Below, piece by piece: positions 1-64,000 of a stretch of 64,000 nucleotides of DNA. The DNA lies in the NCBI GenBank assembly GCA_050506795.1, contig JBJHCF010000005.1, forward strand, positions 90,139 to 154,138. The letters are read 5' to 3'. How positions within the stretch are numbered: position 1 is the stretch's first letter; the number at the start of each line of letters is the position of its first letter. The translations under genes were made by a program, and so were the position numbers. The notes below the pieces were generated by a model. The model saw nothing but the letters and a program-made list of their open reading frames with translations, searched no databases and had not been told where the DNA came from. This DNA comes from Opitutia bacterium (lineage in GTDB: Bacteria; Verrucomicrobiota; Verrucomicrobiia; Opitutales; T3Sed10-336).

Positions 1-948
1 GGGGAGGAGAAGGGGAGCGGTCGTTGGTCGTTGGACCATTTGTTCCTAGATCAAGAGGGCGTGCCGACGCTGGTGGAGGTGAAGCGTAGCACTGACACAC
101 GGATTCGCCGGGAGGTGGTCGGGCAGTTGCTCGATTACGCCGCCAACGGCGTCAAATACTGGCCGGTGGAATCGCTCAGGGCATTCTTTGAGCAAACCTG
201 TGAGACGAATGGCACGGAGCCGGCGAGCGTCATTGCCGAGTTGACTGGAAACGATGATGAGGAGGAGTTTTGGAGGAGCGTGAAGACGAATCTTCAGGCT
301 GGACGAATCCGCATGATTTTCGTCGCTGATGAAATCCCTGATGAGTTGCGCCGTGTGATCGAGTTTCTCAACGAGCAAATGGACCCGGCGGAAGTGCTCG
401 GGGTTGAAATCAAACAGTTCGCGAACGACACGATTAAAACGCTCGTTCCCCGGCTGATCGGATTAACCGCCAATGCGGAGGACCGGAAAACGAGTGGGGG
501 CGGCCGGTCCAGACGGAAATGGGACGAAGACTCGTTTATCGCCTTTCTTGAAGAGATGGGTGCCGAGGCGGCGGTTCCCACAACAAAGGCGATTCTGGAG
601 TGGGCGGCTGAGAGAGGGCTTCGAATCGCCTGGGGGAGCGGCCCCTCAAATGGATCCTTCTTCGTGATGTTCGACCGGAAGGGATTTAACTACTACACCT
701 TTGCCGTTTTCACCGGCTACCGGAACCCCTACGTGCAGTTTCAGTTTCAGATGCAAGGTAATCAGGTGTCACACGAGCAGCTTCTCGCATTGGTCGACCG
801 GCTGAACCGAATTCCCGGAGTGACGATCACCGAGTCCGATCTCAACAAATACCCCTCCACCCATCTGAGCCATCTTGGCGACGAAGAGAATAGGAAGCAC
901 TTCCTGGAAGCGTGGGAGTGGTATGTCTCCGAGATTGAGCGAGAGTGA
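1..948 (+). CDS. PD-(D/E)xK nuclease-like (NucS/DUF91-type) protein, 5' truncated by window edge
   Basis: Frame open from base 1 (..GRWSLDHLFLDQEGVPTLVEVKR..GQLLDYA) gives D-x(n)-ExK and Q-x3-Y motifs; C-terminal domain unknown. Confidence 0.55.
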   Translation, partial: GEEKGSGRWSLDHLFLDQEGVPTLVEVKRSTDTRIRREVVGQLLDYAANGVKYWPVESLRAFFEQTCETNGTEPASVIAELTGNDDEEEFWRSVKTNLQAGRIRMIFVADEIPDELRRVIEFLNEQMDPAEVLGVEIKQFANDTIKTLVPRLIGLTANAEDRKTSGGGRSRRKWDEDSFIAFLEEMGAEAAVPTTKAILEWAAERGLRIAWGSGPSNGSFFVMFDRKGFNYYTFAVFTGYRNPYVQFQFQMQGNQVSHEQLLALVDRLNRIPGVTITESDLNKYPSTHLSHLGDEENRKHFLEAWEWYVSEIERE

Positions 949-1059
949 AAACAAGGGCGATTTGGGGTCTTTGTTACCGGCTTGCTTGGCACACAAGTGG
1001 CCATGTTCGTGGGCTGTTTCGGCGGCGTCTTTCACTCGGCCAAGTGGTGACCGGTAAAA

Positions 1060-1539
1060 TTACTTTTCCTGAAGCAAACACACCGCGTAGGCGGCGACGG
1101 CTTCGCGGCGGCCGGTGGCGTCGACTCCTTCGTTGGTGGTGGCTTTGACTCCCACCTGCTGTGGGGTGATTCCCATGGATTCCGCCAGGCGGGCGATCAT
1201 CCGGTCGCGGAATTGGCCAATGCGGGGGGCTTCCGCCACGATGGTGGAGTCCACGTTGACGATGGAGAATCCTTCCTCGGCGATCAATTTGGTCACGCGG
1301 CGCAGCAGATCCTGCGAGTCGATATCGCGAAAGGCCTCGTCGCTTGGGGGAAAATAATGGCCGATGTCGGGCAGGCCGGCCGCACCGAGCAGGGCGTCGC
1401 AAATGGCGTGCGTCAGGCAGTCCGCATCCGAGTGTCCGAGCAATCCCCGGTCGTGCGGGATTTCGACTCCGCCGAGGACGAATCGCCGGCCTTCAGCCAG
1501 GACGTGCAGATCGTAGCCATGTCCAACGCGCAGATTCAT
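1060..1539 (-). CDS. ispF: 2-C-methyl-D-erythritol 2,4-cyclodiphosphate synthase
   Basis: MNLRVGHGYDLH, GHSDAD, DIGHYFP, VKATT motifs; start placed at ATG 1539. Confidence 0.97.
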   Translation of the reverse strand: MNLRVGHGYDLHVLAEGRRFVLGGVEIPHDRGLLGHSDADCLTHAICDALLGAAGLPDIGHYFPPSDEAFRDIDSQDLLRRVTKLIAEEGFSIVNVDSTIVAEAPRIGQFRDRMIARLAESMGITPQQVGVKATTNEGVDATGRREAVAAYAVCLLQEK

Positions 1540-1650
1540 AAAGGCCGCATCATGAGCGGTCCCCGGGATGGCGGCAAGCACTCGCTGTCAATATTGCCGG
1601 CCCGGTTCGAGTTAATAATTTGCCAGGCAAAATAGTGTTGACACTAGGAG

Positions 1651-1871
1651 TTAGGGCGAACCGCACTCGGTTAAGGCGGTTTATCGATTGATTAAACCTA
1701 ATCGAGACGGGATCACGCTTCCCTTTCCTGGAGGGCGGCGCTCCCGCGCCGCCGGTGTGCGGGCAAGATGCCCGCGCGGCCATGCGGGAGCATGTCCCTC
1801 CAGGGGAAGAGCCGATGCGATTCGGCTAAGCTTCTTCGATCAACTCCTTAACCGAGCTCCATTCGGGTTAG
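1651..1871. mobile_element. Palindromic MITE/REPIN-like element, copy A
   Basis: Imperfect inverted ends CTCGGTTAAGG (1666) / CCTTAACCGAG (ends 1856); central GCGGGC-AAGAT-GCCCGC hairpin; TTAG at both ends; 31-bp exact match to 63909-63939. Confidence 0.75.
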
Positions 1872-1904
1872 GGCGTGGGTCGCGGCGGCGGACAAATGGG
1901 CTTA

Positions 1905-2642
1905 TCATCCTGGCGTTTCCAGCAGGAAGCGCAGGTAGGGAAGGTCGCGGGGGGTGGTGAGTTTGGGGTTGGGGTGGCGGTTTTCGAGCAGAGATATGGG
2001 GTGGCCGAGTGCGGTTACGGCGGCCAGGTCATCGGTGAGCGGCAGGTTTTTTTCCCGAGCTTGCTGGTAGGCATGGTTGATGAGGTCGCGTTGGAAAACC
2101 TGAGGGGTTTCCGTCGCCCAAAGCCGGTCGCGCTCGAGGTCCACGGGATGGAGGTGTTCGGGCTGTTTGACGGGTGTCTCGACTTGTTTGATGGTGTCGG
2201 TGACCCGGCGAGCGAGCCCGACGGCCCCGTCGCGCAGGGCCAGGCGAGTGAGTTTTTCCAGATTATCCCGGTAGACCAATGGCCGCGCCAGGTCGTGGAT
2301 AAACACCAGACGGGCCTTGCCGGGAACGGCCCGGAGTCCGTGCGCTACGGAATCGCGGCGGGTCTCGCCGCCAACGGCCCAGCGCAGGCGTCCGGTATCC
2401 TGGGTAAGGTCTTCGGGCAACGCTTCTTCGATCCTGGTTTTCTGGGCCTGGTCACGGTGGACCAAAACAATCCATCGTACCGGGAGGTATCGGGCGAATA
2501 CGTCGAGGGCGTAGCGAAATAGCGGGAGGCCGTGAATCGGTTCCAGGACCTTGTCGGAAAAGCTGTTTCCCATCCTGAGCCCCCGGCCTCCGGCGAGCAG
2601 GATGACCGCATCCCGGGCCGGCTCGATGGAAGGCGTCGTCAA
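1905..2642 (-). CDS. ispD: 2-C-methyl-D-erythritol 4-phosphate cytidylyltransferase
   Basis: LLAGGRGLRMG, GGETRRDSV, IHDLARP, ETPQVF, TDD, NPKLTT. Confidence 0.93.
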   Translation of the reverse strand: MTTPSIEPARDAVILLAGGRGLRMGNSFSDKVLEPIHGLPLFRYALDVFARYLPVRWIVLVHRDQAQKTRIEEALPEDLTQDTGRLRWAVGGETRRDSVAHGLRAVPGKARLVFIHDLARPLVYRDNLEKLTRLALRDGAVGLARRVTDTIKQVETPVKQPEHLHPVDLERDRLWATETPQVFQRDLINHAYQQAREKNLPLTDDLAAVTALGHPISLLENRHPNPKLTTPRDLPYLRFLLETPG

Positions 2643-3328
2643 CTGAGTTCCTCCTGGATGGCGGCCAGAACCTCAGCCGGGCGAGAGGCCCGCAAAAGGG
2701 GGCGGCCGACGACGATATAGTTTGCTCCCGCCCGACCGGCGTCCGCCGGAGAGGTGACTCGTTTCTGTTCGTCGGTTTCCGTCCCGCCGGGGCGAACGCC
2801 CGGAGTGACCAGAAGGGCTTCGTTGCCCAATTCCTGGCGAAGCATGGCCGTTTCCAGCGGTGAGCAGACGAATCCCTTGATGCCGTTTTCCGCGGCCATA
2901 CGGGCGAGCCGGCGAACCTGTTCCCGCGGCGTACGGTCGAAGCCGATGGCGCGCATTTCGTGGTCGTCGAGCGAAGTCAGGACGGTTACCGCCAGCAGAC
3001 GAAGGCCCGAAGTCTGTTCGCGACAGGCCTGTTCCGCCTGCCGTAGCATTTCGGGCCCGCCCGAAGCATGCACGGTCAGAAGCTGGATGGGGAGGTTGCC
3101 CAGCGATTGAATCGCCCTGGCCACGGTGTTGGGAATGTCGTGCAGTTTGAGATCGAGAAAAACCGAGTAACCTTTGGCGGCCACCTCTTCCACCAGGGCG
3201 GGACCGTAGCGGGTGAAAAGCTGGAGGCCGATCTTGACCCACTTCAGATCCGGTCCGATACGGTCCAGAACGGAAAATGCTTCATCGCGGGAAGGGACAT
3301 CAAGGGCCAGTATGACTTCAGTTTTCAT
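2639..3328 (-). CDS. pyrF: Orotidine-5'-phosphate decarboxylase
   Basis: LALD, FLDLKLHDIPNT, VTPGVRP, IVVGRP. Confidence 0.97.
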   Translation of the reverse strand: MKTEVILALDVPSRDEAFSVLDRIGPDLKWVKIGLQLFTRYGPALVEEVAAKGYSVFLDLKLHDIPNTVARAIQSLGNLPIQLLTVHASGGPEMLRQAEQACREQTSGLRLLAVTVLTSLDDHEMRAIGFDRTPREQVRRLARMAAENGIKGFVCSPLETAMLRQELGNEALLVTPGVRPGGTETDEQKRVTSPADAGRAGANYIVVGRPLLRASRPAEVLAAIQEELS

Positions 3329-3660
3329 TGTCTCAGGTGTTGGGCTCGGTTGCGCGGTAAATGGTTCAAGCCATTATCCCATTCATATTCGGAGGCAGGT
3401 CAAGTGTGCGGGTCCGGGGAAGCGACCCGGTCCGGGGTCGAATTAATCCGGTCGCGAGATGTGTCGAAGCCGTGGCCCCGGAGGCGCGGTTCACGGCTTT
3501 GATCCGCGTTTCTCAGTGAGGAATCTCAAATTTGAAATTCTAGATCTGAAATGCTTTTTCATACGGCCTTCAGAGGCCCAGTGAAAAAGCCGCGGGCGGG
3601 GATTGGATTTTGATGAGTTTGGTGGACTTGTCCGGTGCAAGGTTCTAAAAGAAGCGCGTT

Positions 3661-5205
3661 ATGGAAAAATACGCACTTCTCTCCGTCAGCGACAAACGCG
3701 GCCTGGTGGAATTCGCTTCCGCTTTGGTGGAAACGTTTGGCTACCGGCTGCTCTCCACCGGAGGAACCGCCCGTTTGCTGCGGGAAAAGGGCTTGCCGGT
3801 GCAGGAGGTGAGCGAGCATACCGGCGCCCCCGAGATCATGGACGGGCGGGTGAAAACCTTGCATCCCAAGATTCACGGGGGCCTTTTGTGTCGGCGGAGC
3901 GACGAGCGTCACCGCAAAGAGGCGGAGGAAAACGGTATTTCCATGATCGACCTGGTGGTGGTGAACCTTTACCCGTTCGAGGAAACGGTGGCCCGGTCGG
4001 GCGTCACCTGGGACGAGGCCATCGAGAACATCGACATCGGAGGCCCGTCCATGCTGCGCAGCGCGGCGAAGAACCATGAAAGCGTGATGGTGCTCTGCGA
4101 TCCCGAAGACTACCCGCGGGCTTTGGCGGCGTTCGAAGGGGGCGAGGATCTGGGCGCCTTGCGGCGGGATCTGGCCCGCAAGGTTTTTGAGCGAACGGCT
4201 TCCTATGACCGGGCGATCGCCGAGTATTTTTCCAGGGAGAACGGCACCCCGGATCTGGGCGAGGTGGCCGGCTTTCCGTCGCGATTGGAACTGGCTCTTC
4301 CCAAAGCGGCCGACCTGCGCTATGGCGAAAACCCGCATCAAAAGGCCGCCCTTTACGGCCGGTTTTTCGAGCATTTCGAGCAGCTTCAGGGCAAGGAGCT
4401 CAGCTATAACAACATCATCGATATCACGGCCGCGGTTCACCTTATCGGGGAGTTCCAGCCTCCGACCGTGGCGATTCTCAAGCACACCAATCCCTGCGGC
4501 GTAGCCAGCGCCGGATCGTTGGCCGAAGCCTGGGATCAGGCTTACGCGACCGACCGGCAGGCGCCGTTCGGCGGGATTATCGCGGTAAACCAGACCGTCG
4601 ACGCCGCCCTGGCGGAAAAAATCAGCGAGATATTCTCGGAGGTGATCATCGCCCCGGGCTTTTCACCCGAGGCGAGGGAACGCTTCGGTAAAAAGAAGAA
4701 CCTGCGCCTGATGGTGGCTCGCGGCGGGATTGGCGGCGAGGCTTTGTTCGAGATACGCAGCGTGATCGGCGGTGTATTGATGCAGGATGCCGACCTGCAG
4801 CCGATGGGAGGGGATTTCCAGGTGGTGACCCGGCGTCAGCCGACGGAAGAAGAGTGGAAGGCGCTGCATTTTGGCTGGAAGGTAGTCAAACACGTTAAAT
4901 CCAACGCCATCGTGTACGCCGCGGCGGAACGCACCCTGGGGGTGGGCGCCGGGCAGATGTCGCGGGTGGACAGTTCCAAGATCGCGGTTTGGAAGGCGGG
5001 GGAAGCCGGGTTGTCCCTGGATGGGTCGGTGGTGGCCTCCGACGCCTTTTTCCCATTCCCGGACGGCTTGATCGCGGCCGCCGAGGCCGGTTCCACCGCG
5101 GCCATTCAGCCCGGCGGGTCCAAGCGTGACAACGAAGTCATCGCGGCGGCGGACGAAAGAGGGGTGGCGATGGTGTTCACGGGGAAACGGCATTTCCGTC
5201 ATTGA
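3661..5205 (+). CDS. purH: Bifunctional AICAR transformylase/IMP cyclohydrolase
   Basis: [41 protein letters not shown]-terminal RHFRH. Confidence 0.98.
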
Positions 5206-5225
5206 GCCCGGCAATCGCAGCCGGG

Positions 5226-5705
5226 TCAGTAGTCGACCCGCTGCGGATTGTTGATCCAGGCATGGAAGGCTCGCAGGCCCGACTCGCGACTGAGTTCGCT
5301 CCAGGCGATGTCGCGTTCGGGCCAGTCGAGTTTGATTTCCCGAAGGATCTTTGAGTCGTCGAATCCCGCCTGTGAGGCATCCTCGGCGCGACAGGCAAAA
5401 ACGACTCGATCCAAACGCGCCCAGTAAATCGCGGCCAGGCACATGGGGCAGGGCTCACAGCTGCTGTAGAGTGTGCAGCCCGACAACAGGTGAGTATCGA
5501 GTGTCCGGCAGGCGTCGCGGATGGCGCTGATTTCCGCGTGGGCGCTGGGATCCCGGCCGGCGACCACTTGATTCCAGCCCTCGCTCACCACGGTTCCATC
5601 GCGCACGACGACCGCGCCAAAGGGACCGTGTACTCCGTCCGAGGAATGTTGAATCGCGAGGTTGATGGCGTGTTCGAGAAATCGTTGGTCAGGAGTTGAT
5701 GGCAT
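5226..5705 (-). CDS. Guanine/nucleoside deaminase (cytidine deaminase fold, GuaD-like)
   Basis: GPFGAVVV, DPSAHAE, SSCEPCPMCLAAIYWAR, GFDD. Confidence 0.9.
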   Translation of the reverse strand: MPSTPDQRFLEHAINLAIQHSSDGVHGPFGAVVVRDGTVVSEGWNQVVAGRDPSAHAEISAIRDACRTLDTHLLSGCTLYSSCEPCPMCLAAIYWARLDRVVFACRAEDASQAGFDDSKILREIKLDWPERDIAWSELSRESGLRAFHAWINNPQRVDY

Positions 5706-5747
5706 AGGACGGTGATCGATCAGCTGCGTTGCCTGTCGGGGCGCGGA

Positions 5748-7469
5748 TTACTCCGCGTGTTCTTCGTGGACGAGAGGGAGTTGCAGGCGTATCGAGGTTC
5801 CGGAGGCGTCGGACCGGAGGACTTCGATGCTGCCATGGTGGCTGTCGACGATACGTTTGACGATCGCCATTCCGAGGCCGGTGCCCTCATGGCGGCCAGT
5901 GAGAAAGGAGTCGAATATCCGTTCGCGGATTTCGTCGGGAATGCCGCACCCGGTATCAGTGATCGTCAGTTCCGCCCAGGCGACTGCTTGACGGGTGACG
6001 GAAGTCAACTCAACGTGCAGATCGCCGCCCTGCGGCATAGCCTGTACCGCGTTGAAGATCAAATTGAGCACCACCTGCTCGAGTTGTCCGGGACTACCGT
6101 CCACCGCCAGCGGTTGCTCGGGCTCCTGGTAGCTGAGTCGCACCCGGCATTGCTCCAGTTTGAGGCGCATCAGGAGCATTGTGTTTTGCACGATCTGACG
6201 CAGAGAACACCGCGTGTGGACATCGTCCGATGTTTTGGCGAAATTGAGCACCCGGCCGACGATCGATTCCAGATGGTCCAGCTTTTCCTCGATGATGGCG
6301 TGATCGCGGCTGCGGGGGTCATCGGATGGAAACTCCAGGTCCAGGGACTGGAAAAGCAGTTTGATGACGGTGAGCGGATTGCGGATTTCGTGCGCTACTT
6401 CGGACGCCAGCAGACCGAGTGCATTCAGCCGCTCATTGAGACGAAGCTGTTCCTCGCTTTCGAACACCCGTTTGTACAGGCGCGCGTTCTGGATGGCGAC
6501 GGCTCCCAGGCTGGCCAGGGTGGAGAAAAGGCGCTTTTCCTCGTTGTTGAAGCGATGCAGGTGATCGGTATAGGCGTTGAGGACCCCGATGACTTCACCT
6601 TCGAACACCATGGGGGAGGCGAGCAGGGAGACCAGTCCCTCGTTTTGTATGGCTTCCAGAACCCCCAGGTTTTCCTCCGTTTTCACCAGTTCAAGGACTT
6701 CAATTTGTCTTGTCCGGCGCAAAGCGACGCCAACACTGCTTTCGTTAACCGGCAACGGCGGCAGTTGCCGGAAGGCGCCGGAGTCTCCATCCACCGAATA
6801 CAAAGTCATGGTCTCCGCTTCGGGATTGGCCAGGAAAACGGCGCAAAGGCGACAACCGATGATTTTTCGGGCTTCGACCGTGATGCTGTCGATAATCTCC
6901 TGAAGTTCCAGCTTGGAGACCAGCCGGCTGCCGATATTCAGGACCGATTCGAGCTGCGAGGCTTTGGTCTGGAGTTGTTGGATGAGCCACAGATTACGGG
7001 CCACTTTGCTGGCTTCGGAGGTCAGCAGGACGAGGAGCTTGAGGTCTTCTTCGCTGAAGGCCGCGGGCGAATCGCTGTCAATATTCACCACCCCGATCAC
7101 CTGCCCGCGGTCCTCCATGGGGGCGGCCATTTCGGACCTCACCAAATCCCGTACCCGGAAATAGCGCGCTTCGGTCAGCACGTCGTTGACCAAAAGCGGT
7201 TTGCCGTGCAGGGCAACCCAACCGGTGATGCCCTGTCCGGGTTTGAGTTCGATTTGGGTCGCATCGAGCGGCAGGCCGTGAGCGACTTCGATCTCCAGTC
7301 GACCGTTGTCGGGATTGATCAGGGCGATCGAGCCGCTCCCGGCGTTGAAGGTTGCCACGATTTCGCCCAGGATTACTTGCAGCGCCTCCTTGGGTTTCCC
7401 GGTCTTACCGGCCAGACTGCTGATGCGATAAAGGGCGTCGACGGGAGAAGCGCGCGTGGTCTGGTCCAT
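5748..7469 (-). CDS. Cytoplasmic GAF-GAF sensor histidine kinase
   Basis: Two GAF repeats (GQGITGWVA..SEMAAPM; SLLASPM..GVL), H-box AHEIRNPL, NLIFNA, DTGCG, GTGLG; no TM segment. Confidence 0.92.
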   Translation of the reverse strand: MDQTTRASPVDALYRISSLAGKTGKPKEALQVILGEIVATFNAGSGSIALINPDNGRLEIEVAHGLPLDATQIELKPGQGITGWVALHGKPLLVNDVLTEARYFRVRDLVRSEMAAPMEDRGQVIGVVNIDSDSPAAFSEEDLKLLVLLTSEASKVARNLWLIQQLQTKASQLESVLNIGSRLVSKLELQEIIDSITVEARKIIGCRLCAVFLANPEAETMTLYSVDGDSGAFRQLPPLPVNESSVGVALRRTRQIEVLELVKTEENLGVLEAIQNEGLVSLLASPMVFEGEVIGVLNAYTDHLHRFNNEEKRLFSTLASLGAVAIQNARLYKRVFESEEQLRLNERLNALGLLASEVAHEIRNPLTVIKLLFQSLDLEFPSDDPRSRDHAIIEEKLDHLESIVGRVLNFAKTSDDVHTRCSLRQIVQNTMLLMRLKLEQCRVRLSYQEPEQPLAVDGSPGQLEQVVLNLIFNAVQAMPQGGDLHVELTSVTRQAVAWAELTITDTGCGIPDEIRERIFDSFLTGRHEGTGLGMAIVKRIVDSHHGSIEVLRSDASGTSIRLQLPLVHEEHAE

Positions 7470-7542
7470 GTTGGGGGCGGTCGTGAGTTTTTGTTTGTCG
7501 GCGGCTCGCTTTGGCGAAGGAACGATTTGCCTTCAGCGAGAG

Positions 7543-10332
7543 CTATTCCCGGGTGATGGCCTCGCTCAGAGCTTCCTGAAGCTTCAGGAGATTGCTTTGA
7601 TCGTCTTCGTTGTCGGGGTCGATCTTTTCGATATAGAAGGTGTCGAGGGCCACGGAGCGTTCGGTGGCGATACGAGCGAATGTGATGTCGTAACCGTGCT
7701 CGAACAGGATGCGGGAGATCTCGTAGAGCAGGCCGATCGAGTCGTTGGCCTGGATTTCCACAATCGTCCTGCGCAGGGAAAGCTCGTTGTAAACCTGCAC
7801 GCTGGTGGGGATATTGGCGTGCAGACGGGTTTTCGGCTGGGGATAGAGCGGTTTTGCTTTTTTCTTTTTCTTGCGAATGTCGGACACGATTTTCGGCAGC
7901 ACGTCCTCGGGGGAGGTGAGTGCTTTTTCCAGCGTTTTCCGGAACGTTTCCCGGGCTTCCGCGCTCTGCACCATACCGCGGCCGGGTTCGACGACGTAAA
8001 AGGTGTCGATCGCGATGTGGTCCTTGCGAGTGATGGCTTTTGCCGTGAGAATGTTCAGTCCGGCCGCGATGAAGGCGCCGGCCATTTTGCAGAAAAGGCC
8101 GGCGCGATCCCAGGTCACCACATCGACCGCGGTGATGCTCCGGTCGATATCGTCCTGCCAGTCGATGATCGGGATCAGGGCGCTTTCGGGATCTTTGTTC
8201 TCCGCGATGTTGGCCAGGAGTTGGTGGATCATCTTGAGGTGGAGGACGATTTCATCACCGGTGGTATTGATGAAGTAACGATCAGGCAGGAGGTTGAAAT
8301 GGGCCTCAATCTCCTCTTTGTTCGCTTCGGGAAGCCTTTTGGCAATCAATTCCTCGGCAATCATGGCTTTGCGTTCAGTTTGTTTCTGATCGGCTTTCGC
8401 GCCCAAAAGCAGCCGCTCCTCGGTGATCTGATAAAGCTGCGTGTGGAGGGTGTCCTTGAAACTGTTCCACAAGTTTGAAGCCGTGCCGTGGGCATCGCAG
8501 TAGGTGTGGACGTAGAGGTAGCGGAGGTTCTCCACGCTCTCCACCTGTTCGGCGAAAGAAACGGCGGTGCGGGGATCCTCCACGTCGAATTTCTGCCAGA
8601 TACGGGTCATCATCAGGTGATGGCGAATAATGAAATCGATTAAATGGCATTGCTCGTTCTTGACCTCCATTCTTGTAAGAACATTCCATGCCATTTTGGC
8701 TCCGGTGACGTCGTGACCGGAAACTCCGGCCGATTTTCCGATATCGTGCAGAAAAAGGATCAGATAGAGTAGTTTCGGGTCGGAGGTCTGGCGAAGCACC
8801 TCCCGGTATTTGACCGTTTCCGGCTCCTCGCCTGTATAAATTCTGTCCAGTTCCCGGATGGTATTCAGCGTGTGAATATCGGCGGTGTAGCGGTGGTAGT
8901 ACTCGTGCTGCACGAGGCAGGTCAGCTTGCCGAATTCGGGAACGAAACGTCCCAGCACCCCGTGTTCGTGCATTTGCAGCAGCGTCGGATGCACCTGACC
9001 GGGCTGTTCGAGGATGGTGCGGAAGCTCAGGTTGGCGCGGGGGGAGAGGATGACGGTGTTATCGATCAGGTGGACGGATTCCTGGATCAGGCTGCTCAAC
9101 TCGAAGTCCATGCGGCAGTTGAGTTGCTGGCAGTGCCGGAAAACCCGGATCAGGCGTTCCGGGTCCTGGCGAAAGACGTTGTGTGTTTCGCAAGTGAGCT
9201 CATCCCCGCGCAGGAGGAAGCCGTCGAATTGTTTCTGCCGATCGAGTTTGCGGGCCCGGATGACCTCGCGGAAGGATACCCGATTTTGGGCGGCGTCGTC
9301 TTTGCGCAGGGCGAGGCGTTGTTCAAGGAGTTGGGAAATCCGGTAAATCGCCTGGGCGTGGGTGTAATAGTCACGCATGAAAACCTCCACCCGTTTGAAG
9401 ATGTCTTCCTGAGTGTAGCCGAGGTTCAGCGCGACCACCGGTTGGTTCTCCAAATCGAGCACGTCGGTCGGCCGGCGGCTGAGGAAATGAAGCTCGTTGC
9501 GGACGCGGGTGAGGAAATCGTAGGCCCGGACGAATTCCCTGTGTTCGCGACTGTTGAGGTAGTTGTGTTCGCACAGGTCACCCATGCGTTTGATATCCAG
9601 CTTGATGCGCGCCATCCACAGCGCGTTTTGATAGTCGCGCAGGCCGCCCACGCCGCTCTTGATGTGCGGCTCCTGGAGAAAAATGGTGCCCTGGAATCGC
9701 TCGCGCCGCTCCGCCTGGTCGCCCAGGCGGGCTTGCAGGTATTTTTGCGGATCCTCCTTTTGGTAGAAATTGCGGTAGGCGTGATCGAAGACGTTGAAAA
9801 GCTCCTCCGAACCGGCGACCAGGCGCGCTTCCAGCAGCGAGGTCTTGGTTTGGATGTTTTTCCGCGCCTCCTCCATCACTTCGTTGATGGTGCGCGAGGA
9901 ATGTCCGATTTTAAGGCCCAGATCCCACAGGGGATAAAGAATGCGATCCGAAAGGTATTCCTGAAAGGCTTTCAGGTCTTTGCTTCGGGTCTTCATCGGG
10001 AAGAGGAACATGATGTCGATGTCGCTCAACGGTGATAACTCACCCCGGCCGTAACCACCCAGCCCGAGCAGGCAAACCGGCGGATTGGGCCCTCCCTTTT
10101 CCCGGCTGAATTCCTCCGCGGCCTGGGCGAAGAGGTGTTGTAGCAGGACATCCACCACACAGGAGCGCGCCAGCGCGACCGTGAGCCCGGATTCGCCCGC
10201 CCTATGGCGCCGCAGGATCATCTCGTTTTCGAGCTGGAGGAACTGTTTGTAGACCGCGAGGCGTTCACTGCCGTCGAGGTCGCTGGCAAGATCGAGGCGG
10301 GAGGCGGCGTGTTTTTGAATTCGGTTGAGCAT
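7543..10332 (-). CDS. glnD: [Protein-PII] uridylyltransferase
   Basis: GGYGRGELSPLSDIDI, GGLRD, HRYTADIH, LHDIGK, two C-terminal ACT domains; ORF open to 10548, ATG 10332 preferred. Confidence 0.95.
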   Translation of the reverse strand: MLNRIQKHAASRLDLASDLDGSERLAVYKQFLQLENEMILRRHRAGESGLTVALARSCVVDVLLQHLFAQAAEEFSREKGGPNPPVCLLGLGGYGRGELSPLSDIDIMFLFPMKTRSKDLKAFQEYLSDRILYPLWDLGLKIGHSSRTINEVMEEARKNIQTKTSLLEARLVAGSEELFNVFDHAYRNFYQKEDPQKYLQARLGDQAERRERFQGTIFLQEPHIKSGVGGLRDYQNALWMARIKLDIKRMGDLCEHNYLNSREHREFVRAYDFLTRVRNELHFLSRRPTDVLDLENQPVVALNLGYTQEDIFKRVEVFMRDYYTHAQAIYRISQLLEQRLALRKDDAAQNRVSFREVIRARKLDRQKQFDGFLLRGDELTCETHNVFRQDPERLIRVFRHCQQLNCRMDFELSSLIQESVHLIDNTVILSPRANLSFRTILEQPGQVHPTLLQMHEHGVLGRFVPEFGKLTCLVQHEYYHRYTADIHTLNTIRELDRIYTGEEPETVKYREVLRQTSDPKLLYLILFLHDIGKSAGVSGHDVTGAKMAWNVLTRMEVKNEQCHLIDFIIRHHLMMTRIWQKFDVEDPRTAVSFAEQVESVENLRYLYVHTYCDAHGTASNLWNSFKDTLHTQLYQITEERLLLGAKADQKQTERKAMIAEELIAKRLPEANKEEIEAHFNLLPDRYFINTTGDEIVLHLKMIHQLLANIAENKDPESALIPIIDWQDDIDRSITAVDVVTWDRAGLFCKMAGAFIAAGLNILTAKAITRKDHIAIDTFYVVEPGRGMVQSAEARETFRKTLEKALTSPEDVLPKIVSDIRKKKKKAKPLYPQPKTRLHANIPTSVQVYNELSLRRTIVEIQANDSIGLLYEISRILFEHGYDITFARIATERSVALDTFYIEKIDPDNEDDQSNLLKLQEALSEAITRE

Positions 10333-10572
10333 CTCGGCGGCTTTATCGTCCGACCCCGGACTTAGCAGATTCCACGAAAGGTTCAAGACGGGAGCTTTGC
10401 TTTTCCCGCTTTGAATTTTGGTTTGATTCCGGGTCGATGCCCTGTCGGTGCTCTCTCGCCGGGGCGAAGAAGGGCCGGGTTTGACGAAACTTTGGTGCGA
10501 GCGCTTATCCTTCTTCATCCGGCGAAAGGGATTGAAATCGTCTGCCATTCGGCCTTACTCAAAGCTTTTTGC

Positions 10573-13281
10573 ATGCCAGAAATCAGCAAAGCTTACGATC
10601 CGAGCCAGGTGGAGGCTCAATGGTATAAGACCTGGGTTGAGCGCCGGTGTTTCCGCGGGGAGCCCAATCCGGACAAGGAACCCTATTGTATCGTCATTCC
10701 GCCCCCCAATGTGACGGGCGTTCTGACCATGGGTCACGTCTTGAACAACACCCTGCAGGATATCCTGATCCGGCGCGCGCGGCAGCAGGGCAAAGAAGCC
10801 ATGTGGCTGCCCGGGACCGATCACGCCGGGATCGCCACCCAGACCAGGGTGGAGCGGGAATTGCGGCAAACCGAGGGGGTGACCCGGCACGACCTCGGGC
10901 GGGACCGTTTTGTGCAAAAAGCCTGGGAATGGAAGGAAAAACACGGGGGCATCATCATCGAGCAGTTGAAGCGCCTGGGGTGCTCCTGTGATTGGGAGCG
11001 CGAGGTTTTCACCATGGACTCCGCCTACAGCGCCCGCGTGCAGGAGGCGTTTGTCCGTCTCTATCATGACGGCCTGATTTATCGGGGGAAACGAATGGTG
11101 AACTGGTGCCCGGCCAGCCTCACGGCGTTGTCCGATGAGGAGGTCATCATGAAAAGCCAGCAGAGCACGCTTTACCGCATGCGATATGAGTTGGTGGACC
11201 GTCCCGGCGAGTACCTCGAAATCTCCACCACCCGTCCGGAGACCCTCATGGGGGACACCGCAGTGGCGGTGCATCCGGATGACGAGCGCTACCGCCATCT
11301 TCTTGGCGAGAAAGTCTGGCGCCCGTTTCCCCGGGAGGCGCTGCCGATCGTGGCCGACGCCCACATCGATCCGGAGTTCGGCACGGGAGTGCTCAAGGTC
11401 ACTCCGGCCCACGACAAGGCCGACTTTGAGATCGGGCAACGGCACAACCTGCCGATTATCGACGTCTTTAATCCCGACGGCACCCTCAACGAGCGGGCCG
11501 GCGCGGAGTTCGCCGGCATGGACCGCTTCGAGGCCCGCAAAGTCGCCGCGCGCAAGCTCAAGGAGGCCGGATTACTGGTCGCCGAGGAGCCTTACGAAAA
11601 CAATGTCGGTTACAGCGAACGTGCCGATGTGCCCATCGAGCCGCGTTTGTCGGAACAGTGGTTCCTCCGCTACCCAAAGGTGGAGGAAGCCAAGGCGGTG
11701 GTGCGCGATGGCCTGATCCGATTTGTTCCCGAACGCTGGTCGAAGATTTACCTGCACTGGCTGGAGAATATCCAGGACTGGTGCATCAGCCGCCAGTTGT
11801 GGTGGGGCCACCAGATACCGGTGTGGTACCGGAAGGGGGCCGACCGGTCGCTCCCGGAGAACTGGCACGTCGCGACCGTCCCGCCCGCCGACCCGGAGAA
11901 CTGGGAGCGGGAGGAGGATGTGCTCGACACCTGGGCTTCATCCTGGCTGTGGCCGTTCGCCACCATGGGCTGGCCGGACCCGGAGGAGGAGAAGAACAAA
12001 GGGTTGAACTACTTCTATCCCACCAGCGCTCTGGTGACCGGGCCCGATATTATTTTCTTCTGGGTGGCGCGCATGATCATGGCCGGCTTGCAGTTTATGC
12101 GCCCCGGCGAACCGGTGGAGCGGCGCATTCCCTTTCGCGATGTCTACTACACCGGGATTATTCGCGATATTCAGGGGAGAAAGATGTCAAAATCGCTCGG
12201 CAACTCCCCGGACCCGTTGGACTTGATCGCCCGGTACGGGGCCGACGGGCTCCGTCTCGGTATCATGCTGATCGCCCCCAAGGGACAGGATATTCGTTTC
12301 AGCGAGGACCGGGTGGAGACCGGGCGCCACTTCTGCAACAAACTGTGGAACGCCTGCCGCTACCGGCAGATGTCGGGGGCGTTGCGGGACAATTCCACAC
12401 TGCCCGCAGTGGCATCGCGGATACGGGCGGACCTGCTGGATACCGACGATCATTTTATCCTCGGACGCCTGCTGGGGACTGTCGAATCGGTGGATAGCGG
12501 TTTACGGGACTACGAATTCACCGGGGCGGCGCAGAAACTATTCGCCTTCTTCTGGACGGACTTCTGCGATTGGTACCTCGAGGTCAGTAAAAGCCGGCCG
12601 TCGGATTCGGAAGAGAAAGAGAACGGTCTGGCGGTCCAGGATTTTGTGCTGCGGCAGCTGCTGCTCATGCTGCACCCGTACATTCCGTTCATCACCGAGG
12701 AGTTGTGGCACAATCTGGGTTACGGCGCGGAGGACGAATTTCTTCAGGATGCCGGGTTGCCGGATGGCGCCGCGCTGCGGGAAGCTCTGGCCGAGGCGGG
12801 GGTTCGGGTTGATGGCGAGGCCGAGGCCAACACGGAGGATCTGCGGGAATTTGTCACCCGGGCCCGGGCGCTCAAGGCCGACTACAACCTGGCCAACCGC
12901 AAAGACCTGGCGTTTTTCGTCGAGGCCGCGGATTCCGCACGGGCTTTGATCGAAGCCAACCGCGTGAAGTTGACCCACCTGATCGGAGCCTCGTCACTGG
13001 GGTTTGACCCGGCCGGGGATACGGCTCCGGCGGCGGTCACCCGGCTCGGCACCGTCCGCCTGGACCTTTCCGGGGCGATCGATGTGACCGCGGAAAAGGA
13101 GCGCCTGAATAGAGAATTGGCCAAGCTGGAAAAACAGGTGGCCATCGGCGAGGGCAAACTCGGCAACAAAAAGTTCACCTCGAACGCTCCGCCGGAAATC
13201 GTCGACGGGGCGCGTCGACAGTTGAACGAACTGCGAGGCAAAAAGGAGGAAGTGGAAAAACTTCTCGGCGCCCTGGGTTAG
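10573..13281 (+). CDS. valS: Valine--tRNA ligase
   Basis: PPPNVTG..MGH, GTDHAGIATQ, DWCISRQLWWGH, KMSKS, C-terminal coiled coil; start ATG 10573. Confidence 0.98.
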   Translation: MPEISKAYDPSQVEAQWYKTWVERRCFRGEPNPDKEPYCIVIPPPNVTGVLTMGHVLNNTLQDILIRRARQQGKEAMWLPGTDHAGIATQTRVERELRQTEGVTRHDLGRDRFVQKAWEWKEKHGGIIIEQLKRLGCSCDWEREVFTMDSAYSARVQEAFVRLYHDGLIYRGKRMVNWCPASLTALSDEEVIMKSQQSTLYRMRYELVDRPGEYLEISTTRPETLMGDTAVAVHPDDERYRHLLGEKVWRPFPREALPIVADAHIDPEFGTGVLKVTPAHDKADFEIGQRHNLPIIDVFNPDGTLNERAGAEFAGMDRFEARKVAARKLKEAGLLVAEEPYENNVGYSERADVPIEPRLSEQWFLRYPKVEEAKAVVRDGLIRFVPERWSKIYLHWLENIQDWCISRQLWWGHQIPVWYRKGADRSLPENWHVATVPPADPENWEREEDVLDTWASSWLWPFATMGWPDPEEEKNKGLNYFYPTSALVTGPDIIFFWVARMIMAGLQFMRPGEPVERRIPFRDVYYTGIIRDIQGRKMSKSLGNSPDPLDLIARYGADGLRLGIMLIAPKGQDIRFSEDRVETGRHFCNKLWNACRYRQMSGALRDNSTLPAVASRIRADLLDTDDHFILGRLLGTVESVDSGLRDYEFTGAAQKLFAFFWTDFCDWYLEVSKSRPSDSEEKENGLAVQDFVLRQLLLMLHPYIPFITEELWHNLGYGAEDEFLQDAGLPDGAALREALAEAGVRVDGEAEANTEDLREFVTRARALKADYNLANRKDLAFFVEAADSARALIEANRVKLTHLIGASSLGFDPAGDTAPAAVTRLGTVRLDLSGAIDVTAEKERLNRELAKLEKQVAIGEGKLGNKKFTSNAPPEIVDGARRQLNELRGKKEEVEKLLGALG

Positions 13282-13392
13282 GATTCTGCTTTTCCCGGGA
13301 CCGGCTACCGTGCTAGCGTCCCCGGGGGCGGGGGTTTATCTGACCCGGTTTCAGGGAGTCCGCTTCTCGACATTCGTATTTTCAGCGCATCC

Positions 13393-15105
13393 ATGATGAA
13401 AACATTCAAGTTTCCGGTCGGATTGGGGGTGGCGGTACTGTTTCTGAGCGCGGTTCTTCCGCTCGCCGGAAACGAGGCGGAGGGTGCCGGAAGGGACGCG
13501 GCCCCGGGGGTGGTTTCCATTCCGGAACTCAGAGTCCTCGCGATTCGCAGTGCCGATCTGGGAGCGGCGCCGCCCTTTCCCGATCAGGCGTCGGGGCTTT
13601 TGACCATCTCCGGGTTACCGCTTCTGGATGAACCCGCGTTTCGGCGTCAGGCCCGCGGTTACCTCGGGAGGCCTTTCTCCGAGCGCGGCCTGGATCAACT
13701 GACCCGCGAAATCGAACGCGTTTACCGGCAACACCGTCGTCCCCTGGTGGAGGTCGACGTGGTGCGGATGGACCAGCAGAGGGGTCAGCTGGTGCTGGAG
13801 GTGCGGGAGCCGCGCATTCGTCAGGTGCGGGTGACGGGGAGCCGGTGGTTTCGACGCGCGATCTTTACCGGAAAAACCAGGTTGCGATCCGGGGGCCGCA
13901 TCGATTCGGGAATACTGAATGAGGATCTCGACTGGATGAATCGCAATCCTTTTCGCAACGTTGAGGCCCGCTTTGATCCGACCGGGGAACCGGGCGAGGT
14001 GGACTTGGTGTTCGAGGTCAACGACCGCTTTCCTTTCCGCCTCTACGGAGGATTCGAAAATATGGGGAACCCCATAATCGGCGAGGAGCGTTTCATCGGC
14101 GGATTTAACTGGGGGCATCTCCTGGCGGTCGATCACGAACTCCACTACGAGTTTGGAGCCGGACGCTATCTCGACCGCATCATGACCCACTCCGCCGCGT
14201 ATGTGGCGCCGCTGCCGACCCGGCAGGAACTCGCCTTCTACGGTCATTATTCCGATGTCGACCTGGAAATGGACGGCTTTCCGGACGGGATCGAGGGGGA
14301 GAATCTGGAAATCGGCGCCCGCTACACCTTTTTCTTGTTGGGATGGGAAAACCCGGAGCGGAGAATGCGCCTCTCGCAGGAACTCTTTTGGGGCGCCGAT
14401 TTCAAACGCGCGGAAACCGCGGTTGAGTACGGTTTGGCCGAAGTGTTCTCGCCGGCTACGGAGATCATACACGGGGTTGGGGGATACCGGGGAACTCTGT
14501 ACGACCCTCTCGGGCGGACCGAGTTGCAGGCCAGCGTCTTTTACGCTCCCGGGAATTTTCTCAGCGAGCGCAACCGCGACGCGGTGTTCAACGAGGCCCG
14601 GGAAGACGCGAAAACCCGTTATGCCTACACCAGGATCGGACTCGAGCGTGAGACCACGCTCGACGACGGCTTTTCACTCGTCACTAGGGGGACTTATCAA
14701 TACTCCACCCACCGGTTGCTTCGCAGCGAGCAATTGGGAGTCGGAGGTTACACGACTGTGCGCGGTTACGCGGAACGGGCGGCAGTGGGGGACAGTGGCT
14801 ATACGTTGAGCGCGGAACTCAGGACGCCGGAATTCAACTGGAATCAACTGTTCGGCGTCGGGCGCCCGAGCCGGGATCGCTGGCAGTTGCTGGGATTTGT
14901 CGATTACGGTATGGCTCGAACCAAGGATCCGGTCGAGACCGAGTTCAAACGGGCGCACCTTATGGGTGCCGGGCCGGGAATACGTGTCCGTGTTGATGAC
15001 GTCTTCGCGCTGCGCCTGGATTACGGCTGGCAGCTCAGGAGCGACGCCGTGGAGGGCGATTCGCGCGATCACCGGGCGCACGCCGCCATCGTTTTGAGTT
15101 ATTGA
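13393..15105 (+). CDS. ShlB/FhaC/HecB family (TpsB-like, Omp85 superfamily) outer-membrane transporter
   Basis: Signal peptide, POTRA-like region, VRGY motif, C-terminal aromatic residue. Confidence 0.85.
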   Translation: MMKTFKFPVGLGVAVLFLSAVLPLAGNEAEGAGRDAAPGVVSIPELRVLAIRSADLGAAPPFPDQASGLLTISGLPLLDEPAFRRQARGYLGRPFSERGLDQLTREIERVYRQHRRPLVEVDVVRMDQQRGQLVLEVREPRIRQVRVTGSRWFRRAIFTGKTRLRSGGRIDSGILNEDLDWMNRNPFRNVEARFDPTGEPGEVDLVFEVNDRFPFRLYGGFENMGNPIIGEERFIGGFNWGHLLAVDHELHYEFGAGRYLDRIMTHSAAYVAPLPTRQELAFYGHYSDVDLEMDGFPDGIEGENLEIGARYTFFLLGWENPERRMRLSQELFWGADFKRAETAVEYGLAEVFSPATEIIHGVGGYRGTLYDPLGRTELQASVFYAPGNFLSERNRDAVFNEAREDAKTRYAYTRIGLERETTLDDGFSLVTRGTYQYSTHRLLRSEQLGVGGYTTVRGYAERAAVGDSGYTLSAELRTPEFNWNQLFGVGRPSRDRWQLLGFVDYGMARTKDPVETEFKRAHLMGAGPGIRVRVDDVFALRLDYGWQLRSDAVEGDSRDHRAHAAIVLSY

Positions 15106-15119
15106 GTCCCCGATCGGGA

Positions 15120-16115
15120 CTATTTCGCGTATCCCCGAGGGTGGTCCCGGTGCCAGCGCCAGGCGGTTTCGATGATCAGTTCGAGGTCCGGATACTGAAG
15201 TTCCCATCCCAGTTCGCGTTTTGCTTTGCTGGAATCGGCGTATAGGGCGGGAGGATCGCCGGCCCGGCGCCCTTCCTCCACCACGGGAACCTTCTTGCCG
15301 CATACTTTTTCCACTGTATCGATGACTTCGCGCACCGAAGCCGGTGTGCCGGTTCCGAGGTTGAAGAAGTAGGTGCTCCCGGGAGTTTCCAGTTTATCGA
15401 AGACGGCGATGTGGGCCCGGCTGAGGTCGTCGACGTGGATGTAGTCGCGCAGGCAGGTGCCGTCCGGGGTATCGTAGTCGGTGCCGAATATGCTGATGTG
15501 CTCGCGCTGACCCATTGCCGCCTGGAATACCAGCGGAATGAGGTGGGTCTCCGGGTTGTGGTCCTCGCCGAGACTCCCGTCCTCGGCCGCCCCTGCGGCG
15601 TTGAAATAACGAAACGAGGCCGAAGAAAGTCCGTGGGCGTGGGCGAGCGCTTTCAGCGCGTTTTCCACGTCCAGTTTGGTTTGCCCGTAGGGGTTGATCG
15701 GGTGTTGCGGCATGTCCTCGGTGATCGGAAGCGAAGCCGGCACTCCGTAGGTGGCGCAGGTGGACGAAAACACGAACTGCCGCACCCCGGTTTCCACCAT
15801 CACCTTGAGCAGGTTGAGTGTGGCGACGAGGTTGTTGAAATAGTACTTCAACGGGTTTTCCACCGATTCGCCGACATAGGCGAAGGCGGCGAAGTGCATG
15901 ACCAGGTCGATTCGCTCGTTTTCCATGATGGCCCGCATGGCGTCGGCGTCACCGAGGTCGCAGGCGTGAAAGGGAACCTCCGCGGGAACCGCCTCGCGAT
16001 GCCCAAAGGACAAATTATCCACGATTACCGGACGATGTCCGCTCAGGATGAGTTGACGCACACAGTGACTGCCGATGTATCCGGCACCTCCAACGACGAG
16101 AACGCTTTTGGCCAT
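15120..16115 (-). CDS. galE: UDP-glucose 4-epimerase
   Basis: GGAGYIGSH, HFAA, SSTCATYG, PYGQTK, RYFNAAGA, RDYIHV. Confidence 0.96.
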   Translation of the reverse strand: MAKSVLVVGGAGYIGSHCVRQLILSGHRPVIVDNLSFGHREAVPAEVPFHACDLGDADAMRAIMENERIDLVMHFAAFAYVGESVENPLKYYFNNLVATLNLLKVMVETGVRQFVFSSTCATYGVPASLPITEDMPQHPINPYGQTKLDVENALKALAHAHGLSSASFRYFNAAGAAEDGSLGEDHNPETHLIPLVFQAAMGQREHISIFGTDYDTPDGTCLRDYIHVDDLSRAHIAVFDKLETPGSTYFFNLGTGTPASVREVIDTVEKVCGKKVPVVEEGRRAGDPPALYADSSKAKRELGWELQYPDLELIIETAWRWHRDHPRGYAK

Positions 16116-16310
16116 GCCTTTTTTTAGCGGGTGTTGAAATCGGGTGGCGAGTCATAAATCCCGGCTCGGCGATTGCAACCCGTTCCGGACGGCCGGTGGA
16201 AGGGTCGCTTTGCGGGTGAAGGAATGGTAGCGGGTACTGTCCTCGAATACCGCGGAGCGGCGAAAAAAGCTTTCGTTCCATGGTTTTCTGTTGGAAAGTG
16301 TGGTTTTGCC

Positions 16311-17273
16311 ATGGAAAGAATTCTCCTCACCACCACTTCGTTCCAGGATACTCCGGGACCTCATCACGACCGGCTGAAGGAAGCCGGATATGAGATCGTT
16401 AGGGAGAGGGGGCCGCTTCCCGAAAGCCGTATGCTGGAGCTGGTCGGCGATGTTGACGCTTTCCTCTGCGGTGATGACGCCATCACCCGGGCGGTGCTGG
16501 AAAAGGCGCTTCCCCGCCTGAAGGTGATCAGTAAATACGGGATTGGCCTGGACAAGGTCGATGTCGCTGCGGCCACTGAGCTCAAGGTGCCGGTGACCTT
16601 TTGTCCCGGGGTGAATCACACTACCGTGGCAGAGCACACCTTCGGGCTCCTGCTGGCCATCTATCGTCAACTTGTCACCGAGTGCAATCACGTCAAGGCG
16701 GGCCGATGGAAACGGCTTACTGGGCACGAATTGATGGGCAAGACCATCGGAATCGTCGGATTGGGCCGTATTGGCCGCGAGGTGGCGCTGCGAGCCCGCG
16801 TGTTCGGCATGAAAGTCATGGCGTACGATTTGTATTGGGATGAAACCTTCGCCGCGGACAACCAGATCGAGCGGGCGGCGTCCTTCGACGAAATCTTTCG
16901 CGCGGCCGACGTAATCAGCCTGCACACCAACCTCAACGATCAGACCCGGGGCATGGTCAACGCCGATTCTCTCGCCCTGATGAAGCCGCATGCCGTGCTC
17001 CTGAACTGCGCCCGAGGAGAACTCGTCGATACTGCGGCCCTGGTGGCAGCGCTAAAGGAGAATCGCATAGCCGGATACGGCACCGACGTGCTGGATCAGG
17101 AGCCGCCGCCATCCGATCATCCATTGTTCGCCTGTGAGAACGCCGTGATCACACCACACATCGGTTCACGGACCTATGAAAGCGTGGTCCGCCAGGCGGG
17201 CATGGCGGTTGACAACCTTATCGCCGTGCTGCGGGGTGAGACTCCGCGGGCGCAGGCCAACAAGATCGACTGA
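16311..17273 (+). CDS. D-isomer-specific 2-hydroxyacid dehydrogenase (SerA-like, no ACT domain)
   Basis: VAEH, GLGRIG, NCARG, DVLDQEP, TPHIG; start ATG 16311. Confidence 0.9.
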   Translation: MERILLTTTSFQDTPGPHHDRLKEAGYEIVRERGPLPESRMLELVGDVDAFLCGDDAITRAVLEKALPRLKVISKYGIGLDKVDVAAATELKVPVTFCPGVNHTTVAEHTFGLLLAIYRQLVTECNHVKAGRWKRLTGHELMGKTIGIVGLGRIGREVALRARVFGMKVMAYDLYWDETFAADNQIERAASFDEIFRAADVISLHTNLNDQTRGMVNADSLALMKPHAVLLNCARGELVDTAALVAALKENRIAGYGTDVLDQEPPPSDHPLFACENAVITPHIGSRTYESVVRQAGMAVDNLIAVLRGETPRAQANKID

Positions 17274-17291
17274 CCTCCCGCCGTTGCCGTT

Positions 17292-18380
17292 ATGAGCGAA
17301 ACCTATCACATTGTTCCCGAGGAAACCCACAACGCACTGGTGGTGGCCGCGTATCGACACCGCGGTTACACGGAAGACGAGGCGAATGACGCCGCCCGAT
17401 TCTGTGTCGAAGCGGCGCGCCACGGTATCCGCACCCACAACGCCATCAAGGCGCTGCACCTCGACCACCTTTTCGGCAGCGGGGCCGCGGGCTGTGTGCC
17501 TGGCGCGGAAATCGAAGTGCTCTCCAGCCGATTTGCCGCGACCGCGGTGTGGAATGCCAATCGCAAGCTCGGCCAGTCGGTCGCTTACCGCGCTATGGAG
17601 GCCTGCATGGAAATGGCCGACAAATTCGGTGTGGGCGTAGTCAGCGTCGATAATGCTTTTCACTATCTTTGGGGCGGGGGATACGTCATGGAGGCGGCCA
17701 AAAAGGGTTACATCGCCTACACCAATTGCACCGCCGCGCTGGCCGAGGTCGTGCCATTCGGAGGGAAACTCCCCACCCTGGGAACCAACCCCCACAGTTG
17801 GGGATTCCCCACCATGGAGGCGCTGGGATATCCGATCGTCATCGACTGGGCCACTTCGGTGGTGGCCATGGGAAGGGTGCAACAGTTTAAGCGCGAGGGT
17901 AAAACGTTGCCGCCTGACGCCGCGGTGGACGCCGACGGCAACCCCACCACCGATCCGGCGAAAGCCGTGGCCCTGTTGCCTTTCGGCGCGCACAAAGGTT
18001 ACGGACTGAGCCTGATCAATGAGCTGACGGCCGCCTTCATTGGGGGTTCGCTCCCCACTCTGCGCAGTCGCTGGGCCGCCGATGGCGACAAGCACACCCC
18101 TAACTTTTTCTTTCAGGTGATCCATCCTGAGGCCCTGGATGGGCGAGATTTTGCCCGCGGACGCACGCAGCAGGAAAATCTGAGAGCCGTTCTCGGCGAT
18201 TTGTTACAGGACGGAAATGCGAACTGCATTCTTCCCGGTCAGATCGAGGCTGAAGCCGCCGCGCTTTCGGCTCGCCACCGCGGATTGCTCTTTTCGCGGG
18301 CGGAGATCGAAGCGTTTAATGAAATTGCGACCGAATGCGGACATCCCGCTTGGGATCCGCAGGCCTTTGCGACCACCTGA
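17292..18380 (+). CDS. Ldh_2 family (malate/L-lactate/ureidoglycolate-type) oxidoreductase
   Basis: GIRTH, LGTNP, DWATS, DGNPTTDP, PFGAHKGYGL. Confidence 0.88.
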   Translation: MSETYHIVPEETHNALVVAAYRHRGYTEDEANDAARFCVEAARHGIRTHNAIKALHLDHLFGSGAAGCVPGAEIEVLSSRFAATAVWNANRKLGQSVAYRAMEACMEMADKFGVGVVSVDNAFHYLWGGGYVMEAAKKGYIAYTNCTAALAEVVPFGGKLPTLGTNPHSWGFPTMEALGYPIVIDWATSVVAMGRVQQFKREGKTLPPDAAVDADGNPTTDPAKAVALLPFGAHKGYGLSLINELTAAFIGGSLPTLRSRWAADGDKHTPNFFFQVIHPEALDGRDFARGRTQQENLRAVLGDLLQDGNANCILPGQIEAEAAALSARHRGLLFSRAEIEAFNEIATECGHPAWDPQAFATT

Positions 18381-18471
18381 TCGCCGGCTGTGAACGTCGA
18401 CATGCCTTTTGGCTGGGGTTGCGGGCCGCACCTTGGCCTTATCGAATTAGAATCCATTCTCTTTTTAGACC

Positions 18472-19572
18472 ATGAGCGATATGAAAATCAAACCCGCCGA
18501 TGCCTGTGAATTCGATCTCCTTGCGCTGGGAGAAGTGATGCTGCGCCTCGATCCCGGCGAGGGTCGTGTGCGTACCGCGCGCTCGTTTCGCGCCTGGGAA
18601 GGCGGCGGCGAGTACAACGTGGCCCGCGGCTTGCGCCGCTGTTTCGGCCTGCGCACCAGCGTGGCGACCGCGTTCGCCGAAAACGACGTCGGGCGGCTGA
18701 TCGAGGATTTTATCCTGCAGGGCGGCGTGGATACCTCGCTGATACGCTGGGTGCCGTACGACGGCGTGGGGCGTGCCGTGCGGAACGGTTTGAACTTCAC
18801 CGAGCGTGGTTTCGGTATTCGCGGGGCGGTTGGAGTGCCCGACCGCGGGCTCACGGCGGCGTCACAGCTCAAACCCGGTGATTTCGACTGGGAGGATATC
18901 TTCGGCCGGCGCGGAGTGCGCTGGTTTCACACCGGGGGGATTTACGCGGCGCTTTCCGAAACCAGTGCCGCCGTGGTGGAGGAAGCCGTCACCGCGGCGC
19001 AAAAGCACGGTACCATCGTGTCCTACGACCTCAACTACCGCCCTTCACTGTGGAAATCCATCGGCGGTCATGCCAAGGCTCAGGAGGTGAACCGGCGTAT
19101 CGCCCGAAAGGTCGATGTGATGATTGGGAACGAGGAGGACTTTACCGCCTGTCTCGGATTTGAGGTGGAAGGGGTTGACGAAAACATCTCCACTATCGAG
19201 GTCGACAAGTTCAAATCGATGATTTCCCGAGTGGTACGTGAGTTTGACAACTTCAAGGCCACCGCGACAACTCTGCGCACCGTAAAGACCGCCACGATCA
19301 ACGATTGGGGGGCGATTTGCTGGCATGACGGAAAGTTTTACGAGGCCACCCAGCGCGAGAATCTCGAAATCCTGGATCGGGTCGGGGGAGGGGACAGCTT
19401 CGCTTCCGGCCTGATCTACGGTTTCCTCGCCACCGGTGATCCGCGGAAAGCGGTCGAATACGGGGCTGCCCACGGCGCCCTGGCCATGACCACCCCCGGT
19501 GACACCTCGATGGCCAACCTGGCCGAAGTCGAAAAAATTATGTCCGGCGGGGGGGCACGTGTGGTACGGTGA
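18472..19572 (+). CDS. kdgK: 2-keto-3-deoxygluconate kinase (PfkB family)
   Basis: LGEVMLRL, GGGEYNVA, YDLNYRPSLW, DRVGGGDSF; hexuronate context. Confidence 0.85.
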   Translation: MSDMKIKPADACEFDLLALGEVMLRLDPGEGRVRTARSFRAWEGGGEYNVARGLRRCFGLRTSVATAFAENDVGRLIEDFILQGGVDTSLIRWVPYDGVGRAVRNGLNFTERGFGIRGAVGVPDRGLTAASQLKPGDFDWEDIFGRRGVRWFHTGGIYAALSETSAAVVEEAVTAAQKHGTIVSYDLNYRPSLWKSIGGHAKAQEVNRRIARKVDVMIGNEEDFTACLGFEVEGVDENISTIEVDKFKSMISRVVREFDNFKATATTLRTVKTATINDWGAICWHDGKFYEATQRENLEILDRVGGGDSFASGLIYGFLATGDPRKAVEYGAAHGALAMTTPGDTSMANLAEVEKIMSGGGARVVR

Positions 19573-19596
19573 TCGTTCGCTCAACCGGAAACTCGA

Positions 19597-20394
19597 ATGA
19601 CTGAAGCCATGTCTCAAAATTATTTGTACGATCTCTTTTCTCTGCAAGGCAAGGTGGCCGTCGTCATCGGCGGGACCGGGGAACTCTGCGGCACCATGGC
19701 GGAGGGTCTCGCCGGCGCCGGCGCCGAGGTAATCCTGGTCGGTCGCAAGGAGGAGAAAGCCCGGAAACGGCTGGCGGCCATCGAGAAACTCGGAGGGAAA
19801 GCCACCTTTTTGGCTGCCGATATCACCACTCGCAGCAGCCTGGAGTCGTTGCTCAAGGAGTCGCTGGAAATCGCCGGAAAAGTCGACATCCTCGTCAATG
19901 GCGCCGGCGTCAATTCGGCCACCCCGTTTCTCGAGATCCCGGAGGACGAATTCGACACGATCATCGCCACCAACCTCAAGGCGGTGTTCCTGGCCTGTCA
20001 GGTCTTCGGGAGCTACTTCGTCGATCGCGGACAACCGGCCTCGATCATCAACGTCGGTTCCATGTCGGGAGTGACTCCTATTTCGCGGGTCTTCACCTAC
20101 TCCGTGAGCAAGGCCGGGGTGCACAACCTTTCCAAAAATCTGGCCCGTGAGTGGGCGCAGAAAAACATTCGGGTGAACACGCTGGTCCCTGGATTTTTCC
20201 CGGCTGAACAGAATCGCAAGGTGCTGACTCCGGACCGGATTGATACCATCATGGGGCACACTCCCATGAATCGGTTTGGCCGGGCGGAGGAATTGATCGG
20301 AGCGACGCTTTTGCTGGCCTCCGACCGGGCCGGATCGTTCATCACCGGGGAGGAACTGCTGGTCGACGGCGGTTTCGCCGCCATGACCATCTGA
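19597..20394 (+). CDS. SDR oxidoreductase, probable D-mannonate oxidoreductase (UxuB/YjmF-like)
   Basis: [30 protein letters not shown]; next to uxaC. Confidence 0.8.
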
Positions 20395-20415
20395 GCCCAA
20401 CCCGATTGCGTACCC

Positions 20416-21834
20416 ATGTCCGTTTTCATCACCGACGACTTCCTCCTGCACAGCGCCTCCGCCCGCGAACTCTATCACGATTACGCCGCCCGGGAGCCGA
20501 TTTTCGATTACCATTGCCACCTTCCGCCGGCGGAGATCGCCGAAAACAAGTCGTTTCCCAATCTGGGGAATATTTGGCTGGCCGGCGACCACTACAAATG
20601 GCGGGCCATGCGCGCGAACGGGGTCGAGGAGCGTTTCTGCGGGGGTGACGCCGGCGACAAGGAGAAGTTTCTCGCTTACGCCCGGACGGTGCCCCGGACC
20701 GTTCGGAATCCTTTGTATCACTGGACTCATCTCGAGTTGAAGCGGTTCTTCGGGATCGACACCCTGCTCAATGAAGAGACGGCGGAGGAGATTTGGGAGG
20801 AAACCCGGGAGAAGCTGGCGCGGCCCGAAATGTCTGTGCACGGTATTCTGACCAATCACCGGGTATCCGTCATATGCACCACCGACGATCCGGTGGATAC
20901 GCTGGAGTTTCATCGCCAAATCGGCGAAAACGGTACCCTGGCCACCCGGGTGTACCCGACGTTTCGGCCGGACAAGGCGCTCTCGGTCGATCAACCCGAG
21001 GCTTTCAATGCGTGGATCGACCGTCTGGCGGAAGTCAGCGGGGTGGATTGCGCCAGCCTGGATTCTTTTTTGGAGGCCCTGAAGCAGCGTCACGACTTCT
21101 TTCACGAAATGGGCTGCCGGTTGTCCGATCACGGCATGACGCATTGTGACGACGCCGACTGCACCGATGCCGAGGCGCGGGTGGCGTTTGACAAGGCGCG
21201 CGCCGGAAAAGCGGTTCCGGCAGATGAGGCGGTCAAATTCCGCAGTTACATGATGGTTTTTTTCGGTCGTCTCGACGCCGACCGCGGGTGGACCAAGCAG
21301 CTTCACCTCGGCGCCATGAGGAACAACAACACCCGCCGTTTCCGGGAACTCGGTCCCGACACCGGATTCGACTCGATTGGAGACTACCCCCAGGCCCGCG
21401 GTTTGGCCGGGTACCTGGACCGCCTGGACCGTACCGGCCAGTTGCCCAAGACGATACTCTACAACAACAACCCCACCGATAATTACATTTTCGCGACCAT
21501 GATCGGCAACTTTCAGGACGGCAGCGTTCCCGGAAAGATGCAGTTCGGATCCGGCTGGTGGCATCTTGATCAAATCGAGGGAATGGAATGGCAACTCAAC
21601 GCGTTGTCCAATCTCGGTCTCCTCAGTCGCTTTGTCGGGATGCTTACCGATTCGCGCAGCTTTCTGTCGTATCCCCGTCACGAATACTTTCGCCGCATTC
21701 TCTGCAACCTGATCGGTCGTGACGTGGAGAACGGCGAGTTGCCCCGCGACATGAAACTGCTTGGCGGCATCGTGCGCGATATCTGCTTCCGCAACGCCGA
21801 GGCGTATTTCGGGCTCGAGACCGGAACGGTCTAA
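20416..21834 (+). CDS. uxaC: Glucuronate (uronate) isomerase
   Basis: DYHCHL, GDHYKWRAMR, NPLYHWTHLEL, GMLTDSRSFLSYPRHEYFRR. Confidence 0.98.
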   Translation: MSVFITDDFLLHSASARELYHDYAAREPIFDYHCHLPPAEIAENKSFPNLGNIWLAGDHYKWRAMRANGVEERFCGGDAGDKEKFLAYARTVPRTVRNPLYHWTHLELKRFFGIDTLLNEETAEEIWEETREKLARPEMSVHGILTNHRVSVICTTDDPVDTLEFHRQIGENGTLATRVYPTFRPDKALSVDQPEAFNAWIDRLAEVSGVDCASLDSFLEALKQRHDFFHEMGCRLSDHGMTHCDDADCTDAEARVAFDKARAGKAVPADEAVKFRSYMMVFFGRLDADRGWTKQLHLGAMRNNNTRRFRELGPDTGFDSIGDYPQARGLAGYLDRLDRTGQLPKTILYNNNPTDNYIFATMIGNFQDGSVPGKMQFGSGWWHLDQIEGMEWQLNALSNLGLLSRFVGMLTDSRSFLSYPRHEYFRRILCNLIGRDVENGELPRDMKLLGGIVRDICFRNAEAYFGLETGTV

Positions 21835-21918
21835 ACGCCTTTTCCGTCCTGCGACGGCATTCGGCCGGCTTAAAAATACGGATTGAGCCCCGTTGCCGGG
21901 GCGCTAGGGTTTATCGGC

Positions 21919-23052
21919 ATGGCTGACGCAACAAAACAGGAGAATCCGTTCGACTCGGTGGAATCGGCGATCGAGGTGATCGCGAGCGGCGGGTTGGTGG
22001 TGGTGGCCGATGACGAGAACCGCGAGAACGAGGGAGACCTCGTCATGGCCGCAGCCAAGGCCACTCCGGAAAGCGTCAACACGATGATCCTGCACGCCCG
22101 CGGCCTTATTTGTGTTCCGACGACCAGCCATCAGCTAAAACGGCTGGGGATCAATCAAATGGTAGCGGAGAATCGCGACCCCTATCGGACCGATTTTTCG
22201 GTTTCGGTGGACGCCGCCGAGGGAATCACCACAGGAATCAGCGCCTATGACCGTTGCCGTACGATTCGCCTGCTGGCGGACCCGGCAAGCCGCCCCGACG
22301 ACCTTGTGCAGCCGGGGCATATTTTTCCCTTGCGGGCCAAGGCGGGCGGAGTCCTTCAGCGTGCCGGTCACACGGAGGCTGCGGTCGATTTGGCCGCCCT
22401 GGCCGGACTTCATCCCAGTGGGGTGATTTGTGAGATTCTCAACGAAGACGGTACCATGGCCCGCCTGCCGGAACTTATTGCCTTCAAGAAGCGTTTCGGA
22501 TTCCCGATGATTTCCATCGCATCGCTCATCGAATACCGGCGGCGGCGCGAACGGCTGGTGGAGGAGACCCATCGGCGTCCCTTCGAGTCGGAGTTTGGGA
22601 CTTTCGTCCTGCGCCTTTTTCACAGTCGCCTGGATGATCGATATCACCTCGCCTTCACTATGGGCGACCTCGATGGTTCTCCCACGTTGGTTCGGGTACA
22701 CAGCGAAAACGTTTTGAGCGACGTCTTTCGCGCCAAAGCGTTCGGCAGTTACCATTCCCTGGTCGATTCGCTCAGCATGGTCGCTCGCGAAGGCAAGGGC
22801 GCCGTGATCTATATCGGGCAGCCGCACGATAGCGTTCACCAAATGCTGAACGATACGCCCGACCATATCTCGGCCGATAAGGCTCGGGGCGTCGCCAAAG
22901 CGGCTCCGGAGTTTCGGGATTACGGTATCGGCGCTCAGATTCTGGTGGCTCTGGGTCTTCGAAGAATCCGGCTCCTGACCAGCCACAGCCGGCATGTGGT
23001 CGGCCTGGAGGGTTATGGTTTGGAGATTGTGGAGCAAGGTCCGCCCAAGTGA
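21919..23052 (+). CDS. ribB: DHBP synthase fused to a degenerate GTP cyclohydrolase II domain (RibBA/RibBX)
   Basis: DDENRENEGD, TTGISA, PGHIFPL, GHTEA, CEI intact; C-terminal RVHSEN..RDYGIGAQIL lacks Zn cysteines. Confidence 0.9.
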   Translation: MADATKQENPFDSVESAIEVIASGGLVVVADDENRENEGDLVMAAAKATPESVNTMILHARGLICVPTTSHQLKRLGINQMVAENRDPYRTDFSVSVDAAEGITTGISAYDRCRTIRLLADPASRPDDLVQPGHIFPLRAKAGGVLQRAGHTEAAVDLAALAGLHPSGVICEILNEDGTMARLPELIAFKKRFGFPMISIASLIEYRRRRERLVEETHRRPFESEFGTFVLRLFHSRLDDRYHLAFTMGDLDGSPTLVRVHSENVLSDVFRAKAFGSYHSLVDSLSMVAREGKGAVIYIGQPHDSVHQMLNDTPDHISADKARGVAKAAPEFRDYGIGAQILVALGLRRIRLLTSHSRHVVGLEGYGLEIVEQGPPK

Positions 23053-23201
23053 TTGCCTGATGGCGACCCTGTTGGCGGACGAATTCCGATGAGTGGAGTG
23101 AATGGTTCGCTATGTTTTCCGCCGGTCCGTCGCCGGGAGGCGGACGGGTCCGCACTGCAAGGCGTTTTGACTTTCCCCCGGGTCGGGCTTTGAGTTTTTC
23201 C

Positions 23202-23636
23202 GTGTCGCAGCCAGAATTCATTTATCGCACCCGGGTCCATTTTGATGAGTTTGACGCCTTGGGGATCCTTCATCACTCCCGCTACCTTCATCATTTGGAA
23301 CGAGCGCAGCAGGCCCTGTTTCAGCACCTGCTCGGCGTTCCTGATTTTGATGCCGACCGGGACGAGGATATCTACGTCGTGGTGCGCGGATTGGAGGCCC
23401 GCTTTCGCGAGCCGGTTCGCCGCCCGGGCGAGTACGCGGTTTTTTACCGTTCGCCCCGCGTCCGTGCCGCCGGCCTCGCGCTCGACTTCGACTTTGCCGG
23501 ACTGGACGGAAACGTCGTTTATTGCAGCGGCAGGCGTACGGTCTGCAAGCTATCCGGGCAAACCCATCGACCCGCCGAATGGAGCCCCCGGTTTCGGCGC
23601 GCGTTGGCGGGTTGGGCGGATGGAAGCGAGGAATGA
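23202..23636 (+). CDS. Acyl-CoA thioesterase (hotdog, YbgC/FadM-like)
   Basis: RVHFDEFDALGILHHSRYL motif; GTG start at 23202 assumed. Confidence 0.8.
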   Translation: MSQPEFIYRTRVHFDEFDALGILHHSRYLHHLERAQQALFQHLLGVPDFDADRDEDIYVVVRGLEARFREPVRRPGEYAVFYRSPRVRAAGLALDFDFAGLDGNVVYCSGRRTVCKLSGQTHRPAEWSPRFRRALAGWADGSEE

Positions 23637-23753
23637 GGCGTGTTTTTTTCCACCATGAACGGTGCAAGGCACTCCGCCAGGGGCTAAGCAATGAGAAGGA
23701 TGGGTCAAAACGGCGCCAAACCGGTGACGTATGACTGTTTTGGAGGAAATTTT

Positions 23754-24221
23754 ATGAAACGACTCACACTGCTTTTCTGCTCACTGCTGACGGCTTCCGT
23801 AATCCCGCTCTCCGCAGCCCACCAGTATAATCCGCTGGGGGCCGGGGTGATTCTGGGCGAACCGACCGGGTTGACGGCCAAATATTGGGTGAGCGACACC
23901 AATGCCTTTGATGCGGCCCTGGGGTGGTCCTTTGAGGGAAGGACCTCGTTCCACCTGCACGGCAGTTATCTTTTTCATGATTTTGAGATGGTGGAGGTCG
24001 CCAAAGGGAGCCTCCCGCTTTATTTCGGTGTTGGTGGCCGGCTGAAGGCCCGCAGCGGCAAGAGCGACCGGCTGGGGGTTCGGGTTCCGGTCGGCGTTGC
24101 CTATCATTTCGAGGATGTCCCGGTCGAGGCCTTTGCCGAGATAGTTCCCATCATCGACATTGTCCCCAGCTCGCGCGCCAGCCTCAACGCGGCGATCGGT
24201 GCGCGCTTCTACTTTGAGTAA
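23754..24221 (+). CDS. Small outer-membrane beta-barrel protein (DUF3996-like)
   Basis: Signal peptide, LGEPTGLTAKYW, LGVRVPVG, C-terminal ARFYF. Confidence 0.75.
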   Translation: MKRLTLLFCSLLTASVIPLSAAHQYNPLGAGVILGEPTGLTAKYWVSDTNAFDAALGWSFEGRTSFHLHGSYLFHDFEMVEVAKGSLPLYFGVGGRLKARSGKSDRLGVRVPVGVAYHFEDVPVEAFAEIVPIIDIVPSSRASLNAAIGARFYFE

Positions 24222-24279
24222 GCCATCCCGGAATATGCCTGCGGCCAATCCGGGGTATTTTGGCCAACCTTAATCGGGA

Positions 24280-24999
24280 TCACCTGGCCAACTCCAGGCT
24301 GGTTAGCGCCTGAAGGTCATTGATTCTGTCTGCCGAGGATTGGTCCGTTTCAAATTGGCTGGAGAGCAGAACGCACTGCCAGCCGGCTGCAATTGCCGGT
24401 TTAAGATCATGTTCCAGACTGTCACCAACGTGCAGAATCCGGTTGGCTGGCGTATTCAACTGCTTTTCCGCGGCGGCGAAAATTTCAGGACTGGGCTTTT
24501 CCCATCCAATCTCCGAGGAGATGATTATGGCATCAAAGGAGTCCAGCATGTCGAATCGCGCCAGAAGAGTGCGGAGACGCCGGTCCCAGTTCGAGAGTAT
24601 CGCGGTACGAAATCCACGTTGGCGAAGGATGGCAATGCTTTCGCGGGTGTTCTTTCGAATTCGCCAGCGTTCCGGGTGAGCGAACGTTTCCCAGAGATCT
24701 GAGAAGACAGCGTCGAATTTCCGGGTCGACTCCAACGGTGGAATGGTTCGTTTGACGATTCGTTTCCACTTGGCGATTTCCCGGGGTTCGTCGGTGGGCC
24801 CTCCCACCGGGGTCGAGTTCGTTTTGCAGGCGGTTGCGAAACTGCGGTTTAACTCTTCGGTATCGCCCTTCAGTCCATGGACGGCGAGGATCTCCGCATA
24901 GACTGCGCCGACGCTGGGCCAGGGGTCGAGAAGCGTTCCGCCTGCATCGAACGTTACTGCGGTGATCGGAGGAATGGAATGTGGAAGCTGCGGCGGCAT
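24280..24999 (-). CDS. HAD-IA family hydrolase
   Basis: FDAGGTL, LSNWD, EKPSPEIF, HVGDS; start ATG 24999 assumed. Confidence 0.9.
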   Translation of the reverse strand: MPPQLPHSIPPITAVTFDAGGTLLDPWPSVGAVYAEILAVHGLKGDTEELNRSFATACKTNSTPVGGPTDEPREIAKWKRIVKRTIPPLESTRKFDAVFSDLWETFAHPERWRIRKNTRESIAILRQRGFRTAILSNWDRRLRTLLARFDMLDSFDAIIISSEIGWEKPSPEIFAAAEKQLNTPANRILHVGDSLEHDLKPAIAAGWQCVLLSSQFETDQSSADRINDLQALTSLELAR

Positions 25000-25511
25000 A
25001 CCCGGCGTGTTAATGGTGACCGTTCGTCGATCCAGTTCAAGCACTGTCCGACCAAAGGGGGCATTGGAGTGCAAGGAAAAAGCGATTGCATGATAAGAAA
25101 AATCCGGTAATGATCATAGGGTATCAACGGCTTGGTTTTAAGGGATTTACCTATGTTCGAACTTATCTTATTGAGAGTCAGGATTTTAACGTAATTCACA
25201 GGGGTTTCGCTTTATGGTGGAAAACTGTAAGTAATTGGAATACAAGACCTTTGATTTTTTGACTTTTCGACATGATTAATTTTCCCGTTGATTAAACTAG
25301 ATTCATTGAGGTGGGAGTAATGCTTTAATTTCGTAGAGAATCTTGATTCAAACCTCTAAAATAAATTCCGGTGTGTGACGAAGCCCGCCGGGGCAAACCA
25401 AGTTCATGTGCGTCGCCTGTCCAACGAAGCCTTGCGTTTCCAAAACCAGATGCCTGCGAGTTCCAGATGACGATTTAGCTGGACACAAATGATTCAAAAG
25501 AAGCTACGAGA

Positions 25512-27206
25512 ATGGGTGTTCCTACCAAGAATATTACCGCACCGATAGAAAGCCAACGCCTGAGCTACCTCAATAAAACAGGCCGGAAAATCATAGCTTA
25601 TTATGATAGTCTGGCGGGGACGGAGATCGAGCCGTACATCGTGGTTGTGCTTCCCAAGTACGGGGAAACAAAGAAAAACAACCTCCAACTCGCTTTCACG
25701 ATGGCAGCTAACGGGCTGCATGTCTTGCGTTTTGACCACACCTGCCATGTTGGCGAGAGTGAGGGAGCCATGACAGATTTTACGCTCCCAGGTGCGGTTG
25801 ATGACGTTCTAACCACCTTGGACTTTGTTCAGGAGCACTTTGGGGTCAAAAAGGTCGTTTTGGTTTCGAGCAGCCTTTCATCAAGGTCTGCGCTTCGGGC
25901 GGCGGCGTTGGATTCCCGAATCAGGAAACTCGTCTGTCTGGTTGGTGTTTTTAATGTCAGCTACACGCTTCGCGAAGTTTATCGCGAGGATCTCGTGGCA
26001 AATCATATCGACGGTAAAACCTGGGGAGTCGCTGACATACTCGGTCATGAAATCGATTTCGATAATTTCCTTCGTGAGCTGGTCAAGGCGAACATGCACG
26101 ATCTCCAGGGAACGATCTATGATTTGAGTCGAACGTCGGCTTCCGCAGCGTATTTTGGAGCTGAGAATGACCCCTGGGTGGACCGTGAAGAGGTTGCGCT
26201 TGCGCTCGGGCGCAGGAGGGATTCGGAGGTCCACCTTGTTGCCGGAGCGATGCACGAGGTTCGTGAAAATCAGGAAAAAGGAGTCGAGGTTTACGATGAC
26301 ATCGTCCGGGCCTGCTTCCTGGAAGGGCGACCTGAGGACAGCGTAATTCTTCGTCCGGAAAAAAAGCCGTTGCTTCGTCAGAACAAAATTGAGCGGGATT
26401 ATTTGCGAAAAGCCAAGGAAAAGGATTTCGAGCCCGAAACGGACTTCTGGGGATCCTATCTGGAGAAGTACAGTTTGTTGGACCGTGTTGACGACTACCG
26501 CCGGTATCTTGATACCGTCGGCGATTTGCTCGGGCGGATTGACGGTGGAGATATTGTGTTGGATGCAGGTTGCGGGAACGGCTTGTTTGGAGTCTGGTTG
26601 ATCCGGGACGTGTTGTCCAGAAATGGACAGGGGGCAGGTTATCAGGGGCCGCCGGTTTACGTTGGGCTGGACCTGACATGCAAGGGTTTGAGTGACGCAA
26701 TGATGCAGCATTGCGACGCGCAAAAACCCTCCAATGGCCATGGTGCCCTCTTGCCGGACTTTATTTACGGTTGCATGGACCTGGATGTTTTTTCGGATCC
26801 GGAAAATAAAGGCGAATTAGCCGTGGAGTTTGGTGAAAACACCTTTGATAAGGTCTGCTGCAGCCTGCTGATTTCATACCTGAAAGAGCCCCAGCGGCTG
26901 ATCGACAAGTTGTACAAGATCCTCAAACCCGGAGGTACGCTTGTTGTTTCAAGCATGAAGCCATTTTGCGACATGTCGATGATCTACCGTGACTTTATGG
27001 ACCAAAAGGTCAGCGCCGGGGAACTGGAGATGGGCCGCGATTTGCTGCGAGCTGCCGGAAAGATCAAGATTAAGGAGGAGCTTGGCTATTATGTGTTTTT
27101 CTCGGGGGAAGAGATGAGCGCTATGGCGGATGACGCTGGATTCCGAAGGATTGAGTTTCGCGAGTGCTTTGGCGGACAGGCTCATGTTGTGAAAGCGGAG
27201 AAGTGA
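25512..27206 (+). CDS. LuxD-type acyl-ACP thioesterase/acyltransferase fused to class I SAM-dependent methyltransferase
   Basis: N-half NGLHVLRFD..HVGESEG..FT, SSSLSS, VGVFN, ENDPWV, AMHEVREN; C-half VLDAGCGNG, FDKV, LKPGG. Confidence 0.85.
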   Translation: MGVPTKNITAPIESQRLSYLNKTGRKIIAYYDSLAGTEIEPYIVVVLPKYGETKKNNLQLAFTMAANGLHVLRFDHTCHVGESEGAMTDFTLPGAVDDVLTTLDFVQEHFGVKKVVLVSSSLSSRSALRAAALDSRIRKLVCLVGVFNVSYTLREVYREDLVANHIDGKTWGVADILGHEIDFDNFLRELVKANMHDLQGTIYDLSRTSASAAYFGAENDPWVDREEVALALGRRRDSEVHLVAGAMHEVRENQEKGVEVYDDIVRACFLEGRPEDSVILRPEKKPLLRQNKIERDYLRKAKEKDFEPETDFWGSYLEKYSLLDRVDDYRRYLDTVGDLLGRIDGGDIVLDAGCGNGLFGVWLIRDVLSRNGQGAGYQGPPVYVGLDLTCKGLSDAMMQHCDAQKPSNGHGALLPDFIYGCMDLDVFSDPENKGELAVEFGENTFDKVCCSLLISYLKEPQRLIDKLYKILKPGGTLVVSSMKPFCDMSMIYRDFMDQKVSAGELEMGRDLLRAAGKIKIKEELGYYVFFSGEEMSAMADDAGFRRIEFRECFGGQAHVVKAEK

Positions 27207-29389
27207 CATTTTATTGTGCAGTCAGTTCGTTCATAAACGCCGTCACAAGCATTGTCCTGGCGATCTCGGTTTACCGATATCGCAAGAGCACAATGGTTGA
27301 GCTTTCCTTTGTTTGCTTCGCTCTTTCGGTTGGATTGTGGTCCGTATTCTATTTTTTCTGGCAGATTGCCGGTTCCGAAGAAGATGCAATTTCGCTGACT
27401 CGTATCCTCATGGGTGCGGCAGCGTTCATCCCGATTAGTTTTTTTTATTTTACGACGACCTTCAGGGGGTATTCGCACAAGTACCAGATGGTCTCAGGCG
27501 TTGTGATCTCCTTTTGCTTTGCGATTGTTTCGATTTCCACCTCCGGAATTGTCGCGGGCGTTTCCCCTAAGATGGGGGTTGAATATTGGCCCGATGCGGG
27601 TCCATTGTTGAAATATTATTTGCTTTTTTGGTTCTATTACGTGGTTGGAAGCATAGTGGTCTTATCTCGGGATTTTCGGCGACAACACGAGAATAAAAAG
27701 AATCAGATTAAGTATATTCTCATTGGAACGGTCATTGGTTTTACCGGTGGTGCGACAAATTTTTTCCTATGGTATGATATTCCTATTCCACCGATCGGGA
27801 ACGTGCTGGTTTCGTTCTATGTGTTTGGCGTTTCATATGCGACAGCCAGATACAGATTGATGGATGTTGACCTCGCCTTGGTTAAAGGCGCGGCATTTTT
27901 TTTCGTGGTTGCTCTTGTTGCCCTTGCATATCCAGTCTCCTGGATCCTGATCGATTCCGGTGGAGCAGGTGGAAGGCAAGCGGAAATTTTTGTAAAGCAA
28001 TATCTCGTTTCTTTTGTCCTGGTCGGCTTTTTGTTTTTAGCCGCGCCACGCTTCATGAAGCGTTTGAATGCTTTCGTTGAAACACAACTAAAACAATCGC
28101 AGTACAATTATAGAAATCAGTTGCGTTGGCTGATTCGGAAAATCGATCAGTTGGAGCGAAGCGAGGAGATATTCTCGAAGACGGCCACTTTTCTGTGCGA
28201 CCAATTGAGCGTCGAAGCGGTCGCGGTGTTTATCCGTGAAAAGACCGCCATGAGTTTTGTGTTGCGAGCAAGAGCCGGAGCGAAGGATTTTGAGATCAGG
28301 GCGTTGGACGAGCAGGACAGTCTCGTGGAGGTTATGAATAAAGTCGGAGGAGTGATATGTGTAGAGGAACTCCGTCAGCATATCGATGCCGGTGGGGACG
28401 GCAGTCTGCCGATTGAATCCGGTGTGAGAAAATTGAGCGAGTTGGGAGTGGAGATACTGATTCCTCTGCTGACTGAGGAGCGGCTGCACGGCTTCTTTTT
28501 GCTTGGAAAACGATGGCCGAGGAATTACTACTCGGAACCGGATTTGGCTTTATTTGAAGTCTTGGGTATGGAAATTGCAGCTAGCATCAGGATTCGTGAG
28601 CTGGAGCGCCGGTCGGCTGAGAATGAGAAGCTCATGGCGTTGGGCACGATGGCTGCCGGATTGGCCCATGAGCTCAGAAATCCGATGGTTTCCGTCCAGA
28701 CTTATATTTCTATGCTTGAGGATGAATGTGCCGGGCCGGTGTTGATCAAGGATACGAAGATGCTTGGAATCATTCAACGGGACCTTCGGCGTATGAACGA
28801 AATCGTTCACAACGTAGGCGCGTTTGCTCAGAACGTGCCTCTTGAGATGAATCCTGTCGATCTGCGTTCGGTAGTTGATACGGCAATCGAAGTTGAGGCT
28901 GAAAACATACAACGCAGGGATGTTCGGACCACGGTTCATTGTCAGGTCACACACCCGGTAAGAGGCGACTTTAATCAGTTGGTGCAGGTTTTTCAGAATT
29001 TGATCATGAACGCGACCCAGGCATTCCAGGAGAATCACGAGAAATTGATCACGATTACGGCGGTCGAAAAACTGGAGAATAATGGTAGGGGAGTGGTGTT
29101 GGTGACCGTTGAGGACACCGGTCCCGGGATAGATATGGAGATTATAAGAAATCTTTTTGAGCCTTTTGTGACCACCAAAGCAACGGGTTCGGTCTCGGAG
29201 CATAGAGGGATGGGGCTTGGTCTTGCTATCGTGAAGCAAATAATTGAGTCGCATCAGGGAATTGTTGAGGCGTTCAACCGCCCGAGCGGCGGAAGTTTAT
29301 TTCGGATTTTATTGCCATTAATGCAGGGTGTCCAGGTTCACGGTCAGAACGGAAATGAGAGATTATCAATCCACCAACAGCATGATTGA
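27203..29389 (+). CDS. Multi-TM (HisKA_7TM-like) + GAF sensor histidine kinase
   Basis: About 8-9 hydrophobic segments, GAF (LIPL..GFFLLG..Y..DL), AHELRNP, NLIMNA, DTGPG, GMGLGL; GTG overlaps upstream stop (GTGA). Confidence 0.9.
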   Translation: MTFYCAVSSFINAVTSIVLAISVYRYRKSTMVELSFVCFALSVGLWSVFYFFWQIAGSEEDAISLTRILMGAAAFIPISFFYFTTTFRGYSHKYQMVSGVVISFCFAIVSISTSGIVAGVSPKMGVEYWPDAGPLLKYYLLFWFYYVVGSIVVLSRDFRRQHENKKNQIKYILIGTVIGFTGGATNFFLWYDIPIPPIGNVLVSFYVFGVSYATARYRLMDVDLALVKGAAFFFVVALVALAYPVSWILIDSGGAGGRQAEIFVKQYLVSFVLVGFLFLAAPRFMKRLNAFVETQLKQSQYNYRNQLRWLIRKIDQLERSEEIFSKTATFLCDQLSVEAVAVFIREKTAMSFVLRARAGAKDFEIRALDEQDSLVEVMNKVGGVICVEELRQHIDAGGDGSLPIESGVRKLSELGVEILIPLLTEERLHGFFLLGKRWPRNYYSEPDLALFEVLGMEIAASIRIRELERRSAENEKLMALGTMAAGLAHELRNPMVSVQTYISMLEDECAGPVLIKDTKMLGIIQRDLRRMNEIVHNVGAFAQNVPLEMNPVDLRSVVDTAIEVEAENIQRRDVRTTVHCQVTHPVRGDFNQLVQVFQNLIMNATQAFQENHEKLITITAVEKLENNGRGVVLVTVEDTGPGIDMEIIRNLFEPFVTTKATGSVSEHRGMGLGLAIVKQIIESHQGIVEAFNRPSGGSLFRILLPLMQGVQVHGQNGNERLSIHQQHD

Positions 29390-30821
29390 CCATAGATCAA
29401 ATGCGGTCGGATTCCGATCGGGGTCTGTCGAGCGGGCGTTGCGCCGTTTTGGAGCGGCCTTCGCCCATATAGGCAGTCTGGATCGATTCACAGACGCCTT
29501 GGAAAAGGCCATGAGTGAAGCGATGTTTCTGAGGGAAGCAGTGATTCATCTGGAGGCAGAAGATCAATCCGGCACGGCCAGGGATTGTTTCGTGGCAGGG
29601 TCATTGGTGCTTCCACTCCAGGGGAAGCAAGCGGTACGTGGAACCGTGGAGGTGCGCAGTCCCGGCGCGCTGCGCCCGTACGGTCCCGATGAACTGCGGT
29701 TGCTGTCTTCCCTGACTTCGTTTTGCGCCTCATTGGTCGAACATGCGTTCAAACACGCGGACCAAGGCCGGGATCTGGCTATTCTGCGGTATATTTTTGA
29801 TCAGCTCCCGGTCCCGGTGCTGGCCTGTACCGAGAGCGGTCGGATCCTGATCCTGAACTCGCGCGGCGCTTCCTGCCTTCGGCTTTCAAAATCCGAACCG
29901 GGGCACCTCGGGTCGGAGATTCATTCCAGGATGCTTGCGGCCTGCGAGAAGAACGGAGCTTCCAGTTTCGGCTTTTTTGTCGCTCTACCGGGCCAATTGA
30001 TGAAGGCAACGGTGTCGCCCTGTCCGGCACAGGGCACGATGGAGCGGGTCTATTGCATGACGATCATGGACCTGACGCAGGAAAGGGAGCGTCTTCGCCA
30101 AGGGCTTTTCCGAGAAGCCTTTCGTTGTCGTTGGCTGAATAAACCGCTGACCCGGATCACTTTACGCAACACAGAGAATCCTATGGCCCTTATCGAAATG
30201 CTACCCCTTTTGCGGCGTCGCCTTGGCAGTGACGACCGGGCGGGTCCGTGGGAGGAGGATGCCTTGGCCCTGGCATTTCCCGAGATCACGAAGTGGCAGG
30301 CTTTGACGGAACTCCGCGAGTGGCTGCGGACTGACCAAAGTGGCGAAATGACCGTTGGGGTAGCCATGATGGAAGCGGGATCTGATCATCCGGAAGAGAT
30401 CGGTGAAGCAGAGGGCGAGGAAATTTTCCGATTGGAGGAGATGCTTCGCCCGGCGATTCTCCTGCATGACGAGAGTCAGGAGGTGAATGACTCCCTGGAA
30501 TACGCCTTGCGAGGGGATTATCAGGTGGTCAAGAGCCATTGCTCCGCCGCAACCCTCGGTATCCTCGCCGACCGGCGATTCGATGGGTTAATTATCGAAC
30601 GGTATCCGCGTGACGGTGGCAGCGGGGTCGATTTGGCTCGACGTGCCGCGGAGATGAATCCTGACATCCAGGTTTTTTTCACCGGGGCTTTTGCGGAAGG
30701 AACCTGCAGTGACCTGAAGGACTTCGCGCGACCTCCGGTCGCGGTACCCAAGCCGTTCCGGGTGGATCGGCTCCTGGCACTCGTTCGCGAGTGCCTGGAT
30801 GCTCGGGGTTCTGTTTCCTGA
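29382..30821 (+). CDS. GAF/PAS-like + degenerate GGDEF-like + atypical receiver protein
   Basis: IFDQLPVPVL..GRILILN (PAS start), DDRAGPWEEDALALAFPE, C-terminal LLHDES..FDGLIIE..SG..FFTG..PKPF; ATG overlaps kinase stop. Confidence 0.7.
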   Translation: MIDHRSNAVGFRSGSVERALRRFGAAFAHIGSLDRFTDALEKAMSEAMFLREAVIHLEAEDQSGTARDCFVAGSLVLPLQGKQAVRGTVEVRSPGALRPYGPDELRLLSSLTSFCASLVEHAFKHADQGRDLAILRYIFDQLPVPVLACTESGRILILNSRGASCLRLSKSEPGHLGSEIHSRMLAACEKNGASSFGFFVALPGQLMKATVSPCPAQGTMERVYCMTIMDLTQERERLRQGLFREAFRCRWLNKPLTRITLRNTENPMALIEMLPLLRRRLGSDDRAGPWEEDALALAFPEITKWQALTELREWLRTDQSGEMTVGVAMMEAGSDHPEEIGEAEGEEIFRLEEMLRPAILLHDESQEVNDSLEYALRGDYQVVKSHCSAATLGILADRRFDGLIIERYPRDGGSGVDLARRAAEMNPDIQVFFTGAFAEGTCSDLKDFARPPVAVPKPFRVDRLLALVRECLDARGSVS

Positions 30822-30834
30822 TTCGGAGCCTTTC

Positions 30835-31740
30835 ATGGACGGCTTGGAGCAGGCACGGATGGAGTGCCCGGCGAAAATCAACCTTTCTCTTTCGGTTACG
30901 GGGCGCAACGCGGACGGTTTTCATAATCTGATTTCCCTGGTGGCGCCGGTCGATTTCGGGGATTGCCTGGAAGTCCGTCGGGAGGCTGGATCCGGGGTGT
31001 CCCTGGAGGTTGACGGTGAATCGATTCCCTCGGGAGAGGACAACCTGGTCATAATGGCGGCCCGTCTTTTTCTGCGGAATTTCTCCGCTGGCGGACGGTT
31101 TGCGTTTTTCCTGAAAAAGAGAGTTCCTGTCGGTGCGGGTCTGGGGGGAGGGAGTTCCGACGCGGTTGGGGCTTTGCTGTTGCTGAATAGGGTTCTTGGG
31201 AATCCGGCATCCGAGCGGGATCTATACACGATGGCCGGGGCACTCGGTTCCGATTGTCCCTTCTTTGTCCGGGCTTCGCCCGCGATAATGCGCGGCCGCG
31301 GCGATAAACTTGAATGGTTGACCGATCCGGAGGCTGAGCGGTTGCTGGGACGGCGTGTCATCCTTTTTAAACCTTTGCCCGGGGTTTCCACGGTTTGGGC
31401 CTATCGGGAATTGGCCCGCTCTGCCCGTTATTCGGATCCGGATCACGCGGAAGCCGTCCTTGCGGACTGGCGCGGGGGAAAAGGGTCGCTTGAGTCTCTG
31501 CTGAGCAACGATTTCGAGATTGTGGTGAGGGCTAAGTATCCGGGGATTCCGGTCCTTTTACGCGAATTGCGAAGCGATTCGCGCGCTCTGGCCATGATGA
31601 GCGGCAGCGGCAGCGCCTGCTTTCTGCTGCCGGCTGAGGGCTGCGAAGAGGGTGCGATTGCCAGGATTCAAGAAGCGTGGGGGGCGGATACGTTTTGTGT
31701 CGAAACCTTGATTGGCAAAAGGACATTGACCACGCCTTGA
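30835..31740 (+). CDS. ispE: 4-diphosphocytidyl-2-C-methyl-D-erythritol kinase
   Basis: PAKINL, DGFH, PVGAGLGGGSSDA, LGSDCPFF, MSGSGS. Confidence 0.96.
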   Translation: MDGLEQARMECPAKINLSLSVTGRNADGFHNLISLVAPVDFGDCLEVRREAGSGVSLEVDGESIPSGEDNLVIMAARLFLRNFSAGGRFAFFLKKRVPVGAGLGGGSSDAVGALLLLNRVLGNPASERDLYTMAGALGSDCPFFVRASPAIMRGRGDKLEWLTDPEAERLLGRRVILFKPLPGVSTVWAYRELARSARYSDPDHAEAVLADWRGGKGSLESLLSNDFEIVVRAKYPGIPVLLRELRSDSRALAMMSGSGSACFLLPAEGCEEGAIARIQEAWGADTFCVETLIGKRTLTTP

Positions 31741-31838
31741 GAAACGGCTGAAAATGTACTGCTTGCTGGATGGGAGAGATTGCGACGATTTTTGGGCGAT
31801 GGTATTAAGCGCAAAACAGTCTAGCGGAAGTGTGTTGA

Positions 31839-33605
31839 ATGGGGTCTGAAGTCCAAACGGAACGGATCCTGAAAGGGATTGCCGCATCGCCGGGGGTTGC
31901 CTGGGGTAAAGTGCATCTGTTCCTTCCGCAAGAAATAGAGATTCCCGATACCCCTGTGGCAGCTGGAGGGTCGAGTGTTGAAATCGAGCGGTTCGAGGAG
32001 TCTCTGATGGTGACCCGGCAGCAAGTGGTGAAATTGCAGCGCGAGGTGGCGCAGCGCCTCGGTGACGATGAAGCAAGAATTTTTGATGCTCACCTTCTTG
32101 TCCTGGAGGACCGGGCGCTCATCGAGGAAACGATTCGCGAGATTCAGAGTACGGGAAGAAACGTCGCGTTCTCCTTTAATCGTGTGGTCCAGCGCTACAT
32201 CGATGCCTTTGCCAATATCGACGACGAATATTTGCGGGAGCGGTCGAACGATATCCGTGATGTTTCCCGGCGCATGCTGCACAATCTGATGGGCAAGGCG
32301 CAATACGGCCTGGGTCGGCTGGCCGAAGAACGGGTGATCGTTGCCCGCGATATTTCCCCCTCCGACACCGCCAATATCGAAAAGGGAAAAGTATTGGCCT
32401 TCGTTACCGATGCGGGCAGCAAGACAAGCCATGCGGTCATTATGGCCCGGTCCATTCAGGTTCCAGCAGTCGTGGGCATGCGAAACTGCACTCGGCTGCT
32501 AAGACCCGGGGATCAGGTATTGGTTGACGGATACGACGGGCTGGTTGTCATCAACCCCAGCGAAGAAACCCTTTTTCGCTACGGCAAATTCCAGGAGGAA
32601 AAACGTTCCCTCGAGAAGAAGATCCTGGCGCAAATCGGGCGCTCCACCACCACCAGGGATGGGATCAACCTCGACTTGATGGCAAACATCGAAGGACCGT
32701 CGGAGGTTGACCGCCTGCACCGTTTCGGGGCTGAGGGAGTCGGCTTGTTCCGAACGGAGTATCTTTTCATGAACGCGGCGGAATTTCCGTCCGAAGACGA
32801 ACAATTCGAAGCCTACCGCAAAGTCGCCGAGGCGATTGCTCCGGCACCGGTGACTATTCGGACGCTTGACCTGGGCGGGGACAAATTCCCCAACAGTGTT
32901 TACCGGGCCGACTCGGAAACCAATCCATTCCTCGGGTTGCGGGCCATCCGCTTCTGCCTGGAAGACACGGGTTTGTTCAAGACACAATTGCGCGCGATTC
33001 TCCGGTCGTCCGTTTTCGGAAACGTGCGTCTAATGTATCCGATGATCAGTGGCGTCGGGGAGTTGGATCGGGCCAATGGCCTCTTGAAAGATGCCATGAA
33101 GGAGTTGGATAGCGAAGGGGTGGAATACGATAAAGCGATCAGAATCGGAGCGATGATCGAGATCCCCAGTGCGGCTTTGACGGCGGATATTCTGGCGCGT
33201 AAATGTGATTTTTTCAGTATCGGGAGCAACGACCTGATTCAGTACCTCCTGGCGATCGACCGGGTGAACGAACGAATCGCCCACCTCTATGAGCCGACCC
33301 ATCCGGCGGTGTTACGGATGATTGGATCCGTGATCGAGGCCGGTCACCGGCACAATATTCGGGTCAGCCTTTGCGGCGAAATAGCCGGGGATCCCGTCCT
33401 GGTTCCTCTGTTCGTGGGTCTGGGGATCGATGAGCTCAGTATTTCGGTTTCGGGTCTGCCCGGCATTAAATACCTTTTGCGAAACCTGAATCACGCGGAT
33501 ATGAAACAACTGACGGGGGAGGTGCTTGAGCTTGAGGATCCGAAGGAGATCTTCGCCCGGGCGGAAGCCTTTTACCAGCAACACCTTTCCAGCCTGATCT
33601 CCTGA
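31839..33605 (+). CDS. ptsI: Phosphoenolpyruvate-protein phosphotransferase (PTS enzyme I)
   Basis: GIAASPG, TSHAVIMARS, GVGLFRTE, RTLDLGGDK, SIGSNDLIQY, CGE. Confidence 0.96.
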   Translation: MGSEVQTERILKGIAASPGVAWGKVHLFLPQEIEIPDTPVAAGGSSVEIERFEESLMVTRQQVVKLQREVAQRLGDDEARIFDAHLLVLEDRALIEETIREIQSTGRNVAFSFNRVVQRYIDAFANIDDEYLRERSNDIRDVSRRMLHNLMGKAQYGLGRLAEERVIVARDISPSDTANIEKGKVLAFVTDAGSKTSHAVIMARSIQVPAVVGMRNCTRLLRPGDQVLVDGYDGLVVINPSEETLFRYGKFQEEKRSLEKKILAQIGRSTTTRDGINLDLMANIEGPSEVDRLHRFGAEGVGLFRTEYLFMNAAEFPSEDEQFEAYRKVAEAIAPAPVTIRTLDLGGDKFPNSVYRADSETNPFLGLRAIRFCLEDTGLFKTQLRAILRSSVFGNVRLMYPMISGVGELDRANGLLKDAMKELDSEGVEYDKAIRIGAMIEIPSAALTADILARKCDFFSIGSNDLIQYLLAIDRVNERIAHLYEPTHPAVLRMIGSVIEAGHRHNIRVSLCGEIAGDPVLVPLFVGLGIDELSISVSGLPGIKYLLRNLNHADMKQLTGEVLELEDPKEIFARAEAFYQQHLSSLIS

Positions 33606-33614
33606 TGGCGCCGG

Positions 33615-34907
33615 TCAGAGTGCCTTGATTCCCCGGCAGAGGACTTCACCGGCCTGGTCGATGGTGGGGTCATCGTGGGCGGTGCTGATAAAACAGGTTT
33701 CGAACGGCGATGGAGGAAGGTAAACGCCGCGCTCGAGGGCGAAATGAAAGAGTTTGGCGAAATGGTCGCGATTGGCGGCGGTGGCGGAGGGGTAATTCGT
33801 AACCGGGTCCTCGGCAAAGAAGAAACTGAACATGGAGCCCGTGCGGGGGACCTGCAGGGCGATTCCTTTTTCCCTTGCGGCTTCCTCCACGGCGGTCGCC
33901 AAACGCAGGCCCAAGGCCTCGAGCTTCGCGTACGGGGGATGTTCCGATAGCAGGGCGAGTGACGCCAGGCCCGCAGCCATGGCCAGAGGGTTACCGCTGA
34001 GGGTTCCTGCCTGATAGACCGGTCCGACCGGCGCCAGCTGGTTCATAATCTCGGCCTTACCTCCGAAAGCGCCCACCGGCAGGCCGCCGCCGATGATTTT
34101 GCCCATGGCGGTGAGGTCCGGTTTAACGGCCTCCTTTTCCTGAACCCCTCCGTAAGCGACTCGAAAGCCGGTCATGACTTCGTCGAAAATCAGGAGAGCT
34201 CCGTTCTCCGAACACAAACGACGTACCTCCTGGAGGTAACCCTGTCGTGGGAGGATGAGTCCGACATTGGCGGGGTAGGGCTCAATGATTACGGCGGCGA
34301 TTTGCTCCGGATTCGCGGCAAAAACCTCGCGCAGAGCATCCGGGTCGTTGTAGTCGATAACCACCGTTTCGCGGGCAAAGCTCGCGGGAACCCCCGCGCT
34401 GTCCGGACTACCGTGGGTCAGGGCGCCGGATCCGGCCGAAATCAGCAGAGAATCCACGTGCCCGTGGTAACAGCCGGCGAATTTGACGATCTTGTCGCGG
34501 CCGGTGAAACCCCGCGCCAGGCGGATGCAAGACATGGTGGCTTCCGTTCCGCTGTTGACCATCCGGACTTTCTCGACGGACGGAACTCCGGCCACAATGC
34601 GCTCGGCCATATCCACTTCTGACGGCGAAGGAGTGCCGAAACTGGTGCCATTCTTGAGAGCCTTTTCGAGGGAGGCGCGGATCGCCGGGGGGTTGTGTCC
34701 GTGGATAGCCGGTCCCCAAGTACAAACGAAGTCTATAAGCCGCCGGCCGTCCGCGGTAAATAGAAACGGGCCGTCCGCGCTTTTGGTGAAAAAGGGCGTG
34801 CCACCGACGGAGCGAAAGGCGCGCACCGGAGAGTTTACTCCCCCGGGAATGGTCTTTTGGGCCCTTTCGAAAAGGCTTTCCGAGATGCGTGAATCAGAAT
34901 CGGCCAT
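33615..34907 (-). CDS. hemL: Glutamate-1-semialdehyde 2,1-aminomutase
   Basis: [51 protein letters not shown]. Confidence 0.98.
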
Positions 34908-34998
34908 GGGGCAACAGTGTGAGGCACCCCCGGCTGCGGAATCAAGTCTGAAGGAGAATACGTATCGGTGCTTTCAGGACGATTCCACCGCGGCGGCC

Positions 34999-36264
34999 TC
35001 AGTCGTAGCGCAGGGCCACAATCGGGTCCAGTTTTGCCGCCCGCATCGCCGGATAGATACCGAAGATCACGCCTACCGCCACACTGATTCCAAGCGAGAG
35101 CACGATGGCGTACATGGGTACGATCGTGGGCATTCCCGCGAAATATTCGATGACTTGCGGGATGGTGACTCCCACCGCGATTCCGATTAATCCTCCGATG
35201 CTCGAAAGCACAATGGTTTCGATCAGGAATTGGCCTATGATCTGGGAGCGGCGGGCGCCGATGGCTCGTCTGATTCCGATTTCCCTGGTGCGCTCGGTAA
35301 CCGAGGCGAGCATGATATTCATGATGCCGATGCCTCCGACCAGAAGACTGATCCCGGCAATGGACCCCAGTACGATATTGAAGGTACGTTGGGTCGCTTC
35401 GGCCTGGCGCAGGAGAGCCAGCGGGACGCTGACCCGGTAATCCTCGCGGCTGTGAAACCGCTGCAACATGTGTTCGATGGCGGTGGCGGCGGATTGGACG
35501 TTTTCAATGTCGTCAATTTCGACCACCAGCTGGTGCAACTCCACCATGGAGCGCTCTTGAGAGCCCTCGCGTCGTCGGATCACGATGTCGCCGAAACGTT
35601 CGCGGGCGGTGGTCATGGGAATGTAGGCGTCGACCTCCTGGTCCGGAGTCTGGACTCCTCCGGCGGCCCCACCGGTTTCACTGCGAATAATTCCGACAAC
35701 CTGGTAGTAGTTCTGGCCGACCCGGATGCTGCTGCCAATGGCTTCCTCGGTGGCAAGGAGTCTACGCGCGGAGCGTTCGGTCAACACGCACACATTGGCA
35801 TTGCGAACCATGTCCGATTCCTGGAGTCGGCGTCCGGCCAAAAGTTCCCGCTCGACCAGATCGAACCAGTCGGGGGTGGTCCCGACAATCCGCAACTCCA
35901 TATTGCGGCCGCGTACGCGTGCCTCATAAGGTATCAGTTTTGCGGGCACGGTTCGGGTGACCGAGGAAATGGTTTCCTTGATGCGGGTTTCATCATCGTA
36001 GGTCAGACCGTAAATGCTCATGCGTACCCGTTCGCTGGCTTGATCCTCCTGCGGCTGGACCGAGTTGATGATGATATTCTGGCTGCCCAAACGGCGAATC
36101 TGTTCCTGCGCCTCCTCGCTCGCGCCCGTACCCACGGCCAACATGGCAATCACGCTCCCAACGCCAAAAACCACTCCGAGCATGGTCAGCATCGAACGCA
36201 GCTTGTGCAGCAGCAGGGTTTTTATTCCCAGTTGAATCAGGAGAAGATAGCGATGGAAGTTCAT
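34999..36264 (-). CDS. MacB-type ABC transporter permease
   Basis: RSMLTMLG, GGIGIMNIMLASVTERTREIG, PAMRAAKLDP. Confidence 0.93.
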   Translation of the reverse strand: MNFHRYLLLIQLGIKTLLLHKLRSMLTMLGVVFGVGSVIAMLAVGTGASEEAQEQIRRLGSQNIIINSVQPQEDQASERVRMSIYGLTYDDETRIKETISSVTRTVPAKLIPYEARVRGRNMELRIVGTTPDWFDLVERELLAGRRLQESDMVRNANVCVLTERSARRLLATEEAIGSSIRVGQNYYQVVGIIRSETGGAAGGVQTPDQEVDAYIPMTTARERFGDIVIRRREGSQERSMVELHQLVVEIDDIENVQSAATAIEHMLQRFHSREDYRVSVPLALLRQAEATQRTFNIVLGSIAGISLLVGGIGIMNIMLASVTERTREIGIRRAIGARRSQIIGQFLIETIVLSSIGGLIGIAVGVTIPQVIEYFAGMPTIVPMYAIVLSLGISVAVGVIFGIYPAMRAAKLDPIVALRYD

Positions 36265-36266
36265 GA

Positions 36267-37034
36267 TCAGTCGATGCGATCAATCAGGCCGTCTTTCATG
36301 TGCAGGCGATGATCGGCCCAGGCCGCGATGTCCGGCTCGTGGGTCACAATGATGATGGTCTTGCCTTGTTTATTCAGATCCCGGAGCAGTTCCATAATGT
36401 TTTCACCCGTGGCCGAATCCAGGTTTCCCGTCGGTTCGTCGGCCAGGATGACGTGCGGATCGTTGGCAAGAGCCCGGGCGATGGCGACACGTTGCTGCTG
36501 ACCGCCCGAGAGTTCGGCGGGCCGGTGGCCGAGACGCTGATCCAGGTCGACACTGCGGGCCAGTTCCGCCGCTCTTGCCGCACTTTCGTGCGGCTCCCAG
36601 CCCAGATAAAAGAGGGGGAGTTCGATATTCTCCCTGACTGTGAGCTGGGCGATGAGATTGAAACTCTGGAACACGAATCCGAGATAGGTAAGGCGAATCT
36701 GACTTAAATCGTCGTCTTCCAGTTGGCTGACATCGGTGTCGGCCAGAATATATTTTCCGGAGGTTGGCCGATCCAGGCACCCAAGAAGATTGAGCATGGT
36801 GCTCTTTCCGGAACCGGATGGTCCCATGATGGCCCAGAAGCTGCCGGGTTTGAAACTGACGGTTACCCCGGCCAGCGCATGGACCTTTTCCGAACCCATC
36901 TGATAAATCTTGCGAACGTCCTCCAGGCGCACAATGGCGTCGAGCTCGCTCTCTTTCTTTACCTGCGGTTCAGTGCTGGTGGCATCCATTGGTTGGTCGG
37001 CGATTCGAAGATTGTCATCCCCCACGGGTTCCAT
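36267..37034 (-). CDS. ABC transporter ATP-binding protein (LolD/MacB-type)
   Basis: [26 protein letters not shown]. Confidence 0.95.
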
Positions 37035-37048
37035 TCCGTTCGGCCTTT

Positions 37049-38626
37049 TCAGCTCGCCTCCTGGTCCCGTTCCGAGGCCTCGGCGCTACCGATCAACTCT
37101 TCCATCTGAGTCTCGGTTTCCTCGTCGCCATGGTCGATTCGATCATGCAGCGGCGGAGCGAGCAAAACGACTTCGCCTTCTTCAACTCCACTGCGAATGT
37201 GTACCACGCGATTGTTGTCCAGCCCGATCTCCACCCGCCGGGGCTGAGGACCGCCGGGGGTTTGTACGTAGACGAAATGCTGTCCCGCGTAGCGAATCAC
37301 CGACTGGATCGGCACATAGAGCACATCGGAGAGTTCCTCGACGATGATTTCGGCGCGGCAGCTCATACCGGTGCGAAGGTCTCTGGCATCGACCTCAATT
37401 TGGGTGCTGTAAACTGTTAAATCAGGATTCAGCCAGATGCTTTGGGCATCGGGCATGGGGGCTATGCGGCGCACCACGCCCTCGTACACTCGGCCTGGTC
37501 GGGCATCGACAGTAATGCGGGCGGGCATGCCGACGTCGATCCTGTCCAGGGCCGACTCGTGCACCCGGATTTCGGCGATCATGCCCTCCGAAGCTGGCAG
37601 GTAAATGAGTTCCTGACGTTCGCGCACCTCCTGTCCGGCTTCGAGGGGCTCCTGGTTCGCCCGCCGACCTGTGTTGGCGCTGGTTTCGTAAACGACCATT
37701 CCGGCCGAGGGGGCCACGATGGTGCACATTTCGATCTGGTTTTCCAGCCGGGCTAATTGCTGCCGCTGACGCTGCAGTTCCTGCGAACGCGCGTTGAAAT
37801 TGGCGCGCGCTTGAACCATATCGGCTTCCGCTCTCATGCGGGTCCGTTCCAGGCTCTCGTGTGCTTGCTCCACATCGCTTTCCAGTTGCTCGCGCTGGCG
37901 TTCGTGATTGTAGGTTTCCAGAATGCTTAGGTTGGCTTCCGCCATTGCCAGGTCGATTCGGGCGCGCTGCCGGGAAAGGCGATCACCTTCCAACTCCAGG
38001 GGAGTGATAAAACCCCGTTGCGCCAGAGATTCGGAGTCCAGGAAACGTTGTTCCGCACGCGTCAGTTCCTCTCTGGCCAGATCGATATTGGACTGAAGAC
38101 GGTTCCGTTCCTGGGCGTATTCTCCGTCTTCCGCCAGGTATTTGCGCAAATCGAGTTGGGCGAAGCGAAGAGTCAGTTCCGCCTGGGCGATTTCACTTTG
38201 CGTGCGGCTCTCGGTGACCTTGAGTTCCTGCTCGGCGCGAATGAAGTCTGCCTCGGCGTTTTGTACGGAAATTTCCCGTTCGATCAGACGGTCTTCCAGG
38301 TCGCTCGAATCGAGCTCAACCAGCAGGTCGCCCGGTTGGACGTATTGACCCTCCTCGATTATCCAAAGGATCGTGGTGCGTCCTTCCACACGGTTGCTCA
38401 CGATTTCCAGGTCGCGGTTTCGGAGCGAGCCCGACTCGGTGACGCTGATCGTCAAATCGCCCCGGCGCACCTCGGCGGTGGGTCCGGCGTAAACCGGTCC
38501 GCGTTCCGAAGCCAACCACGTGGCGATGCCGGCGCCGACTGCAAGTATGGCGATGACAATTAGAGTGGGCCAGACAAGCTGTCCGGCGCGGCGGGGATTT
38601 CCCTCGGATTGAACTCTCTCACTCAT
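37049..38626 (-). CDS. Periplasmic adaptor (MacA/HlyD-like) with long coiled coil
   Basis: N-terminal TM, lipoyl-like EEGQYVQPGDLL, long helical hairpin, LRTGMS; start ATG 38626. Confidence 0.88.
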   Translation of the reverse strand: MSERVQSEGNPRRAGQLVWPTLIVIAILAVGAGIATWLASERGPVYAGPTAEVRRGDLTISVTESGSLRNRDLEIVSNRVEGRTTILWIIEEGQYVQPGDLLVELDSSDLEDRLIEREISVQNAEADFIRAEQELKVTESRTQSEIAQAELTLRFAQLDLRKYLAEDGEYAQERNRLQSNIDLAREELTRAEQRFLDSESLAQRGFITPLELEGDRLSRQRARIDLAMAEANLSILETYNHERQREQLESDVEQAHESLERTRMRAEADMVQARANFNARSQELQRQRQQLARLENQIEMCTIVAPSAGMVVYETSANTGRRANQEPLEAGQEVRERQELIYLPASEGMIAEIRVHESALDRIDVGMPARITVDARPGRVYEGVVRRIAPMPDAQSIWLNPDLTVYSTQIEVDARDLRTGMSCRAEIIVEELSDVLYVPIQSVIRYAGQHFVYVQTPGGPQPRRVEIGLDNNRVVHIRSGVEEGEVVLLAPPLHDRIDHGDEETETQMEELIGSAEASERDQEAS

Positions 38627-40508
38627 TAAACTCTTCCTCGTCTTCGGTGGTTGGGACTCCGTTCGGGTCAAATTCGCTCCAAAGTCCGTTATAGTCAACA
38701 TGCAGAAGTCCTAGATCGCGCTGAAAATTGAGTTCGGACACCCGGTAGCTCACCAGAGAATCGACCAGGGAATTCTGCGCCTGGAGCAAAGATTCATTGG
38801 CGTCGAGTACGTCTCGCATTTCCGCCCGACCCAGTTCCTGCAGGGCTTGAGCTTCTTCCACGCGTCGTTCCGCCACGTTAAGAGCCTCGGTCTGAATTCG
38901 ATAGCCCTCCCGTTGTTGCATCAGATTGCGCAGGCCATTGCGCACATCCAGCTTGATCCGGTCCTCCAGGTCCTGGAAGCTGCGCACCGCCGATTCAACC
39001 TGGATCAGGCTTTGGCGGAAGCCGATACGTTCCGAGCGGCGCGACCAGGGCATGTCCATCTCCAGCCCGGTGGTGTAAACCCCGTCGGACGGAGCAAAAC
39101 GGGTGCTGGAACGGGTGGCGGTGCCGCGGTAGGCGGCGCCGCCGGTGAGATTGAGGCTGGGGCGAAGGGAATCCGCCGCGACAATGACGCTCCGCTGCGC
39201 GTCGAAAACGCTACCTTCGGCGATGCGGAGGTCGAGGCGATTGGCGAGCGCGAGCTCGATGGCGCGATCCTCGTCGATCTCAAATCGCCCGCGCTCCCGG
39301 GGGTCGGGCTGGGGAAGGACGACTTCGGTTTCGTCACCGTTCCGATCGAGGTCGATGTCGGTCGCCAATTCGCCGAACATTTCTTCGGCTTGTTGGCGGA
39401 GCCGTTCGAACTCGTCCGGCGAAAGCGCGATCCGGGCATCGGTAGGAAGCCCGAGTGTGAGCTTAAAGGAGTCGAGCTGCCGCGAATAGTTTTCGCGGGA
39501 AGAGATCAGCCGTTCCCGGGCGCGAAGGAAATCCTGCCGCGCCTGGTCGACCTGGATCCCGGTGACCCGCCCGCCCTCGTAAAGGGCTTCCGTACGCTCT
39601 ACCAGGAGAGTCAGACGACGGAACGCCGCTTCGGCGTTGGCGATTTGATCCAACTGCTGGAGCACGGAAAAGTACTCGTTGGCCACGCGTACGGCGTATT
39701 CGTGACGGAAACGTTCAAAGTTGAACAGGGCGTAAAGGACGTTGCGTTCGGCCTGGGTCCGAGGCTCGGTCACGATGTGGCGTCCCGAGCCGCGCATCAG
39801 GGGAACGGAAATCGAGGTGTCGAGCAGCATGTTCAGGGAGGTGGTGCCCTCGCCGCGCAGCAGGTTGACCAGGTCCAGCGTCAACCGGCTTCCCAGGGTG
39901 GCGCCGCCTTCCAGCTGACGTTGCACCCCGACCTCGCCTCCAGCTGAAGCGGAGTTTTGGTTTTGGCCCTGATCGCTGCGGAACATGGCGTTGAGTGCCC
40001 CGCGAAAAGTGCTGTCGAAACGGTAACGCTCCAGGTCGAGTTGCAGGGCGGTGCGAAAAACCGATTCCTTCTCGGCCTGGTAGGATCGGCTGTTGGTGGC
40101 GGCGATTTGCAATGCTTCCAGAAGGGAAATCTCGAACGCTTCCGCGCCGTTTTCCGAGGTCGGAAAGAATGCTTCGGGACGATGGCCCGGGTCGCCTACA
40201 CGGGGCCAGTGTTCCGGGTCTTCCAGGTAATCGACCCCGTAGGAAGCGGGACCGACCGCCGGGAGTTCCTGTTCCAGCATCAGGCGCTGCCGGAACGTTT
40301 CGCTGGGGCGTTCGATGGAGAAGGGGTCGGTGCGCCCCAGCCCTTCCTGTTGCATTTCGGTGATGATGTCCGATGCTGCGCGGTCGGCTTCAGCCCGGTG
40401 TTTGCCGGCGCTTTGACAACCGTTGAGGAGCAGGGCCGCCGCCAGTCCGATCAGAGTGAACGTTTGGCGGCGGTATCGACGGAGAGATCGTACGGGCGAA
40501 TTTGGCAT
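38619..40508 (-). CDS. TolC-family outer-membrane efflux lipoprotein
   Basis: Lipobox-like LLNGC, two OEP repeats (ISLLEALQIA; AIELALANRLDL); start ATG 40508 assumed. Confidence 0.85.
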   Translation of the reverse strand: MPNSPVRSLRRYRRQTFTLIGLAAALLLNGCQSAGKHRAEADRAASDIITEMQQEGLGRTDPFSIERPSETFRQRLMLEQELPAVGPASYGVDYLEDPEHWPRVGDPGHRPEAFFPTSENGAEAFEISLLEALQIAATNSRSYQAEKESVFRTALQLDLERYRFDSTFRGALNAMFRSDQGQNQNSASAGGEVGVQRQLEGGATLGSRLTLDLVNLLRGEGTTSLNMLLDTSISVPLMRGSGRHIVTEPRTQAERNVLYALFNFERFRHEYAVRVANEYFSVLQQLDQIANAEAAFRRLTLLVERTEALYEGGRVTGIQVDQARQDFLRARERLISSRENYSRQLDSFKLTLGLPTDARIALSPDEFERLRQQAEEMFGELATDIDLDRNGDETEVVLPQPDPRERGRFEIDEDRAIELALANRLDLRIAEGSVFDAQRSVIVAADSLRPSLNLTGGAAYRGTATRSSTRFAPSDGVYTTGLEMDMPWSRRSERIGFRQSLIQVESAVRSFQDLEDRIKLDVRNGLRNLMQQREGYRIQTEALNVAERRVEEAQALQELGRAEMRDVLDANESLLQAQNSLVDSLVSYRVSELNFQRDLGLLHVDYNGLWSEFDPNGVPTTEDEEEFNE

Positions 40509-40633
40509 TACTGTGCAAGTGCTCTGCGGCATCGTCGCTCTTGGCAAGAATAAAGCGGCCGCCTGGTCTCGGAATGATTGCCTGCCGAAACCAGGCGGCA
40601 CTCTGGGCCGCACCCATAACAACAGGCGGTCAA

Positions 40634-41350
40634 TTAACGTCCCCGCTGATTATTGTTATCTCCCTGAAGTATGCGATTGGCTCGCGCGACATCATCTTCG
40701 GTGAAACCCGGTGTGCGGGCAATGGCTTGCGCGGCGTAGCGGTTGAGCAGCCGTTGCTCGTCACGAAGTGACCGAACCCGTTCGCGAATTGGATCGAATT
40801 CTTCGGAGTTGCGGTCGACCCCCCGCATGTCGCGGCGCAGCGACTGCCATTCCTGTTGCAGCTCCTCGTAATGGGAGGTGATCTCCTGAATCTGAGGATT
40901 GGTTTGGGTGGCTTCCTCCCAGCGTTGGCGAAAATCCTGCCACTCCTGTCTGCGCTGCTCGCGGCGTTCCGCCCGGCTCGGGTTTTGATTGGAGGTCTCC
41001 GCAGCCGCGGTCCCCCGACTGCGGCTCAGTCCGAGTTCGCGCTCAAATTCTCCGTGCCGCAGCAGGATGCGGTTGGTCTGTGCGTTGAAGCCGGCCACCT
41101 GCAGGCCGTTTCGGGTTTGTCCCCGCTCAATCCAGAAGGTCAGGTCCGACTCCGGATCGTGCAGGCTGAAAAGAGTTTCCCCGGGCAGGCTGACCACCGA
41201 TCGCAGTTCAATACGGTCCAACAACTCGGACCTCGCCTCTTCGGGATCATCGGCCATCGCCGACAGTGCAATCATCGGCGCCAGACCGATACTGAGCCAG
41301 CTCGGGAATCGTGGGAGTGGAATGTAGGACAGTAGGCTTCGATTATTCAT
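40634..41350 (-). CDS. Hypothetical exported protein (small beta domain + charged coiled coil)
   Basis: Signal-like N-terminus; R/E/Q-rich helical C-half. Confidence 0.6.
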   Translation of the reverse strand: MNNRSLLSYIPLPRFPSWLSIGLAPMIALSAMADDPEEARSELLDRIELRSVVSLPGETLFSLHDPESDLTFWIERGQTRNGLQVAGFNAQTNRILLRHGEFERELGLSRSRGTAAAETSNQNPSRAERREQRRQEWQDFRQRWEEATQTNPQIQEITSHYEELQQEWQSLRRDMRGVDRNSEEFDPIRERVRSLRDEQRLLNRYAAQAIARTPGFTEDDVARANRILQGDNNNQRGR

Positions 41351-41526
41351 GTTTCGTTCTCGTTGATCGTTTTATGTTTTTTAAAGGTTTCGTACGTGAC
41401 TGGCGACCGATCGCCGGTACGGATTGTTCCCTATTGCGGAACTTATCGTGCTCAACAGTTCTGGTTAATAAGAGCAATCACCGGAATCGCGGTAAAGTTT
41501 CGGATTTGATGCGGAAAAATGACCGA

Positions 41527-44500
41527 TTACAGAGGACTTTTTTTGTTTTTTAAGGCTTCTGACGACGGGTCGTGAGTGAGGCTTCGTCCGGAAGTTTTTG
41601 AGGAAAGACTCAGGTAGGCTGCAGGAATCACGAATAGGGTGAGCAGGCTGCCCACGATCAAGCCGCCGATAACGGCGATTCCGAGGGGAATTCGGCTTTG
41701 GGCGCCGGCGCCTACGGCCAAAGCGATCGGAAGCACTCCGAAGATAGTGGAGATGGTGGTCATCAGGATGGGTCGAAAACGGCGGGCCGCCGCCTCCTCG
41801 ACCGCTTCCCTCAGTTCGAGTCCGGCTTCCTTGCACTGATTGGCGAACTCAACCAGGAGAATCCCGTTTTTTGTCACCAGACCGATCAGCATGATCAGCC
41901 CGATCTGGGAAAAGATATTCAATCCCTTGCCGAAGTACCAGAGGGCGACCAGCCCGCCGGCCAGGGCGAGCGGCACCGTCAGCATGATGGTGGCCGGATC
42001 CCGGAAACTTTCGAACTGGGCGGATAGGACGAGGAAAACCAGGATGAGGGCAAACCCGAAGACAAAGAGCAAACTGGCGCCCGTGGCTTCGAATTCACGC
42101 GATTCTCCGGCCAGTTCGGTGGAAAAACTTTCGTCGAGGATGTCGATTCCCACCTCGCGCATGGCCGCGATGCCGTCGGCGATTGTGTACCCGCCGGCGA
42201 GGTTGGCGCTGAATGTGGCGGCGGGAAAACGATTGAAGCGGTGCAAGACTGCCGGGGAGACCGTTTCATCAAGTTGGATGATATTGTCCAGTGTGATTGC
42301 CCGGCCATTCGCGCCGTTCACGGTAAGGCTGTTTAATTCCGAGGGCGCAAGGCGGCGGTCGCGGACGAGTTGTCCGACGATTTCATACTGTTGGCCGTCG
42401 CGGAGGAAAAAGCCGAATCGTTGCTCGCTCAGTGCGGCTTGCAGGGTTTCGGATATGTCCCGGACCGAGACGCCGAGGGCCTGCGCGCGATTGCGATCGA
42501 TGTGTATGCGCACTTCCGGATTGGTGAATTCCAGATTGACGTTCACAAAACTGAACTCCGGGCGATCGCGGGCGGTCGCCAGAAAGTCCGGTAATACTTC
42601 CGTAAGGCGTTCGAAGTTTGGGTGTTGCACCACAAATTGCACCGGCATTCCACGTCCTCCGGTACGAATGGTGGGGGGTTCCCGCACCGAAAACTCGGCG
42701 TCCGGAATGGCGCGCAGTTCCCGGGTCAGGTGGCGGGCGATTTCAGACTGGCTTCGGTCCCGTTGATCGGGTGGAAGCAATGCCAGGCGGGAAAATCCGG
42801 AATTGATCGTGGTGGCCGCTCCAAAACCGGGCGACGTAACCGAAAGGGCGGCGCTTCTTTCCGGCACTTCCTCTTTCAGCAATCGGTCCAGCCGGTCCAT
42901 AACCCGCTCCATGTAAGCGTAGTTCGCCCCTTCCGGACCGGCTACCTGAAGCACCAGCAGACTCCGGTCCTCCAGCGGCGCGAGTTCACGGGGTAGCACT
43001 GACCAGAAGTAGCCGATGGAAACGAGACAGAAGGCCATGACGACCAGCGCGATCCAGCGGTGATTGAGGACGTGTCTCAAGGCCCCGCGATAACTGTCCG
43101 CCAAACCGCGGAAAAAGGGTTCAGTCGCGTTGTATAATCGGGGCATCCGGTCGTGTTTTTTCAGAATGCGGGTCGCCAGCATGGGGGTCAGCGTCAGCGC
43201 CACAAACGAGGAGATGATCACCGCCCCGGCAAGGGTCACCCCAAACTCCCGGAACAGGACCCCGGTGAGTCCGTCCATGAAAATAATCGGCAGAAACACC
43301 GCCGTCAGGGCCAGGGTGGTCGCGATAACCGCGGTGAAAATTTCACGGATTCCGGCATCTCCTGCCTGGACGGGGGGATAGCCCTTTTCGATCTTTGAGT
43401 AAATATTCTCCAGCACCACCACCGCGTCGTCGACCACCAGACCGATGGCCAGCACCAGGGCGAGGAGGGTCAACACGTTGATCGTGAACCCGGCGGCATA
43501 CATAATGAAAAAAGCCCCGGTCAGTGCGATGGGAATCGTGATCAAGGGAATGATCGCCGAGCGAATTTCGCGCAGGAAGAAAAAGATCACCAGGCAGACC
43601 AGAACCAGGGCAATCGCCACCGATTGTTTCACTTCGGCGATCGAGGCGCGGATGAATTCGCTGGTGTCGAAACCGATGCCAAGTTGGATATCCGCGGGAA
43701 GATCGGTTTTGATCTGATCGAGACGCCGGTAGAACTCGTCGGCGATGGCGATTTCGTTGGCCCCGGTCTGGGGCCGCAGGACCACGCCCACCATCGGCAC
43801 GCCGTCGCGCTTGAGAATGGTCCGTTCATTCAGGGGGCCGATCTCCGCGTGGCCGACGTCGCGAAATCGGACCGTGCGGTGTTCGTTCTGCAGCAGGATG
43901 AGGTCCTCAAACGCTTCCGGGTCGTCTCCCAGGCGGCTCAGCGTGCGCACGGTCAGTTCGATGGAATCACCTTCCACCCGGCCGGAGGGGAGTTCGACGT
44001 TGGAGCGGGCCACCGCGTCGCGCACGCTGAGCGGGGTCAAACCATAGGCCGCCAATCGATCGGGATCCATCCACAGGCGCATGGCGTACTGCTTGGAACC
44101 CCAGATGTCGACGCGGGCTACGCCGTCGATGGTCTGGAGCCGGGAGCGAAACAGGTTGTCCGCGATATCGGTCAACTCCAGCAGGTCGCGCTGATCGGAA
44201 TGAATGTTGAGAAAGATAATGGGGTCGCCGTCCGCGTCCGCCTTTTCGACCACCGGGGGCTCGGCATCCGAGGGCAAGCGCCGCATGGCGGAGGAAACCC
44301 GGTCGCGCACGTCGTTCGCCGCCCGGTCGAGATCGTCGTTCAAGCCGAATTCAATGGTGAGGGTGGAGCGGCCCTCGCGACTGGCCGAAGTGAGGGTGCG
44401 AATGCCCGAGACCGTGTTCACTTCGTTCTCCAGGGGCTCGGTGATTTGGCTTTCAATGACCGAGGCGCTGGCTCCGGGGTATTCCGCGCGAACGGTTATG

Positions 44501-44631
44501 ATCGGGCCTTCAGCCGCCGGGTATTCCCGGACGCCGAGAAACTGGAATCCCACGACGCCGAACAGGACGATGGCTATCGCCATAACCGTGGTCAGGACGG
44601 GCCGCCTGATGGTGATTTGAGAAAGATTCAT
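41527..44631 (-). CDS. RND efflux transporter permease (AcrB/MdtC-like)
   Basis: IRRPV, GLVVDDAVVVLENI, KNGILLVEF, RFRPILMT; 1034 aa. Confidence 0.96.
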   Translation of the reverse strand: MNLSQITIRRPVLTTVMAIAIVLFGVVGFQFLGVREYPAAEGPIITVRAEYPGASASVIESQITEPLENEVNTVSGIRTLTSASREGRSTLTIEFGLNDDLDRAANDVRDRVSSAMRRLPSDAEPPVVEKADADGDPIIFLNIHSDQRDLLELTDIADNLFRSRLQTIDGVARVDIWGSKQYAMRLWMDPDRLAAYGLTPLSVRDAVARSNVELPSGRVEGDSIELTVRTLSRLGDDPEAFEDLILLQNEHRTVRFRDVGHAEIGPLNERTILKRDGVPMVGVVLRPQTGANEIAIADEFYRRLDQIKTDLPADIQLGIGFDTSEFIRASIAEVKQSVAIALVLVCLVIFFFLREIRSAIIPLITIPIALTGAFFIMYAAGFTINVLTLLALVLAIGLVVDDAVVVLENIYSKIEKGYPPVQAGDAGIREIFTAVIATTLALTAVFLPIIFMDGLTGVLFREFGVTLAGAVIISSFVALTLTPMLATRILKKHDRMPRLYNATEPFFRGLADSYRGALRHVLNHRWIALVVMAFCLVSIGYFWSVLPRELAPLEDRSLLVLQVAGPEGANYAYMERVMDRLDRLLKEEVPERSAALSVTSPGFGAATTINSGFSRLALLPPDQRDRSQSEIARHLTRELRAIPDAEFSVREPPTIRTGGRGMPVQFVVQHPNFERLTEVLPDFLATARDRPEFSFVNVNLEFTNPEVRIHIDRNRAQALGVSVRDISETLQAALSEQRFGFFLRDGQQYEIVGQLVRDRRLAPSELNSLTVNGANGRAITLDNIIQLDETVSPAVLHRFNRFPAATFSANLAGGYTIADGIAAMREVGIDILDESFSTELAGESREFEATGASLLFVFGFALILVFLVLSAQFESFRDPATIMLTVPLALAGGLVALWYFGKGLNIFSQIGLIMLIGLVTKNGILLVEFANQCKEAGLELREAVEEAAARRFRPILMTTISTIFGVLPIALAVGAGAQSRIPLGIAVIGGLIVGSLLTLFVIPAAYLSLSSKTSGRSLTHDPSSEALKNKKSPL

Positions 44632-44663
44632 GCTTTGCCTGCCGGTGAGGGATTCAACCGCGA

Positions 44664-45719
44664 TCAGTCGTGATCGATGGCTCGCACCCGGTCCCCGTCG
44701 CGCACGTTCCGGGTGCCGGCGACCACCACGAATTCGCCCGGTTCGAGTCCCGAGAGGACCTGTATCCGGTCGCGGGTTCGTCGGCCCAGGGCGACCTCCC
44801 GGCGATGTGCCCGGTCGTCGGAAACCACAAAAACGTGGGATTCGACCCCCGGAACCACGGCTACGGATGGAATCATGATTTCCTCGTCCGCGGCCCCCAG
44901 ATTCAGACGCACCTGGGCGAAAGCTCCCGGCAACAAGCGGCCTTCCGGGTTCTCCACCGTTCCCCGCAGGTTAATGGTGCGCGTCTCCGGATCGATACTG
45001 GGTTCACGGGCGTACACTTCCCCGGAGTATGTTTGGGTGTTTCCGGTCAGTTCCAGTTCAAAGGTCTGGCCGATCGAGAGGTCGTCCAGGTAACGTTCCG
45101 GCACGGAGAAGTCGATTTTCAGCGGCTGGATGCGGTGCAGGGCGACGATCCTGGTGTCCGGCTGAATCAGCGCCCCCGGGCTGACGTAGCGCAGGCCGAT
45201 TATTCCGGAAAAGGGAGCCCGCAGTTCGGTCTTGGCCAAGCGGGACTCGATCCGTCGCTGGCTGGCCTCCAGGACGCTGCGACGGTTAACCGCTTCCTCC
45301 AGGAGTCGCTGGGTGGTACTGCCTTCATCCATGAGACGGCGCTGGCGCTCCTCTTCGAGGGTGGCAAATTTCAGATCGGCCGCGACCTGTTCCATCTCCG
45401 CACGCAGTTCCTCGTCATCGATGGTGATTAGGATCCGTCCCTTTTCCACCTCCTCACCTTCGGTAAAATGAATGGCGCTGATTTTTCCCGAGATTTCAGC
45501 GCGAATATCCACCGATTCGTCGGCCCGCAGGGTGCCGGTCAAACGCAATGTCCGGTCGAGGGTGTCTTTTTCCGCCGCGATCACTCGCACTACGCGTGCC
45601 GATTCGGCTTCTCCGGGGGGGGCGGTTTCCTCCGAAACGGCGAGTTTGGGAAGGACGAGCACGGCGGCCGTCAGGACAGCGGCCAGCGTCCAGGCTGCGG
45701 CTTTAATCCAAGATTTCAT
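44664..45719 (-). CDS. RND periplasmic adaptor (MFP)
   Basis: GTLRA..SGKI..FTEG, LRAPFSG, LLPGAF; start ATG 45719. Confidence 0.93.
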   Translation of the reverse strand: MKSWIKAAAWTLAAVLTAAVLVLPKLAVSEETAPPGEAESARVVRVIAAEKDTLDRTLRLTGTLRADESVDIRAEISGKISAIHFTEGEEVEKGRILITIDDEELRAEMEQVAADLKFATLEEERQRRLMDEGSTTQRLLEEAVNRRSVLEASQRRIESRLAKTELRAPFSGIIGLRYVSPGALIQPDTRIVALHRIQPLKIDFSVPERYLDDLSIGQTFELELTGNTQTYSGEVYAREPSIDPETRTINLRGTVENPEGRLLPGAFAQVRLNLGAADEEIMIPSVAVVPGVESHVFVVSDDRAHRREVALGRRTRDRIQVLSGLEPGEFVVVAGTRNVRDGDRVRAIDHD

Positions 45720-45870
45720 CCGGTTCCGGTACACTGAAACCAAGGGATTCGCAAATGCTTTTCCCTTGGAGTTCGGGACCGGTGAAGCGGATCCCGTTGC
45801 CGGCGATTTTCCTCGAAGTCGGATCCTCCGCCCGCAACTTTTTTATTCGCCGGGTGATTAATCATCTATA

Positions 45871-46536
45871 ATGATGACTGTTACGCTAGAGGCAGCCTGG
45901 GATTCGTTTCTTGGTCGCCGGGCGGAAGTGTTCGAAATCCAAACCAGGGACTGGACGATCGAAACGGAAACCGAAGCCGACGATTCGAGGGAAGGAGACG
46001 AGGATGTGGCCTGCATGCGGCGCATCGCCGCGGGCGAGGAAGACGCATTACGAAGCATCGTCGGGCGTTGGTACACCCCGCTGATGAATTTTTTCTACCG
46101 CTCAACCGGTTCCCGGCACGACGCCGAGGACCTGACTCAGAGCGTTCTGATCAAATTGTATCGTGCTGCTCCGCGGTATCGGGAAACAGCGAAATTTTCG
46201 ACCTTTCTTTTTGTCATTGCCCGGCGGGTGCTGCACAATCATCAACGTTTTTTTTACCGCAAGCTCAAAGGGTTGATCGATTACGGCAATGTTCCGGAAA
46301 ACCTGCTCGCTGCTCCGGTGGACGATGGGCGAGCGCGCGAGTTGGAGGAGTTTTTTCAGTCCGCGCTCAAGCGATTGTCCGAAAACCAGAGAACGGCCTT
46401 ATTGCTGAGGAAGCAGCAGGGAATGAGTTACGGCGAAATCGCCGAATCGATGGGCACCACCGAAGGTCGCGTGAAGACGTGGATTTTTCGTGCCCGACAA
46501 AAACTGAAGGAGGTTTACGATGAACGGGAAGTTTGA
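45871..46536 (+). CDS. ECF RNA polymerase sigma factor
   Basis: DAEDLTQ, FSTFLFVIAR, SYGEIAE..VKTWIFRAR; start uncertain. Confidence 0.92.
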   Translation: MMTVTLEAAWDSFLGRRAEVFEIQTRDWTIETETEADDSREGDEDVACMRRIAAGEEDALRSIVGRWYTPLMNFFYRSTGSRHDAEDLTQSVLIKLYRAAPRYRETAKFSTFLFVIARRVLHNHQRFFYRKLKGLIDYGNVPENLLAAPVDDGRARELEEFFQSALKRLSENQRTALLLRKQQGMSYGEIAESMGTTEGRVKTWIFRARQKLKEVYDEREV

Positions 46537-46891
46537 TGAAATTGATGATGTCGCCAGGGGGGCTTTCGACGAGGAACTGGATCGTTTCCTGACTTCGACC
46601 GGAATCAGCCAGCCTCCGGGTTATGCAGATGTGGTCGCGAATCGAGTCTGCCGGCGAAAAGCTCGAAATGACCGGGCGATTCGCGGTGCGTTATGTGCCT
46701 GCGGAGCGGTCGCGCTGTCGTTTTCCCTGTGGCTCGGATACGGGGTGGACCGCAGCGGCGTGACGGCCATGGAACCCACGCCCGATGAGGTCTATGTGGA
46801 AATTCACGTGTTGGAGGACCTCTTTTTTGGGGCAGAAGCTCTCGCAGATGACGATCTACTGGATACCCTCGAATTCCTGATGGGAGGGTAA
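46520..46891 (+). CDS. Putative single-TM anti-sigma factor
   Basis: Overlaps sigma stop, one TM, acidic C-terminal tail. Confidence 0.6.
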   Translation: MNGKFDEIDDVARGAFDEELDRFLTSTGISQPPGYADVVANRVCRRKARNDRAIRGALCACGAVALSFSLWLGYGVDRSGVTAMEPTPDEVYVEIHVLEDLFFGAEALADDDLLDTLEFLMGG

Positions 46892-46909
46892 CACTTTCCT
46901 TAATTTGCT

Positions 46910-47428
46910 ATGAAACTGATTTCACGACGTTCCTTCGCTGTTTTCCTCGCCTTTGCAATTGTCCTGCCCCCGCTGGCGGTGAGTGCGGGGTCCGGGTCCA
47001 ATGACGGCGATCGAACCGGGGATACCCGGCAGCGGCATCAGGAGATGCTGGAGGATTTGCTCGATTTGTCGACCGAACGGCTGGCCCGCACCCGTTCGGT
47101 TATCGAACGCCTGGAAGCGATGGATGAAAAGCAGCGCGAGATTCTGCGGAAGCGGGTACGCGATTTTCATCGGCAAACTCCCGAGGAAATCAGGCGTCAA
47201 CGTGAGGAGTGGCGTGCGATGTCGCCGGAAGAGCGCTGGGAACATCGGCGGCGCAATCGGGAGGAATGGGAGGAACTTTGGGGGCTTAACATTGAAGAAG
47301 GGGATGTTGACGTTGGATTGGAGCGTCGTTTCCAGGAATACTTTCAGAACCTTCCCGCGGAGGAGCGAGGCCGGATTATCCGGGAGTTGAGGGAGCCTCC
47401 CTCCGGCGAAGAGCAACGGGAGGATTGA
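46910..47428 (+). CDS. Exported helical-repeat protein (DUF3106-like)
   Basis: Signal peptide; WRAMSPEER / FQNLPAEER repeats. Confidence 0.6.
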   Translation: MKLISRRSFAVFLAFAIVLPPLAVSAGSGSNDGDRTGDTRQRHQEMLEDLLDLSTERLARTRSVIERLEAMDEKQREILRKRVRDFHRQTPEEIRRQREEWRAMSPEERWEHRRRNREEWEELWGLNIEEGDVDVGLERRFQEYFQNLPAEERGRIIRELREPPSGEEQRED

Positions 47429-47440
47429 GGCACGGGTAAT

Positions 47441-48142
47441 TCAAAGGTCGCCCAGGGTCACCAGGGAGTCGGGATCCTGGACGGTCAGGGTGCGACCCTC
47501 TACCTTCAGCGTTCCGCGGTTTCTCAGCAACCGCAGGAGGCGCGAAAGGGATTCCCCCGTACAACCGAGGTGGCTGGCGAGCACTTGCCAGGTTACCGGA
47601 ATCTCGATTCTGGCGCCCGGTTCGGGCGGAATCTTGCCGCTCAGTCTGATCAGGTAGAGGGCAAAGCGGGCCTCCACGTTTTTCAGGGTCAGATCGTCGA
47701 TCAGGGTCACCAGATGGCGAAGCTGGCCGGCCATGGAGCCAAGAACGCTCAGGGCCAGTTGCGGATTCTTCATCATCATGGAACGGAGAGGTTCCGCAGG
47801 CACCAGCACGACCTCGGCGTTCCGCTCCGCCTGCACCGACGCGGGAAAACTTCGCCGGTCGCCCATCGGCGCCTCGGCCAGCGATTCGCCGGGCCCCGCC
47901 AGGCGCAGCACCTGTTCCTTGCCTTCCGAACTCGAACGAAAGATCTTCAGGATGCCGCTTCGGACGATGTAAAAGCCGTGGTAGGGATCGTGCTCCCGGA
48001 AGAGGAACGCGCCTTTTTCCAGGCGTTTCAATTGGCAGAAGGCCGCCAGTTCGTCCAAATCCTGGTCGCTGACTCCGGCGAAGATTGGAGACATTTGCAG
48101 GACGATACGAATCTGGGCGGATTTCGGAGTGGCGGCGGACAC
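47441..48142 (-). CDS. Crp/Fnr family transcriptional regulator (DNR/NnrR-like)
   Basis: cNMP domain (LFREHD..GKEQVL..GESLAE), HTH LASHLGCTGESLSR; GTG start 48142 assumed. Confidence 0.9.
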   Translation of the reverse strand: MSAATPKSAQIRIVLQMSPIFAGVSDQDLDELAAFCQLKRLEKGAFLFREHDPYHGFYIVRSGILKIFRSSSEGKEQVLRLAGPGESLAEAPMGDRRSFPASVQAERNAEVVLVPAEPLRSMMMKNPQLALSVLGSMAGQLRHLVTLIDDLTLKNVEARFALYLIRLSGKIPPEPGARIEIPVTWQVLASHLGCTGESLSRLLRLLRNRGTLKVEGRTLTVQDPDSLVTLGDL

Positions 48143-48227
48143 GGTGTGTGGTGTAGTTTTGATCCGGCCAATGACGTTGTCAATGGTGAGCCTTTTCCAT
48201 CGGAGCGCGCGGTTTGATGCGGGAACT

Positions 48228-48241
48228 TTGATTTGGATCAA
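48228..48241. promoter_or_regulatory. FNR/DNR box TTGAT-N4-ATCAA
   Basis: Exact consensus TTGATTTGGATCAA; TAGGAT -10-like hexamer at 48264-48269. Confidence 0.8.
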
Positions 48242-48316
48242 GGTGAATCGGCACATTCGTGGCTAGGATGGGTGTCATGCTTTTTTATGGCGAAGGGAAC
48301 AAAGGAGAATCCATTG

Positions 48317-48871
48317 ATGGGAGAGAATGAGAAGTCAGAGGACCGGTTTGCAGACGACGATGGCAATATTGAGGTGATCGATGTCAGGCCGCTCTTGGAA
48401 TCCGGCCGGGAGCCCCTGCCGGTCATATTGGACGCGGTTTCCCGTTTGAGTGCCGGATGCGTGCTTTGCGTCCGCGCTCCATTTGAACCGGTGCCGTTAT
48501 ACGGCCTGATGGCTTCGAGGGGTTACGGCGTGACCTCGAAAAAAAAACGGGATGGCGACGTCGATTCGTATTGGGAGGTATTGTTCTATCCTTTGACCGA
48601 GACCGAAGCCGACGAACCGATGCCGGATTCCGCCGGGTCGAACGAATCCGAAACGGAGGGGTTGGTGCGGATTGATCTGCGGGGCGAAAGTCTTCGTGAG
48701 GGCCTGGAGCGAATGAGCATCGCGCTGGAAGGGTTGCGCTACGACGATGTGCTCCTCGTTCAGCACGATCACGATCCCGCAACCCTCCGGTCTCACCTCG
48801 ACCAGAGTGTTTTTTCACACCGAGATGAGGACGCCGGAAGCGCGTTGCTGAGAATCTGGCGAAAGCGTTGA
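48317..48871 (+). CDS. DUF2249 domain protein (two repeats)
   Basis: IDVRP..EPL..APFEPVPLY and IDLRG..DHDP..L; AAGGAG RBS before ATG 48317. Confidence 0.8.
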   Translation: MGENEKSEDRFADDDGNIEVIDVRPLLESGREPLPVILDAVSRLSAGCVLCVRAPFEPVPLYGLMASRGYGVTSKKKRDGDVDSYWEVLFYPLTETEADEPMPDSAGSNESETEGLVRIDLRGESLREGLERMSIALEGLRYDDVLLVQHDHDPATLRSHLDQSVFSHRDEDAGSALLRIWRKR

Positions 48872-48974
48872 CCCGACTCCCGGCAGCCGATCACAGCCGG
48901 GTCTGTGTCAACGATATTTTGCCTGGCAAATTATTGCTCTTTGGTCGTTGCCGGACGACGCACCGGCGTTCGGG

Positions 48975-51035
48975 TCAGGACGGCGCGGTGAATTTTGTGT
49001 CCCGGTTGGCCCGGGTCAGGCGGTGGACGCGCGGTTGGGGCAGGGCTGAAAGAAACAGGCGGCCGTAGGTTTTGTGCAGCAGGCGGGTGTCGAGCAGGGT
49101 GATTATTCCCTGATCGGATTTGCCGCGAATGAGGCGTCCGACACCCTGGCGGAATTTGACCAGGGCTTGCGGCAGGGTGAATTCGGCGAACGGGTTGCCG
49201 CCGCGCGCGCGAATCCATTCACACTTCGCCTCGGGGATCGGGTGGGAGGGGTTCTCGAAAGGGAGCCGGGTCACGATTACCTGCGAGAGGGCCGGACCGG
49301 GGATATCGACCCCGATCCAGAAACTGTCGGTCCCGAAAAGCACTCCGTTGCCGGCCCGGGCGAAGCGACGGGCGAGTTCGGTGCGCGAGAAATCCCTTCC
49401 CTGCAGGAAAAAGGGCCGCCGCATCCGCTGAAAGGTCTCTTCGACTTCGAGCGCCACCTTTCGCATATCCTGGTAACTGGTGAAGAGCACCAGGGTGCCG
49501 CCTTCGATGCCGGCGGCGCAGAAGGTGATGTAGTCGGCGAGCGCCTCCAGCGCCAGCCGCCCGTCGCTCGCGGCCGGCGCGGGGACATCGGCGGCGAGGT
49601 AAACGCGCATATTCCTCTCGTAGTCGAAGGGGGAAGACACCACTTCCGCCCGCACCTGATCAGCGCCGATCTGCGCCTGGAATATTTCCATGTTGCCGGC
49701 TGGAGCGAGCGTGGCGCTGGTCAGGATCACTGACGTTTCCCGTTGGAAGAGGCATTCGCGCAGACACGGTGCGATGTCGATCGGCGCATTGCGGAGCGTG
49801 ACGTTCGCGCCTTGCTTGCCGGTGCGCTCAACCCAATGCACGTGGTCTTCCGCCGCCAGACTGAGGCATTGATTGATGCCGGTGGCGTAGGTTTCCAGTC
49901 GACGCTTTTGATCGCGCAACTCGCTGTAGGCCGGGCTGTCTTCGTCCATCCGGTCGACGATGGAACCCACGTGCTGAATCAATGCCCGCAAGGGAGGACC
50001 GAGTGTCGGTTCGGCCCACCCTTCCTCCCGCAGGCGGACAATCGCGCGTTCCTTCAGGATGCGCTCGCGGATAAATCCGAAGAACTGCGCGGCCGCTGCC
50101 GAAGCATCGAGCACCGCTTGCTGGTGGCGGCTGTGACCGTGCCGAACCAGGAGTCCGCGATTCTTTTTCGGATTGAAGAGCCGGTTCAGCAGTCTCTGCA
50201 ACCCGCTCGAGCCGAGGCTCAGACCGAAGTGATCGGTGGCGATGGCCGGGATGGTGTGGGCTTCGTCGATGACGACAAAATCGTCGGGGAAAAGGACCCC
50301 TCTACCTTTGGCGGGCGCGGCGCCCGCGTTGATCAGCGCGAAGAGGAGGCTGTGGTTGACAATGATCAGGTGCGCCTTGCGCAGGTTCGCCCGGGCGCGC
50401 TGGTAGGGGCAGAGTTCGGGGGTGCAGTTTTTCCGGTTGCAGACGGAGGAGTCGGCGTTCACCTGTTCCCAGACATCAAAAGGCGGAGCCGGGCTCAGTT
50501 CCTGAACCAGACCCTCCGAGGTTTCCTGCGACCATTCGGCTAGCCGGTGCAGTTCCTCCTGTTCGGCACTGCCGAAGAGGTCGCCCCGGGTCTCAATGGC
50601 TCGAGCGAGGCGGTAGGTACAGAGGTAGTTGGCTTTACCCAGGAGCAGGGCGGTACGGAACCCGGCGCGATGTTCGAGTTGCGGGATTTTTCCAAAGAGC
50701 GAACGACAAAGGTTCAGGTCCTTTTTCTGGATCTGTTCCTGGAGCGAAATGGTGTTGGTGGAGACGATGCATGGACGCTCCTTTTCCAGGGCATGCAAAA
50801 GCGCTGGAACCAGGTAGGCCAGGCTTTTGCCGACTCCCGTTCCGGCTTCGAAAAGCAGCGGTTCGTCGGCTTCCAATGCCGCCGCCACGGCGTTGGCCAT
50901 GGTTTCCTGCTGGGGACGGTACTCCAGGCCGAGGTTGTGGTGTAACCAGCCGTCGAGCGCGAACGTGCCGGCCACCAGCGGAACGAGTTCGCCGGCCGCG
51001 GGTGCGGCTTCAAAGTCCTGGTTGAATCCTATCAT
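48975..51035 (-). CDS. DinG/YoaA-family ATP-dependent DNA helicase
   Basis: EAGTGVGKS, NYLC..C..CPY (Fe-S), DEAH, TSATL, QGVGRLIR. Confidence 0.93.
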   Translation of the reverse strand: MIGFNQDFEAAPAAGELVPLVAGTFALDGWLHHNLGLEYRPQQETMANAVAAALEADEPLLFEAGTGVGKSLAYLVPALLHALEKERPCIVSTNTISLQEQIQKKDLNLCRSLFGKIPQLEHRAGFRTALLLGKANYLCTYRLARAIETRGDLFGSAEQEELHRLAEWSQETSEGLVQELSPAPPFDVWEQVNADSSVCNRKNCTPELCPYQRARANLRKAHLIIVNHSLLFALINAGAAPAKGRGVLFPDDFVVIDEAHTIPAIATDHFGLSLGSSGLQRLLNRLFNPKKNRGLLVRHGHSRHQQAVLDASAAAAQFFGFIRERILKERAIVRLREEGWAEPTLGPPLRALIQHVGSIVDRMDEDSPAYSELRDQKRRLETYATGINQCLSLAAEDHVHWVERTGKQGANVTLRNAPIDIAPCLRECLFQRETSVILTSATLAPAGNMEIFQAQIGADQVRAEVVSSPFDYERNMRVYLAADVPAPAASDGRLALEALADYITFCAAGIEGGTLVLFTSYQDMRKVALEVEETFQRMRRPFFLQGRDFSRTELARRFARAGNGVLFGTDSFWIGVDIPGPALSQVIVTRLPFENPSHPIPEAKCEWIRARGGNPFAEFTLPQALVKFRQGVGRLIRGKSDQGIITLLDTRLLHKTYGRLFLSALPQPRVHRLTRANRDTKFTAPS

Positions 51036-51184
51036 TTCACCTTCGAGGCCAATGCACAGAACGCGCGGCCGAAAGAAGAATCGTCGTTGATTCTCCGCAT
51101 CGGCGCAATTCGTTTTGCTGATCAGCCGCCTCCGGTAATAGGGATTGCCTCCAAACCGCGGCGTGCTCCATATTGTCCCCCATA

Positions 51185-51823
51185 ATGAAGATGCAGCCGG
51201 AGGAAAAACTTCTCTTCATCGGCGATAGTATTACGGACTGCGAACGGCGCGAGCCGGAAGGAGCCCCATTTGGGCGAGGATACGTGCAGTTGTTCCGCAG
51301 CCTTCTCCAGTGGCGCCATCCCTCCTGGCGGGTGCGGGTGGTCAACCGGGGGATTAATGGAAACACTATTCGCGATCTTCAGCGTCGGTGGGAGGACGAC
51401 GTGCTGGCGGAGAAACCGGACCGGCTGGTGATCGCGATCGGCATCAACGACGTCTGGCGCAATTTCTCGGTGCCGGAAAGCCTGGAGTTTCACGTTCCGT
51501 TGGAGGAGTACGAAGCCACCTACCGGGAATTGATCCGAATTTCGCAGGAGTCCGGCATTCAAGGGGTTTGCCTGGCAACCCCGTTTTTTGTCGAGCCCGA
51601 CCGCGGAGAGCCGATGCGCGCCATGTGCGACCTTTATGGGGACACGGTTCGGGAAATCGCGGATGAGCTTTTTCTCGATCTCGCCGATTTCCAGATGGCC
51701 ATCGACCGTATGCTTCGGGATCAGCATCCCATGATGATCGCCGCCGATCGGGTGCATCTCAATCCGCACGGCCACCTGGCCCTGGCGGAAACGGTTTACG
51801 ACACGTTGTGCGGGGAAGGGTGA
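51185..51823 (+). CDS. SGNH/GDSL hydrolase
   Basis: IGDSITD, NRGING, IGINDVW, DRVH. Confidence 0.92.
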   Translation: MKMQPEEKLLFIGDSITDCERREPEGAPFGRGYVQLFRSLLQWRHPSWRVRVVNRGINGNTIRDLQRRWEDDVLAEKPDRLVIAIGINDVWRNFSVPESLEFHVPLEEYEATYRELIRISQESGIQGVCLATPFFVEPDRGEPMRAMCDLYGDTVREIADELFLDLADFQMAIDRMLRDQHPMMIAADRVHLNPHGHLALAETVYDTLCGEG

Positions 51824-51936
51824 GGGGGCTAAAGTTAAAAGTGGAAAGTTATAGGTTAAAAGTGGAACGGCAGGGCGGGTACTTCGCGAAATCAAGATGA
51901 ATGGGGGCGCGATAAGATCGGGGATGAAGGGATGAA

Positions 51937-52470
51937 TTATTCCAGGTCGATCCAGACGAGTGTGCCGGCGGGAGCGATGTTGAAAAGTTCGAGAATATCG
52001 GTGTTGCTCATGTTGACGCAGCCTCCGCTTTGCGGTTCACCCAGACATTCTTCGCGATTGGTGCCATGAATGTAAATGTGGCGCTCTTTGGAGTCGCGGT
52101 CCCCGTCCCGGTTATGCCCCGGTTCGAGGCCTTCCAGCCACAGGATCCGGGTGGTGATGAGGTCGCTCCGGTCGAGATCCCAGTAAAATTCGCCGGTCGG
52201 TTTTCGCCCCTTGAACACCATGCCCAGCGGTTCATGGTCCCCGATCTTTTCGGCGACGCGGTGCAGGCCGTCCGGGGTTCCGAGGGAGTGCATCAGGCAG
52301 GAGGGAGGCCGGCGCGAGGTGGAGACGCGGTATTCCGCTCGCAGGGCGTCCCCGTGGAAAAGCTGGAGACGCTGGCGGGCGATGGAAACATGGATGAGGT
52401 AATTTGTGGGCTTGAATCCGTGCTTGCCGGCTTGCACGATGATCTTTTCACGTAAAGGAGAGGTATCCAT
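51937..52470 (-). CDS. L,D-transpeptidase (YkuD family)
   Basis: GTPDG, ITTRILWL, IYIHGT..SGGCV. Confidence 0.9.
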   Translation of the reverse strand: MDTSPLREKIIVQAGKHGFKPTNYLIHVSIARQRLQLFHGDALRAEYRVSTSRRPPSCLMHSLGTPDGLHRVAEKIGDHEPLGMVFKGRKPTGEFYWDLDRSDLITTRILWLEGLEPGHNRDGDRDSKERHIYIHGTNREECLGEPQSGGCVNMSNTDILELFNIAPAGTLVWIDLE

Positions 52471-53486
52471 TGAAAAAGGAAGTTAACATCGGCATTGTCG
52501 GAGCGACCGGAGCCGTCGGTCAAGAACTGATCCGGCTTCTGCTCAAGCGCGGGTTTCCCCTCGGTGAGCTGCGCCTGCTCGCATCGGCCCGGTCCGCCGG
52601 GAAATCGATCACCCAGTCGGGCCAGACCTGGACCGTGCAGGAGGCCCGTCCGGAGGCCTTTGACGGTCTCGACATGGCCATCTTCAGTGCCGGGGCCGGT
52701 ATTTCCCGGGATCTGGCGCCGGCGGCGGCGGAGCGCGGCTGCGTGGTGATCGACAACAGTTCGGCTTTTCGCATGGAGGAAGGTGTTCCCCTGGTGGTGC
52801 CGGAAATCAACGGGGCCGAAGCCTTGCGGCATAAAGGCATTATCGCCAATCCCAACTGTTCCACCGCCATCGCGCTGATGGGACTCTTCCCGCTGCACCG
52901 CGAGTTCGGGGTCAAGCGTATCATCGCCTCGACCTACCAGGCGGTTTCCGGTTCCGGAGCCGAGGGGATCGCCGAACTCGACCGGCAGGTGCGCGCCTAT
53001 GTGGAGGGCGGCGAGGCGAAACCGGAGGTTTATCCGTATCCCATCGCGTTCAACCTGCTGCCGCATGTGGATGTTTTTCAGGACAACGGTTACACCAAGG
53101 AGGAAATGAAGCTGCTCAACGAGAGCCGCAAAATCCTGAACCTGCCCGATCTGAAAGCGTCGGCCACCTGTGTGCGGGTGCCGGTATTTCGCGCGCACTC
53201 CATTGCCATGACCGCCCAGTTTGAGAGTGTGGTGGATCTGGACGAGGCCCGTCGCGCCATAACGGAGTTTGCAGGTTGCGACTTGGTGGACGATCCGTCA
53301 CAAAATCGCTATCCCATGCCGCTGGAACTGGCCGAACGCGAGCATTGCGCGATCGGGCGTCTGCGCTATGACACCGCGTTGGACAACGCACTGAGTTTCT
53401 GGGTGGTGGGCGACCAACTCTGGAAGGGGGCCGCCCTGAATGCCATTCAGATCGCCGAGTACCTGGTCGAGTACGCGGAAGAGTGA
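52470..53486 (+). CDS. asd: Aspartate-semialdehyde dehydrogenase
   Basis: VGATGAVG, DNSSAFRM, ANPNCST, STYQAVSG, KGAALN; TTG start after AAGGAG. Confidence 0.97.
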   Translation: MKKEVNIGIVGATGAVGQELIRLLLKRGFPLGELRLLASARSAGKSITQSGQTWTVQEARPEAFDGLDMAIFSAGAGISRDLAPAAAERGCVVIDNSSAFRMEEGVPLVVPEINGAEALRHKGIIANPNCSTAIALMGLFPLHREFGVKRIIASTYQAVSGSGAEGIAELDRQVRAYVEGGEAKPEVYPYPIAFNLLPHVDVFQDNGYTKEEMKLLNESRKILNLPDLKASATCVRVPVFRAHSIAMTAQFESVVDLDEARRAITEFAGCDLVDDPSQNRYPMPLELAEREHCAIGRLRYDTALDNALSFWVVGDQLWKGAALNAIQIAEYLVEYAEE

Positions 53487-53559
53487 GGCCGCTTGTGACA
53501 ACCCGCCATTTCGTGCTTGCGTCGCGCGGTCGGGACGCGTTTAACCTCTTCTTTTTCGC

Positions 53560-53633
53560 GGACGGCTAGCTCAGTTGGTTAGAGCATCTCGTTTACACCG
53601 AGGGGGTCGGGGGTTCGAATCCCTCGCCGTCCA
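53560..53633 (+). tRNA. tRNA-Val (anticodon TAC)
   Basis: Acceptor GGACGGC/GCCGTCC, D arm GCTC/GAGC, anticodon loop TTTACAC, T arm GGTTCGAATCC; followed by CCC, so CCA is not encoded. Confidence 0.96.
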
Positions 53634-53649
53634 CCCAACGATTTAATTT

Positions 53650-54120
53650 ATGAGGCACACCATCTCAGTCCTGGTCGAAAATAAATTCGGCGTGCTGGCC
53701 CGCGTGGCGGGAATGTTCAGCGGTCGCGGATTCAATATCGACACCCTTAACGTGGCACCTACCCACGATTCCACGCTTTCGCGCATAACGGCTGTGGTGA
53801 AGGGGGACGACGCGACTCTCGATCAGATTACCAAGCAATTGCGGAAGCTGATCAATGTGATCGAGGTGACCGATTTCAGTGCCGGTCAATCGGTGGATCG
53901 GGAGATGGTGCTGGTCAAACTCGGCGCCGATTCCTCCAACCGCTCCGAGATTATGCAGATCTGCGATATTTTCCGGGCGAAAATAATCAACGTCGGATCC
54001 AAGTCAGTGGTGATTGAAATCACCGGTGACGAGGGAAAGATCAACGCTTTCCTCGAACTGCTGGAACCGTTCGAAATTTTCGATATTTCCCGAACCGGCA
54101 AATTGGCGATGGCCCGTTAG
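53650..54120 (+). CDS. ilvN: Acetolactate synthase small (regulatory) subunit
   Basis: [41 protein letters not shown]. Confidence 0.96.
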
Positions 54121-54227
54121 CCTATCGCAGGGAAACCGTCGCCATTTGTTCGAAGTGGCAGCCTTGTGGCGACCGCCGGACGGATCATTTAGCCAGTTCT
54201 CTTCCAGAAAACCAAATCAAGAAAACC

Positions 54228-55259
54228 ATGCCAGCAAAAGTATACACGGAGAAAGACGCCGATCTCAGGTCGATCAGTTCCAAGACCTTGGCCGTTATCG
54301 GCTTCGGCTCCCAAGGACACGCCCACGCGCTTAACTTGAAAGAGAGCGGCTGCAACGTTATCATCGGCCTTTACGCCAAAAGCAAGTCACGCCCGGTCGC
54401 GCAGAAGCTGGGCTTCAAGGTTTACGACACCAGCGAAGCGGTGCAGAAGGCGGATGTGATCATGTTGGCCGTTCCCGACATGAAGCAGGCTTCCGTTTAC
54501 GAAAAGGATGTCGAACCGCACCTGACCAAAGGCAAGTGCCTGTTGTTCAGTCATGGGTTCTGTATCCACTATGGCCTGATCAAGCCGCCGGCCGATGTGG
54601 ATGTGATCATGGTCGCTCCGAAAGGACCGGGCCATGTCGTGCGCAGTCAGTACCAGGAAGGCAAGGGCGTTCCCAGCCTTATCGCGGTGCATAACGACGC
54701 CTCCGGCAAAGCGAAAAAGGTCGCTCTCGGTTGGGCCAAGGGGATCGGCGGCGCGCGTGCCGGCGTTCTGCAGACCACCTTCAAGGAAGAAACGGAAACC
54801 GACCTTTTCGGCGAACAGGCCGTGCTTTGCGGCGGCACCACCGCGTTGATCCAGGCCGGATTCGAAACCCTGGTCGAGGCCGGTTACCAGCCGGAAATGG
54901 CCTACTTCGAATGCCTGCATGAACTGAAGCTGATCGTCGACCTGATCAACGAGTCCGGAATTTCGGGAATGCGTTTTTCCATTTCCGAGACCGCCAAGTA
55001 CGGCGACATCACCCGCGGTCCTCGGTTGATCGACGGCGCGGTGCGCAAGAAGATGAAGACCGTCCTCAAGGAGATCCAGAGCGGCAAGTTTGCCAAGGAG
55101 TGGGTTTCCGAGTACCAGGGCGGACTCAAGAATTACAAGGCCCTCATGAAGGCCGGCGAACAGCATCCGATCGAAAAGACCGGCAAACGGCTGCGTGGCC
55201 TGATGCCTTGGGTGTCCAAGAAAAACATCAAGGGCGTCCAGGCTTCCTACGGAAGTTGA
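54228..55259 (+). CDS. ilvC: Ketol-acid reductoisomerase
   Basis: [45 protein letters not shown]. Confidence 0.98.
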
Positions 55260-55277
55260 GTCGCCGTTTCCGCCACA

Positions 55278-55300
55278 CCGGAACGATTCCGGCGGTTTTT
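55278..55300 (+). terminator. Possible intrinsic terminator after ilvC
   Basis: CCGGA-ACGAT-TCCGG stem followed by CGGTTTTT; short stem. Confidence 0.4.
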
Positions 55301-55380
55301 ATGAACCCTATTGATGCGATTCCCGTGTCAATAGGGTTTGTGACGTCCCGGTCGCGCGACCGGGATGGAGCGGAATCGAA

Positions 55381-56265
55381 ATGGCGTTTACCATGAAAGA
55401 CCGGATTATCCTGGCCACCCGCCGCAGTTCCCTTGCGCTGAAACAGAGTCGCCTGGTGGCCGACCATTTGCAGCGCTACTGGCCGGAAGCCCAGGTTTCC
55501 CTGCTCGAGCTGGTCACGACCGGTGACCGGCAACAGGGGTGGTCCCTGGAGAAAGAAGGGGGGAAAGGTCTTTTTACCGGTGAGCTGGAAATGGCGCTGC
55601 TCAGGGGTGATGCCGACATCGCGGTGCACAGTAGCAAGGATCTTCCGACGACGCTCCCCGATGGACTCGCCCTGGCCGGATTCCTCCCCCGGGAACGTCC
55701 CAACGATGTGCTGGTGCTGCGTGAAGGGTGTGACTCGCCGCGCTTGCTCGCCACCGGCAGTCCTCGTCGGCGGGCTCAGGCGGCTCTCCTTTTCCCCGAG
55801 GCCGAATGGGCGGAAATTCGCGGCAACGTGGAGACGCGCCTGCGCAAGGTGACCGAGGGGGAAGCCGACGGGACCGTGCTGGCGGCCGCCGGTTTGCGGC
55901 GGCTGGGAATCGAATCCTGGCCGGGACTGGTTTTCCGGGAGTTGACGGTGCGGGAAATGGTGCCGGCGCCGGGTCAGGGGGCCATTGCCCTTGAGTCCCT
56001 GGCGACCACGGCGGGAAAATGGAGCCCTTTACTCGATGCGGAAACCGATCTGGCGGTCCGGGCGGAACGCGCTTTCCTGGCCGCATTGGGCGGAGGGTGT
56101 CACGCGGCGTTCGCGGCGCATTACGCGGAGGGACACCTCTCGATCTTTCACGAGAAAACCGGACACCTCCGGGTTCCTATCCCTGCGGACGCGGAAGAAT
56201 CGATTGAGACGAAGGTGCGTAAAGCGGCGGCGGATTTGAATCTGATCGAAAACGAGGAAGCATGA
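55381..56265 (+). CDS. hemC: Hydroxymethylbilane synthase
   Basis: LATRRSSLA, TTGD, KGLFT, VHSSKD, SPRR, IRGNV, GGGC. Confidence 0.95.
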   Translation: MAFTMKDRIILATRRSSLALKQSRLVADHLQRYWPEAQVSLLELVTTGDRQQGWSLEKEGGKGLFTGELEMALLRGDADIAVHSSKDLPTTLPDGLALAGFLPRERPNDVLVLREGCDSPRLLATGSPRRRAQAALLFPEAEWAEIRGNVETRLRKVTEGEADGTVLAAAGLRRLGIESWPGLVFRELTVREMVPAPGQGAIALESLATTAGKWSPLLDAETDLAVRAERAFLAALGGGCHAAFAAHYAEGHLSIFHEKTGHLRVPIPADAEESIETKVRKAAADLNLIENEEA

Positions 56266-57800
56266 AAACGGGGACGGGCAAAGTGTACCTGGTCGGCGCA
56301 GGACCCGGGGATCCCGGCTTGATCACTCGCCGGGCGGCCGATCTGCTGGCGCGGGCCGATGCGGTGGTCTACGACTACCTGGTGCATCCGGATTTGCTGG
56401 CGGGCTGCCGTTCGGACTGCGAGCGTATCTATGTCGGCAAGAAGGCTGGTTTCCACAGCGTTGAGCAGGAGAAAATCGAAGAGATTCTCATGACCAAGGT
56501 TCGCGACGGTCTGGAGGTCGTGCGCCTGAAAGGAGGGGATCCATTCGTCTATGGACGCGGCGGGGAAGAAGCCCGGCGTTTGCGTCAGAACGGCATTCCG
56601 TTCGAGATCGTTCCGGGAGTGACCGCGGCGGTGGCCGCGGGCGGATATACCGGGATTCCCCTGACTCAACGAAACACCAGTTCCGCCGTGGTGTTCCTGA
56701 CCGGACACGAGGATCCGGTCAAGAAGCGTTCGGTGGTGGATTGGCGGTCCTATGGCGCCCTCGACGCCACCCTTTGCATCTACATGGGGATGGGGAGGCT
56801 GAAGGAAATTGTGGCCGAGCTGATCGCGGGAGGACGTTCGCCGGACACCCCGGCGGCGGTGGTGCAGTGGGCTTCCCTAAGCAAACAGCGGTCCTGCCGG
56901 GCTCCGCTGAGTGAGCTTCCGGAGAAGGTCGCCGCCGCCGGTCTGGGCGCGCCCGCGGTGGTGATTGTCGGCGACGTGGTCGCGGCCGGTGAGGGATTGG
57001 ATTGGTTCGAGAGCCGTCCGCTTTTCGGCCGCCGGGTGGTGGTGACCCGCAACCGGGCGCAGGCCGGGGAACTGCGCGGACAGTTGGAATCGCTGGGCGC
57101 CGAAGTGTTGGAAATTCCCATGGTTCGTGTATCCGCGGATCATGACGAAAAAATCTGGAAAGAGATCCTGGAGGAACTGGGCGCCTATGACTGGCTGGTC
57201 TTTTCCAGCGCCAACGGCGTGAAACATTTTTTTGAATACTTCCTGCAACGCCATCCCGATGTGCGCGACCTCGGTTCGATGCGTATCGCGGCTGTGGGAA
57301 AAGCCACCGCCCGGGCCATCGAGAATTATTTATTGAAACCCGAACTGATTCCTGAAACCGCGACCGGGGAAGCACTGGCGGAAGCATTGATCGGCACCGG
57401 CAGTCTGGACAGCGCCAAGGTTTTGACCGTGACCGGAAACCGCGGCGGGGAAAAACTCATCGGCCGATTGGAGAAGGAAGGTTTTGCCATCGTCGATCGC
57501 CTGCCGGTCTATAAAACGGAATTGCAGCCGTTGGAAGACCTGCCCGAGGCACAAGACTTCCGCGAACGCGGTGCCGACTACATCATCTTCACCAGCTCCT
57601 CGGCCGTGCAGTCCTTTGCCGAACAGGCCGGTGCCCTGAAATTGCAGCCGGCGGCGACCCAGCCGCTCGCGTGCAGCATCGGTCCGGTAACCAGCGAAAA
57701 ACTGAAAAGCTACGGCATCACCGTGCACGTTGAACCCAAAGAACAAAACCTCCCCGCTCTGGTGGAGGCCATCCGGGCTCACACCGAGCGGAATCCCTGA
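56262..57800 (+). CDS. cobA: Uroporphyrinogen-III C-methyltransferase / uroporphyrinogen-III synthase fusion (CobA/HemD)
   Basis: VGAGPGDPGL, RLKGGDPFVYGRGGEE, then VVTR..FSSANGV..FTSSS..IGPVT. Confidence 0.95.
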   Translation: MKTGTGKVYLVGAGPGDPGLITRRAADLLARADAVVYDYLVHPDLLAGCRSDCERIYVGKKAGFHSVEQEKIEEILMTKVRDGLEVVRLKGGDPFVYGRGGEEARRLRQNGIPFEIVPGVTAAVAAGGYTGIPLTQRNTSSAVVFLTGHEDPVKKRSVVDWRSYGALDATLCIYMGMGRLKEIVAELIAGGRSPDTPAAVVQWASLSKQRSCRAPLSELPEKVAAAGLGAPAVVIVGDVVAAGEGLDWFESRPLFGRRVVVTRNRAQAGELRGQLESLGAEVLEIPMVRVSADHDEKIWKEILEELGAYDWLVFSSANGVKHFFEYFLQRHPDVRDLGSMRIAAVGKATARAIENYLLKPELIPETATGEALAEALIGTGSLDSAKVLTVTGNRGGEKLIGRLEKEGFAIVDRLPVYKTELQPLEDLPEAQDFRERGADYIIFTSSSAVQSFAEQAGALKLQPAATQPLACSIGPVTSEKLKSYGITVHVEPKEQNLPALVEAIRAHTERNP

Positions 57801-57883
57801 TTCGACGCAACCGGTGCCGGTCGGGAAATCCATGGAGGGCAATCCCGGCAAGCCGGGACCGTTGCCGCTTACGGGGGTGAACC

Positions 57884-57952
57884 TCACACGGAGTCACGGA
57901 GCTCACGGAGGCGGGTCCAACTGAATTCTCCGTGTCTTCGTGCCTCCGGTGA
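57884..57952. repeat. CACGGAG triplet plus inverted CTCCGTG-like triplet (REP-like palindrome)
   Basis: CACGGAG at 57887, 57895, 57904; CTCCGTG / CTTCGTG / CTCCGGTG at 57928-57951. Confidence 0.7.
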
Positions 57953-58232
57953 TCATCTTCTCCCAAAACCCCCTGCCGACCCTTTAGCGAATTCCGAAAT
58001 CTTCCGCGTTGATATGGAATCAATCCACTTTCGACCGAATACAACAACAGATCTGTTAGGATTGTCGACTCCTGTGAATTTCGCCGCTGTCCCGAGTTTA
58101 TCCTAATAATAATAGCCTGTCCGCCGGCTGCTTATAAATGCCGCCCACCTCGTTAATTAAATTGCCCGTCGGAGCATTCCAAATACGGTCCGGCCCACCG
58201 AATCGATTTAAGTATAATACCGTCCAATCACC

Positions 58233-58856
58233 ATGAAAACTCGATACCTACTCCTGATCACTACATTGCCATGGCTCGTCGCCGGAGCCAACGATAGCGA
58301 TGAGCTCCTACCGTTGAGCGATGCCGAGGCCGACGCGATCGTCCGGGCGGAGGTCGCGGCGCGGGCCGAACGCGAAGCTGAGCGTCCCCTCAACCGAATT
58401 GAATTCGAAGTCCTCGAATCCCGCGAGGTCTCCCGGGAAGGCCGCACCAATCTGATCATGAACCGGGTGAAGCCGCCGGATATTCCCGCGCCCGAACCGG
58501 AGTCGCAGCCCGACCCCTATGCGAGGTTTTCGGACGACGAACTCGAAGTGGCGCTGGATTACGGCCTTTCCCTGGCGGCGTTGGCCTACCTCCAGCGCAC
58601 GGATTACCTGGAGAACATTGTCCTGCCCCTTTCCGTGACCATCTACGACCGGGAAGTTTCCCGCATCCAATGGCACAATGAAGAAGGCCACACCCTCACG
58701 GTATATTCCAACATCGACTTCAATTTCATGCGCGGTGTTCGGGGTTTCGAAGCTGGCGACGGCCGAACCTATTACACCTTGATGATGGGTATCGGCGAAG
58801 CGGAGACCGCCGGCGCCGGTCGCCTGGAAATGGCGTTTTTTTTTCGCCTCGGATGA
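58233..58856 (+). CDS. Exported hypothetical protein; likely 5' part of a frameshifted gene
   Basis: Signal peptide; ends four codons after a T9 tract. Confidence 0.65.
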   Translation: MKTRYLLLITTLPWLVAGANDSDELLPLSDAEADAIVRAEVAARAEREAERPLNRIEFEVLESREVSREGRTNLIMNRVKPPDIPAPEPESQPDPYARFSDDELEVALDYGLSLAALAYLQRTDYLENIVLPLSVTIYDREVSRIQWHNEEGHTLTVYSNIDFNFMRGVRGFEAGDGRTYYTLMMGIGEAETAGAGRLEMAFFFRLG

Positions 58857-60090
58857 ATACGATCTTCCTTCAGGTAACCTCCCCAAGACCGACGGCGTGG
58901 GAGTGTTCGTTTTCGAATTGGATGATTCAACCGACGAAATCATACCGGACACTCGCGCGAACATCGGGGTGCTCCCTGATACGGAAAGCCACAGCCGCGC
59001 TATCAACGTGTTCAACGCGGGGCATGTCGTTACCGACAACATCGGGGTAAACGTTGTCGAGTCGGGTTTTTCGTTCAATACACCCGCTCAGCCGCCCCAT
59101 CATTTCGGATATGAAGGGTTTACCGGACGGATCGAAGCGTCCGGAGGTCCGGCCGCAATTTACGGAAATATCGGTGTCAAGGCACGAATGCGCCAGATGA
59201 ATACGGTCGGATTAGGCTGGCATCCCGACCATGAGGAGTTAGAGCATGGTGATTACGGCTGGGGCGGAGTCGTCTTAAGGGGAAGGTATGGAGAAGATTA
59301 CAAAGTCTCCGGTTACGTGGTCGCCTTTGGCTTGGATGCCGGAAATGCGGTATTCACGGTATATAGAGTCGAAGGGCTTGATGTATCAGCCGAAGGGAAT
59401 GATGCATTCCACCCGCACTCCGGTATAACACCCGGCTTCTATCCCTCGGCGACCGTGGAAGTGCTGGAATCGATTCAGGTTGGTGACTTCGACAGCGATT
59501 TCGAATTCACCGAAGGGGAGTGGTATTGGATTCGGGCGGAAGTGGACGGCGGCAACATCCGGGCCAGGTTCTGGGAAGGAGACGAGCAGGATGAGCCGTC
59601 AAACTGGGCAATAAACCTTACCGACAACAACGACCCTCTCGGGGATGGGTTCGTGGGGCTCGTTCATTTGGATACCGCGAGCTTTTCAGCCACAGGATAC
59701 GATCCAAGCGACAACAGCGATTTACAGTGGGACTATTTTGAGATTGACGACGGATCCGTCTACAGCATGGATTTCGGCGAGTTTCAGCCGGGAAAGCGAA
59801 TTCCCGTCGCTTGGGAACCGGTCGGATATGTGGCTCGGGAGTGGGATATTAAGGACGATTCGAGTTCCCTGGGAGGACAGTATCTACAGCATGATATGGT
59901 AGCAACCCCGGCTGAAGGGGAGCACGGATTGAGTATCCTGTCCATCTTGAAATATATAGGTCCGGGAAAAGTGGAAGGAGGCAAGCATTACCGCGTGAAG
60001 GTGGTGGTCGCCGATGCGGACGATGATCATTGGGATAGCGCCGTCTTTTTGGAGAACGGATCGATCCGGTTCGTGGAGGACGGGCAGTAG
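58836..60090 (+). pseudogene. Choice-of-anchor-L-like surface protein fragment, out of frame with upstream ORF at T9
   Basis: Frame reads FFFASDEY from the T tract and ends HYRVKVVVADADDDHWDSAVFL; no convincing own start or signal peptide. Confidence 0.55.
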
Positions 60091-60132
60091 GGTGGATGAT
60101 AAAATACAGAGAGTAAACAGGAGGGTTACGAT

Positions 60133-60771
60133 ATGAAAAAAATGGCTCATACATTGCTGTTTGCAGCGGTTCTCGGGTTGACGTCCGTGCCGAATGCGGG
60201 TGAAGCGACGATCGTTTATGTTCCCGACAGCGGGTTTACAATGGGCGACGAACCCGGTCAGGCCATTTCGATCGAGTTCGGAGTTCCGTCGGCAGTGTTG
60301 GCATTCAACACATACCTGATCAATGAAAGTGATACTTTGTGGGGATGGCTGGACGAGGCACGTACGATGGAATCCGTGGATAACCCCGGGCTTTCGCCGG
60401 CCCGTTTGGATGCGGGAACGGAAATCGGAGGTAATTTATCCTGGAATGAACTCGGCAGGAGCACATCGCATTTGGCCTATACGAACGGCGAGGGAACATT
60501 TTACGACATCACCGGTTTTGCCGGGTTACGGGTATTCGAGAATGAAGCCGGCTGGCGCGACCCGGACGCCTTGCCTTACTACGGCTGGATTCGCATAGAG
60601 CACAATGCTTCGGCGGGGACGTTGACCGTACACGACTGGGCTTGGAACAGCATACCCGGCGAACCTATCCTGGCGGGGGCGATCCCGGAACCCCGGGTTT
60701 ACGCGCTGGCGTTTGGCTTAGGAGTGCTCGGGTTCGTTTTGGCCAGGCGGTGGCGTGGCAAGTTCCAATGA
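60133..60771 (+). CDS. PEP-CTERM surface protein 1
   Basis: Signal peptide; C-terminal AIPEP + TM + RRWR. Confidence 0.9.
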   Translation: MKKMAHTLLFAAVLGLTSVPNAGEATIVYVPDSGFTMGDEPGQAISIEFGVPSAVLAFNTYLINESDTLWGWLDEARTMESVDNPGLSPARLDAGTEIGGNLSWNELGRSTSHLAYTNGEGTFYDITGFAGLRVFENEAGWRDPDALPYYGWIRIEHNASAGTLTVHDWAWNSIPGEPILAGAIPEPRVYALAFGLGVLGFVLARRWRGKFQ

Positions 60772-61403
60772 ATAGATTCGTTATTGTACTGTTGATGGTA
60801 TCAGCCTGCGGGTTCGCCTCGATCCCCAACACCAGTGACGCGGTGATTGTTTATGTTCCCGATGGAGGATTTGTGCTGGGAAACACCGAGGACGAATCAG
60901 CATCGTTTGAATTTGGTGAAGTCTCGCAGATGTTGACCTTTCGCACATGGGTTGAAAGCGAGAATGAACTTTGGTGGACCTGGGGTAGCCAGGGGGCGAG
61001 GGTTCAAGGAGTGTGGGACCCTGATTTTTCGGCCGCTCGCTTGGAAGTCGGAATGGAAATCAGTAATAATTCGATGTGGGCTGATCGTATCGCTTTTTCT
61101 CTAGTATCGACTTCCGGCGATGGAAGTTTTTACGACGCTTCCGGCTTTATCGGTGTGCGGGTCTACGAAGAATTCGCTGGCTGGGAGGATCCGAACGCGT
61201 TGCCTTACTACGGCTGGATTCGGGTTGAGCATAGCGCCTCGGAAGGCACATTAACCGTGCACGACTGGGCATGGAACAGTGTCGCCGGCGAACCGATCCT
61301 GGCGGGGGCCATCCCCGAACCCAGGGTTTACGCATTGGCTTTCGGCTTAGGAGTGCTCGGGTTCGTTTTGGCCCGGCGGTGGCGGAAGAGGCGGGTGTTG
61401 TGA
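60768..61403 (+). CDS. PEP-CTERM surface protein 2 (paralog of 1)
   Basis: ATGA overlap; signal peptide; AIPEP + TM + RRWRKRR. Confidence 0.9.
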   Translation: MNRFVIVLLMVSACGFASIPNTSDAVIVYVPDGGFVLGNTEDESASFEFGEVSQMLTFRTWVESENELWWTWGSQGARVQGVWDPDFSAARLEVGMEISNNSMWADRIAFSLVSTSGDGSFYDASGFIGVRVYEEFAGWEDPNALPYYGWIRVEHSASEGTLTVHDWAWNSVAGEPILAGAIPEPRVYALAFGLGVLGFVLARRWRKRRVL

Positions 61404-61451
61404 TCATTTCTCTCCAAATCGGGTACCGTTAATCGAACGTATCTGTAAGGT

Positions 61452-62690
61452 TCAATCGCGCTCCGTGTCGGGGTCGGGGATGTGGTTGAAGGCGATGCGC
61501 ATGGCGGAGGCGGGAGCTTGGGCGCGCGGGAGGTGGGCGGGGGCGTAATAGACGGTCTGGCCGCCGTAACGGATGTTCAGGTCGTCCATGGCCCGTTGGA
61601 GCCGGAGGCGGCGTTCGTTGTTTTCCTCCGGAAAGAGGGATGGCGTGTGGGCCTCGGACGGGATGAGGTCGAGCAGGGTAACGCCCACCTTGGTGGGTGT
61701 ATCGAGTTCGGACGGACGTCCCTGCCAGAGGCGATCGGTGTGTCCGCCCAGCACGACGGAGTCCTGAGTGGGGAAAAATGTGGTGTCCTCGCTCCAGCGG
61801 TGTTCGAAACCGAACCGGGCGGAGACGCTGAGCCGGCCGGTGTGGAATCCCAGGATTCGCAGCCGGCGACAGGCCTTCTGCAGCATGCGGTGCATGACGG
61901 TGCGTGCGCCTTCGCAGGTGCGGAAGCGGGGTTCGAGTACATGGGAGTGGGAAATGCTCTGGCGCCGAGTGGTTACCGGGGGCACATCCTCTCCCCGCAG
62001 TTCCGCCCAGAGCCGGTCGCCGTCAACGGAACCCCAGATGGCGTGCAGGCGATGTCGCGGAGCCAGGCAAAGCGCCTCCACGGAGTTGATGCCGGCCGAC
62101 CGGAGCCGGGGCTCCATCCGGCGGCCGATGCCATGAACATCCTTGAGTTCGAAGTCGAAGAGCGCCTCGGGCAACCGGCTTGCCTCGAAAAGGGTCAGGC
62201 CGTCGGGCTTGTGACGCTTGCTGGCCATTTTGGCCAGGAACCGGTTGGGCGCGATGCCGATGGAGGCGGTGATGTAAGGGCCTATCTCCGCCGCCAGCGC
62301 CTGCTTGATTGCCACCGCCCGCGAGCGCGCCACCTCCGGGGGGCTCCAGTGGCTGGGAAGCTTTCCGTACATCTCGTCGATCGATTCCACCGCCTCGACG
62401 TGCAGGCAGGATTCGACGACCGACTTGGCCCGATGATGGACCTCGATGTAACGCGAGTGGCTGGCCTCCACGAACTGAATTCCCGGACAACGGAGACGGG
62501 CTTCTCGCACATTGGTGCCGGTTTTCACCTCGAATCGTTTGGCCTCATAACTCGCCGCGATACAACAGGTGGTGTCGACGCCCATCGCCGGCACCACTCC
62601 CACTGGTCGCCCGCGTAATTCCGGACGCAGTTGCTGCTCCACCGCGGCGAAGAAGCTGTCGAAGTCAATGAAAAGGTAGCGAAGCGGCAT
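61452..62690 (-). CDS. Y-family DNA polymerase (Pol IV/DinB-like)
   Basis: FIDFDSFFA, AASYEAK, SIDE, LAKMAS..KPDG, GIG; start 62690 or 62711. Confidence 0.9.
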   Translation of the reverse strand: MPLRYLFIDFDSFFAAVEQQLRPELRGRPVGVVPAMGVDTTCCIAASYEAKRFEVKTGTNVREARLRCPGIQFVEASHSRYIEVHHRAKSVVESCLHVEAVESIDEMYGKLPSHWSPPEVARSRAVAIKQALAAEIGPYITASIGIAPNRFLAKMASKRHKPDGLTLFEASRLPEALFDFELKDVHGIGRRMEPRLRSAGINSVEALCLAPRHRLHAIWGSVDGDRLWAELRGEDVPPVTTRRQSISHSHVLEPRFRTCEGARTVMHRMLQKACRRLRILGFHTGRLSVSARFGFEHRWSEDTTFFPTQDSVVLGGHTDRLWQGRPSELDTPTKVGVTLLDLIPSEAHTPSLFPEENNERRLRLQRAMDDLNIRYGGQTVYYAPAHLPRAQAPASAMRIAFNHIPDPDTERD

Positions 62691-63117
62691 AGCGGTGTTC
62701 GCGTTACTCATCCCGCGATTCGCACGGGAAAAAGCACCCTGGGAGTTGATGCCTGGAATGGGAAATAGAGGCACCTTGCTGTTTGTTGTGGGTTCCATGG
62801 GCCGGCTTAAGCACGGCACTACTCGATAATGGGCCTTTTACGTAGGTCCGTGCTTCAGCCGGACAATTCCGGGGACGCAAGTTCCCGGAAATCACTGTTT
62901 CGGAGCTCACCTCAAATAGCGAAGGTCCAAGATAAACGTTCGAGGATCGGACGAAGTCAGGTTGGAACGGGAGACGGTAATGGTGTTGGAGACGGTTAAT
63001 GGGCTGGATTATGTGGCATTTTGTTCAGTATATCAAGCTCTGGTGATCTCCAAATTGAACGGGTCGTGAGCCTTGACAGGACCCGCGGATAGCCGGAGAT
63101 TTGAACGAATTGTGATT

Positions 63118-63570
63118 ATGAAAATTGGGAGATTCGGAATTTCTTTGGGAATAATTTGGGCGCTGGCGATTTGTACGCCGGTATTTGCCGCCGACGACGC
63201 GCGTGGCGATGACACCCCGCGCGGTGTGGGTGAACGGCTGCGGGGATTGGATGTCCCCGAACGGGCCATGGAGGCGGTGGAGTCGGGTTCCGAAGCGGCG
63301 GCGGACGCCGCGGACCGTGTAGGTCGTGGCATCGAGCGAGCCAGAGAGGCGGCCCAGCGGCAACTCGATCAGTTTCAAATAGTCCACCTTCGGCGGCTGG
63401 CCCAATTGGAACGCGTGCGGGAACTGGCGGACGAGCAGGGGCGTGCGGACGCGCTGGAGCGTGTCGAACGGTTGATCGAGCGGGAGATGGAGCGCTACGG
63501 CAGCCAGTTGGCGAGAGTTCAGGAACGTTTGGGACTTGTCCCGGAAGACGATGATGCAGACGAGGAATGA
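63118..63570 (+). CDS. Exported hypothetical coiled-coil protein
   Basis: Signal peptide ending VFA-A; R/E-rich helix. Confidence 0.6.
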   Translation: MKIGRFGISLGIIWALAICTPVFAADDARGDDTPRGVGERLRGLDVPERAMEAVESGSEAAADAADRVGRGIERAREAAQRQLDQFQIVHLRRLAQLERVRELADEQGRADALERVERLIEREMERYGSQLARVQERLGLVPEDDDADEE

Positions 63571-63613
63571 CCCGGCGGGCGGATATACGATTATTACCAC
63601 CCAAACCCATTCG

Positions 63614-63835
63614 ATGATGAACCTTCTGATAAAATTTTTTGTGGTCCTGGCGGGATCCGTTTTTCTAGTGGCTTGTGGTAACGGAAACGGTCCGGCCGGG
63701 GACGCCCCGGCCGCCGACGGGCAGACCGTTGCCGACTTTGAGGCCGAGGCGCGCGAAACGATCGACGCCGAGAACATGGATGACGTGCTCGACGCCTTGG
63801 AAGCGGAGATCGCGGCCGACGAGGAGAACGACTAG
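63614..63835 (+). CDS. Small acidic lipoprotein
   Basis: Lipobox LVAC; acidic helical tail. Confidence 0.65.
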   Translation: MMNLLIKFFVVLAGSVFLVACGNGNGPAGDAPAADGQTVADFEAEARETIDAENMDDVLDALEAEIAADEEND

Positions 63836-64000
63836 TCTGAATGCTGCTCGATTAAGGCGGTTCATCGTTTGATGTGACCGAATCGAGATCGGGATCGCGA
63901 TTCCGCTCCCTGGAGGGCGGCGCTCCCGCGCCGCCGGTGCGGGCAGGATGCCCGCGCTCCCAGGTCGGCGGCCAGCGGGAGCATGGCCCACCAGAGGAAC
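63832..64000. mobile_element. Palindromic MITE/REPIN-like element, copy B (cut by window end)
   Basis: Starts at CTAG; CTCGATTAAGGCGGTT matches copy A end; 31-bp exact match to 1727-1757; GCGGGC-AGGAT-GCCCGC core. Confidence 0.75.

Follow-up and report, generated by a model that had tools for sequence, protein, structure and literature searches.

Three overlapping genes (25512–30821) of the window, by which we mean the whole 64,000-nucleotide stretch of an Opitutia genome analysed here, look like an undescribed lipid-signalling module. They encode a two-domain enzyme (SYN), a membrane sensor histidine kinase (HK) and a four-domain protein (OUT). Judged from sequence, the three would form a synthase–receptor module dedicated to lipid signalling by a fatty-acid methyl ester, a tentative reading whose chance we place a little short of even. 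The methyl-ester product, its sensing by HK and its action from cell to cell are steps that we infer, as are the substrate of SYN, the compound's exit from the cell and the sequence of phosphotransfer steps.

Organization and Base Composition of the Locus

The first-pass annotation had described three genes coupled by start/stop overlaps, preceded by an AT-rich leader and lying between a HAD hydrolase gene and ispE, and the ORF check together with domain and family searches of the flanks bore out this layout. The SYN stop and the HK start (GTG at 27203) are joined in GTGA at 27203–27206, while ATGATTGA at 29382–29389 contains the OUT start (ATG at 29382) and overlaps the HK stop; OUT ends at 30821. 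A second in-frame GTG for HK is found at 27164, and we prefer the one at 27203 because the kinases of relatives align from residue 1–4 right at the stop of SYN. On the minus strand, a domain search placed the HAD hydrolase gene at 24280–25074, and ispE occupies 30799–31740 (TIGR00154, 165.7 bits vs. a cut-off of 138.7). Neither flank is conserved among Opitutia loci.

The intergenic leader (25075–25511, plus strand; 437 bp), which separates SYN from the divergently oriented HAD gene, has a GC content of 0.40 vs. 0.589 for the genome, which is 97.8% complete. The corresponding values are 0.519 for SYN, 0.479 for HK and 0.584 for OUT. Over the 4 kb from 25075 to 29074 the GC content is 0.487, and equally low values occur in only 0.47% of 2351 4-kb segments of the genome. 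The leader carries a tandem 16-nt imperfect repeat at 25264–25295 (75% identity), present in two copies only and possibly a product of chance. It matched no Rfam family at E ≤ 1, and its promoter-like and terminator-like sites were no commoner than in shuffled sequence.

SYN Joins a LuxD-Type Hydrolase to a Methyltransferase

SYN (25512–27206, plus strand; 564 aa) had been proposed to combine a LuxD-type enzyme with a methyltransferase, and HMM searches against Pfam support this fusion. A LuxD-type alpha/beta-hydrolase of the acyl-thioesterase/acyltransferase kind, matched by Acyl_transf_2 (PF02273) at residues 60–267 (80.3 bits vs. a cut-off of 20.3), is followed by a class I SAM-dependent methyltransferase matched at residues 330–545. 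Both domains are present in all 120 SYN homologs among the matches listed (46–72% identity, each with PF02273).

The hydrolase domain extends over nt 25644–26408 (plus strand; aa 45–299), the span of the profile match to PDB 1THT (LuxD). This structure is the closest solved relative of the N-terminal half of SYN and is matched over nearly its whole chain, with an E-value of 3.7e-20 for the single sequence and 1.3e-30 for the family profile; the runner-up hydrolase in the profile search reached 9.3e-12. The SLS, ND.WV and H..EN of SYN are kept in the residue alignment to 1THT, and S121-L-S123, D220 and H248 are invariant in 31/31 family members. S123, D220 and H248 fall at the positions of the catalytic Ser-Asp-His triad of LuxD, which is intact in SYN.

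LuxD serves the lux fatty-acid reductase system as its myristoyl-ACP thioesterase/acyltransferase. SYN differs from it in the fusion to a methyltransferase and in falling far below the LuxD equivalog cut-offs of NCBIfam (NF052253, 78.1 bits vs. 420; NF010127, 78.6 vs. 529). No match to LuxC or LuxE (PF05893 or PF04443) was found in the genome; the LuxD-type domain therefore has no lux fatty-acid reductase to supply, and an acyl group released by SYN cannot go to aldehyde for light production. This bears out the first-pass annotation, which had set the cassette apart from luxCDABE.

The methyltransferase domain (nt 26499–27146, plus strand) matches Methyltransf_23 (44.5 bits, cut-off 27), Methyltransf_31 (37.4, cut-off 27) and Methyltransf_11 (34.9, cut-off 21.2), as well as Methyltransf_12 and Methyltransf_25. 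Its motif I reads LDAGCGNG, with D351, G353, C354, G355, N356 and G357 invariant among 31 family members, and a conserved helical cap (residues ~290–330) lies N-terminal to the domain. Since the PDB and NCBIfam matches of this half are generic only, O-methylation of a carboxylate by SYN is a guess. A tblastn search of 72,556 plasmid records returned no match to SYN, and Burkholderiaceae yielded only short generic hydrolase or methyltransferase matches (40 genomes searched with the single sequence and 150 with the profile).

HK Is a 7TM-GAF Histidine Kinase

HK (27203–29389, plus strand) is a 728-aa membrane sensor histidine kinase according to Pfam and hydropathy, as expected from its earlier description as a multi-TM kinase. 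It begins with HisKA_7TM (nt 27230–27868, residues 10–222; PF16927, 50.4 bits vs. 28.6), after which hydropathy indicates two more hydrophobic segments. These are followed by a GAF domain (GAF_3, nt 28163–28588, residues 321–462), HisKA with the H-box LAHELRNP (nt 28640–28822, residues 480–540, 44.5 bits) and HATPase_c (nt 28964–29320, residues 588–706, 80.9 bits). The domain architecture is identical in the Nitrospirota homologs.

TIGR02916, the model of the XrtA/PEP-CTERM kinase PrsK, was the only NCBIfam model whose alignment takes in the sensor part of HK (residues 135–705). PrsK likewise has several TM segments and a GAF domain before HisKA-HATPase, but HK scores 129.2 bits vs. a cut-off of 300, and HK with three relatives ranges from 112 to 150 bits. 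A further likeness to the PrsK system is the NtrC-type regulator encoded after the kinase in Nitrospirota, but it too stays under the PrsR cut-off (438 vs. 502.6).

OUT Combines Degenerate GGDEF and Receiver Folds

OUT (29382–30821, plus strand; 479 aa) contains four domains and no DNA-binding domain. A GAF-like domain (about nt 29418–29741; GAF_2 in 26/31 orthologs) and a PAS-like domain (about nt 29802–30074; PAS_8 in 11/31 orthologs) precede a degenerate GGDEF fold (nt 30063–30449, residues 228–356) and a receiver fold (nt 30444–30818, residues 355–479; Response_reg in 20/31 orthologs), the first two and the receiver counts being from Pfam and the GGDEF fold from an AlphaFold model.

The pLDDT of the AlphaFold models was 84.9 for OUT and 87.4 for the GGDEF-fold domain alone. 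The middle domain was modelled separately because the receiver and multi-domain chains dominated Foldseek and VIA searches with the whole model. Compared with 48,161 chains, the model of residues 228–356 retrieved GGDEF domains at all ranks from 1 to 37, with Z from 12.4 (3qyy_B) to 7.2 and 114–126 residues aligned in most of these rows. The GG(D/E)EF active-site motif is absent; the consensus there is GPYDA, placed by inspection of the alignment, and PF00990 was found in 0/31 orthologs at E ≤ 0.1. The receiver superposes on 3crn_B (Z 18.8, rmsd 1.9, 123 residues aligned), and its K457-P-F is invariant among 31 orthologs. Glu406 is the last residue of strand 402–406 (beta-3) and was assigned to the phospho-acceptor position by inspection rather than by residue-level superposition. 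In that column 28/31 orthologs have Glu, 2/31 Asp (loci L038 and L041) and 1/31 Asn (L010); OUT thus lacks the phospho-accepting Asp and has Glu instead.

SYN and HK Are Linked in Two Phyla

Linkage was counted by targeted tblastn in 43 Opitutia loci (L001–L043) and 80 Nitrospirota loci (L175–L254); clustering of ORFs across loci was dropped, as spurious ORFs in GC-rich loci made the clusters too noisy. Recurrent pairing of synthase and kinase, which the first-pass annotation had left to a neighbourhood check, was found in both phyla. HK adjoins SYN in 36/36 Opitutia loci with at least 900 bp downstream, and OUT follows in all 31 loci with at least 3700 bp downstream. Upstream of SYN, a divergent REC-GAF kinase is encoded in 37/38 loci with at least 2300 bp upstream; in relatives this divergent arm consists of the REC-GAF kinase, usually a FadL/TodX channel, and a REC-kinase (REC-HisKA-HATPase). 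The arm is unlinked in the genome studied here: contig C17 carries both of its kinases and C51 carries FadL. Across the 43 Opitutia loci no biosynthetic gene is conserved, and conservation among the neighbours is limited to signalling proteins and FadL.

Nitrospirota SYN homologs share 28–34% identity with SYN. Many are fused at the N-terminus to REC, PAS and one to three PilZ domains, and these fused forms sit immediately before the kinase. Among the 71 loci with enough DNA, a full-length HK homolog lies within 1500 bp downstream of the SYN homolog in 57, is found at 2.0–2.8 kb in five and is missing in nine. The Nitrospirota loci also have a REC-HD (HD_5) protein, and an NtrC-type regulator follows the kinase.

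Nine genomes in a single sample of 201 from the order carried SYN. The sensor half of HK was detected in eight, all of them SYN carriers and always next to SYN, and in 0/192 genomes of the order without SYN; in the ninth carrier, SYN lies at a contig end. The restriction of one kinase type to the neighbourhood of one enzyme type yields a synthase–receptor hypothesis that can be put directly to the test. The REC-GAF kinase also occurs in six genomes without SYN, showing that the divergent arm is not specific to the module.

Proposed Mechanism and Alternative Readings

In the proposed module, the LuxD-type serine of SYN would probably take an acyl chain from acyl-ACP, or from another acyl thioester or ester, and then release it. 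The freed carboxylate would then be O-methylated by the fused SAM methyltransferase, and the hydrophobic product would be a fatty-acid methyl ester or a methylated acyl compound much like it. This compound is probably perceived in the membrane by HK, whose gene is translationally coupled to that of SYN. The 7TM region would act as the sensor, perhaps together with GAF, and perception would probably alter the autophosphorylation of HK. OUT, with Glu for Asp and no DNA-binding domain, is probably a phosphorylation-independent adaptor that docks on the kinase. Phosphoryl groups would probably flow to the REC-GAF kinase and the REC-kinase, which relatives encode divergently beside SYN together with FadL.

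FadL is a channel for hydrophobic molecules, and we counted the FadL/TodX genes within the clusters of relatives as support for the lipid-signal reading. One report on rhizobia ties FadL to long-chain AHL signals (PMC9938287).

Against a lipid signal stand the nine of 71 Nitrospirota loci without an adjacent kinase, the unlinked arm of this genome and the missing DNA-binding output. An enzyme at the end of the pathway accounts for the REC/PAS/PilZ fusions of Nitrospirota no less well than a source of ligand does. In the strongest rival reading, HK would sense the state of the membrane, or an external hydrophobic compound imported through FadL, and the pathway would then switch on SYN for lipid remodelling or detoxification; acyl chains might, for instance, be cleaved off and leave the cell as neutral methyl esters. 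Effectors under the control of phosphorylation and c-di-GMP usually have this layout, with such fusions upstream of a kinase. The degenerate GGDEF fold of OUT also favours this reading, the REC-HD protein of the Nitrospirota loci points to c-di-GMP control, and FadL suggests that an outside compound is taken up. However, SYN of Opitutia, the copy in the window included, has no input domain, and a kinase that exists only with the enzyme and whose gene follows it in translational coupling speaks rather for a synthase–receptor pair. Quorum-sensing synthases, too, are commonly under feedback control, so that the Nitrospirota fusions are compatible with a synthase–receptor pair. We regard the regulated-effector reading as unlikely, yet as a serious contender.

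SYN could instead be a metabolic enzyme of the BioC/BioH kind, in which a methyl ester serves as a temporary mask while an unusual acid or lipid is made, the hydrolase half cuts an ester or thioester, and the kinases only regulate this pathway or are unrelated to it. Names of JGI homologs include ‘SAM-dependent methyltransferase/pimeloyl-ACP methyl ester carboxylesterase’, SYN has weak matches to BioC (TIGR02072, 21.8 bits) and to UbiG/UbiE-type models, and a ketoacyl-ACP synthase scoring under the FabF cut-off adjoins the REC-GAF kinase in this genome. These model matches nevertheless lie far below curated cut-offs (21.8 vs. 184.95 for BioC), while the hydrolase half is specifically LuxD-like (1.3e-30 to 1THT against 9.3e-12 for the next hydrolase) and the 43 Opitutia loci conserve signalling proteins and FadL rather than biosynthetic genes. 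This makes a masking role improbable.

Comparison with Known Signalling Systems

The putative synthase–receptor module resembles the Phc system in that its operon opens with a SAM methyltransferase enzyme followed by a polytopic sensor kinase, in that neither operon has a DNA-binding response regulator, and in the PhcR-type REC-HisKA-HATPase protein of the relatives' cluster. The presumed product of SYN would also belong to the same class, the fatty-acid methyl esters; the Phc signal of Ralstonia/Cupriavidus is described as methyl 3-hydroxymyristate or 3-hydroxypalmitate (PMC6637872, PMC2864759).

The phcBSRQ-like operon used for comparison came from a Ralstonia-genus genome, and its PhcB-like protein is 76% identical to its match in a Ralstonia syzygii genome beside the published phcS primer site. 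Two other candidates had been set aside. A 466-aa open frame at locus L102 was ruled out as phcB, being a methyltransferase beside a 4HBT thioesterase, and the HisKA_7TM matches in Ralstonia-genus genomes were ruled out as phcS, as they belong to a 7TM-GGDEF protein and a small methyltransferase–kinase pair.

The likeness to PhcB is confined to a generic methyltransferase core, which upholds the first-pass view of a cassette distinct from phcBSR. In hhalign, the SYN family profile gave a probability of 5.8% over 39 columns with the PhcB-like protein and 22% over 53 columns with a nine-member PhcB profile, and the Nitrospirota profile reached 46.5% over 126 columns with PhcB, covering the Rossmann core only; the PhcB-like protein found no match in this genome by tblastn at E ≤ 1e-3. 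SYN has a LuxD-type thioesterase, whereas the N-terminal 265 residues of PhcB are unrelated and match neither LuxD nor any other Pfam family. HK carries HisKA_7TM and GAF, both absent by Pfam from the PhcS-like kinase, and the two share the kinase core only (29%). OUT is without a Phc counterpart, as the PhcQ-like protein resembles it in the receiver only. FadL and the REC-GAF kinase are extra in the SYN cluster, whose phyla are Verrucomicrobiota and Nitrospirota. Descent as a divergent ortholog of the phcBSRQ quorum-sensing operon of Ralstonia/Cupriavidus, which the shared logic and gene order, the PhcR architecture and the best match of the cluster REC-kinase in a Ralstonia genome (a phcR-like gene; 30% identity, residues 2–403, E = 3.9e-20) might suggest, is very improbable in view of these differences and of the reverse search, in which the phcR-like protein matched the C17 REC-kinase at 23% identity and only second by score.

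In CqsA/CqsS, LqsA/LqsS and Rpf/DSF, the gene of an autoinducer synthase that uses fatty-acyl precursors neighbours that of a polytopic kinase, and the TM region of the kinase binds the hydrophobic product. By their general description, these systems share with SYN–HK the placing of enzyme beside kinase, but they use other chemistry (a PLP-dependent acyl-CoA transferase or a crotonase) and other kinase sensor domains.

Significance and Occurrence

Our literature search found no paper on a LuxD–methyltransferase fusion or the SYN-HK-OUT cassette, and no chemical communication system characterised in Opitutia; to our knowledge, little is known of signalling in Nitrospirota. It is possible, if rather doubtful, that a 7TM-GAF kinase private to a LuxD-type thioesterase–methyltransferase marks a new cross-phylum class of lipid autoinducer and the first quorum-sensing-like system of Verrucomicrobiota (Opitutia), that the forms fused to PilZ and REC are c-di-GMP-gated signal synthases in Nitrospirota, including Nitrospira nitrite oxidisers, and that the whole works like Phc with an independent origin. 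Should SYN make a fatty-acid methyl ester, Phc-like signalling would have evolved at least twice, from different enzymes, and a single polypeptide leading from acyl-ACP to methyl ester would be of interest for engineering biodiesel-type esters. If the enzyme is the output instead, it would represent a new kind of lipid-modifying effector under two-component and c-di-GMP control. Cultured carriers, as titled in their records, are strain IMCC26134 (L008), Thalassobacterium maritimum (L171) and Nitrospira sp. T9 (L235).

Domain composition of SYN, HK and OUT

The three ORFs proposed in the first-pass annotation are all present on the plus strand: SYN (25512–27206), a 564-aa LuxD-type hydrolase fused to a class I SAM methyltransferase; HK (27203–29389), a 728-aa membrane sensor histidine kinase; and OUT (29382–30821), a 479-aa four-domain protein. 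They overlap as it described, the SYN stop and the HK GTG start sharing GTGA at 27203–27206, and the HK stop and the OUT ATG sharing ATGATTGA at 29382–29389. A longer HK frame is possible from a GTG at 27164; the start at 27203 is favored because the kinases of relatives align from residues 1–4 right behind the enzyme's stop.

In SYN, Pfam assigned Acyl_transf_2 (LuxD) to residues 60–267 and class I methyltransferase models to residues 330–545. The hydrolase half is specifically LuxD-like. Its best PDB match by far was 1THT, the sole solved LuxD (E = 3.7e-20 from the single sequence), and the SYN family profile matched 1THT at E = 1.3e-30 over residues 45–299, with the next hydrolase at 9.3e-12. 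The alignment preserves the nucleophile motif SLS, the aspartate of ND.WV and the histidine of H..EN, and S121, S123, D220 and H248, like the methyltransferase motif I LDAGCGNG, are invariant among 31 SYN family members. The SYN score lies far under the LuxD equivalog cut-offs. The methyltransferase half was matched by generic models only (Pfam, NCBIfam, PDB).

Pfam and hydropathy analysis gave the HK order as HisKA_7TM, two more hydrophobic segments, GAF, HisKA (H-box LAHELRNP) and HATPase_c. OUT alone produced a single weak GAF match in Pfam, and its 31 orthologs together revealed GAF_2 (26/31), Response_reg (20/31) and PAS_8 (11/31). In a whole-protein model (pLDDT 84.9), residues 355–479 adopt a receiver fold (Z 18.8 to 3crn_B), in which strand beta-3 ends with Glu406; this column holds Glu in 28, Asp in two and Asn in one of the 31 orthologs, and K457-P-F is invariant. 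The middle part, modeled by itself (pLDDT 87.4), has a GGDEF fold: in a structure search of 48,161 chains, every one of the top 37 was a GGDEF domain (Z 12.4 to 7.2), non-catalytic c-di-GMP receptors such as FimX, LapD, PelD and BcsE among them. The domain is degenerate, with GPYDA in place of the GGDEF motif, and none of the 31 orthologs reached the Pfam GGDEF model. From the degenerate GGDEF domain, the Glu406 receiver and the domain matches, OUT is predicted to be a GAF-PAS-pseudo-GGDEF-pseudo-receiver protein without a DNA-binding domain, for which the earlier label of an atypical output protein is apt.

Genomic setting and base composition

As annotated, the cassette lies between a HAD-IA hydrolase (minus strand) and ispE (TIGR00154, 165.7 bits vs a cut-off of 138.7), neither of which was ever conserved beside it in the Opitutia loci. 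The reported AT-richness was also recovered: GC content is 0.40 in the leader, 0.519 in SYN, 0.479 in HK and 0.584 in OUT, against 0.589 for the genome, and only 0.47% of the genome's 4-kb windows (n = 2351) are as AT-rich as 25075–29074. SYN and HK (25512–29389; GC near 0.52 and 0.48) are compositionally foreign, their GC3 of 0.54–0.60 lying below the 0.62–0.70 of neighboring genes; the composition of OUT (29382–30821) is ordinary.

The leader contains an imperfect 16-nt tandem repeat (25264–25295, 75% identity) about 220 bp upstream of the SYN start, which may serve a regulator or have arisen by chance. The region 23112–24221, upstream of the HAD gene, encodes a weak YbgC/FadM-like acyl-CoA thioesterase (46.5 bits vs a cut-off of 141) together with a 176-aa protein whose start resembles a signal peptide and for which NCBIfam gave no match. 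In relatives, neither gene is conserved beside the cassette.

Conservation of the cassette in Opitutia

SYN homologs with both domains are numerous, the best 120 listed showing 46–72% identity. In the genome collection, the single SYN protein query retrieved 43 loci, and the family profile 102 stretches encoding a relative; the 77 loci kept from the profile search were all Verrucomicrobiota by title, mostly Opitutia. Among the 43 Opitutia loci, HK adjoins SYN in all 36 with at least 900 bp downstream, and OUT was found in every one of the 31 that extend 3700 bp or more downstream.

A divergent gene upstream of SYN, present in 37 of the 38 loci with enough DNA, encodes a ~660-aa REC-like-GAF-HisKA-HATPase kinase. 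In relatives it is usually followed by genes for a FadL/TodX channel of the outer membrane and for a ~410–430-aa REC-HisKA-HATPase protein. This divergent arm lies elsewhere in the window's genome, with both kinases on contig C17 (47419–50723, the REC-kinase at 47419–48711 and the REC-GAF kinase at 48708–50723; 41–47% identity to the relatives' kinases) and FadL on contig C51. Of the two C17 kinases, the REC-kinase combines a canonical receiver (DD, D, T, K) with an H-box, and the receiver of the REC-GAF kinase is partly degenerate. On the same strand as this pair and 84 bp upstream of it is a beta-ketoacyl-ACP synthase II-like gene (C17 50808–52046, minus strand; L104:7809–9047 in the fetched locus), one of three KAS paralogs, scoring 332.9 bits vs the FabF cut-off of 493.75. 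No such gene was found near the cassette in any of the 43 Opitutia or 80 Nitrospirota-type loci.

Phyletic distribution was assessed in 201 evenly drawn genomes of the window's order, and the results are to be read as counts rather than as a test because related genomes are not independent. SYN occurs in nine genomes, the window's among them. The HK sensor half (residues 1–465) occurs in eight, every one a SYN carrier with the two genes adjoining, and in none of the 192 SYN-less genomes; the ninth carrier has SYN at the end of a contig. The REC-GAF kinase is present in 15 genomes (all nine SYN carriers and six others), and in the window's family it and SYN are on different contigs. The tightly linked unit is thus SYN-HK(-OUT), and the divergent arm is a partner also found alone. 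The separation from the arm in this family, together with the foreign composition of SYN-HK, may reflect transfer or replacement of SYN-HK alone.

Long-form relatives in Nitrospirota and possible function

In longer SYN relatives, of 1060–1450 aa, the LuxD-methyltransferase core is fused to REC, PAS and PilZ domains, with 28–34% identity over 96–100% of SYN. A library of cluster representatives held 169 SYN relatives at E ≤ 1e-30 and 634 at E ≤ 1e-10, with N-terminal extensions of about 0, 130–330 or 600–880 residues. The long-form profile retrieved 80 loci, titled Nitrospirota (78), Nitrospinota (1) and "uncultured bacterium" (1). Among the 71 with enough DNA, a full-length HK homolog follows the core on the same strand within 1500 bp in 57 and at 2.0–2.8 kb in five, and is absent in nine. 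These homologs align over the whole of HK (33–39% identity in the 7TM part), and all five examples submitted to Pfam were 7TM-GAF-HisKA-HATPase kinases. The recurrent synthase-kinase pairing envisaged in the first-pass annotation is thus borne out in both sets of loci. The cassette is real and conserved in two phyla, and would be a variant of the pairing of a signal synthase with a cognate sensor kinase.

Two of the five kinases precede a sigma-54 activator of the NtrC type and a REC-HD (HD_5) protein (L176:10756–13380 and L178:12670–15265), and the enzymes at these loci carry one to three PilZ domains, which suggests a c-di-GMP loop in Nitrospirota.

The most economical reading, which we put forward tentatively, is a lipid-signal module in which HK would perceive the SYN product and pass the signal onward through kinases and pseudo-receivers and not through a classical DNA-binding regulator. 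Acyl-ACP would give up its acyl chain through the LuxD-type half, the methyltransferase fused to it would cap the freed chain as a methyl ester, and the hydrophobic product would be perceived by HK as a private 7TM-GAF kinase; in relatives, FadL might aid the compound's passage over the outer membrane. The main rival, which appears rather unlikely to us, reverses the arrow: its fusion to REC, PAS and PilZ domains in Nitrospirota shows the enzyme to be itself a recipient of signals, and it may therefore be the effector of the pathway. Synthase-receptor and effector roles are also compatible within one feedback loop. It is improbable that SYN has a metabolic role like that of BioC/BioH, acting on a masked intermediate. 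No paper describing this cassette or any LuxD-methyltransferase fusion was found in the full-text literature outside subscription journals. The SYN-HK cassette is approachable by experiment, and its cultured carriers include strain IMCC26134 and Thalassobacterium maritimum by record title.

Comparison with the Phc system

The best match to the Opitutia REC-kinase led to a phcBSRQ-like reference operon in a Ralstonia-genus genome. Its four genes specify proteins of 470 aa (methyltransferase), 455 aa (kinase), 368 aa (REC-HisKA-HATPase) and 339 aa (receiver), in agreement with phcBSRQ in order and in sizes, the latter inferred from coordinates in an excerpt of PMC6989110. An excerpt of PMC2864759 places the phcBSRQ operon in R. 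pickettii and Cupriavidus. The 470-aa PhcB-like protein shares 76% identity with a match in an R. solanacearum species-complex genome, which abuts a site similar to the published primer for the phcS start (3 mismatches).

By hhalign, the SYN family profile matched the PhcB-like protein with a probability of 5.8% (39 columns) and a nine-member PhcB profile with 22% (53 columns); the Nitrospirota long-form profile reached 46.5%, the 126 aligned columns all belonging to the Rossmann core. The PhcB-like protein had no match in the window's genome. Unlike SYN, PhcB has no LuxD or other Pfam match in its N-terminal 265 residues, and HK shares the kinase core alone with the PhcS-like kinase, which lacks the HisKA_7TM and GAF matches of HK. 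These low probabilities, the missing genome match and the dissimilar N-terminus and sensor domains speak against membership in the Phc family, and orthology to Phc is very improbable; the cassette therefore resembles Phc in its working on paper and not in family. Its distinctness from luxCDABE and phcBSR, as first claimed, holds: LuxC and LuxE were not found in the window's genome, and the comparisons gave no PhcB-specific relationship.

Three further loci were noted. In one Burkholderiaceae genome, the PhcB-like gene at L261 (G024:C9:159798–161204) has an in-frame TAG, perhaps because it is a pseudogene or through an error of assembly; its row was left out of alignment A5. On the second replicon of a Ralstonia-genus genome, separate from that genome's phc operon, a 460-aa HisKA_7TM histidine kinase is immediately preceded by a 249-aa class I methyltransferase (L091:5539–7920), and a 7TM-GGDEF protein and a 4HBT thioesterase adjoin this pair. 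Finally, L102:4792–8117 (Burkholderiaceae), outside any phc-type operon, encodes a PhcB-sized 465-aa protein with a C-terminal methyltransferase and a 265-aa N-terminal region without assignment, next to a 4HBT thioesterase-domain protein.
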